Of a stretch of DNA of 64,000 bases, positions 1-64,000 are shown one piece after another. The stretch's first letter is position 1. Each line of letters opens with the position of its first letter. The stretch is from Plasmodiophora brassicae (lineage: Eukaryota): contig CP145411.1 in the NCBI GenBank assembly GCA_036867785.1, forward strand, positions 186,001 to 250,000, given 5' to 3'. Below the pieces are notes generated by a model. The model saw only the letters and a program-made list of their open reading frames with translations, did no database searches and was not told the DNA's origin. Made by a program: the position numbers and the translations under genes.

Positions 1-3000
1 GGATCTTCTGGTGGTAGTCAGGCACTTCCGATTTCTTGACGTTGAACCGGAACAGGATCGAATCTGGGTTCGCCCAGAGCGTCTCGATGATCGCCCCCAA
101 ACGGGCCCATAGCGCCTGAAGCTCATGGTATTCAACAAGGTGTCGTTCGGTCTCCTCGACAGCGGCACGGTTATTCTCCAGGTCGCGTTTGGCCGCATCG
201 ACAACGATCTTGGCGTGAAGTGTCAGAAAGTTCTCAGGGCCGTTGTACGCGACCGAGTTGGACTCGATCAGCTCGAGGTCCGCCACGAAATCGGCACGTG
301 ACGTGTACGCACACTCCCGAACCTTCTTCTTCATCAGGTCAATGTACATGGGCTTCTTGACGATGGTTGAATAGTTCGGCGCAATGTCGTCGGTGACCGG
401 CTTCGAGAACGTTGCAACCCCAATCACATCGCTTGTCGCATCGAGGGCGCTGTTGAAAAACGAATTCAGCGTGATCTGCGGGTCGCCGCGCCTTCGGAAC
501 GACGCTCTCCTCTTTAGGCAGCGCTGTTTTCATCGATTAGACGAGATGTTCGGAGAATCATATCTGTCCAGTACCTCTGCTTCTCCGTCAGCCACAACAG
601 CTATGCTGCGTTCGCGATCGCGCTTTCGCTTCTTCTTTGTCGAAGGGGCACTGGCTGCCTTGGCCGCCGCGGGAGGGTGCGCCTTTGGCGTTGGCTGATG
701 CGGTTCGCCGTCAGCTCGTCGATGTTCGGTGCCTTTCTCGCCATGAGCATGACGTTGCGGCGTAGGAACTTTCGTCAGACTGAGCGTTACGCGCGATTCG
801 GCATCCGTCACTTTCAGAACAAGATTGTCTGCGCCCAGATCTCGTTAGTGAACGTGACAGGAATCACTGCACGGAAACGCTCACCAGGATGATTGGGACA
901 CTTGCGGTTCGACTTCGTGTGCCCGAACTGGCGGCAGGAACTGCATTTCACCATGGGCTTGCCATTGGGACCCAGGACAGGTGTGCGAGGAGGACGCGGT
1001 CGAGAAGGTCGAGGAGCACGCGGTTTCGCTCCAGCCCTCGCCTCCTTCATCCGGCGGCTCGCGGACCGCGCCCCAGACGTCGTTCCAGGCAACAATCTGA
1101 CATCCACATTGGAATGGCCATTACCAAACGCTAACACCAGCAATACCTCTTCCTCGATCTGCCAGACTTCATGTCATCCCGTTTGGTTCGGAAGATTCGA
1201 GATTTCGCGGACTCGCCCGCTTTGCCGACAGGCATGGGGGTCGTCGAGCCATCGGCAACAGGGGGCGTGCCGGTCGCGGCGTTGAACGCTGCCGCAGACG
1301 ACGAAAGTGCATCCTCAAGCGCCTTCAACCGGGAACCGTTATCGACCTTGTCCGCTACTACACGGTAAGCAATCGGGCAGCGGGACACGGCAGATGCACA
1401 GCATACCAAGATACGCTTCAACCCATGCAGGATCGTCAATGATGGTGACGCGCTCATGTTCCGTTCCATCGAGGTCGCGCGTAACTTCCCGACGCCGAAT
1501 CCGCCTTCGGATGGTTTTCGGTTTTGTAGAAGGCACTCCTGGGGCAGGTCCTTGGGTCGGGGCAGCAACCACAACCTTGCCTTCGTCAACGTCCATGGCC
1601 TGGACGTCAGTGGCAGGCGGCGGAGGCTGAGAAGCGGCCGCAGCCTTGGACGACTGCTCACGCATGAACTTATCGTATTCTGCCTGTTCTTGATCCGCCG
1701 TCGCAGGCGCCGAAGCCGCGCGATCATCCAGCATGTCCTCGAGATCAGCGGCGAGCTCATCGGCTTCGTCTTCGCTTGACCTGTCGTCCAGCGAAGGCGG
1801 AACCGAACAACGAAGGACTTCACATTGGCGATCAAATATCTTCTGCGCTTCCTTCAAGAACCGTTGATGTTGCACACGGTTCGTGTTCCGTTGCTGTCGC
1901 GCGAATCGACCGAATTGTGTCACCTCGCCGTTCAGCGTTGCGTCAGACGACAGCTGGCGAAGAAGAGCAACCCGTTTCCATCTCGCCAGCGATTTCACTT
2001 CCTGCTCAGAGATACCAAAGAAGACGAGGGCGTCAAACAGCTCCTGCATGTTCAGCTTCCGCAAGTCCTTATCAGTACCGGTAAGCGCTTTCGCTGGGGC
2101 AATCTTCGGGGCCGTTGGGTCGGCTTCGAAACGGTGAGGGGCTTTGATGTACGAGAACCCGGCACCGTGACCGAGAGGGTTCCCGGGACCCTGCAACTTC
2201 AGCAAGCATCGACCCTGAACAGCGCTCACGAAATTGGACGTCAGGTTCCATGGCGTCAGCTGCAACTCCTCCTCAATGTACTCCAATTGGCGCTTGAGAA
2301 GGCCCGGTTGCAGTTTGCTGATGATCGTCGACAGCTGTGGAGTCCAAACGAGAAGCTCTTCGATCCCAAGCATTTCCAATCGGTGCTGTCCAGCGCGCAT
2401 GCTTGCGAATTCACACATGTTCTCCGGCGTGACCATCTCCCGAATCGCTGATTCAGACGGCAGTTTGGCGCGCTCCTGGTTCAGGACCCAGCAACCTGAC
2501 TCGTGTCCACCACGCTGGAAGTCGGCAACCTCCTTCAGCTTGGCTCGGATCGCGGTCTCGGATTGAGTGGGGAACGCGTCGAACACATCGGCAATGAGCA
2601 GCTTGGGGTTCTGCCTCAGAAGCCGATAGATGAACACGGAGAGCATGTCTTTGAGAGCAGCATTGGCATCACGCGCGTTCGGTGTTTTGACCTGGACTTT
2701 GGGCTGAATCTGCCCAACTGTGTAGAGCGCCGGGACCTCACGGATGACCCAATTGGCCCGTTTAGGAGAGCGAGACAAAAGAAAATCGGTGGGGGAGATC
2801 GCGTGCTGGAACACGGGAGCAGCGAACATGTTGTTGTTCATGCTCATTACCGACGACCCTTGACGCACATCCGCAATGAAGGGCGACTCGTCATCCTTCT
2901 CCGGAGACAGCACCTTGACCATACCATCAGCGACAACGGGCTGCGTCTGGTCATTGGAGTGCTTCTGCCGGTAATAGGTGACAAGCTCGCTCGCCATGCC

Positions 3001-4464
3001 GACATTCGCAATCAGCGGAGGGTGCTCTTCGACGAACTCAGCCAAAATCACTCGGCCGTCACGTGCGCTCACTTCGCTTTCCTTCTTTGGGACGTACTTG
3101 CGAGCGCTCGCAGAGTCCACAATCCGAGGCTTGTCGGTGTACCTGGGAGAGATAAACGCAGCATCAAGCCGAGCGCGAGGTCGGTGAAACCATCGTAGTT
3201 CGTCCTCGGTGAAGTACGACTTGTACACGGGGCGTGCCAGATCTTGTGCAAATAGGGCATGCTGAACGGCGGCGCGACCGACGACAGTGCGTTCTTCAAC
3301 GCCGGCATTTGCATACAATTCCGAGTCGTCCAAAGACAGGTTGAACCGTGTGGCGAGGTCCACGTCATCGCTACGTTGCGATTCGGCAGCGACCGCAGTC
3401 TCCCCTTCTGCAAAGATCATGTTCGGGTCGTTCTCGTTCAGTAGCAAAGCCGTCATCATCGGTCGGTGCTGCTTCGCCTGCGTCTCATCCCAAACGACGG
3501 TCGACAGCCAGTCCATCGAATCGAAATCCGGATTCACCGACGATAAAGGAGGCATTAGCGGCGGCAGCTCAGCGGCATGCACAGAGGCAGATGGCGCCGA
3601 TGTGCCTTCCCAGAACTTTGACCGTGGCAAATCGGCATCAGGCAGAGCGGAGACGACCGCTCGCTCATCAGCAAAAACCGTCCTAGACGGTTTACGGCGC
3701 CTCAAATCGACCTTGATCGATATACGCTCATGCCGCTCAGGCAGTGGGTCAGCGGGATCAGCACCGAAAGCGGCATTGAATTCGGCGTCAAGACCCGCTT
3801 CAATGTCGGGAACGTGGGCAGGTGCAACTGGTGGCGGCGATGACAGTGACTGCACAGAGGACACCGGTGATGAAGGTTGATCACGTCCATCCGACCATCT
3901 GATACCCTGCTCCCATTCAAGCTGCTCGACAAGGGCAAAGGCGGAGTCGTCGAGCCTAACGGTAAGGTCAATGCCGACTAGTTCCCCTGGCGCTTCCTTC
4001 ATCGGCATGGCGAACGGAGCTTCTTCAGCACTGGTTGCCAAACCAGTGTCATCAGACGATGTTCCTGACGCCGGTCCGGAAAGGAATGTCGATTCATCTT
4101 CGATGATTTGGCGTTCGATCGCTTGAGGGATGCTCAACTTCGGGAATCTATATCGCCGAGTGGTTGCCTCCGGAAGCAGGTTCGCCGTTGTAAAGTACAT
4201 GGTCGAAAATTTGAGGATATCAGAGCCGTCTTCGTCCTTCCGTAGAACGGGAGGCATTGGGACATGCACAGTCGGTGGCGGCGGTAGGTCGACGATGGGA
4301 AATTGGATCGCGTTGACGGCGGGCGCAGACGGCTTCTTCGATTCCGGCCGCCTGGCAACCTGCAGTCCGTTGTCCGCGGCATCATCGGCATCAAAATCTT
4401 CGCTCTCGTCCGATTCGTGATGTAAGGCGCGATACGCCATCTCGCGATCGTCGATGTAGGCCAT
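1..4464 (-). CDS. TAF1: Transcription initiation factor TFIID subunit 1 (multi-exon; 3' end runs off the window)
   Basis: ORF 1339-4464 carries TAF1 central-domain motifs (EFVEEHPPLIANVGM, TDFLL, VTPENMC, LTPWNLTSNF, LTGTDKDLRKL). GTATGC donor at 1406. Downstream exons encode the zinc knuckle CSSCRQFGHTKSNRKCP (~890-950), a bromodomain (FSKPV..APNYSTIVKKPM..NSVAYNG, ~240-420) and the start of a second bromodomain (~1-100). Confidence 0.93.
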
Positions 4465-4903
4465 GGCGAGAGGCTACACAACTGCCCGCACGAGGCCGGT
4501 CGGCAAAAAGTCCGTGACCGCCGTGCGGCCTCCACCCTTGATATTGTACCTACATATACGGGCTGGGCGCACTCCTCGATCGACATCCTGTGTGCGACTG
4601 GCTCGCCAGGCATGTGCCACTTGCTGTCATTCGTAAAAGGGCCAGAAGTATATTGAATAGTTAACGAGAATAGGACATTGCGGAATACAGTATTGTCAGG
4701 CGCGCGCAGGTCAAATTGGGATAGCGCGGCGTCCTGCGTCCTTCTGCGTAGCAGCAGTATCTGGAAATACAAACGGGAGGACGAACCGCACCAGAGAGGC
4801 ATAGTAGCAGAACAGGTCGGATCCTGTGCACTTCCTGTTGATGACACCGGTACCGTCAGCTCATCTGCGTCTGCGGAAGCGGTTGACACCCGAAAATGAC
4901 ACT

Positions 4904-6507
4904 TTACTCATAGAGGCGGACGTAATCGGCCCCACTCTGGCGGTCCGATCGACGGTAGTGATTCCAGATGCAGAAAGAAATGGAAACGACAGTGACCAGA
5001 CCTAGCACAGATCCCAGAATTACCGGGATCCAGCTGTAGTGAACACTAACGGGAGCGAATCCAACGCGTCGACGGCCGACATCGTAGACGGAATAGTAGC
5101 GAATTGCCCAAACGTCGCCAATCAGCCTGCGTACGAGATAAGCAGATGTCCAAGATCCTGTAGAGCGCCCAAGTACCAAATGCGGTAGGGCGCCGGCATG
5201 AGGAACATCCCCAGGGCGCAGCGGTACTGATTCGACAGAGGATCCCAGCGACGGTCAATGACATAGTCTGCCGGCGACAAAGGAAGCATCGTCCCAGCAA
5301 CCTGTCCGGCAAATATGAACCAGTGTGCACAAACCACCGAGATGGATAATACGTCGTACCGATATCTGGAAATCCGGAAGGCTTGCCAGGGACGGGCACG
5401 CAACAGAGACGACGCCTCCTCGCTGTGCATCGTTTGGATTGATGCCCGAGAAGATAGATGAGAGGTACTTGTCATTCTCAGCAAACGGAATCCCGATCCT
5501 GAACCCATGAACGATTAGCAGGAGAACCTTTGAACGCGTTCGAAAAGCTTACAAACTTGTGCCGGTATCAACCACGACCGGTGCCGATGCCCCCTGAAAC
5601 ATGAGTCCCGCGAAACCGATCGAGTCGACGGATATCGTCCACGTTCCGCCTAGCTGCGCGCTGAGGATCGGATCGACCGGCGCATAGACTGCGAGAGGTC
5701 AGGAGCAGACGAACAAACATCACCTAGGCAAGAACGCGTACCGATTGGGCCAGTGTAGTGACTTGGGTCAATGCCGCCAAGGACGAGCTCTCCCGTGGCC
5801 GTTCCAGATCGGCTTTGCAGGTAAAACGAGAAAACGTTATCCGGCAACAGGCCCTGATCCCAGAACTGCTGAAACAGTGGCCGCGTGTTCGACGTCGTCG
5901 CGCCAAGGCCCATGCCAACGATCCCGTCGAAGAACGTGCCATCGTTCTGCGCCTCGCTTGTCACCTCGCCAAACGTAACCTTCTGCAAGTGAAGCCCACA
6001 CCACGTGACCGCATCCTTGGACAGGTATCCACTCGACCTAAGCAGAAAGATCAAATGCTGCCCGGTGATGGTAAACATTGTCGTGCACTGACTGGCCCTT
6101 CAGATAGTTAATATGGAACGGTGTGCCGTCAGGAACATATGTGGAGCTCTGTTTAGAGTCGTACGAGTGCTGTGAACCGCACGTCGAGCATCGAGACGAC
6201 GGTATCCAGAAATCGCAACTGCCCGTATCAAACAGGACGTTGAACGGACGCGGCGGCGACCCTATCATGACCACGCCATAGTATTGCACCTTGTCGCAAT
6301 TGAGAGGCCAGTAACACCGAAGACGGCGTCGGTGCTTACATTGCCGACGTCAATCAATGGTTGAGATGACATGGTTAGCCAGCGACACTGTAATCCAGTT
6401 GGCACGCCAGTGCGCCTGGTGAACGGAACCCGAACGAGATCGCCATTGCTCTTGACGTCTGCGCTTGCAATAGCAACCACCACGAGGAGCGACAAGCCGT
6501 ACTTCAT
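4904..6507 (-). CDS. Pepsin-family (A1) aspartic protease with signal peptide and C-terminal TM helix (multi-exon)
   Basis: N-terminus MKYGLSLLVVVAIASA; QYYG..FDTGS; FDGIVGMG; second catalytic VVDTGTS at ~5560-5580; LIGDVWAIRYYSVYD followed by the hydrophobic WIPVILGSVLGLVTVVSISFCIW. Confidence 0.9.
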
Positions 6508-6817
6508 CGCTTGGCTTTCCGTCAATGTGGAATGAGGGGGCAACGACGGCCCTTTCCCGTCGTCAACTTGCTGAGTTACTCAGTCGCACGTTACCCCCTC
6601 CCCCCTCACCTGCCAACGATTCAGGTCGCAGGAAACGGCAGACCGAAGGCCGCACCGCGCGAGGCCAGATCCCTCGTCGTCCTCCAATTCGACTGCAGGC
6701 ACTGTCATCTTCTCCAAAACGGTGACGCAACCTCCAGTCACGAAAGGTGCACGGAGTTTTGCGTTCGGATTCGCCGTCGGACACGTCGTGTCGTGATGGA
6801 CTGAAGATCGACTACCG

Positions 6818-7338
6818 ATGGATCGGAAGGAGCCGTTCGATCCATGGCGTCGTGCCGGTGAGATCGTCGTGCTGCAGTCTGCGTTCTACCTGTTCGTTGG
6901 CGTTGTGCTGTCGATGCTGTGCGCCATATGGGGCCTGCCGTTGTCGCTTCGACTCGTATTCGCGCCCGATGCAATCGACTTCACCTATGCGTCCGGGTAC
7001 ACGCCTGCGATTTCTTTTGTGCTCGCTGTTGGGCCGACCGCGCTCGTTCTGTACCATATTGCAGATAGGGCCAAGGTATGCGATGGTGGGCAATTCCTGT
7101 TGGAACGTGTCGTTTGACGATGCATTAGATGTGCCTCGATTTCGCAGCTACCGTGTATGTGTTCCATCTTGTATTCTGCACGTTTTATTCAGGAACTTTC
7201 CGTAATTCGGTCTCCTGGTGGCTTCTGAACGTAACCTGCCTGGGGCTTCTGGCTCTGTCCAGCGAGTTCCTGTGTGTACGACGCGAGATCCAGGCCGCCA
7301 ACTACGCTCTCCCGACAGTCTCCACTAGAGGCCGATGA
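6818..7338 (+). CDS. SYS1: SYS1 Golgi integral membrane trafficking protein (2 exons; intron ~7076-7128)
   Basis: FDPW..IVVLQSAFYL, RAK|MCLDFAATV..FHL, SWWLLN and EFLCVRREI match SYS1 family motifs; GTATGC...TAG intron joins the two ORFs in frame. Confidence 0.85.
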
Positions 7339-7688
7339 AGGCCACCCAGTTCATTGTCCAGTTAATATGATACTTCATTAATCAGAACTGACAACTTCGA
7401 ATGTCTGCTTGCGTGGCATTGCCTGCATGACTAGTAGTACTCGATGGCGTTGGTCTCTTCCGCGGCAGTCTTACACTGTCGCATTGTACGGGCAGGGCCC
7501 AATCGAAATTCATAGTGCAGCAGGTCCTACTGTACAATGCGCCTAGGGTGAAGCAGTACCGCTGCTGCGATCCTGTTCCTGCCGATAGGCGTCCTTGTGA
7601 TAACCGCTGTCGCCGACACGATTACAGGAATGCCACACGTGTAAGGCCCACAGAGACCAGTTCAAGCACGCGTCCCCATACAAGTCTG

Positions 7689-7740
7689 GGGTTTGCATGT
7701 ACTTCGTCAGGAATTGGGTTTGCATGTACTTCGTCAGGAA
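7689..7740. repeat. Tandem duplication, 27-bp period, 2 copies
   Basis: gggtttgcatgtacttcgtcaggaa occurs at 7689 and 7716 in intergenic DNA. Confidence 0.85.
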
Positions 7741-8697
7741 CTACAGGTACCCCAAAGCGCACACACAGTCTGATCACGTTGAAGAGTGGTGGTAGGCGTG
7801 CGCCGTGTCTGCGTTTAATGTTAGATGGCCGGTATAGGTCACTGTTATCGCACGACGCTGCCATCACAATCGCATGGAGCCGCCTCGCAACTGCAGGACC
7901 ATATGGACAATCGAGCCCGCTGCCAGATACCAGTTAGGCCAGGGATCCAGGCACAACGGACACTGGGGAGCTACGTACGAGTAACTTTTCGATCTTTGAG
8001 CTTCTCGCTGTCATTCCTGTGCATGTGTTAAAATGCGACCGGGACGAAACAGTAGTGAAAGATGACGGTACGCACAGTTGTTTACCGCTAAAGATTAGTC
8101 TGAAAGCCCCCAAGTCAAATAATGGACCGATTATGTGTAATACGTTCCGTACCGAATCTGGTCCACTTGAATGCCCTGAATGGCTTCCAGCTGCTGCTTC
8201 AGCTGTAGGACGGTCGCATCTTCATCAATGCTGATCTGGACCTTCGACCCGATCAGCGTCTACGAACCACATTCAGCGTTCGCCAGGCGACAGGCATGGT
8301 GCACGCGTCGTCCGCATACCTTCACGTGGATCTGCATGACGACTTATCGACAGCCACCGCTCACCCCAATCTACGGACTCCGGTGCAGGCACTGGTGTCG
8401 GCCAACCTCAAAGCCCTGCCGGTCGGATGCGATTCCTTTTAGCGACAAGTCAGTGCAACCTGATGTGAGTCATATTTATTTTAATCGCCTCACATGGACT
8501 GCTTGAAGCCGAGTACCTCATAATAAGTAAACAGGAGGTGCTCAGGCGGATTTACGCGCAGCAAGCCAACACAGCGTACCCCACGATAGGCACGGCGAAC
8601 CCCCCAAACGCCGTCACGGAGTCTGCGCACACCGCCACGGAGTCCGCGGCTGGCTGACAAACTCACAGCCACTGTCACTGACGCTGACGGCAACAGC

Positions 8698-11600
8698 ATG
8701 ACGAAGGTGACGGCGTCAGTGCCGATGGAAACCGGCACCGATGATTGCTTCCCGCGAGGTGCTGTTGACACAGCAAAGCGAAAAAGAGAAATCCCGGATC
8801 AGGCGGTTGCTGATAACCTGTTTGGTGGCGAGAGCGCTCGCCGTCCCAAGACCCAGCCGCGTGAGAAGAAGCGTTATCGTGTCGTATCAGAATCGGAACC
8901 GAAGACCCCAACGACTCCTCGTGAAGAGACGCGGGCTCAGACGCTATTATTCGGCAAGCTCGTTGTCGGCCAGCGTCTGTTAGGCGCTATCCAGCAGGTT
9001 CGCGACCTTGACGTTGTGATCGGTCTGCCTTCCGGTCTTACCGGCGTAATGCCAATCCGTGAAGTCTCGGACGTCATGTGCGCACGTGTTGACGCCTTCG
9101 TAAACGCCGATGAGGATGAGGATGTCAACGATGCTCTCCCTGAACTGGGAGACATCTTCTCCGTCGGGCAACTTGTGCAATGCGTTGTTACAAATCTGGA
9201 CACATCTGCGAAGCGCATCGAACTGTCGCTGCGTGCATCGCTCGTCAACCGTGGCATCGCTGCCGACGCCCTCCACCCTGGCATGCTGTTGGCGGCTTCG
9301 GTGCAAAGCGTCGAAGCGCACGGATACGTCGTCAACCTGTCCTTGTCCTCGCCACGTAACTCGTTCCTTCGCAAGAAGGACGTCACAGTCGAGCGAGACC
9401 TTATCGTTGGCGAACCCGTCGCCGTTGTTGTCGACAACGTCAGCGATGCTGTCGTCCGTGTCACGATGAAATCAGTTCCATCAGCACGCGCACGTTCTTC
9501 ATTCAGTCTCGCACTAGGCTCGTTGCTGCCCGGTCTGCTTGTAAAAGCCACCGTCCGCGCCATCTTGCCTGACGGCGTTCTATTCGGATTCCTGGGTGCT
9601 TTCACTGGCACTGCCGACCGCTTCCACCTGACACAAGCCCCCGAGTCGTACACTGTCGGCGCGCAATGCAATGCTCGCATCCTGTTTGTTGATGGGCAGC
9701 GTCGCGTTGCCGTATTGTCGCTGCGTTCCGAGATCGTGTCGTGGTCTCCGATGCCAGACCCGCCACTGGCGTCATCTGCGTTCGCCGACGCGACCGTTTC
9801 CGGATTCGATACGCTTCGTGGTCTGCTCCTGGACATCAACGGGCACGCCGCCTTTGCGCACATCTCTCATTGCTCGGACAAGCGCATCTCCAAGCTCGAC
9901 AAACAGTTCTCCATTGGACAGGTATCTGTATGCTTAACGTGTCCTGCGTTCTGTGTCTAACATCGGCGCGTGCTCCAGGTCGTCAAGTGCCGAGTTCTGG
10001 GCTACAAGCCCATCGACGGATGTTTGAGCGTTTCGTTGCGGCCGTCGATCCTGTCGGCAGCCGTCGTCCACTCGACCGACATTCGCCCGGGTATGATGCT
10101 GAATGGCTCCGTCGACGGCGTGGAAGCGTTCGGCCTGTTCGTGAAGTTGCCTGGCAACGTTCGCGGCCTGTGCCCGATGATGCACGTGTCGGATGTGAAG
10201 GTGTCGGCCAAGTCGCTCGCGCGTTACAAACCGGGCCAGGACCTGACGTTTCGCGTACTGAACGTCGACCCTTCCAACGGGCGGATCGTCCTGACGATGA
10301 AGAAGACGCTTGTGAAATCGTCGGACGCGATCGTCGCCTCGTGGTCGGATGTTTCGTCGGGCGCCATTGCGCATGGGTTCGTCAGCGCCGTCAAACCGAT
10401 CGGTGTCTTTGTCGAATTCTATGGCGGCGTCTATGGCTTGATCCCTGTGCATGATCTGCACGCTGCCGGATTTGACCCTGCAACGTCGTTCACGTGCGGG
10501 CAGGTCGTTCGCGTTCAGGTCGTTTCGGCCGACGCCGAGGCGAAGCGCCTGACGCTGACGCTGCGTATCGGGAACTGTGAGGCGACCGGCGCCCCGGCGA
10601 CTGCTCTCAGTTTCCACACCGCCGACGTGACAAAGATCGCTGATCGGGCAGTCCACATTCGGCTTCAGTCGTCAGGGCAACATGCGACGTTGTCGGTCGA
10701 GGTCAGACTGTTCCCTTGTGTCTCGCATCTGGGCTGATTCTGATCGATGATTGCGCACAGCACCTAACCGATCACCTCGATCAGGTTGACAAGATGGCAT
10801 CGCGGGTCAAAGTCGGCGACGTCATGGAGGTCCTGGTTCTGTCCACGTCGGGCAAATCGTTAACCGTTACGCGCAAGTCGTCGCTGATGGACGCCGCCCG
10901 GGCGAACACGTTGCCGTCCACAGTCGCTGACGTGTCTGAAGGGTTAACTCTCGTCGGGTACGTGCATGCTATCCAGCCGTTCGGCGTCTTTGTTGCATTC
11001 GGAGGCGGTCTGGTTGGCCTGTGCCCAACGTCCAGCGTCGCGGACGCGTTCGTCAAGGACCCCAACTCGGTCGTTTCTGTTGGTCAGTCTGTCATTGCTC
11101 ATGTCACCCAGATCGACGAAGCGCAAGTTCGGTTCACTGTTGCCCTGAAGCAGTCCATCTGCACGCCACCCGTCGAAGTTGGTGACGCGTACCTGCGATC
11201 GTACTTCACCGAGGGAACGTCGGAGACGTCCGATGACTGGACCGACCGGTTCGAGATCGGCAGCGTTGTTCGTGGCGCCGTTACCATCAAGAAAGACTTT
11301 GGCGCCGTGTTCTCTTTCGATGGCTTTGACGACGTCAAAGGATTCGCTGTGTCCCCAGATAACACGGACGGTAGGTTACGTCAGATGCTGCCCTCGTGGA
11401 CGGGTCTGAATTCGGATCAGGGGTCACGATCCAAGTCGGTTCGGAACTGAAAGGTATCGTCCTTGACGTCGATCCCGTGAAACGGATCGTAGACCTGAAC
11501 GTCCGGAAGGCGTCGGTTCGTCAGCGATCGAAGAAGGTTCAGGTTTCTAAGGCGATCGCCGAAGGGGCCGATGTTCGCGCTCGCGTTGAACTCTGCAAGG

Positions 11601-14473
11601 ACGACTACGTAGGGGCGACGTTACAACCCTTCACGGCACAATCATTGACTTGTATGCATCGTTCAGGTGATCGTTTCATTGCCTGACTATGGCCATGTAA
11701 TTGCGTTTGCGCCGACGCGCTTGTTCCAAGTGAAACTTGCCCGAGCTGAACTTCCGGCGCATGGCGCCGTTGTCAACTGTCGTGTCGTGGCCGCGTCGGC
11801 GCCTCGCGTTATTGTCGCTCTTGATCTGTCTGAGCTGGCAGCTGCGTCTCCGTCGTCATCGTCATGGGCAACCAAGGCACCGTCGGTCGGCGCGTCAGTT
11901 ACCGGTACCATCAGCGACATCACAGGCATCTTGGCACGCGTTAAGCTGGACGGGTTCAACAACGCGGCACGGGGCCGCCTCTGGATCGGGCACGTCACCA
12001 ACGATGAGAACGGTTCGCCGATGGCGTCATTAGCCGTCGGACAAACCATCAAAGGAATCGTTGCCGACGTTAACGGCAGCAAAGACGGCAAACGTACCGT
12101 CGACGTTCATGTCTCACTGGTGCCGTCCCCTTCTATCGTCACGTTATCGGATCTGTCGGTCGGCAAGACTGTCTCTGCGTTCGTGCAGCGTGTCCAACGG
12201 GACTTCATCTGGGTGTCATTGTCGCCCGAGCTGCGTGCTCGCGTTCCCAGTCTGCTGGCCTGTAACGATGCTGCCGCATGCTCTGATCTGGCGTCTCGCT
12301 TCAAAATCGGTCAGCGCGTTCAAGGTGAAGGCGGCGCCATATCTAACGACTCTGGCTCGTTATCTGACTGTTGTTCGGTTGTACAGCAACGGTTACGTCG
12401 GTGGATGCTGACCATTCGCGGCTGGACGTATCCCTTATTGGGCGGCTGGACGCCATTACGCCTGGCATGCAGGCCGTATGTCGCGTCATCCGTGTCGATC
12501 TGGGTGTTGGCCTGTTTGTTGAGATTCGTCCGCACGTCGTCGGTCGTATTCCGCTGTCTGAAATCGCGGACGAGTTCGTCAAGGATCCTCTGGCGTCGTA
12601 CACCGCCGGCCAGGTATGACCATTGCTAATTTCGGCAGTAAGATTGCTCTTCTGGCGCTGACCGCTCCTTCAGTTCCTGATGGCACGTGTCGTTTCCGTC
12701 AGCGACAATGACGGGCGATGCACACTGTCGCTGCGATCTGGGCAAACCGCAGAGGGGGCCGAATTTCCGTACATTGCATCGCCGAACGATCTATCCGTCG
12801 GGCAACGCGTCCAAGGCTACATCAAGGCGACCGGTATGGCACCTGTCTCGAACGTCGCGACTCGCCTTGTCTGACATGGTCATCCAGGTCCTAAGGGCAG
12901 TTTCGTCGACCTGAGCGCCAACGTCGTCGGGTACGTCCGTCTCTGCGACCTGTCCGACAAGTTCATTCCCGATGTGGCGTCTGAATTCGGTCGTGGCCGT
13001 CTGGTAACGGCGACGGTCACCTCTGTCGATGCGGCAACCGGCCGCGTGTGCTTGACCATGAAGACCGGCACGCGCTCGTCGGGACGCATTGAGAACGAGG
13101 CCGCTGCGCTGTCGGCGCTAACGCCTGGGACGATCGTAACGGGCGTCGTTAGCAATATCAAGGACTTCGGTGTCTTCATCAGGATCGACTCGGACGATGG
13201 CGTCCGACTATCCGGTCTGGCGCACGCCTCTGAGATCTTCGATGACGACGACGACTCGGTGGCCGTGTCGCAGCGTATCGCATCCCATTACCAGGTTGGT
13301 GACGCCGTTCGCGCGGTCGTCCTGCGCGTCGATACCGACAAGCGACGCGTTTCGCTGGCATTGAAGCATTCGCTGGTCTCCGCCGAGCCCGACGCTGAGG
13401 AAGCAGAGGAGAGTGATGATGAACCCGCTGACCCGATGCCTATCGACGAGGATGTCCAGGAGCTTCCCGTTTCGGAGGACGACGCCGCCGACGAGCATCC
13501 GAAGTCGGACGACGAAGAGGAGGAGGAGCAGGAGGAGGAAGACGAAGCCGTTGACGACGACGAAGGCGAGAAAGAGGCGACGGCGACGGCGAGACGATCT
13601 GTTCTTCAGCGCGCACGAGCGGACGAAATGCGCCTGGAAACGATCGAGAAGCGCAATGCAGACGAGACGCGTGCGCCCGACACCGCCCAGGACTTCGAGC
13701 GCCTGGTGATCGCCACGCCAAATGACTCGTTGGTCTGGTGCAGGTACATTGCGTTCCAGCTGCAACTCGGCGAAGTGGCCCAAGCCCGGCAGATCGGCGA
13801 ACGCGCCCTGTCCACGATCGCGTACCGGGAGGACAATGAGAAGCTGAACGTCTGGTTGGCACTTGTCGGCCTGGAAAGCATGTACGGGTCGGCCGAACAG
13901 GCAGACGCCGTCCTGCAACGCGCCATGCAGCACTGCGATCAGAAGAAGCTGCTGACGCGCGTGGCGTCCATGTTCGAGTCGAGCGGGAAGACGAGCGAAT
14001 GCGATGCGATTCATGCGCGCCTCATCAAGAAGATGCACCAGAGCCGGAACGTCTGGACGAACTACGCGTCGTTCAAGTTCCGGTCGGGTCTGCCTGACGC
14101 GGCACGTGCGCTGCTGTCTCGTGCGCTGAAAGCGCTACCGAAACGCAAGCACATTCGCGCGATAACGGCGTTCGCCCTAATGGAGTTCAAGATGGGGTCG
14201 CCGGAGCGCGGCAGGACGATCCTGGAGGGCGTGCTCAGCAACTACCCCAAGCGGGTGGACCTGTGGAACGTGTACCTGGACCAGGAGACTCGCCTGGGCG
14301 ACGCCAGCCTCTGCCGGCGCCTGTTCGAGCGCGTCATCCACCTGGACCTGTCCGTCAAGAAGATGAAGTTCTTCTTCAAGAAGTACCTGCAGTTCGAGCG
14401 CGACCGCGGCGACGACGCCAGCGTCGAGCACGTCAAGGAGGCCGCCCGGCAATTCGTCGCATCCAGAATGTAA
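8698..14473 (+). CDS. RRP5: rRNA biogenesis protein RRP5/PDCD11 (multiple S1 domains + C-terminal HAT/TPR repeats; multi-exon)
   Basis: N-terminal FPRG motif; repeated S1 domains (FGLFV, FGVFV, IELSLR); acidic linker; DFERLVIATPNDSLVW, EKLNVW, ERGRTILEGVLSNYPKRVDLWNVYLDQE and KMKFFFKKYLQFE. Confidence 0.96.
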
Positions 14474-14589
14474 TACAGGGACCCCGTCCCGTTCAACAGG
14501 TGCTGATCGGGTCAGCGTTGCACCCCACCATCGACTCAGCAGGTGGCCGCAGACGATCTTTTGCGGATAGTGGCCCATCGTCAGTCGAG

Positions 14590-16605
14590 ATGTGGGCCCA
14601 CGTTCGTCACAACGTCCAGCCGATCGTGGCCCTATCGGCCCTGGTCCTGTTGGCGTCGTCCATGTTCCTGGCGTCGTTCCTCAACGACGTGTGGCTGCCA
14701 GCGCCGCGCGCGGCATCGTCGACGCCAGCCAGCGAGTTCAGCGAGGATCGCGCCGTGCCGTTCCTGCGGAACCTGACCGTGTCGATCGGCACGCGCCCGT
14801 CCGCTACCCCCGCCCTGTTCCACGCCCGACAGCTGATCATCGACACCATCAACGATATCGTCGCCCGGCGGTCGGCCCCGTGGGCCGTCACCGTCGACCC
14901 GCCAAGCAGCAGCGGCGAGCCGGCGCCCCCCATCCAGAATATCGTCGTGTCGGTCCGGCAGGCGTCGAACGCGGGCGCCGGGGACCGCGTCTCGAACCCG
15001 ACGCTTCTGCTCAGCGCGCACTACGACTCGGTGCCGTCCGGCCCCGGGGCGACGGACGACGGCGCCGGCGTCGCCATCGTTCTCGAAACGCTCCGCAACG
15101 TCGTCAATGACGACACGGTGGACCTGTCGGCCTGGGACCTGCTGGTCGTCCTGTTTGACGCCGAGGAGGTCGGCACGGCTGGGAGCCAGCGCTTTCTGGC
15201 GACGGCGGCGTCGACCTGGATCGACTTCTCGCGCGACAACGTCTTGATGAACCTGGAAGGATCGGGGACGGCCGGGAAACTGACCGTCGTGCGCGGTACG
15301 AGCGCATGGGCGCTCCGACTGTTCGGCGACGCGGCGCCGAGGCCGTATGGGTTCTCCCTGACGCAGTTCATTTACAATAACCTGTTCCTGGCCGGGTACA
15401 CCGACCTGGACACGTTCCTGGCGTCGCATTCGATGCATGCTGTCGAGCTCATTGCAGTCGACCAGCGGTTCCGGTATCATACGAGATCGGACGAGTTCGA
15501 CTACATCCAACCTGGGGCAATCCAGCACGCGGGTGACAACGTACTGGCGTTCGTTCGGCAAGTCGTGAAGACCGACCCGAACAAGGTGCCCCACGTGCCT
15601 CCAGTCCTGGCCAAGAGCAGGTACAGGACGGTGACACTGGAGGAGTTCCAGTACCAGACGTTGTACGGCGTGACGATGGCTGTTCAATCGTTTATGGTCC
15701 AGGTCGTGATGACCGCGGTAACCGCCACGATCGTGATCCTGTCCGTCCTGTTCGTTGCGAGGCGAGACTTGCGGGCGTGCCTCTCAGCGGGGCTACGTGA
15801 ACTCGGGACCATCTTCGTGAAGATCGTCGTCTGCCTGCTGGTGACAGCGGCCGTGTCTGCGGCCGTGGTCGGTGTTGCGTCTGGGGCAGACTGGCAGACC
15901 GACCGGGGCATTCGCGCATCCTTCATTCTGGTCACGTGCACCCTCGTCTGGTTCGCGCTAGAAATGTACATTCATCGGCACCGGCCTCGCGAGGCCCTTA
16001 TTCAGCCGTTCGACCGGTCCGCCCGGTTGTCACTGGTAGCTTACGAACTTCGCCCGGTTGACGTCGCCCAACAGCGGCAAGCGTCACCGGCACGTCCGCC
16101 AACGTCGCCTGTGTTCCATGTGGAGGAATCGGATCGAACGGATCTGATCGCCGTTGCCTTGTTCGAACTGCTACTGATCGCGATCCTGTCGTTCACGGTG
16201 GCCGATCTCGTTCTACTGGCGCAAGTCGCTGGCATCTGCGTTGCCTGTGCTCTGCTTGTCGATGACGTGTACGAGCGCAAGATCCGACGAGATCTAGGTG
16301 ACAGGGCGCCCGTCTACTCGTGGGTGTACTTTTTCATTCGGCACGTGATCCTCCTCGTCCCGTTGTTGTTCTCCATCGAGCTGATCGTGTTCATGGGACC
16401 CAAACTGCCGTTCTACCTCGACGCGATGCGCATCACCTGGGCGTCGAGTATCGTCTTCTCCTTCACGATAACGTTGTTCGTCCTGCCTGTCCTGGACCCG
16501 TTGTTTCGAACGTTAAAGCACAACCACCTGGTAGTTATTGCCTTGATCGGCGCAGCGTTCTGCGCCTTCACAGTCGCTGCAATCGCTTTTCGAACAACTC
16601 ACTAG
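14590..16605 (+). CDS. M28 metallopeptidase, ERMP1/vacuolar membrane protease-like, multi-TM (intronless)
   Basis: N-terminal TM; SAHYDSV, GATDDGAG, DAEEVG, NLEGSG and YHTRSD zinc-ligand motifs; several C-terminal TM helices. Confidence 0.9.
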   Translation: MWAHVRHNVQPIVALSALVLLASSMFLASFLNDVWLPAPRAASSTPASEFSEDRAVPFLRNLTVSIGTRPSATPALFHARQLIIDTINDIVARRSAPWAVTVDPPSSSGEPAPPIQNIVVSVRQASNAGAGDRVSNPTLLLSAHYDSVPSGPGATDDGAGVAIVLETLRNVVNDDTVDLSAWDLLVVLFDAEEVGTAGSQRFLATAASTWIDFSRDNVLMNLEGSGTAGKLTVVRGTSAWALRLFGDAAPRPYGFSLTQFIYNNLFLAGYTDLDTFLASHSMHAVELIAVDQRFRYHTRSDEFDYIQPGAIQHAGDNVLAFVRQVVKTDPNKVPHVPPVLAKSRYRTVTLEEFQYQTLYGVTMAVQSFMVQVVMTAVTATIVILSVLFVARRDLRACLSAGLRELGTIFVKIVVCLLVTAAVSAAVVGVASGADWQTDRGIRASFILVTCTLVWFALEMYIHRHRPREALIQPFDRSARLSLVAYELRPVDVAQQRQASPARPPTSPVFHVEESDRTDLIAVALFELLLIAILSFTVADLVLLAQVAGICVACALLVDDVYERKIRRDLGDRAPVYSWVYFFIRHVILLVPLLFSIELIVFMGPKLPFYLDAMRITWASSIVFSFTITLFVLPVLDPLFRTLKHNHLVVIALIGAAFCAFTVAAIAFRTTH

Positions 16606-16636
16606 CTTCAGTGAGAGATTACACATCCCAGTAGTT

Positions 16637-18569
16637 TCATGTTGGCATTTTAGCTGATCGTAACCGTAGTAGGCGTAGGGCGGAGTCGAAATCGCATCGC
16701 GAGACACACCGGGAATCCATGTCGCGTCGAAGAGCGGCCAGCGCCGCCTCCCCACATAAACCTTGCAAATCAGCAGGTGAGAACGACGCCGTCGGGGTAC
16801 TGGACAGCGAAGCAAGATCAACGTCTGGCGCCAGTGGTATGGACTTGGTCAACGACAGCAGGATGTCCAGACGAGCAGTCTCCTCAGGCAGTCCGAGCTC
16901 GATTTGGTGGTCCAGCCTTCCAGGGCGGATCAGCGCGTCGTCCAGCGCGCCTCGTATTGACGTTGTTGCGATAATAACCACCGGCGCCGGATCAACGCTT
17001 GACACGCCATCCATTTCGGTCAGCAGGCAACTTAGAATTCGATCGTGTGTCCGGCTGCCTCCGGCACCACGCCTCGGCGCGATCGCTTCAACTTGGTCTA
17101 TCAGGATAATGGCAGGGGATGCCCGTCGGGCGCGAGCAAACTATGACAACCAAGTCGGTCAGTGATTCATCACAGGCAAGCGACGCCTAGCGAAACCTTA
17201 CCAGGTCCCGGATGGCACGCTCGGAGTCGCCGACGACGGCTGAAACTAGATCACATCCACGAGCTTCAAACACGGTTGCTCTCGCTTCTGAAGCAATGGC
17301 CATAGCGAGCGTGGTCTTGCCAACGCCAGCGGGACCGTACAACAGGACGCCACGAGGTGGCCGGATGCCGAGCCGTTGGTACGGCGACGGGTTCGTCAGT
17401 GGTGTCAGAACCGCCAATCGAAGTCGTGCGAGAACATCATCAGCACCTTTTAACTCGGAAGCGCGTATCACAGGCTTCAGCTGCTTTCGATCGAGGACAC
17501 TCTTCCAGTCATCAAGGTTCGCTCGTTCCGCTCCGCGCCCAATGGCATTTAGACAAGCGTCTCTGAGCAGGCGTCGAAGATCGTCGAAAGACATTCCACA
17601 GGACAGGTTGCTGACGAAATCCGCATGACTCGAATCGGCTCCCATGTCCAGGAGCGCCTTGCGTCGCGCATCAGCATCCGGCAAACGAACTTGGATAACA
17701 CGATCCAGCCGAAGACTACGACGAAGGAGACGCGGTACCAGCGACGAAGACGTCACAGGAGCGACGATAACAATGGGCAGACCGCTAACGTAGAGATCGT
17801 CTAAATTCCGAGCAAGGGCGCCGGACAGGCGTTCAGAAGCGTTGGACGGGGACGACAGAATCTCGATCTGGTCCAATAAAACAGCGCGAGGTCGGGCTTG
17901 ACAAATCTTATCAAAGTGCTCTCGGAGCAGGCGCTCCCCTTCGCCACGAAAAGCCGCGAATAGGGAGGGCACAGAGATGGTGTGCACAGGAGCCTTCAGC
18001 GTGACCGCATCAGGGGTCTCGACAATTACGCCAGTAAACTCGGTTGCCCCTGACATTATTGCGTCCAGCTGGGCAATTCCAGTTGGGAAAGCAGACGGTG
18101 GCGGGTCAGAGGGACCTTGGAACACGATTTTCGATTCGTGGGCAACGCGCGCAGGTTGTGCCAGACAGTCATTGGACCCATTGACTGATATGATGTGAAT
18201 GTGGGAATCCATGAAACCAACTGGAATGCAGTGACCTGGAACGACAACGGTCCCGTGAAGCAGCGTCGTCATCAGATCGGGTGTGATTTCGGGCTGAATC
18301 GGTCGAACCGCAACCGTTTTCGCGACTGGGACGGCCCCTGTCACGACGCGACTCACGGCAATGGATGACGTGGTCGTGTCGAGCGCCGAGACTAACGCTT
18401 CCCCTAGCGAGACGACCTTGCCGACGGTGCCGACGACAGTGGCAATCAACGGCAACGGCGACGATGCCAGCAGTACTGTACTGCCGGACGGCATATCCGC
18501 CACATCGTCGGGTACGCAGACCTCCCGTCCCGCTACAACGACATCAATGTGCAACAGGCGTCGCTCCAT
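16637..18569 (-). CDS. Type II AAA+ ATPase, CDC48/AFG2(SPATA5)-like, with degenerate D1 (intron ~17143-17201)
   Basis: D2 has PRGVLLYGPAGVGKT, LTEMDGV and LDDALIRPGRLD. D1 retains GEGERLLRE and RLDRVI but has no Walker A. Confidence 0.8.
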
Positions 18570-19196
18570 CCGATGACGTCGCGCGAGCGACTCGGGACAT
18601 CGGCAGCTTCGGAATTGCTGCGACTGGCGCACTCCGACGCACCACGGTGCATCCTGGCGTATCGCCGCATGCGTCAGCACGCGGGTGAACAGCAAGCCTG
18701 ACCGGTGGGTTCGCCGCGTCGTGGAAGCCCACCCGGGAGGGTTGCACAGCTCGAACACACACATGCGACGGTCCCGTCCGCGGGCGAGCCCAGTTGTGTG
18801 GTGGTGCTCGTGAATCACGGGTTGCTTGGCGATGTTCAACAATCGTCGAGGGTGACAGGTACGCCTTCAGGATACCGTGGGGCGTTTCCGTTTCGAGCCG
18901 TCCATGCAACTGGTAGTGTGACGGTGCTGCCTTTGCGCTTCATACCGGAACGGCGCTAAACGTAAACGGAATCGTCAATCGCTGACCTTGAAACCGTCCT
19001 TGGTGCTCTGTGCTCGTTGCTCGTCACGTACTCCGCCTGCTAGCGCCGCCACGTGTACCACGTCCCCCCTCCCCCTCCCGCGCCCCACTCGCTCCACCGG
19101 CTAGGCAGCAGGAGGCGCAGGCCCCCTTCGGAAGCGATACAGGACGCTGAGTCACGCTCGGCGGGCATCATCCGGCGGCCGGACATCAAACGGGAA

Positions 19197-20312
19197 ATGG
19201 TGCCGATTCGTCGACAATCACTGGGAGCGATCGCTGCCGTGCTGGCATGCACAGCGGCGACTATCGCGGGACGTGACCTGTTCCCGCATCCCGGCATCTA
19301 CTTTGGTGTGTTCCCCGATCAGCCCATCCAGTCGTCGTTCGGGCGCCTTGCCGTGAACGGACGCTACCCTGCCATGCTCGGCACGTTTCTGCCGTACAGG
19401 AACGTCCTGCAGGATCAGTACCTGAAAGTCATGGCGGAATTCTGTCAAGGCGTCCTGGAGCGCTCCACTGTCGCGAACGTCCATCCACCGATGGTGCACC
19501 TGACAATGCAGCCGGTGGACAGCGGCCCGATCTCTCCTGAACCGCTGCAGGAATTCGCGTCCCTGGTCAGGACCTATGCCAGGAAAGGCCTGCAGATCGT
19601 CGTTCGATGGGCCCCAGAGTTCAACCTGCCCGAGATCACCTGGGGCGGCAACCCTCGGCAGTTCATCGCCAACTGGGCCATGGTCGCCAACGCGGTCGGC
19701 GATTCGGCGGCCATGTTCTGGTGCCCAAATGTCGCCAACGAGGCACTGTCGCCTACCACCTACGACGACTACTACCCAGGGGACCGGTACGTCGACATCG
19801 TCGGCGTCGATATCTACTACGAGATCAGCAAGCAGCCTGACAATGTCAAGACGAACGAGATCTTCATCAAGTCGGTCACTGGCGAGAAATGGCCTCGCCA
19901 GAAGCTGTGGGATTTCTACGACCGGTTCGCGGCGGCGAAGAAGAAGCCTTTCGTGGTGGGCGAGACGGCCGCGTACTGGAAAACCGCCACTGAGAAAGGG
20001 CGCGAGATTGAAGTCAAGCGCACGTGGTGGAACCAGCTGTTCAGCCGGGCGGCCATGGCGCGCTTCCCGCTGTTCAAAGGCGTCCTGTGGTTCAACTCGC
20101 ACAAGCGCGAGGACAATCTCGATACCGACATGCGCATCTTCAACGAGCACGACGACACGAAATCGCCCGTTCTCGTCCGGTTCGAGAGCGACATGTCGTC
20201 GCCAATGAGCAGTGCGATCGTGTTCGCCGATCCAGCCACGACGGCGACCGTCGTCCTTCGTCCTAAGGCGCCTGCCCCTGCGCTGCCATCAAGCGATCGT
20301 CATCCAAACTGA
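19197..20312 (+). CDS. Secreted glycoside hydrolase family 26 (beta-mannanase-like), intronless
   Basis: Signal peptide MVPIRRQSLGAIAAVLACTAATIAG; VRWAPEFN (acid/base Glu), FWCPN, YYPGDRYVDIVGVDIY, KPFVVGET (nucleophile Glu), VLWFN. Confidence 0.85.
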   Translation: MVPIRRQSLGAIAAVLACTAATIAGRDLFPHPGIYFGVFPDQPIQSSFGRLAVNGRYPAMLGTFLPYRNVLQDQYLKVMAEFCQGVLERSTVANVHPPMVHLTMQPVDSGPISPEPLQEFASLVRTYARKGLQIVVRWAPEFNLPEITWGGNPRQFIANWAMVANAVGDSAAMFWCPNVANEALSPTTYDDYYPGDRYVDIVGVDIYYEISKQPDNVKTNEIFIKSVTGEKWPRQKLWDFYDRFAAAKKKPFVVGETAAYWKTATEKGREIEVKRTWWNQLFSRAAMARFPLFKGVLWFNSHKREDNLDTDMRIFNEHDDTKSPVLVRFESDMSSPMSSAIVFADPATTATVVLRPKAPAPALPSSDRHPN

Positions 20313-20355
20313 TCTCTCGACCATTTGTCCAATGTAAAACGGGGAACATGTCGGG

Positions 20356-20499
20356 TCACTCAGCATCGGTCGTCGTCCATTCGGCAGCGAAGACCTCGTA
20401 CCCGTTCCTCCAGGATGCGCTTCAGGTCTGCCTGAAGCGTCGAAACATGCGTCGTCCCGGTTCGTTCTTGACGACCGACAACGATGCCGATTCCCTCAT
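20356..20499 (-). pseudogene. Collapsed copy of the BTB-TLDc gene at 50411-52087 (5' end fused to 3' end, frameshifted)
   Basis: The reverse complement matches 50411-50503 (..cttcaggcagacctgaagcgcatcctggaggaac) joined directly to 52043-52087 (tacgaggtcttcgctg..gctgagtga). About 1.5 kb is missing and there is an early stop. Confidence 0.85.
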
Positions 20500-20717
20500 A
20501 GATGGCCGTTGACCACTGGACCTACGTATGGGATCCAGTTGGCAGTCGAGCAACCGTACTTATAGATAGCAGGCACTCTTCGCACACATTCGGTGTATGT
20601 GGGTATCCATGAACTACGTCACCACTGCCGTACACGCCCAACCTACTTCAGAGGTCGTAATTGTAGTGCCCGAGTAGTATACATCACAATCACATCGAGG
20701 AAGTTCATTGCTAGAGG

Positions 20718-21562
20718 TTAGTTATTGTCGTCATCGTCTTCGTCGTCGTCATCGTCGTTGTCGGCATTGTTGGTGCTGTTATGCAAGAGCCAGTTCAGCG
20801 ACAACTCAAGGTTGTTCCTGACTCACTGGTCAGCAATGGCGCTTCTGCTCATGCCATTAGGTAGTAATGCTATTACCTGTGATGTATCAGGGCTCGCCGC
20901 GCCTGGTCAGCTCTGAATCCCATATCCTTCGTACCGATCAAACAAGGTCCCTAAACGCGGTCCACCCCGGGATTGTACCTCAAGCTGGCGAACTTTCGCA
21001 GCATCGGGCGACTGTGGCGGGCGAGGCCTATCAATGTCACTAGACTGGCCCACCTGAGGACACTTCATAACGTTACGGGCCGAACGGCTGATCGAGAACA
21101 TCGACCTACCTGGACCAATCGCGCTCGGCTCGGCTCGACCGGGACGCGTCTGGACCGTAAGTGCTCGAACGATGCTCTACGTTGTTCCCGTCTCGAATGC
21201 AGAATCGACTCGATGCGTGCTGTTCCGACGGCGTCCTGTCGTCAACGAGTTGAAACTTTCGCCAAATCGACCGCAAGAGGAATGACAACCTTTAGCAACT
21301 GTTCGTGGAAAACACTCTGGTGGCGTCTGTGCGAGAAGAATACGACAATGTTGTGGATAATGTTGTCGCCGCCGGTGAGGAACTTGTCGAGTCGTGCCGA
21401 GTCTGGGGACATGATCTTTCCGGCGAGCACAAGAATCTGGCCGGCGACCGGGACGGACCACTGCTCCGCCAGGACCGCCTTCAGGCTGCTCAGTGACGCA
21501 TCTGTGCTCGACAACTCGAACGACGTTGTCACTCCCGTCAGCGTGTGCACGCGGATATGCAT
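20718..21562 (-). CDS. UBL-UBA protein (ubiquitin-like N-terminus, C-terminal UBA, acidic tail; ~4 introns)
   Basis: MHIRVHTLTG..LKAVLAEQWSVPVAGQILVLAGK is ubiquitin-like. Splicing GT-AG introns gives DAAKVRQLE|DMGFRADQARRALIHH|RNNLELSLNWLL (UBA MGF motif), then NDDDDDEDDDDNN*. Confidence 0.75.
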
Positions 21563-21879
21563 GATAACGTCGGTCCTCGCGAGTAGAGCGCCAACGCTCC
21601 CCTCTGTGACGAACACAGCGACATGATTCAAGAATGTACGCCTTGTTGAGAGTGCGCTGGAACTACCACTCTACATGGTCAGAGCTGGATAGCTGCCATG
21701 GAGAATATGGCGCGCATATGTGAACTTCAATAGCAGTTTGCGAACGTTCTACAGCTACAGAGCTATCAACTGTGTACGGGTGGGTAGCCCGCTATGAATA
21801 CCCTGGCCGACATGATCATGGTGACCTGCCCAGCATCCAGCACTACCATAGGGCACTCTTCCATCCAAAGTACGTCCGG

Positions 21880-22541
21880 CCGCCATCATCGCAGAACACA
21901 CCGTCTTCGGCATCACGTCGTTCCACGCAACAGGCCCAATTTGCGAACTGAGTTCGTGAATTCTGCGATGTCGATCGGAGCTTCTGAATGGTTACGGGAC
22001 AGATCCCATCAGACCAGGTAGGCCAACATCACTGCGTGAAGGCGGCTCATCTGTGGGACTATCGATGCCGGAAAGCGCTGCCGGCGTTCCATCTCGCGAA
22101 GGCAGGCATTGACGACCCTCGAAACAGGAGCGACACTGAAATCGCTTTTGATGCCGGGCGCGTGTGCTTCCTCTATCATCCCGCTACGCGCGACGTCGTA
22201 TTCTTCGTTCTCGATCCGGACATCAATCGCCGTCCAGGTCCACCTTCGAAGATCTCCATGGCGCCGCTTTAAAATTCAAGAACGGACGTCGGCCGTTCAT
22301 AGAGCTGTTCGTGTACCTGGCGGCGGACAGTCTCGCCTTCGCGTCCAGGAACCAATCGAAGTCGAGGAACTGGCTGTTACCCGGCGAGTTCAATCAGGTT
22401 CGAACATTCGTGGATGCCGCGATTAGCAGTCTCGACCCAGATGATAGGCAGCCGATTGCGACGCTCATCCAGGAACATGGCACGGAATCTTCAATTAAGG
22501 CCCTTGGTTTGGCCCCGTGGCTTTTACCCGGACGGGGCTAA
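21880..22541 (+). pseudogene. Degenerate HNH_2-type endonuclease domain (Crinkler-like C-terminus)
   Basis: MVTG..VKAAHLW..IDDPRN..EIAFDAG..FFVLDPDI, then a frameshift to STFEDLHGAALKFKNGRRPF. In-frame stops lie upstream and the usual hydrophobic residues after PRN appear deleted. Confidence 0.6.
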
Positions 22542-22654
22542 TTACTGGAAATCATTACCAGAAAGAAGTACGCTGTACCCCACTCGTTGTAGCACAGTGC
22601 ACTGCGCAGCCCAGTGTGCAGTGGGCTGCAGACGTCAGGTACAGGAGGTACTAG

Positions 22655-24381
22655 ATGATGACGGCGTCGGCGCCTGTGGCAGTGTCGCCTGAGGACCCGG
22701 CGGCGTCGTTCGCAGCGACGAAGTTGAATACGCTAGATGAGCTTGCGACGTGGACGAACTGGAAGATCCAGCAGCTGTTCGCGTTGAACGAGTTCGATCA
22801 GTGCCTTACGCTGATTGAGTCTGTTCTTAACGAGTCGAAAGGACAGTCTGAGTTCGCTCTGTACATCAAAGGTGCTGGTTCACTGGGAACATTAGGTACC
22901 TTCTCGTGCTGAGTAAGGGCATGCCAGGCAAAATTATGAAGCACACTGGCCGCATCGACGAAGCACTGGAACTGTTCCAGGCTGCGGCGACGCTTTGCCC
23001 TTCGAATCACCTTAACCTAAAACAGGTCGCTCGGTGCCTCTTTCTGCTGGGAAGGTTCGAAGCGGCGCTGACCGTGTACGAGGAAGCCGAGAAGCTGGGC
23101 GGCGAACAATGGGTGCCGGAGCCTGACCGTTCTTCAGCCTTATTTCTAACTTGCCGTTGTGGACAGGACATTTGGCAGAACAAGGGGCTCTGTCACTGGA
23201 GGATGCGACGGCAACCGGAAGCGCTGGAGTGTTTCCATAGCGCCAACATGATACAGCGGCATGACGCGACCTACCTGCTGATGGGCAAACTGCTCGTAGA
23301 AATGAATGAGTTGCAGAAGGCGATCGCTGTCTATTCGGAAGCCCTCGAGTGCGTCATCGAACACGTAACCTAATTGCCAATGCATCTGATATTTGATCCG
23401 CCAGGTTTTCGCCCGATAACTCTCATCTGTTGACCACGTTGGGACTTTTGTACATGAAGACTGGCGAGAGTTTCAAAGGGTTCGAGAACCTTGGTAACTC
23501 GTTGACGCACGATGCGGGAAACGCTCGCGTATGCAATCGACGGCTGCTTCCAATGCGTGCTGCAGCCACGAGTGGCTAATACGATGCTCAGACGATACTG
23601 GCAGCCGGTTCCATCATCCAAGATCACAATGACACTGAGGTCGCTCTCATCAAATACCGCGTCGCTGCCAAGAAGATCCCAGCGTCCGCTCAGCTGTGGA
23701 ACAACATCGGCATGTGCTTCTATACGAAGCAGAAATACGTCGCCGTATGTTTCCACAGCCCGGGTCCCTTGGCGCCTGTTGACGTGATGCAGGCGACATC
23801 GTGCCTGAAACGGGCATTATACCTGGACCCTTTCGAATGGATCATTTCGTATAACCTCGCCATGACGCACCTGCAGACCCGTCAGTTCGCATCAGCATAC
23901 CACCACTTCAGTGCCAGCATCAATCTTCAACCAGTGCGTGCTTCGGGACGACCGTAGCAGGTCAATCTTCTCAATGTTGAACAGGATAACGCTGCATCGT
24001 ACATGTACCTGGCCATCGCTTTGTCGCATCTCGGAGACGCCGAGAACACCTGCAATGCATTCGCCAAGGCGCTCGAACTCGACAGGTTCGGATTTCGTTC
24101 CGATGCAGTCACCCAATCTTATGATCGGCGCAGTGGAAGCTTCCTCATCAACTTGAATTTCGCAGTCACACTCTTGCAGTTGGGCGACCGGCCGCGATGC
24201 GCTGAACAGTACAATCAGTTCGTCGAGAAGTGGTCACGTCTCGACGAGACGCAGCAGTCAGCGGTAGGTAACATTCGTTGTGTTCAACGAAATCACATAG
24301 TCATTTCATACATGGCAGCACCCTGCTGTCAAGATTCAGAGATCCAAGCTGGAGGCAGCGTTAGGCATTCGACTGGCGTGA
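22655..24381 (+). CDS. BBS4: Bardet-Biedl syndrome 4 protein (BBSome TPR subunit; multi-exon)
   Basis: [57 protein letters not shown] and [19 protein letters not shown] match the BBS4 family. Confidence 0.92.
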
Positions 24382-24480
24382 CGAATGCCAGCATTCGTCG
24401 CCAGTTTCTGTTAATAAGTCGACAAGATGGCCACGATGGAACGGGATTAACATCATCGTCTGCCACACAATTGTATTTAT

Positions 24481-25773
24481 TCATGACCTTCCTATTAGCT
24501 CTGGTAGAATCTCGGCGCCAAACTCCCACCGGAATGGTTCCCGACCGGTCGGATGCCAATACGAGGGCGTCATCCACGCCTCCCTGTCGAGGTTGACCAT
24601 AGGCGCGCAGATGAACGTCTTGGGTTTCGGTTCGTGTACCGGGAACGTGCCGATAACTGGCACGGATGTTTCGGCCAAACCTCGAAGCGGGTACCCGAGC
24701 ATTCGCGAGAATACGAACTCCTCGTAGAACACGGTGACGGCCGGGTCAATCAGGATGTTGCCGGGACCGGAATCCCAGACATCCTTGCAGAAGAGGAAGC
24801 ATTCCGAGGCCATACACATGCCATCGGTGCCAGATCGGAACCTGATCCCCCGCGCGAACACGTCGGCGCTGATGACGGTCAGCCCGTTCCAGCAGGAATA
24901 CACAGGGATCGGCAGGCCCGCTTTCAGCCGCTCTATATCGCTGGAACGCTGGAAGTACGGGTAGAACCCGGACACCTCTTGGCCGGCCATGTCGCGTGTC
25001 ACCCAGATGTCATAGAAGAGCATCTTCGAGTCGGGAGTGGCGACGAAATCCATGGCGCACACCATCTCGACCTGGTCGCCCAGCGCGATCCGCTGCGCTA
25101 ACCGGGCAACATCATCGGCGCAGAAGAACTGGAACACATCGTTAGCGTAAACGGGTTCGCATGCACTGTACGCGTCGACACGCACCACGTCGTTGATGAA
25201 GACGACAAAGTCGGCCGCGAATTCGCCATTGTACAATGGCTCCATGACGATATTCCTGACGGTCGCCAGGAAGTCGATCCGATGCTGTTGCTTCCCGCGC
25301 GAGTTCATGTCGGATTTGAGCGCATGCGGGATCCGCCTGGCCGACAGAATCCTTTGAAGGACACGCAACCACTGTGCGGTCGTATCCAGACTACCGCTCT
25401 CGTAGATGGAGACGAACATTCGATCGGGGCCGAGCGCAGACATCAGCCGCTCCAGCTGGGCAATGATCGGCCCGACAACGTTCTCGCTCTCGTGCAGGTT
25501 CAAAGCGAAATAGTATTTGCCGGCGGGCATACCGAGCGTGCCGTTCGGGTATCGACGCGGGCACAAATCGGCCACGGGCACCGGGACGACCCCGTGCCAC
25601 CTCGTCTGTGCAACCTCGTAGTCGAACGACGCGTACAGCAGGACGACCAGGCAGACGAGCGCCGTGCCGATGGCGACTTTGGCGCCGACGTATCGACGGC
25701 CGAGGCGCTGCGCGCGGTCGTAGATGCCGTCCTGGTCCACCCGCGCATAGCCAGCGCGACGCGACCGCAGCAT
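24481..25773 (-). CDS. GT69 CAP59-like alpha-1,3-mannosyltransferase (type II membrane; probable in-frame intron ~25129-25185)
   Basis: N-terminal TM; YFALNLH, FVSIYESGS.D.T, RIDFLATVRN, FINDV|FFC, CAMDF, FYDIWVTRD, VYSCWNG, SECFLFCKD. Confidence 0.88.
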   Translation of the reverse strand: MLRSRRAGYARVDQDGIYDRAQRLGRRYVGAKVAIGTALVCLVVLLYASFDYEVAQTRWHGVVPVPVADLCPRRYPNGTLGMPAGKYYFALNLHESENVVGPIIAQLERLMSALGPDRMFVSIYESGSLDTTAQWLRVLQRILSARRIPHALKSDMNSRGKQQHRIDFLATVRNIVMEPLYNGEFAADFVVFINDVVRVDAYSACEPVYANDVFQFFCADDVARLAQRIALGDQVEMVCAMDFVATPDSKMLFYDIWVTRDMAGQEVSGFYPYFQRSSDIERLKAGLPIPVYSCWNGLTVISADVFARGIRFRSGTDGMCMASECFLFCKDVWDSGPGNILIDPAVTVFYEEFVFSRMLGYPLRGLAETSVPVIGTFPVHEPKPKTFICAPMVNLDREAWMTPSYWHPTGREPFRWEFGAEILPELIGRS

Positions 25774-26149
25774 CCGGCGGTCGCCACGGACTGTGCTGGT
25801 GGACCGCCGCCGACCCCCGCCCCGTGTGCCAGTCGCAGCCCCAGCTCGACCACCACACGTATGCAGGTCGCCCCGCCCGACGCCCGTCTTCGCCCGCACT
25901 TGCCATCGTCGGGTGTCGACCGTCGCGAAACGGGTACACTCGCTGCTCGGGTCGCAAGGGTTGCCGAGGTTGCTGGCCCAGCTCCCGGGCGATATGCCAT
26001 ACATTTACGTCAGCAGACAGGGATCTGGGTTGGCATTGTCACACTTGCCAGAATGGTTTCGTCGTTGCCGTGTGCGCTGTGCACGGGCGCGTTCCATGCC
26101 TTCTTCTGCATCCTGCCGGCAGTCGATCATTTTTGGTGCAGCTTCGCTG

Positions 26150-28096
26150 ATGGCGGAGAGCGCGTCATCGGCGTCGACGGCACCGGCGCCGGCGCGGAAA
26201 CGGAAGCGTGGCGGCGGCGGATGGAAGGCGAACGCGGTGCCGTTTCCGGAAGCGGCAGCGAGGGAGGGGGGTGTGGCGGCGCCGGCGGCTAGCGGGCCAG
26301 CGGGGTTGCCTGGCGACGTGTTTGTCGAGCAGGAGAAAGTGGTCGATGGGGTCGTGTGGGACGCGGCGTCATTCGCCGAGGAGTGGTGCAAGTGGCCGCG
26401 GATGGGGGCGCCCATCCATGGTGCACCTATCATTCCGATGAAGTGCCCGCTGCCCGCCTCGTTCGATGATGTCGTTGCCGATGAGCACAAGTTCAACGCG
26501 GCCATGGCCGTGCGGTATCACCGGTCGAAAGGCGTGTCGATCGGCATGGTCGTCGCGCTTGTCCATTGTCAAGCCAGATCGCACCTGACAGCGTGCGCGC
26601 CCATATCTGACCAATGGACATCCAACGAAGAGCTGCGTAGGCTGGGCGTCACGCTCTGCACGTTGCGTCTGTGCGCAACAGAGTCCTTCGCAAAGGACGA
26701 TTCAAAGATGTACGCTTGGCGGGTGCGTCTTGCTGCATAGCAGTCACTGAGATTTCATGTACCACAGCATTCCATCGGTTGATGAAGTGGCGGCGTTCTG
26801 CAAGGTCGTTTCCGGGTACGTGGAACGGAACCCCGGTCAGCACGTCGCTGTCCATTGCACGAGCGGGTTCAACTGTACCGGGTTCATGACGGTATCCTAC
26901 ATGGTCGAGGTGAATAACTTCTCGGTTCATGCGGCCCTGGAGTCGTTCGCTACCAGTCGTCCTCCTGGCATCTACCTACCTGTTTGGGTTCGTGCTTTGC
27001 TGGTGCGATACGACGATGCTACTGTGAAGGAGTCCGAGCAGGCGGCCAGGCGAATGCTTTCGAATGTAAACCTGCCGTGCTGGGACACCTCTCCTGCCCC
27101 ACCGACGTTCACCATACCAGTTTGTGCTGTGTGCCGTCTGTAGAACGTGCGCTGACGTGATTTTGTTTATCGAAGGCAGCGAGTGGCGGCGATGTGGCTC
27201 CCCGAGTCGTGTTCCCCAAAGGCGACCTTCCTGAAGCGCGCCTCGTTGAGGATCCAGTTGAGCAATCAAAGCTCCGGTCGACGTTCCAGAAACTTGCTGC
27301 CCTGCTGGGACCTGACCCATTCGCGGCGTTCACCCCTCTACGATTTGATGGTACGGGTCAATTCACTTGGCCTATGGCTTACTCAAACTACGGGCAGATG
27401 AGGGATCCGCGAAACGGATCCTACAAGCCGCGCCCCTAGTGACCTGGAGAACGCTCGGCTTCCCTGTCTTCTTCATGATCGCCGGGAAATCGTCATTCAT
27501 GATCACAGTGGATGCCGTCCATGAGCTGCCGAATATGTCGTTCCCAAAGCGAAAGGTTTTGCCTCGGTGCGGGTCGGCCTGAGGTGGTTGCTCACATTTC
27601 GTCCAGAACCCTAACGAGTTACTGGATGGTACTCTACTTGTTGGCGACCTCGTTGTCGACGAAGTATCTGGAGCTGGGAGAACGCCTCGCTTCCTGATAC
27701 TGGACTTGATTGCGTTCGGCGGGCGTCCGTTGCTTGAGCAAATCTCGATTCCAGTAAGCGACGTGCTGTGCACAATGGCCAGACGTGGTACTGATTTGGC
27801 CGGGGGGTCAGAAACGTCTTGAGTGTGCACGTGTCGAAATTGTAGATCCTTCCCGGGTTTGCTCGCATCGGCTCCGTCTGCGCGTGAAGTCCCTCGTCGC
27901 CCTGTCCCATGCTGAGTCCATTGTCACCAAGATCATCCCCACACTCCCGCACAGGCACGATGGGCTGCTCTTCGTCACATCAGCTGGGGCAGGTCACGCA
28001 CGCACCACAGCTCCTCGTGTTTGCGAGTGGATCGAGACGTCGTCGACGATTACTCGACAGGCTGTGCTGGACTTGATCAGGAATATATCATCATAG
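26150..28096 (+). CDS. mRNA capping enzyme homologue (cysteine-type RNA triphosphatase + guanylyltransferase domains), catalytically degenerate; multi-exon
   Basis: W..WPRMG.PI...IIPMKCPL, VHCTSGFNCTGF, RPPGIY; guanylyltransferase-like LVTWRTLG, GTLLVGDLVVD, RFLILDLI, PHRHDGLLF. Confidence 0.8.
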
Positions 28097-28169
28097 GTTC
28101 ACCGGACGGAATGCAAGTTGGACATCGTGTATTTCACCGGACGGGTCGGGACCCGAAGGCAGGAAAGAC

Positions 28170-29416
28170 CTACATGATATCCTTGCCGACAGTCTCGTCG
28201 TCCTTAAGGGATTTGTGGGGCGCAACACGAACACCATTCATCAAGGCAACCCCTTCCCCAACGCCGACGTCCTTGCCGAGAACGGTATCGGGACCAATCC
28301 TTGCCCACTTGCCAACTTTGCAATCCCACCCAATGATGGACGATTTGATGCACGCCCCACTGCCGATCTTCGCCCCAGACAGGATAGCGCTACGTACAAT
28401 GCTGACACAGTCGCCAATGACGGTTCCGGGGCCGATGACAACGTCGGGGCCAATCTTGCATCCGGAACCAATCGTTGCGGTAGGGTCAATGATGACATTG
28501 CCGGTAACGGCTGGCGACGACGATAGCAGAGGCGACTTGGCACTTTGCAGCGACGCTAGGTACAGAACTTGACCTCGCAGGTAATCAAGAGGCTGCCCGA
28601 TGTCCATCCAGAATCCAGGCAGGACGAACTGGTACAGGGTTTTGTCGTTCACCATAGCGGGGAACGTCTCACGCTCGATCGACGACGGTACCGGACGGAG
28701 GCGATCCAGAATAGCACGGTTGAAGACATATATCCTACACGACCAATGATCAGGATGCGATCCCTAACGGTCTTGACGACGATGGTACCCTGCATTGATT
28801 TTGTCGCCGACAAACTCGGTCGGCTTCTCGACGAAGCGTTCGATTCGGCCAGTAGGTTCCGCGACCACAACGCCGTACTTGGAAGGGTCTGACACCTTCG
28901 TGACGACAATGGTTCCCTCTTTGCCATGCGACATGTGGAACTTGAGGAGGGCCTCGAACGGGAAGTCGCAGATCACATCGCTATTCAGGACAAAGAACGG
29001 ATCTGGACCATCCAAATGACGACGCGCCAAGGCCAGCGGCCCCGCTAGCATGGCCATTAACATTCATCTTAGGCAGGGTGCTGTAATTGTTACCTGTCCC
29101 TAACGGCTCGTCTTCTTTGGACGTAATGATCTTGATCCCCAACTGACGAGGTGCACTAAGACAATGCGATTCCGTCGTCGTCCGTTGCAGACGGCGTTAC
29201 CTGCTTCGATCGTTCACGAAGGTACTCCTCCATGACATCGGACTGGTACGAAACGGCAAGAACGACCTCGGTGACGCCGACTTTGACGAGCGCCTCGATC
29301 TGGTGCATCACGATCGCCTTGTTGGCGAACGGCACCAGTGGTTTCGGAGCATCGAACGTCAGCGGTCGCAGACGCGTCCCGTATCCGCCCACGAGAATCA
29401 GGGCCTTGCATGGCAT
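28170..29416 (-). CDS. GMPPB: Mannose-1-phosphate guanylyltransferase (GDP-mannose pyrophosphorylase; multi-exon)
   Basis: [72 protein letters not shown]-terminal hexapeptide repeats. Confidence 0.95.
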
Positions 29417-29717
29417 CGTGAATGGACCCTCGCGACCGGCCACACCCATTGACTTTGAGTCCGCCGTCCGAACCGTCCCCGGCGCTATCCCAAAATTAAA
29501 CGAGACGGTCGCAGGCAAAAAGGCGATCACGCTGCAAAATGGTGTTGTGTGAGTTGTGACTTGTGAACCTCATCGAAACGTTGCGTTTTCCAAATATAGA
29601 ATCGGTTGATGCTAAATACAGTCGAAGCTGGAGCTGGGCCGGAATTAGACTGGCAGCTATAACTTCGCAGTCTCCCCAGCAAACGGGAGATTCGCTCAAG
29701 GCGACGCTGACCTGGAC

Positions 29718-32700
29718 ATGTCGCGCGAGGCGGCGGGCGTCATCGCGGCGATCGCTGTCACCGTCGTCGTCGTCGCCGTCGTCGTTATCTGTGTGCCCAG
29801 CTGGGAGGCGGCCGAGCCGGCACCGCCTGCCGAATTACCCGAGGTTCGCGCGCCCGTCCGGAAGCCCTGGCTCGGTAAGAAGAACTCGGCCGCCCGTGCC
29901 CTGTGGACGGCGGCGAGCCTCGGGGCGACATTCGTCGCTGTCCACAAGGCCCTCACCCCGTATCGGCCTGAACGACACGTGCTCCTGCCGGCAATGGCGG
30001 CCAGCGAGTCCACCCTGAAGGTCTCGATACCTGAATCGAACGCAGTGCCCGCCCGCATGTCGACCTGGCGTAAGGTGACGAGTTCGGCCATGGTCGCTGG
30101 CCAGTACATCAAAGGTGATTTGAGCATGGAGCGGAACCTGCTGGCTGGCATTGCATCAGCGGCCGCTTGGGCCTTCGCGAGGAACGACGTTGCACCGAAA
30201 ATGATGTCGGCGGCTGCGTCCGCTGTTACGTCGGCTGCCAACCAGTCGCTGCCGTTCGCCAGTGACCTGAAGAACCTCCTGGACCTGATCAGCATCAGGC
30301 CGTTCGATTACATGGCCATCGTGGACATGGTTGTGTCCAGTGACGACGTTAACGGATGCCTCCTGATGGCCTACCGAATGGACCCTCCGCCCATTGTCAC
30401 CGTAGAAGACTGCTTCTCAATATTGGACGCGCCCGTCCACCCTTCCTTGTCCGTCGTCGTCGTCGTCGTCCCGATGCCCGTGGTGATGCTCACTGACGTC
30501 TGCCTGTCGCTCAGTTTCGTGGAGAATGACGACAACCGGATCGCGATGGAGAAGCAGCTCAGCGTCCTGCGACAGCGATGGCCTCGGGGACACCACTCGG
30601 GGACCTGTGTCATGCGCTCGATCTATCGCTCGATGACGTATGTATTGTACCTGTCCGACGCCCGTGTCGGCACGTGTGCTGACATCTCCGAATGGCACAG
30701 GGTGAACCCGTTGCTGATCGACAGGAATCTCCCCAACCTGAGGTTCGTGCTGAAATCAACACACCTTGTCGAAGACGATTTCGTGGGCGCCAACGGCAAA
30801 CCGGTCGTCTTCTATGCCGTCCGGGACGCCATGTACGCTGCTCGTGCACTGCTCGGTTTCGCCGTTGCCTGACGCGTGCGTCTTTGCAATAACAGAGACG
30901 ACTGGGTGCATGCCGAGCTCCATCTGCCCGCCATCCGGGAGCTGGTGTCCCACCACCTAGCTCTGGTCGACGACAGCATCGCCGCGATGATCGCCAGGGA
31001 AGCCAGGTCGGCCGGGTACTCGCTGCGCTCTCGCCCCCCCCCCGGGAACACTGAATGCGCTGTGGTAATAGTTACGAGGACGACCCCGGACGGGTCCGGT
31101 TCCTGCAGGACCTTCTGCATGCGGTCCTGGGTGGTAGTGCCGTCCGCGTTTCAGGTGCGAGTCGACGATCCATGGCCGACTTGCTGGTGCACGGTGCCAG
31201 GTACCACCAGCGCGCTCTGTGGGGTTGGTACCCACGTCGCTGACCGCTTGTATATTCGAATGTAGGAAGCACGACGCCAAGAGCGAGCTCGCGCAACTGA
31301 AAGCGTCGATGGCCACGAGGTTGACTGGCGCGCATGCTGTTGTACCTGAACGGGTCTCAGACGACGAGATCGAAACCGCCAATCGACTTCGCCAGTACGC
31401 GTCCCGCGTCGTCGGCTGCCTCGGCCTGGGCGACCCAGAGGGATGCTGGGGCAAGTGTCTTCCAAACCGCCCAACGGATATCTACCTTCCTGATCGCGAC
31501 ATCGGGGACATTGCTGACGGCTTTCAGGGCATTCTCGACGTTGCTTCCGACATGCGAGGCATTCTGTCTGATGTCCTTCACGCTGACGCCAACCGTCCCA
31601 TGCGAAGCGTTCTGTCCAAAGTCATCCACATTGCAGGTAGTCCCGAGATCAACGTCGTTGGGCTTCGCCAGGCTGTAGAAGAGCTGGACCTGGGCCATGT
31701 CATCCTGCCGACCGCGTCCCAGCGACGCATCCTGCACGTTGATGCCAGCGGCGGCGAGCACGGCACCGAATGGATCGCCAAACGTCGCAAGGAGGCGCGT
31801 CTGGTGACGGACAAGACCCAGTTCCACGTCCATTACCTCGACGAGGACAACATGGGCGAACGGTACCGCGTCCTGGGTGCGTTCGACCTGCTCGTCACCA
31901 GCAGCTATGCGTTGGCCGATCTCGCCGGTCCTCACCTGGCCCTAAAGGCGCGTATCACGTCCGCGTTCCTGCGCTTACCACTGAACGCAGCACCTGTCGT
32001 CGTCGTGGAGGCCGCTGCCATGGCTGCTGGCCCCATCCTGCAGAAGGTGTTCCAGGAATACGCGACACGATTCGAATCCGCCCTCATGGCCGCCCGGGCG
32101 CGGTCGTTCCTCACCGACATTCACCCAATGACCGACGACGAACTCGCTGACCAGCTGCAGGCCTCGTTTCCCAGCCGCGCTATCGATGACCTGTTACCCG
32201 GGTTCAACCACACCAGCCCGTCGGCAGCGTCTATCGGTAAGGCGGGATGACAATTCAGGGCTCTCCGACCGCCTTGCTGAAACGAATGTGCAGCCGAAGG
32301 ACATATCACCGGGTACAGGAAGGCTCTAACGGAGCCGCCGGTGCGGGCGTGGGCCAAGATCAGGCGCCATGGCATCGATCAGCGGTACCTGGTCGAGCAA
32401 TCCCTGGTGGAAGCGATCCGGACGATGGAGCAACGTGGCGTGCCGCGTCAGAGTTCGGGAGCGAGGGCGCTGGAGTCGCTGGCGCAGCGTGTCACCATGG
32501 ACCTGGACTTTGCCGGCGAGACCGACAGCATTCGCCTGGCCGGGCGCGTGTTCGGCGACATGGCAGGCATCGAGATCCCTCAGGTGCTGCACAACGACGC
32601 CAACGTGATCGTGATGACGCTCGCACCCGGCGCGACGTTATCGAAATGGGTACGCGACCCGACTCTGCGCGGCGCCGACGTCTGCGCCAGGAACGACCTG

Positions 32701-33864
32701 TTCGTCGCGTTCGCGCATCGCTGGTTCGACGAGGGCATGTTCAGCCGTGGGCCCACCGTCATCCACTCCGACCCGCACATGGGCAACCTGATCTATTCGT
32801 ACTCGAAGGCCATGAGGAAGGGCACCCTGACGGTCGTCGACTGGGGCCAGGCCTCCCGGCCGTCGTCCGGCCTCGCGTGGTCGGTCGGCAGGCAGGCCGT
32901 TGACGTCGTGTTTGGCACCGTCTTCAACTACCCCGACATGGTCGGCAGAGCGTTGGGCGTCGACGCCGGCAACCTGTTCGCGGACAACGCGTCGATCGTG
33001 GACAGGATCGTGGAGGTGGTCGCGCGCCATGGTCAATCGTCGGCCATGCTGCAGATGAACGCGTTCGTCTACGGGGCGATGCACATCCTGCGCACGCTGG
33101 AGGCTCTCGAGGCCGATTCGCACCCGTCGTGCGACCCGGTGAAGACGTCGGCTGCGTTCATGCGAGACGTCTTCCATGTCTGGAGCGGGCGCGGGCTCCT
33201 GGCGATCCCCGCGCTCGCCCTGCAACACGTCGGCATCGCGCCCGGGTCGGCAGGCGTCCAGCGCCTGCCGCGATGGATCCCGGGCGTCCTTGGGCGGACG
33301 CTCTGGATCACAGAACACAAAGAGGTACGTTGGCACCTGCCCTGGGGAAGCAACCGCCGCCTAACAGCCAGGTAGGTGGCACGCGCGATCGGCAAGGCGG
33401 CTGTGACGAGGGACGCGTCGCATCTCGTCCCGTATGGCGCCTCGCTCCGACGCCTGGGCCAGACGGCGCTGACCAAGGCCCTGCGGAAGACGACGCCGAT
33501 CCACCAGGTGGATCCAGCCGTCGCGAACCTGGCGCTGTCGTTCGCGTCGTATTCGGTGTGGGGCGCGCTGATGAACCAGGCGCGTCGTCAGCCGCTGACG
33601 ACGAAGCACGTCCTGGCCAAGGCCGCCCAGAACGCGGCCGCGCAGGCGTTAACCTTCAAGGCCGTCGAGCTGCTTCAGCCGAAGGCGGCGGCGCTGGTCG
33701 ACGCCGGCGCCGATCGCCTGTCGGAGCAGAACGTGCCGTTCGTCAAGGGCGCGTATCGGGACATCCTGAACAATGCCCTGATCCTGTCCAAACTGTATCT
33801 GCGCCACAAGCTATACGCCATCCGCGATGCTGTGGAAGGACAATACTATTCGCCAGTTGCATAA
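29718..33864 (+). CDS. ABC1/UbiB (ADCK) atypical protein kinase with long N-terminal extension and signal peptide/TM (multi-exon; could be two genes)
   Basis: GPILQKVFQ, PSAASI|AEGH, AWAKIRR, DLDFAGE, IHSDPHMGNL, VDWGQ; hydrophobic N-terminus MSREAAGVIAAIAVTVVVVAVVVICVPSWEA. Confidence 0.65.
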
Positions 33865-34019
33865 TACAGAGCGCGGCGTGGGCACGACGCTGGCGTGAGG
33901 CAGGGCGGCGCCCCCTGTGTTGCCGTTTCAGGTTCGGCCTCGGTCGGGCCTCGCCGACCCCGACTGTCTGCAGTCAGTCACGACCTCATTGTCGAGTGAC
34001 GACCACCGCCTGCCCCGGT

Positions 34020-35182
34020 ATGGAGGACCTGGCACCGCCACCCGCGCCCGCCATCGACACCAGAACCAGCGCCCAGGACCCAGCCGCCGCCGCCTCACCA
34101 GCAGCAGCAGTAGTGGCATCCGCACCATCGTCCCTGTATACGTGCACGGCCTGCAACAAGTCGTTCAAATCGCCCGGGATGCTGGCGCGGCACGAGCGCA
34201 CCCATACAGACGAGCGCCCATGGATCTGCAGCGTCTGCAAGTTCGTATCGTGAGCCGACCTGGCACCGAACGCGCATGGACTGACCCCTGGTGTTGCAGC
34301 AAGTCGTTCTGCGCCAAGGGCAACCTGACGAAGCACATGCGGGTGCACCAGCCGACGACGGGCGTCGTCGACCTGCCTCAGCCGGTACGCTGCCCGCTCT
34401 GCAACCATCAGCTAAAGAGCGCTGCGAGCCTGCCGGCCCATTATCGGGCGCGGCATCCCGAGGCCCAGCTGGACCCAGGCGGCGAGATCAAACCGGGCGC
34501 GTCGCCGACGTTCGCCCCTGTCAACGACGAACGGGCGCGGGCCGTTCGTCGGATCCTGGCCGAGAAGACGCCACCGATCTACAAGTTGAAATCCATGTCA
34601 CGGCCGCTGGTCTTTGCGATCGTTCCCGATACGCCCGCGACGCGTCTCAACGACGACGACTGGCCGGCGAAGAAGAAGAAGGCGCCTCCGCCGCCGATAC
34701 AACCCCCTGCTGCCGTTGTTGTTGCTGATCGCGACGAGGAAGACGAAGACGAAGAGGCGACCGACGTGGAGAAGTCGATGGCGGTGGACGACGACGACGA
34801 CGACGACGAGGCCGACGAGCCGCCGTCGACGTCAAAGGAGAACGCGGTGAACTGCCACACGTGCACGACCTGCGGCAAGTCGTTCAAGCAGGCGGTCCTG
34901 CTGAGCAACCACATGCGGGTGCATACGGGCGAGCGCCCGTTCGTCTGCGACATCTGCGGGAAGTCGTTCTCGCAGAAGGGGTCCATGACGACCCACATGC
35001 GCATCCACAGCGGCGACCGGCCGTTCGAGTGCGACCAGTGCCTGCGGCCGTTCCACAAGCACAGCGACCTGAAGCGGCACCAGCGCACCCACACGGGCGA
35101 GAAACCGTTCCAGTGCCCCATCTGCGACAAGGCGTTCGCCAGGCTCGACGTCCTGAAGAACAACCACCTGCGGCTGCACTAA
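34020..35182 (+). CDS. C2H2 zinc-finger transcription factor (~7 fingers; intron ~34243-34298)
   Basis: CTACNKSF..HERTHTDERPW, CTTCGKSF..HMRVHTGERPF, CDICGKSF, CDQC..HTGEKPF, CPICDKAF. Confidence 0.92.
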
Positions 35183-35347
35183 CACGGGCGCCGTTGGGTT
35201 GCGCTACGAGGTATTTCCCTGCGTCTAGGTAGGTATGCTGCTCTCGGAGTCGGACAGGTGTGGGGTCGATGCGTCGGCGCGACAGGTCCGTGGTAGTTTG
35301 CAGTTCGCAGCCGACGGCGGTCGGACTGCGCGTTGCGTCGATTGTCG

Positions 35348-37067
35348 ATGGCGGAATCGGCGGGGCGGAAGCGCAAATCGCGATGGGGCGACGGCGCGGC
35401 GGCGGCCGAGGCCGAGATGGAGCGCATGCTGGCGGAGCGGAACGCCGCGCTGCAGAAAACGATCGAGGAGGCGAACCGGCGGGCGCAGGCGCAGCGATTC
35501 CCGGCGCCGTTGATTCTCGACGAGCAGGGCCGGGAAGTCGATGAGAAGGGCAACGTGGTGACGAGACGCGTCGCCGATCTGGCGACCGTCCGAGCGAACC
35601 GCCCCGCGGCGACCCCGGCGCCAGAACCGGCAAATGCATGTAATGCCTAGCCCGCCCCTGCGCACACGCTGACTGGGTTTGCCTTTCGCAGGAAGAACCC
35701 GTGGAGAGGGTCGAACAGGCACCGTGGTACGACCCGCGCGTGCATGCCTCTCGAGCGACCCTGCGGTCGCGCCGATCGTTCAGTTTCGTTCAACCCGGGA
35801 AGTTCATTCGCAAGGCGCAGAACCTGCGCCTGCGTCAGATGCGGAATGACCTTCGGGCGGCCGCCGAAAACCCGGCGCCGATGCACGACGACTTCGCCGC
35901 CGCTGGGGATCCCAATGCGATCGCGTTAGGGTCGCGGTTCTCCCACACGGAAGTGTTTATCGAGCCCGGCGTCCCGGACGTGGAATGGTGGGACCAGGCC
36001 ATTCTCGCCGACCCGAACGACCCGTCGTCACCGGTGGATCCCGCTAAGCGTCAGTTCGGCGTGTGTCGTGCCCGCTGCGTACACGAGTTCGTCTGACACG
36101 GTGCGTGCTGTGCAGTGTCCTCCCTTGTGGAGCACCCCGTTCCGTTGAAGCCTCGCGCCGAGCCTCCGCCGCCGCCAGTCCAGCCGATGGTGCTGACCGA
36201 GAAGGAGAAGAAGAAGATTCGGCGCATGCGGAAGTTGGAGAAGCAGAGAGAGGTGCGGGACAAGATCAGGCTTGGGCTGGCAGCGCCGCCGCAACCAAGA
36301 AGTGAGTTGCCAGCAATGGGGCCATTGGCGTTTATGTACGCCGTGCTTAGTGTGCTCGTGCAGTCACCCTCAAGAACATGTTTCGCGTCATGCCGCACGA
36401 GGCCATTGAAGACCCAACTGCTGTGGAGGCAAAGGCGCGCGCTGAGATGGAGAAGCGGCAAGTGGAGCACCACCTTCAGAACGAATCGCGTCGTCTGACG
36501 CCTCAGCAACGGGCCGAAAAGAAACGGTATGCAACCGCATTCGACAGCGCCCGCCCCTGTGTGCCTAGGACGGGGTTTGACGCGTCCGATAGGAAAAAGT
36601 TGGAAGAGGACACATCGCGAGAGGTTGTCGTTGCCGTGTTTCGCGTCGATCGGCTGGACATGCCCCAGAACCGTTTCAAGATGTCCGTCAACGCCGAGGA
36701 ACTGAAGCTGACCGGATGCATGATCTGCTTCGAGGGCTGCAACGTTGTCGTCGTCGAAGGTGGCCCACGCGGCATCAGGAAGTATACCCGTCTGATGCTG
36801 CACCGTATCAAATGGGTGCCCGAGCAGAACCACGCGGACGACGAGGACGACGACGACGAGGACCAGGACGACGTGAAGTCGTCTCCCGGCAATCACTGCT
36901 GCCTCGTATGGCGCGGCGTCGTTGTCAAGCGCAGCTTCAGTGGATTTCGCGTGCACTCGTGTGTCTCCGAGGAGCAGGCACGCAAGATCGTCGCCGACAA
37001 GCACCTGGGTCACTATTGGGACATGGCTAGGAACTTCCAGGCCGACATGGGTACCGTCATCGTATAA
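35348..37067 (+). CDS. PRP3: U4/U6 snRNP protein Prp3 (multi-exon)
   Basis: RSFSFVQPGKF, PDVEWWD, LVEHPV, LTEKEKKKIRR, DKIRLGL, AIEDPTAVE, VVVVEGG, KYTRLMLHRIKW, NHCCLVWRG, HYWD. Confidence 0.93.
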
Positions 37068-37356
37068 TAATGCAACAGCACTCATCGACCTGTCTCGTTC
37101 ATATCGAGAAACGTGTCGCTCACACCCTTCGCTCAGCTACTGGGGCGCTGGTGCATGTCGGGGCGGCTGCTGCACGTGTGAGGTATCCCAGATCACCGAC
37201 AGGACATCCCGTTGCTGGGACGAACGTTCGGCGGTACAGACGTCGTTCCGCCGTGCAGGGCGTTGCACAACATGAGGGTTTTACTCACTGTCGGTATGGC
37301 TCCCTTATCCGGTCTCTCGAACACTAGGGCGGTTTAGACGTTTGGGTGGCCAGCGT

Positions 37357-38502
37357 TTAGGCCTTGGCGGCGACGCCGGCGCGGCTCGCCGACATCATCG
37401 CCCGATATCGGTGGGTGGCGTCCTCGATGACGTCGAGCTGGCGGAGGAACCGGTTGAAGATCTTGGGCAACAGGACGTCGTAGGTGCCGTCGGGTGTCCC
37501 GACCGACGCCAGTATGCTCTGTCGCCATTCTTCCCATTCCGCTTCGGCTGCCGCCGCCCCGAACGTCTTCAGGTACGTCCAGATGACGTTGAAGACCTGG
37601 AAGAACGCCTCGCTGTCGAACGAGCCGAACTCGATCATCTGGCGGATAAAGTCGACGTCGAGCGACCGGTCAACCTCCGCCTGGACGTCGCTCCGGTTCG
37701 GGACGAGCTCCTTGATCCGGTCGCGAATCTCAGTCAGCAGCGTCACAATCCGGTCGTACTTGGGCGGCGTCTGCCTCAGCTCGGCGGCGAAATCGTCCCA
37801 GTACTGCTTGGACCCCAGCTCCTGGATGATCTGCTCCAGGTCGATCTGGATCGGCGGCGACTGCTGGACCTGCTCCCAGGCCTCTGGGCCGCCCATCTGC
37901 AGGATGCGCCGCTTGTTCGCCTCCAGCTGGCGTTGCGCCAGGTCAACCATCAGCTGAAGGCTCTCGGGGTCTCGCGTGTCGGCACGTGACGCCTCCAGGT
38001 GCGCGATCGAGGCGACCCACTGGTGGTGGGCATTGGCCAGCGTTCGCAGGACGCGCTGCCGATCGAACTCCTTCCATTCCCCGAACTTGGCCTGGAACGC
38101 TGACAGAGCCTGCAGCGCGCCCGCTAGGTCGTCAGCACCGTCCTCGCTGGAGAACCTGGCGACGACGCCTTTGGCGCCATGGAAACAGTCGCGATCCAGG
38201 GCGCGGTCGTCGCCGGCGGCCTCCATCTCCTCTTCGCTGATCTCGAGGATGTCACCGGGGAACAGCGCGACCATGAACGCGGCAAGCAGCGTCCGAGGGG
38301 ACGGTTTCGCGAGGATGCCTTCGTCGCGCGCCTCTTTCAGCAACTGTAGCGCGGCTTTCAACGTTGCTGGCCTCTGGATGTAGGTGGAGAACGTCTCGAA
38401 CGTCGACGTCACATCGGCGTCCGCTAGGGCGGCTCGCATCATGGATCGAAACTCGGCAAATAGGCGCTGGGCGTCGCCAGAGAATTGGACGATAGCCGAC
38501 AT
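37357..38502 (-). CDS. T-complex protein 11 (TCP11/SOK1) domain protein, intronless
   Basis: SPRTLLAAFMVALFPGDIL, FGEWKEFD, YWDDF..PPKYDRIVTLLTEIRD, LDVDFIRQMIEFGSFD. Confidence 0.8.
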   Translation of the reverse strand: MSAIVQFSGDAQRLFAEFRSMMRAALADADVTSTFETFSTYIQRPATLKAALQLLKEARDEGILAKPSPRTLLAAFMVALFPGDILEISEEEMEAAGDDRALDRDCFHGAKGVVARFSSEDGADDLAGALQALSAFQAKFGEWKEFDRQRVLRTLANAHHQWVASIAHLEASRADTRDPESLQLMVDLAQRQLEANKRRILQMGGPEAWEQVQQSPPIQIDLEQIIQELGSKQYWDDFAAELRQTPPKYDRIVTLLTEIRDRIKELVPNRSDVQAEVDRSLDVDFIRQMIEFGSFDSEAFFQVFNVIWTYLKTFGAAAAEAEWEEWRQSILASVGTPDGTYDVLLPKIFNRFLRQLDVIEDATHRYRAMMSASRAGVAAKA

Positions 38503-38731
38503 TATAGGCGTGTTGCGCTGCACGCGCGATTATACGGTTAGCGGGCGAAGTTGACTAGTGAGTCGGTCAACGGGCGAGCGTCCGACACTGACCACACGAT
38601 AACCCCGTTGAGTCACGGCCGACGTGTCACCGGGTCTGGTCCACCACAAACCGCCAGATGGAGTCATCCGCTGGCGGGTCAACGCGCCGCCCACCACACC
38701 CGGTCCGTGTGTGTGCGCGCCGATCTCGAAG

Positions 38732-38808
38732 CATCTGGAACACGGCGCGCTGCAGTTTGCAGTGTACCCACATCTGGAGCACGGAGCGGCAGCTTGCAGT
38801 GTACCCAC
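38732..38808. repeat. Imperfect tandem duplication (~39-bp period, 2 copies) between divergent genes
   Basis: catctgga(a/g)cacgg...tgcagtgtacccac begins at 38732 and again at 38771. Confidence 0.75.
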
Positions 38809-39007
38809 GTGCGTAGCTCGTTTCCCGCATCAGTACCCCCTCCCCCGTATGCATGGCCCTGTCGGCGGTCGGTGCTGCAACACAACGGGGGGTCCGCTCG
38901 TCGCAATCGCGTCGTTGTTTTGCGGGCGCGGTCGTCTGGCAAATAAATAATCCGGCCGGAAGAAAAGGACGAAAAACAGAACCGCTGTGCCAATTTGGTG
39001 TTCGTCG

Positions 39008-50410: not shown

Positions 50411-52087
50411 ATGGAAGAATCCGCCTCGCTCCCTACGGAAGAGCGGACCGCGCCGACGCAAGTTTCGACGCTTCAGGCAGACCTGAAGCGCATCCTGGAG
50501 GAACAGATCCTGACGGATATTGAAATTGTCGTTGGCGAGAGCCGGTTCCCTGCGCACCGTGCGATCCTCTGCGCCCGGGTCCCGTACTTCCAGCAGCTGC
50601 TGACGGCTCGTGGTGAAGCGGGAGGACCGACAACGTCCTGGGTCGAGACCACCTTGGGTGTCTTCTCTAAACCGAACACGAGCCCGGGCGCGATCTCCGC
50701 CTTGCTGGCGTACGTTTACACTGACACCCTCCCAGAGATCGACAATCCTGGCCTACTGCTTGAACTGTTCCAGCTCGCGGACGAAATGCAAATGCAACCG
50801 CTCATGGACACCATAGGGTTGATGCTCGCCGACTTTGTTGATGACTCATTATCATCCACAGGACCGATTGCACGCGTCGTCGACACTGTGATTTGTCCTT
50901 GTCTGACGATCGCTGAACGGCATGGTGCCACACGGCTGTCTCAACGCATACTGAGCGCGACTGTCGAGAACATGAACGCAGTAATGCGGCAACCTGATGC
51001 CATGCACAGGTAGGAGTGGAGAATGACCCGATAGATGCCAGGTTCTGACAATGGGAATGCCTAGTCTCCAGGATAGGACGTCGCCCTCGATGATGCTCCA
51101 GATCCTGTCGAGCGACCGTCTCGACTTGGACGAGGTTGACGTGCTTGATTTCTCCATAAGTTACTGCTGTAGGAAAGCGGGCTCGTCCTTCACAGGTGAC
51201 ACATACCTTAGACGTTCCCACTGCCAATCTGACTTGCCTCAGATGTGAGGAACGTTGGCATGCCTAGCTATGCATATGGCGTACGCGTTCATGCAGCTGG
51301 CGGCGATGAGCGGGACAAGGAATCGGACCTGGTTAGCATGCTGACCATGTTACTAGGGGCCGTTCGATTTACGCTGATGAACGCCAACCAATTCTCAGAC
51401 GCCATCCGCTGTGCGTCGTCGTTCGTGTCTCGTGACCGGTTCTTTAAGGTTTGCGAGTACTTCATGACGTCGCGGTCGCCATCCGCCCCGCCCGACCGGC
51501 CTCGAACTGGGCGAGTCCTGCCTTCTGCCATTATCGGTCGGGGCTCCGATCGGTTGCTTCACCAATGGGTAACGGAATCGTGGCCGGAGACGTATACGCC
51601 CAAGAAGAGCAAATCGGTGTTGACCTTCCGGGTCATCTACAGGGCGTCGCGGGACGGGTTCTTTGCCCGCTCGTTTCACGACAAGTGTGATGGAAAGGGG
51701 CCGACCGTCGTGCTGGTCCGCAGCACAAATGGGTATGTGTTCGGCGGGTTCAACGCGAACTCTTGGGCGTCGTACGGCAGTTCGTCGTCGAGGCACAACT
51801 TCCTGTTCGCGCTGACTGGCCCGAATCGGAAGTACCCGGTGACAGAGCCAGAGTACGCGTGCGTCAACAATCAGGCGTGCGGGCCCGTGTTCGGGCGGGG
51901 CCCCGACCTGTCCATCTCCGACATGTCCAACGCATCGAATGCCTCCTACAACGCATCGAATATCTCCTATAACTTCGCCCGATCGTACCTGGGCGCGTCG
52001 GGGCTCGCCGGCCACGGCTTTGTCAGTTTCGAAGTCCAAGACTACGAGGTCTTCGCTGTCGAATGGACGACAACCGCTGCTGAGTGA
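50411..52087 (+). CDS. BTB/POZ-(BACK-like)-TLDc domain protein (3 exons)
   Basis: TDIEIVVGESRFPAHRAILCARVPYF, LLAYVYTD (BTB); IYRASRDGF..FHDKCDGKGPTVVLVRS..YVFGGF, GPVFGRGPDL, YEVF (TLDc). Confidence 0.92.
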
Positions 52088-52130
52088 CCCGGCATGTTCC
52101 CGGTTTTACTTTGGATAAATGATCGAGAAA

Positions 52131-52293
52131 TCAGTTTCATGACGGCTGCTTGATGGCAGCGCAGAGGGCAGGCGCCTTAGGACGACGGTCGCCGCCGTCG
52201 TCGGATATGGTCGACTTCATGTCGCTCTCGAACCGGACTAGAACGGGTGATTGCGTGTCATCGTTCCCGTTGAAGATGAACTCGTCGGTATCG
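52131..52293 (-). pseudogene. 3'-end remnant of the GH26 gene at 19197-20312
   Basis: DTDEFIFNGNDDTQSPVLVRFESDM..RPKAPA aligns with DTDMRIFNEHDDTKSPVLVRFESDM..RPKAPA; the catalytic domain is absent. Confidence 0.85.
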
Positions 52294-52645
52294 CTCTCTG
52301 CCATCGTAATGCTGATACGTCTGGAGCGACGCAACATGGATGAAAATCACCACCGCGACGGCCGAGCAGGCGACGACGAATCACGATTTGACGGAAGGGC
52401 CGGGGGTCCGGTTCGCACGATACCGAGCGTAGGCGATAACGTCCACTGTCTGCTGACGTCCTAAACTCCGGTACGAAGACACGCGCAGCCGATCCTGTCG
52501 GCGCGGACGTCTGTGCGCTTCTACGCCCTCATCTCGTGCGCCATCCAACGGTGGGGCCGCCCGTTGGATGCCGCCTCCCTCAGCGATGCATGACAGAGAG
52601 GTGGCCAGCTGCGTGTGCCAGGTGATAACGTGTTGGGACAGAATG

Positions 52646-54307
52646 TTATTGTGCAGAGTCGTGATGTTCGTTGCGCGATTCAGCGATCCATTTGCCGACG
52701 AGCTTGCCGATCTTGAGTCGTCCTTCGCGCAGGGCGCTGGAGTCGTCGGGCGTCGACGGTTTCATGTCCTGGCAGTGGGACGCGCCGCGAATGTAGACGG
52801 CCTTCTGGCGCTGGACGTGCTGCTCGTTCAGGATCGACAGGCTGTGCCATGGGTCGATGTCGCCGTTGACGAAGAGGATCCGTGAGACGCCCGGGTGGAA
52901 GCCGCCGTACAACGTGTTCGTGAACTCGATCGAATCGAAGATCTGCTGCTCGCCCATCCCGAACAGGTCGTTGCACAACCGCAAGCTGGCGTTCAGGTCG
53001 ATCCGCTCACTGAACAGGCACCGGTGCTTGAACCGGCACTCCTGGTAGTACCCGAGCTCGGCACACGTCTGGAAGATCCATTGGCGATCCGTCGACGTTG
53101 CCGAATACGTCGGGTTGGACAGCCCCTGCACCATCGCATCGTACGAGAAGCTGTGGCACTGACTCGAGAACGTCCGCACGAGGTCGTCGTTCAGCTTGGC
53201 GAGGTGCCCGATCGCCGATGTCCCATGGCCGGTGAACAGGCGGCAGATCTTGGCTACGTTCAGCGGCACCTGATTGTTGTACTGGACGGCGCCCTGGAAG
53301 ATCCCGGCCAGGCTCTGCATCAGCTGTACGTAGTCCCTGTCGCCTGTCAGCGGTTCACACGCCTTGAACAGGCGGGACAGCCGGTCCAGGCCGCCATCCG
53401 ACTGATGGACGCGTTCCACTTCGCGGAAGGCCTGCTGGATCCGGGCCTGGCAATGCGGCGACCCGCCAACGGCCTCATCGCCGAACGAGTCGCTGACAAC
53501 CTCCATGTACCCGAAGAAGCCAACTCGGGCGCGGATCGGGGCCGAGCTTGCGACGGCGGCGAACACCTGCGATGGGAACTTCATACGCAGCCAGGCGGAT
53601 AACGCCCCAGGGTAACTGCCGCCGAACGTGATCACAGGATTGGATCGGGACAGCCTGAATTTGTCGTGGATGTGCTCCAGGAACGTGGCCAGGTCGGCCA
53701 GCGCCTGCTGCGACGACAGCAGGCGCAGGTTGCCGGTGCTTGAGTCTGTCGTTGGCCACGATTTGCCTGATGGGGGAGCGTTTGAGAGACGACCCAGCTG
53801 GACGGGCACGTGGCGAACTGACCGTAGTAGCGATGCTCGACGGCGATGACGAGCGCGTTGTGCTGCTCGGCGAGTTCGACGTGATGGCCTAGGACGACGT
53901 CCAGTGGGGAGATGGGGCTCTCGCCGCCAATGTAGACGAACACAGGGCCGCTGGTCGCATCGAAGAACGTCGCGTTGATGAAGAATCGCTGCCAGAATTT
54001 ACTCCGGTCCAGCGTGTCGAAGTGGTCGACCTTCTGATGGAACCACCGTTCGGGCGGCAGTTCGTCAGCCTGTCGTATCGAGCGGTTAGAGCATGCGAGC
54101 GCCGCGATCGGATTGGAGTGTCGTCGCTACCGAGAAGCGCTTCATGTCGGCGGGCGTGAGGAACAAATGGGGGACGAACGTGGCGCGATACGTGGCGTAC
54201 GTCGACGCAGTCGTGGTCACGTTGCCGTCAGATGGGGCGGCGGCAGCAGTGACGATGGCGAGCGCCGCCAGGATCGCACTGGCATTGGATATGGGGACGT
54301 TCATCAT
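52646..54307 (-). CDS. Secreted S28 serine peptidase (Pro-X carboxypeptidase/thymus-specific serine protease-like; multi-exon)
   Basis: Signal peptide; WFHQKVDHFD..QRFFIN, FVYIGGE, VEHRYYG, SSQQALADLA, FGGSYPGALSAW.R.K.P, ASSAP, WIFQTCAELG, NGDIDPWH, SHCQDM. Confidence 0.93.
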
Positions 54308-54765
54308 CGGGTTCGAATTTTGGTTTGGTTCAGCAACTTCCGGCGTGACTCACGATGAGGCTGCCGAAACATGTCATGAGAACATCGGAGAGCGGTATGC
54401 TCCGCCCCGCGCCTGGACAAGATCAGTACCAGACCGGAGCGCATGGGAGCCTGAGTCGGCTCCCAAACCATTCTTTTAGCGATGCTTTAATTTCCAGTCA
54501 AAGAATCAAACTGAAATCAAAGCGCCGCGTACGCTTCCTCTAGTCATGTAGCAGGCATCTTCAACTGGTTTCCCACGGTGCATGCTGCTCAGGAGATCGC
54601 CGGCATTGACGAATTTGATCGTTTGCGCTGCTGCCTCAATTCGAGGCAGCCGTCGAGATAGCTTGCGGCACCGTGTCACATGCATGATCGACAGTTTAAA
54701 ACCTTCACCACCAACACTGCGTTCAAGGATATTCTCATCACGCGTATTAGTCTGCCGAGCTTTGC

Positions 54766-54910
54766 GCCTTCGCCACACACTGCGCGAGTCCGTCGCCCCA
54801 CGCATTGCGCGAGAGCCTTCGTCACGCTCTGTGCGAGAGAGCCTTCGCCACATGGACTACTGCGCGAGAGCCTTCGCCACGCACTGCGCGAGATCCGTCG
54901 TCCCACGCAT
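54766..54910. repeat. Degenerate ~24-bp minisatellite, ~6 copies
   Basis: Consensus gagccttcgccacgcactgcgcga, lying between the divergent S28 and FAD-oxidase genes. Confidence 0.8.
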
Positions 54911-55058
54911 GGGTACCTGTAATTTATAGGGGCTCCTCGCGAGCCTCGATTTAGATCAAAGACCTCGGCGAAATGGGGATCGGTCTACCGCGGCAGCGCC
55001 GCCTCATTCTGCTATTGAGGCCCGACGACTGTGAATTGCTGACACGCGACAAGTTCCC

Positions 55059-58000
55059 ATGTGCCGCTGGGGTGCCGTCCTGGTCCTGGTCGCCGCCGTC
55101 GCCACGTGCCTGGATGCTGGCCAACCGGTCCCGCCGGCGGCGTCATCCGCTCGTCTCGTTTGGTCCTCCACGAAAGCGCTCGTGCCGCGCATCGTCAAGC
55201 TCGCCCTGCCCGCCGTCGGCGCCTATACCGTGTTGCGCTCCGCCCGCCCCGTCGTACGCCCAGCCATCTCCGCCCTGAAATGGACCGGCAAGAAACTCGT
55301 ATCGACCGTGAAGACGACGGTGCGCTGGATGTCGGCCACCGCGATCAAGGCGGGGCGTTTCGCTGCGAAATCGCAGCCGGTGTCGGGCGTGGAGATCGGC
55401 CTGGCCGCCATGGCCGTCCTGTCGATCGGTCACCTGCCGGGGACGCCGCTCCCGATCACGCCGACCAAGATCCTGTCCACGCTGGGCCTGTACACTCTGC
55501 TGACCGCGTCACCGGTGCGCCGCCTCGTGACCGGCCCCCTGCGTACCGCCTTCTCCACGCTGCTGTCCGCCAAGGTCCCCATGCCGAACGCCGTCTTCGT
55601 CGCCATCGCCGCTGCGTTCCTGCCCGCTCGCAACAAGCGCACCGCCGTGCTCGCCGCCCTGTCGCTCGTCCGTCTGCTGTCCCAGATCCCGCTGCCGGTC
55701 GGGACGCCGCCGTCTCCCGCACTGGAGACGGCACGGTTCCAGGTCACGGCCGACGACGTGTCGCGCATGTCCCTGACGCCGATCCGGCGCGTGTTCCACC
55801 CGCGAACCATGGCCGACGTCGTGCGCGTCGTGCGCGAGGCGAACCAGCGGGGCGTGCCGGTGTCGGCACGTGGCACGTCGCACTCGATGGGCGGGCAGTC
55901 GATCGCCGCAGACGGGTTCCTCGTCGACATGAAGCACATGGACGAGATCACGGTGCATCCGGAGCAGGCGACGGCGGACGTGGGCCCGGCGCCACCTGGT
56001 GCCAGGTGATCCGGGCCGCCAACCGGCACGCGCTGTCGCCGTCCGTCATGCAGAGTTACTGTTCGTTCGCCGTCGGCGGCACCGTCAGCGTGAACGCGCA
56101 CGGCGTCACCAGCGACGAGGCCATGCACGCCAGCATCGTTTCCATGAAGGTGGTCAACGCCGACGGCGACCTGATCGTTGTGGATCGCGACGGACCGCAC
56201 GCCGACCTGTTCGGGCACGTCATCGGCGGGTACGGCCTGTTCGGCATCATCGTCCAGGTGAGGATCCGCCTGCAGGCCAACGTGCGCCTGTCGATGCGGG
56301 TCCATTCGTTCACCGGCGGCGACGAGTTCATGGCGTTTTACACGCGCACAACATTGAACGACCCGGAGGTCAACGTCAAGCTCGCCCGGCTCGACCTGCT
56401 GCAGTCGGGCGACGACTCGCCGATCAAGTTGTATTCGTTCATGAGGCGCACGCCGACGTCGACCGTCTCCGACATTGCCCTGCGCGGTCGCCAGATGACC
56501 GACGCCAGCAAGTTCCTGTACAAGTGGATCGCGCCGACCCCGTTCGGGCGTCGTATGCGAACGACGGTGGAAACGCTGACGGGGACGCCCGCCGACTGGA
56601 ACCTGGACACGGCCGGCGAACGCAATTCGCTGCTGTACGAGTCGGCGGACCCGCTCGCCAAGCTGTACACCTGGGTGGTCCACGTCGACGACACGTTCGT
56701 CCTGCAGGAGTACTTCCTGGCGTTCGACCAGGCGGCCGCCTGGATCCGCCTGGCGCGTCGCATCCTGCAGCGCTGGGCGAAGCGGAAGAACGCGCCGCGC
56801 CTCCTGAATTGCACGATCCGCACGGTGCGCAACGACACGTGCACGGCGCTACCTTACGCCAGCGGGCGCGATCGCATCGCGTTCGTCCTGTACTACCGCC
56901 TGCAGAAGCCGTACGAGAACATGCTGGCCGAGATCCACAACGAGCTCGTCGAGGCGACCCTGTCCCTGCAGGGCACGTTCTACCTGCCGTACCGCCTGCA
57001 CTACACCGACGACCAGGTGCGTAGGGCGTACCCGCGGATCGGCGCGTTCCTCGCCAAGAAGCAGCAGTACGACCCGCGCGGCATCTTCTCGAACGCGTTC
57101 TGGGAGAAACATCGTCACATGGCGGATGCGGTTGCCTTCCCGTCACCGATGGCGTTTGTTCCTGAACAACAAGTGCCCGGATGGGAGCCAGCGGACGTGA
57201 CCGTGACGCGTCGGGACCCGACACGGTCGTCGCTGGCGACGGTGATTCGCGACCCAGTGCTGGCGCATGCGTTCAAGGAGCATTTCCTGGTCAGCGTTTT
57301 CCGTCTGGAGAACCCGGACGCCCTGTTCGATGTTGTCTGCAAGGCCCTGGACGATTGCCCGGATAACACGGACGCCTGCGTGTACGTGCGCATCCAGGAG
57401 CGCTTACGTCAGCGTCCCTGGCAGGCCGTCCTCGGCGCCGGCTACGCGTACCGCGGCTGGCGCCAGATCGTTCGTCAACGCGGCGAATGGGTCGACGAGG
57501 CTTCGTCGATCATCAGCGACCTGCGCGGGTCAGTACCCCTTTGAACGGCACTCTGCGAATCGTTGACAACTTGACATGGCAGATCCGTTCCTGCGATCGA
57601 CGGGCTGGCGTCGATTGGCGATCCGGGACGGACCGTGAAGGCTCTGGCGGGTCGCCTGCGTATCTCCGGCAACCGATACGTTATCCATGACGCGCGTCGT
57701 GGCCTCACCGATGTGCTCGAGCGCAATAGCCTGGGCGACGTGGGCGAGTTCGTGCAGTGGTCGCCGGACGTCGGCACGGTCGACGTCCCGGACGCGTCCG
57801 TGGACCTGGTGACCGTGTTCACCGGTCTGCATCACATCCCATTGGACCGTCTGTCCGTCGTTCTTGACGAGGTCTATCGCATCCTGCGTCCCGGTGGCAT
57901 CTTCCTGGTGCGTGAGCACGATTGCACGGACGCCCTGGTCCCCATGGTCGAGGTGGCGCACACCGTCTTCAACGCCGTCACCGGCGTGCCCATCACAGAC

Positions 58001-58990
58001 GAGGTCGACGAGATCCGTCACTTCCGTACCGTTTCCGAATGGCGTGCCCTAATCACGTCGCACCACTTCCTCGACGCCATGCTGTTCTCCGTCCAGGACT
58101 TCGACCCGACCGTCGATGTCATGATGACGTTCGCCAAGGCGCCGTGGATGTCGCCACCAGCACCGCCGGTTCGTTACCAGGCGCCGGGATTGGTGCCAGT
58201 GCCCAGCGCGTACGATGCGAGCACGTCGGCGTACTGTGTCCCCGAATGGCAGATTGTGGACCTGGCGAAACGGTTCTCCATGTCCCTGGACCGGACGCCC
58301 TGGTTCCGGTTCCCGTTCATTGGCTCGATGCGCGACGTGTGGCGATCGTTCTGGCACAGCACCCGGTCGGTTGCCGAACGGGAAGGGATGCCCCGGGCGC
58401 TGACCAGCAACGGGTTCGCGGTCAGCGCTGTCATCACGGTCGCGTATAGCGCGTTCGCGGTTCAGGCGGCGGCGCTGGCACTGCCATTGCAGATGATGTT
58501 CCCGGATGATGTGTACCCGCTCGTCAAGATTGAGATCGAGTCCGACGATGGACTCGCCAACCTGAACGGCGACCTCGGTCATCATTCGGCGGTCGTGAAG
58601 CGAAACGAAGTGAATGGCAATGTGGCACGTTCCATGATCGAGTGCGAGCAGCACGTCCCGTTCACGAAGGTGCTGTTGCGGTTGGCGGCAGGGTCGCCGA
58701 CGACTGTACTGGTGTCTGTGGACGGGTTGACAGCGGCAGCCGGCACGCGCCTGTCGCTGCTGATGACGGGCGCCGCTGGCGTGGTGTCGGAGGCGGAACT
58801 GGAAGGCAGTGTCCCCGGCGCTCATGTCGTCTGGGCGCGTCGCCCCGCCGTCGACACCTCCAAGTTGCACGCATCGGTGGAAGTGCCGATGGGCGTGCTG
58901 CTCGATTTCCTCAGGATGTACCCAGAGGCGGAGCCCGGCCACGACGACGATCTGTGGCGCACCGTCCAGGTCTATGGGTTCTACGAATGA
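55059..58990 (+). CDS. Signal-peptide FAD-binding (VAO/PCMH-type) oxidoreductase fused to class I SAM methyltransferase; 1-nt frameshift ~55985-55989; intron ~57529-57582
   Basis: RGTSHSMGGQS, VMQSYCSFAVGGTVSVNAHG, IGGYGLFGII, LQEYF, GTFYLPY, YDPRGIFSN; SIGDPGR, VDLVTVFTGLHH, RILRPGGIFLVREHD; C-terminal VPEWQIV..PWFRFPF. Confidence 0.82.
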
Positions 58991-59172
58991 CGTACAGGTT
59001 TACAGTAATTCTACGAATGATTTTCCCGGTCTGCGTTTTCTGCGAATATGATGTTTGCAATACAAACACTTGTTGACATTTCCCAGCAGACTCGGATGTG
59101 GCTGACCTGGCCATGCACGCTCCAATGTCTCGCTGTTCAAAGACGTTGCCTGGTGTAGAACGGGTATGCTGG

Positions 59173-59500
59173 TCAGGACAGCCGGTGGCACAAGTCAATC
59201 TGGTCGTCGGACAAGCCGTGCACGGGCCGGAGATGCCTCGTCAAGTAGTCCCGACAGTCACCTTGTGACAGAATAACGAGGGCACTCAGCCGACGTATGC
59301 GCACGGCACGAGCGTATGTGCAATGTAAGGGCGATATCTGGCGATTTGTACATCCGCAGGCAGAATGGGCACTGGGCTGGGAGCCCGACATGCGTCTCGC
59401 GCTGGTCTTCCGAGAAGCCATAAATCGTCTGAAGGTGTCGGCGCTGGTGGCCTCGTCTGCTAAACGTGACGTTCGGGCAAAGGAGACACCTCAGCAATTG
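59173..59500 (-). pseudogene. Possible degenerate C2H2 zinc-finger remnant
   Basis: CLLCPNVTFSRRGHQRRHLQTIY, CPFC..LTLHIRSC and YLTRHLRPVH occur in shifted frames. Confidence 0.3.
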
Positions 59501-59683
59501 AGCATGGTTGAAGGACTCTTCCGCTCTATATCCTTCCCAGACCGGGCGCCATTTCCAGAACCCCTCCCGCAAGGGATTGTATTAGTATTATACGAACTGT
59601 GATAGACCGACTGCCACGGGACCACCGAAAATTAGCTTGCTGCTAGTGGCATTCAATTCCCTGACGACCGGTGTAAAGACATC

Positions 59684-60356
59684 GTGGCAATGATGGCTGG
59701 AACGGAAATATCATCTCCTGTAACGGGACCATCAGGGAACCTGGATCGCGCCGCGCTGACCCAACACGTGCTGGCGTTCGTGGCGCCGATCGGCGGCGCC
59801 GTCCTGAACGTCAAGATGTGCCCGACCGGGAGCCTGACGACGGCGCACGCCATTGTCGAGTTCGGGCCGTTGCACATGACGCCCAGGCCGCGTTCGGTAC
59901 GCTCGGTCGTACCACCCGTGTCGCGGGCTGACCATGTCTCCCCGATTGTCAGGCCAGTCCGGGAACGAGCTGTTGGGCCGAAGCGTGAAGGTGGGCATGT
60001 CCGAGAACCCGATCGGGCCGAACGCCGGCGCCGTCGCGACGACGGACGACTTCCGCAGGAAGGAGCTGGCGCTGGAGATGGTGCGAGAGGCCCAGGAGCG
60101 CCTGGATCGAAAGGCGAAGCAGGACGGGCAGGTGTCGTCCGAGGTCAAGCGCGACAGCCGGTCCCGGTCCCACATCGCGAGTCGCAGCCCAAGCCGGAGA
60201 CGGTCGTCCCGTCATCGTCGTCACCGTCATCGGCACGGAAGTGTTCCAATGGGTGCCCCGAGCGGACGCCTCACCGATCATGACCAGTGCCACTGTGGCC
60301 CCGGCAATGTCTCGGCGAACGGGGCGAACAGCAGCGCCCAACGACCGGCGCCTTAG
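59684..60356 (+). pseudogene. RRM + RS-rich fragment (SR-related splicing-factor-like), probably degenerate
   Basis: GNLD..VLNVKM..AIVEF, then ELLGRSVKVG in another frame, then RDSRSRSHIASRSPSRRRSSRHRRH. Confidence 0.45.
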
Positions 60357-60673
60357 CAATACAGCAGACGGGCAGTGGATGCGGGCAGTGCAGCGCCCAC
60401 GTTCTTTGCTGACCGTCAGGGGCGACCCCCATCGCACCCCTCGCGGCTTCAGGAACGAGAAACACCCCAGGAAGATGCCGATGACGAGGTGCCCTGGGCC
60501 GACAACCGCTACTAGAGGAGGACCTGAAACGGGGGGGGGGGGCACTCTATACCGTCCGGTGCGCGCTCTGGGAACACGCCCGCCATCCCGGATTCAAGCA
60601 CGCCCTTGCAGGACTCTGGCGTGACGAGGAACCAATCCAACAAGTGGCGTCGGCGGGGCCGAAGCGCGTGACT

Positions 60674-60830
60674 CTACACATGCCGCCACCATACCGGGTT
60701 CTGCTGCCGCGCCCTGGCAAAGTTATCGAGCATTGTAAAGGCGTCCGACAGGTGGTACTTCTTGGCGCGCAGGAACACTAACAGACGAGCAGGCCGAAGA
60801 AGTTATTCCCTACCAAATACGTCGTCAACT
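60674..60830 (-). pseudogene. CRAL-TRIO N-terminal domain remnant
   Basis: VDDVF|VFLRAKKYHLSDAFTMLDNFARARQQNPVWW* resembles DD.FLLRFLRARKF..AF.ML.N..WR..P; it stops immediately afterwards. Confidence 0.4.
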
Positions 60831-61187
60831 CCGAGTGCAGGATGTGGAAGCTCTCGACGATTCACGCAACGACGTCGCGCGCAAGCTCGTCGAACACGTC
60901 GTACAATACACGGTTACGAATGCCCCACAGGACCGACTCGACGAGGCGACCGTCAGCGAACGTTCACAATCTCCAAGATGGCAATGAGCTGCTTGCTCAG
61001 CGCTCAGGTGGACACCAGGGTTGTCGATGGAATCCAGGACGGTAAAATATATCGACCGGCAGACTGTTATTATTGCTGTCGTGCGCCATGCCATCATTCC
61101 ACGAGCAGGACAGGACCGGCCTCTGAACGGGCACATTTCCAATATTCCGGTCGACATCTGGGCGCACGTCTTGACCGGTCGAACGAG

Positions 61188-64000: not shown

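Follow-up and report, generated by a model that had tools for sequence, protein, structure and literature searches.

An OB-less relative of the two-domain capping enzyme RNGTT, with both active sites degenerate, in Plasmodiophora brassicae

The window analysed here, a stretch of 64,000 nucleotides of the genome of the clubroot parasite P. brassicae, harbors at positions 26150-28096 a gene made up of six exons, separated by five GT-AG introns (58, 56, 47, 51 and 58 nt, from the first to the fifth) and encoding an open frame of 558 amino acids. The protein corresponds to the database entry P0157, P. brassicae PBRA_005166, which matches the window model. In a preliminary description of this DNA it was regarded as a homologue of the capping enzyme RNGTT in which both active sites are degenerate, the frames and introns being otherwise intact; the latter statement holds, and all five introns are spliced in one of the runs considered below (X19). 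The features of the gene are the following (human residue numbers were mapped through P0002 by printed alignments):

26150..26709, + strand: exon 1, with the start codon, a basic NLS-like patch, a low-complexity N-terminus and the first half of the pseudo-triphosphatase; unbroken in the RNA-like contigs
26195..26209, + strand: RKRKR, NLS-like, from the sequence
26768..27119, + strand: exon 2, second half of the pseudo-triphosphatase (DSPc-like) and linker
26853..26882, + strand: P-loop HCTSGFNCTG, Cys kept, His to Ser, CX5R Arg to Cys (TGT at 26874-26876)
27176..27350, + strand: exon 3, where the pseudo-guanylyltransferase domain begins
27398..27555, + strand: exon 4, degenerate motif I and the CDS1-equivalent RK
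27445..27459, + strand: motif I, WRTLG versus WKADG, nucleophile Lys to Arg (AGA at 27448-27450) and Asp to Leu; the preceding Thr is at 27442-27444
27550..27555, + strand: R414-K415, equivalent by alignment to human R330/K331 (CTD site CDS1)
27607..27753, + strand: exon 5, motif III (D to V, E to D), motif IIIa and R443
27688-27690, + strand: R443, equivalent by alignment to human R358 (CDS2)
27812..28096, + strand: exon 6, R466, R488, motif IV HDGLLF, degenerate motif V, terminal helix and stop (28094-28096)
27881-27883, + strand: R488, equivalent by alignment to human R411 (CDS2)
28022..28033, + strand: motif V, CEWI versus LKWK; the OB fold that normally comes next is absent
28097..28106, + strand: very short 3' UTR up to the poly(A) site, from a loose end of 9 A in one X19 contig (single observation)

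The bases and the gene model were checked against four public runs over positions 25900-28300, i.e., three presumed RNA runs (X15, X17 and X19) and one DNA run, which is possibly the window's own source. The RNA label of the former is a guess, not on record, that the spliced joints support. None of the four runs shows a mismatch or an indel, which excludes an assembly error. The exon joints 26709-26768 and 27119-27176 were each seen in all three RNA-like runs, ruling out an alternative intron 2 (model A), so that model B stands. All five introns are spliced in X19, three in X15 and two in X17; introns 3 (27351-27397) and 4 (27556-27606) are both kept in the X15 contig, and intron 4 is kept in X17. 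In a transcript that keeps intron 3 the frame would be shifted, and the product would contain the pseudo-phosphatase domain only, the contigs giving no proportion. The poly(A) end at 28106 comes from X19, the same run that splices all the introns. PBRA_005166 is neither an error nor a decaying pseudogene. Its RKRKR patch, similar to basic patches near the N-terminus of P0001, P0006 and P0008, might mediate nuclear import.

As for the neighbouring genes, an intronless CAP59-like mannosyltransferase gene (24481-26004, - strand; PF11735, 201.7 bits) lies head to head with the pseudo-RNGTT gene; since the two starts are just 145 bases apart, they probably share a promoter. On the other side, a GDP-mannose pyrophosphorylase gene (GMPPB-like; 28170-29430, - strand) converges on the pseudo-RNGTT gene, its stop lying 64 bases beyond the poly(A) site. 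The presence of mannose-pathway genes on both sides is probably due to chance. A multi-exon TPR-repeat gene, which we take to resemble BBS4, is located at about 22650-24300 (+ strand).

The triphosphatase half is recognized by the Pfam DSPc profile in exon 2 with E=4e-7, below the curated cut-off. The HCX5R(S/T) loop required of an active RNGTT is absent in P0157, where it reads HCTSGFNCT, in agreement with the loss of the CX5R arginine previously noticed. The corresponding residue (human R132) is present in all 42 canonical RNGTTs and in none of the 20 members covering this site of the family of 21 proteins defined below. The loop Cys (human C126), which the window protein keeps as Cys217, is conserved in 7/20 members and replaced by Asp in 10/20. 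Other residues of the phosphatase half are strongly kept, i.e., G254 and P290 (21/21) and P253 (20/21). Pseudophosphatases such as STYX have likewise lost loop residues.

The guanylyltransferase half is degenerate as well, although exon 5 alone still matches PF01331 (E=8e-6). The Kx(D/N)G nucleophile motif of active RNGTTs is absent; the substitution of the motif I Lys, already reported, is accompanied by that of the Asp. The Lys (human K294) is found in 42/42 canonical enzymes versus 3/21 family members (nine of the 21 have Arg), and the Asp (human D296) in 42/42 versus 0/21. The change of motif V from KWK to CEW is also borne out, and the two lysines of this motif (human K458 and K460) occur in 41/42 canonical proteins versus 0/21 in the family. 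The motif III Glu is kept in 14/21 members, and the equivalent of human D438 is present in 5/21; across the family, this residue and R315, both belonging to the pocket, are poorly kept.

The absence of a C-terminal OB domain was correctly pointed out in the preliminary description, PF03919 giving no match in P0157 and being found in the whole genome at one place only, on another contig. A hidden OB exon downstream is excluded by the stop, the poly(A) end and this genome scan. The C-terminus is not simply cut off, though: the last helix of RNGTT is retained (helix 546-557 of the predicted model) and residues 314-555 of the model align with residues 229-564 of 3s24, with 226/328 residues covered. 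Since the last helix is kept and the alignment spans to residue 564, the OB fold has been deleted internally. According to the available part of PMC5027499, only the OB-closed form makes enzyme-GMP, and HCX5R(S/T) and Kx(D/N)G define the chemistry. On the basis of this established chemistry, the catalytic changes and the missing OB fold make it very probable that PBRA_005166 has lost both activities, the removal of the gamma-phosphate as well as the formation of the lysyl-GMP intermediate.

In spite of these losses, the structure prediction recovered both RNGTT folds. The predicted model (pLDDT 67.7, pTM 0.46) comprises two domains, whose best structural matches are the human guanylyltransferase (Z 22.7, rmsd 2.4, 226 aligned residues) and the human triphosphatase (Z 16.3, rmsd 3.8, 180 aligned residues); full-length RNGTT ranks first in Foldseek, and the nearest solved structures, both in sequence and in fold, are those of mammalian RNGTT. 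The layout is also that of RNGTT, with a Cys-phosphatase fold joined to a nucleotidyltransferase fold (Pfam DSPc and PF01331; fold matches). Hence, P0157 resembles RNGTT/Mce1 (PDB 8p4b, 8w8e, 3s24, 3rtx, 2c46) in its colinear profile match (E=1e-61), basic residues at the CTD-site positions R330, K331, R358 and R411 and the terminal helix. Unlike RNGTT, it has no CX5R Arg and no KxDG, both motif V lysines are replaced, the OB fold is missing, and it coexists with a split capping set. Since three defining features of RNGTT are lost, it should not be filed as a capping enzyme. The phosphatase fold is shared with DUSP11/PIR1 and the baculovirus RNA phosphatases, which, however, have no guanylyltransferase domain. 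The guanylyltransferase-like domain of CMTR1 (8p4e_O, 8w8f_b) is also a non-catalytic guanylyltransferase fold (Z 15.8), and it docks on Pol II (PMC11139899, available portion); PBRA_005166 may act in a comparable way. CMTR1, however, carries an active methyltransferase, whereas PBRA_005166 carries a dead phosphatase; no methyltransferase domain precedes the guanylyltransferase-like domain of P0157, where only DSPc, Tc-R-P and PF01331 were found.

Two capping designs are reviewed in the accessible text of PMC5027499 and PMC2699512: in animals, a Cys-phosphatase is fused to a guanylyltransferase, while in fungi and protozoa the triphosphatase is of the tunnel type and the guanylyltransferase is a protein of its own. 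The P. brassicae genome (25.3 Mb, 20 contigs) was scanned for components of both; these scans score best candidates only, so that all counts are lower bounds. PF01331 gave three matches, that is, PBRA_005166, a CMTR1-like gene (a label assigned by inspection) and the stand-alone guanylyltransferase P0181, a protein of 374 aa possessing KSDG, KWK, the OB fold and all eight catalytic positions checked. One Cet1-type tunnel triphosphatase scored above the PF02940 cut-off; its exon pieces show E-F-E, DRVRV, RVKDR, LDIT and HELELE, which fit, by eye, the essential Cet1 residues given in the available part of PMC2699512. A stretch that resembles, by eye, a remnant of a copia-type retroelement lies upstream of this gene (locus L014, about 300-800, + strand, contig C3). 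Thus, the genome harbors a split system like that of fungi and protists (Ceg1/Pce1 plus a Cet1-type tunnel triphosphatase), and the available descriptions of such systems (PMC5027499; PMC8311971, in part) include no RNGTT-like third component.

As regards a second, canonical RNGTT, which the preliminary description had suggested looking for, none was found among the best candidates retrieved with PF01331 (three matches), a phosphatase-exon query (four matches) and an active RNGTT as query (three matches). In the last search, PBRA_005166 ranked first, and the other two matches were phosphatase-only DUSP11/PIR1-like genes with intact HCHYGFNRTG loops (L011, C5:1505360, and L012, C3:1146909), either of which could also act on RNA 5' triphosphates. 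Since no active RNGTT was found and a split capping set is present, PBRA_005166 looks like a disarmed RNGTT orthologue rather than a spare paralogue; therefore, of the earlier idea of a retained non-catalytic paralogue, the intact, expressed and conserved double pseudoenzyme remains, while the paralogy is not supported by these scans. This combination of a split set and a pseudo-RNGTT without an active RNGTT was observed in the one genome examined. The genome also contains a separate snurportin gene (PF21974, contig C11) and an RPB1 with a heptad CTD comprising nine exact YSPTSPS repeats. On contig C8 (L013, about 1800-3240, + strand), one long open frame of 942 aa seems, by eye, to combine the C-lobe of a protein kinase with a C2-like stretch and with a PTEN-like phosphatase that carries HCKAGKGRTG.

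The same degeneration is found in one related rhizarian, a comparison that the preliminary description had asked for: the full-length Spongospora orthologue P0001 (48% identical) has HCCSGFNLTG and TWRTV and is OB-less, and the family extends beyond Rhizaria. A phmmer search yielded 967 matches, the best 150 of which were taken; a set of 160 proteins was reduced to 77 with both domains after dropping fragments and three near-duplicates. Twenty of these 77 lack all three of CX5R, KxDG and the OB fold and, in a first tree, 18 of them were placed separately from the active enzymes. The family of 21 consists of these 18 plus P0123, P0124 and P0096, which had failed a gap filter, while P0101 and P0087 were assigned to the controls, a set of 10 proteins that are degenerate in other ways; since the definition used the placement in the first tree, family membership is partly tree-chosen. 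Eight members have a name (Plasmodiophora, Spongospora, Thraustotheca, Globisporangium, Chrysochromulina, Discostella, Chytridium and Amoeboaphelidium) and span Rhizaria, oomycetes, a diatom, a haptophyte, a chytrid and an aphelid; the other 13 have none. Independently, the Atlas placed at the top two clusters of candidate relatives, one from oomycetes (112 members) and one from diatoms (52), for neither of which an OB family is shown; an Atlas search with the chytrid protein, skipping PF03919, gave one match, under 0.9, which is uninformative. Word-index protein searches, which are insensitive, returned one, four and three matches. A metagenome DNA scan yielded 39 loci; no new member appeared among the 10 translated, the readable domains being canonical RNGTT or phosphatase-only.

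In order to assess whether these proteins share a single origin, profiles and trees were compared after masking catalytic columns. When catalytic and substrate-binding columns were masked (369 columns) and each member was scored with its own group left out, 20/21 members scored higher against the family profile than against the canonical ones; the family profile was preferred by 0/10 degenerate controls and 0/12 held-out canonical proteins. With the catalytic columns unmasked, it was preferred by 19/21, both oomycete proteins failing. In two unrooted trees of 52 rows (21 family, 10 control and 21 of the 42 canonical proteins), with catalytic columns masked, all 21 members fell on the same side of a branch, with SH-aLRT values of 87 and 84, the second from a quick tree. 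Branches within the family are long. When 11 rows that were long or of odd composition were removed, 13 members were left, which grouped (98/99) together with one degenerate, OB-bearing Anaeramoeba protein; the latter may represent either long-branch attraction or a real relative. Hence, a single origin of the OB-less pseudo-RNGTT family, apart from the active RNGTTs, is favoured, as far as unrooted trees with moderate support suggest.

Other RNGTT-like proteins have one or both sites degenerate (P0057 and P0089, both from Anaeramoeba flamelloides; P0065, from Aquilegia coerulea; and P0095, P0036, P0101, P0038 and P0016), and most of them keep the OB fold. Separate lineage-specific degenerate copies, as in the plant Aquilegia, therefore exist; since most of these other degenerate proteins nest among active enzymes, catalysis has been lost several times.

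Which residues the family has kept is informative about its possible role. W379, D448, R466, R488, G254 and P290 are invariant. In human RNGTT, the phosphorylated CTD contacts CDS1 (R330, K331 and R386) and the phospho-Ser5 site CDS2 (R358, K403 and R411, of which R358 and R411 were scored here), sites established through mutants tested for CTD binding and activation (PMC8034621, available part). The positions R358 and R411, which form the core of CDS2, are basic in 21/21 family members versus 36/42 and 34/42 canonical proteins. Of the 102 canonical-conserved columns, only nine are kept in at least 20/21 members, and those of the corresponding R443 and R488 belong to these nine; Asp433, a partner of the conserved arginines, is kept in 18/21. 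At CDS1, R330 and K331 are basic in 15/21 members each versus 23/42 and 10/42, whereas the R386 position is basic in 2/21 and has no basic residue in PBRA_005166. The same available text reports that loss of K294 lowers CTD binding in human RNGTT and that E436 then competes for R358 and R411; since a Glu occupies this position in only 3/21 members, the CDS2 site would be left free in most of the family. In addition, RNGTT is anchored on the Pol II stalk by a loop of its OB fold (PMC11139899, in part); PBRA_005166, which has no OB fold, cannot dock in this way.

Based on these comparisons of sequence, PBRA_005166 might be a non-catalytic adaptor that docks on the phosphorylated tail of Pol II, a reading to which we assign a probability of about 0.5. 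Very probably, the protein is a catalytically dead descendant of a two-domain RNGTT and capping is carried out by the split enzymes instead. As an adaptor in the nucleus, it would bind phospho-serine in the CTD at the start of transcription through a basic patch formed by R443, R488 and R414-K415, and its dead phosphatase domain would serve as a protein-binding face that assists in recruiting or licensing elongation factors or the enzymes of the split capping set. Of the two ligands originally put forward, the CTD is thus plausible, because the CDS2 arginines are kept, whereas binding of RNA 5' ends is weakened, since in the triphosphatase loop the Cys has become Asp in 10/20 members and the Arg is found in 0/20. 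Several points stand against the adaptor: the conserved arginines may have a structural role, or their ligand may be RNA or a different phosphoprotein; no OB fold is left; R386 is basic in only 2/21; in human RNGTT, CTD binding is lowered by the loss of K294; 3/21 members keep the motif I Lys; and introns of the guanylyltransferase half are retained in two of the three RNA-like runs. Conversely, the adaptor is favoured by the active P0181 having T, C, L and A at the positions of R330, K331, R358 and R411, by the heptad CTD of RPB1 and by the precedent of the CMTR1 domain. P0181, however, has lysines at the positions of R386 and K413; since these lysines are kept and the S. pombe guanylyltransferase binds the CTD without CDS2 (PMC8034621, in part), P0181 may need no adaptor.

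A rather unlikely alternative is that the protein regulates capping by competition, or that it is a non-catalytic scaffold whose partner is not the CTD but the Spt5 repeats, a different phosphoprotein or a complex involved in RNA processing. A fungal guanylyltransferase binds Spt5 repeats, as the title of PDB 4pz8 indicates, the CDS sites are not specific for pSer5 (PMC8034621, available portion), and the residues kept in the dead phosphatase, surface or core (G254, P290 and P253), are unexplained by CTD binding alone. However, no partner-specific signal was detected, and the ancestral ligand represents the simplest reading of the kept CDS residues.

Another proposal, improbable in our opinion, is that of a reader of caps or RNA ends similar to snurportin-1, whose OB-less dead pocket would bind the cap dinucleotide or a guanine nucleotide, for example in the transport of snRNA or mRNA or in quality control. 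An OB-less, non-catalytic guanylyltransferase-like fold is indeed the layout of the m3G-cap-binding domain of snurportin-1 (1xk5, Z 12.5); besides, the oomycete protein P0042 lies above the snurportin Pfam cut-off (30.3 versus 27 bits), and the motif III Glu and the motif I Arg recur in 14/21 and 9/21 members. Nevertheless, true guanylyltransferases match much better (Z 19.5-22.7), snurportin-1 has no phosphatase domain, and it is encoded in this genome by a gene of its own. Furthermore, PF21974, which is expected of a snurportin together with an importin-beta-binding region, gave no match in P0157 at E<=0.01, and it is the CTD sites, rather than R315 and D438, that are the best-kept charges.

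It is quite improbable that a weak or altered activity is left, such as that of a Cys-based phosphatase on another substrate or a non-covalent nucleotide reaction. The window protein does keep Cys217, motif IV DGLLF and an acidic motif III residue, and within the family the Cys (7/20) and the motif I Lys (3/21) are sometimes retained; but HCX5R(S/T), Kx(D/N)G and OB closure are needed (PMC5027499, available part), and the replacement of Cys by Asp in 10/20 indicates that Cys chemistry is not the conserved trait. Finally, a decaying pseudogene or an assembly error, to which the retention of introns 3 and 4 in some RNA-like contigs and the long family branches might hint, has a negligible probability given that four runs show no variant letters, that a polyadenylated form with all introns removed exists and that the frame is open; moreover, the Spongospora orthologue is full-length and carries matching substitutions, and some residues are invariant across distant eukaryotes.

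Among the scenarios compared, the best explanation of these data is that selection has maintained pseudo-RNGTTs in many protists as well as in early fungi-related lineages. A more far-reaching scenario, only tentatively proposed, would be a once-only shift to an OB-less, non-catalytic phospho-CTD reader recruiting or licensing the split enzymes, in those lineages in which the latter had taken over the chemistry; the last common ancestor of most eukaryotes would then have possessed both capping systems. In the open-access literature no description of an OB-less, doubly dead RNGTT family was found, although subscription papers or supplements could mention it. Capping is not mentioned in the main text of the oomycete phosphatome and fungal pseudophosphatome papers (PMC10925823, PMC13216928), whose supplements could list such proteins, and the available parts of two reviews list only active enzymes.

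The P. brassicae genome thus harbors the second capping design together with a disarmed version of the first, and the disarmed copies straddle the deepest eukaryote split sampled, with the chytrid and the aphelid on one side and SAR and the haptophyte on the other. This distribution points to an overlooked non-enzymatic job, probably docking on Pol II. The labels "mRNA-capping enzyme" or "mRNA capping" carried by some family members in databases probably name the wrong activity. The history of capping would have to be re-read, and these proteins would offer a natural separation of function for the roles of RNGTT beyond catalysis. If the once-only shift proposed above is true, early transcription in SAR, haptophytes and early fungi-related lineages would involve the pseudo-RNGTT as a general component that has so far been overlooked; it would also expose a role of RNGTT other than catalysis, possibly still present in animals and plants.
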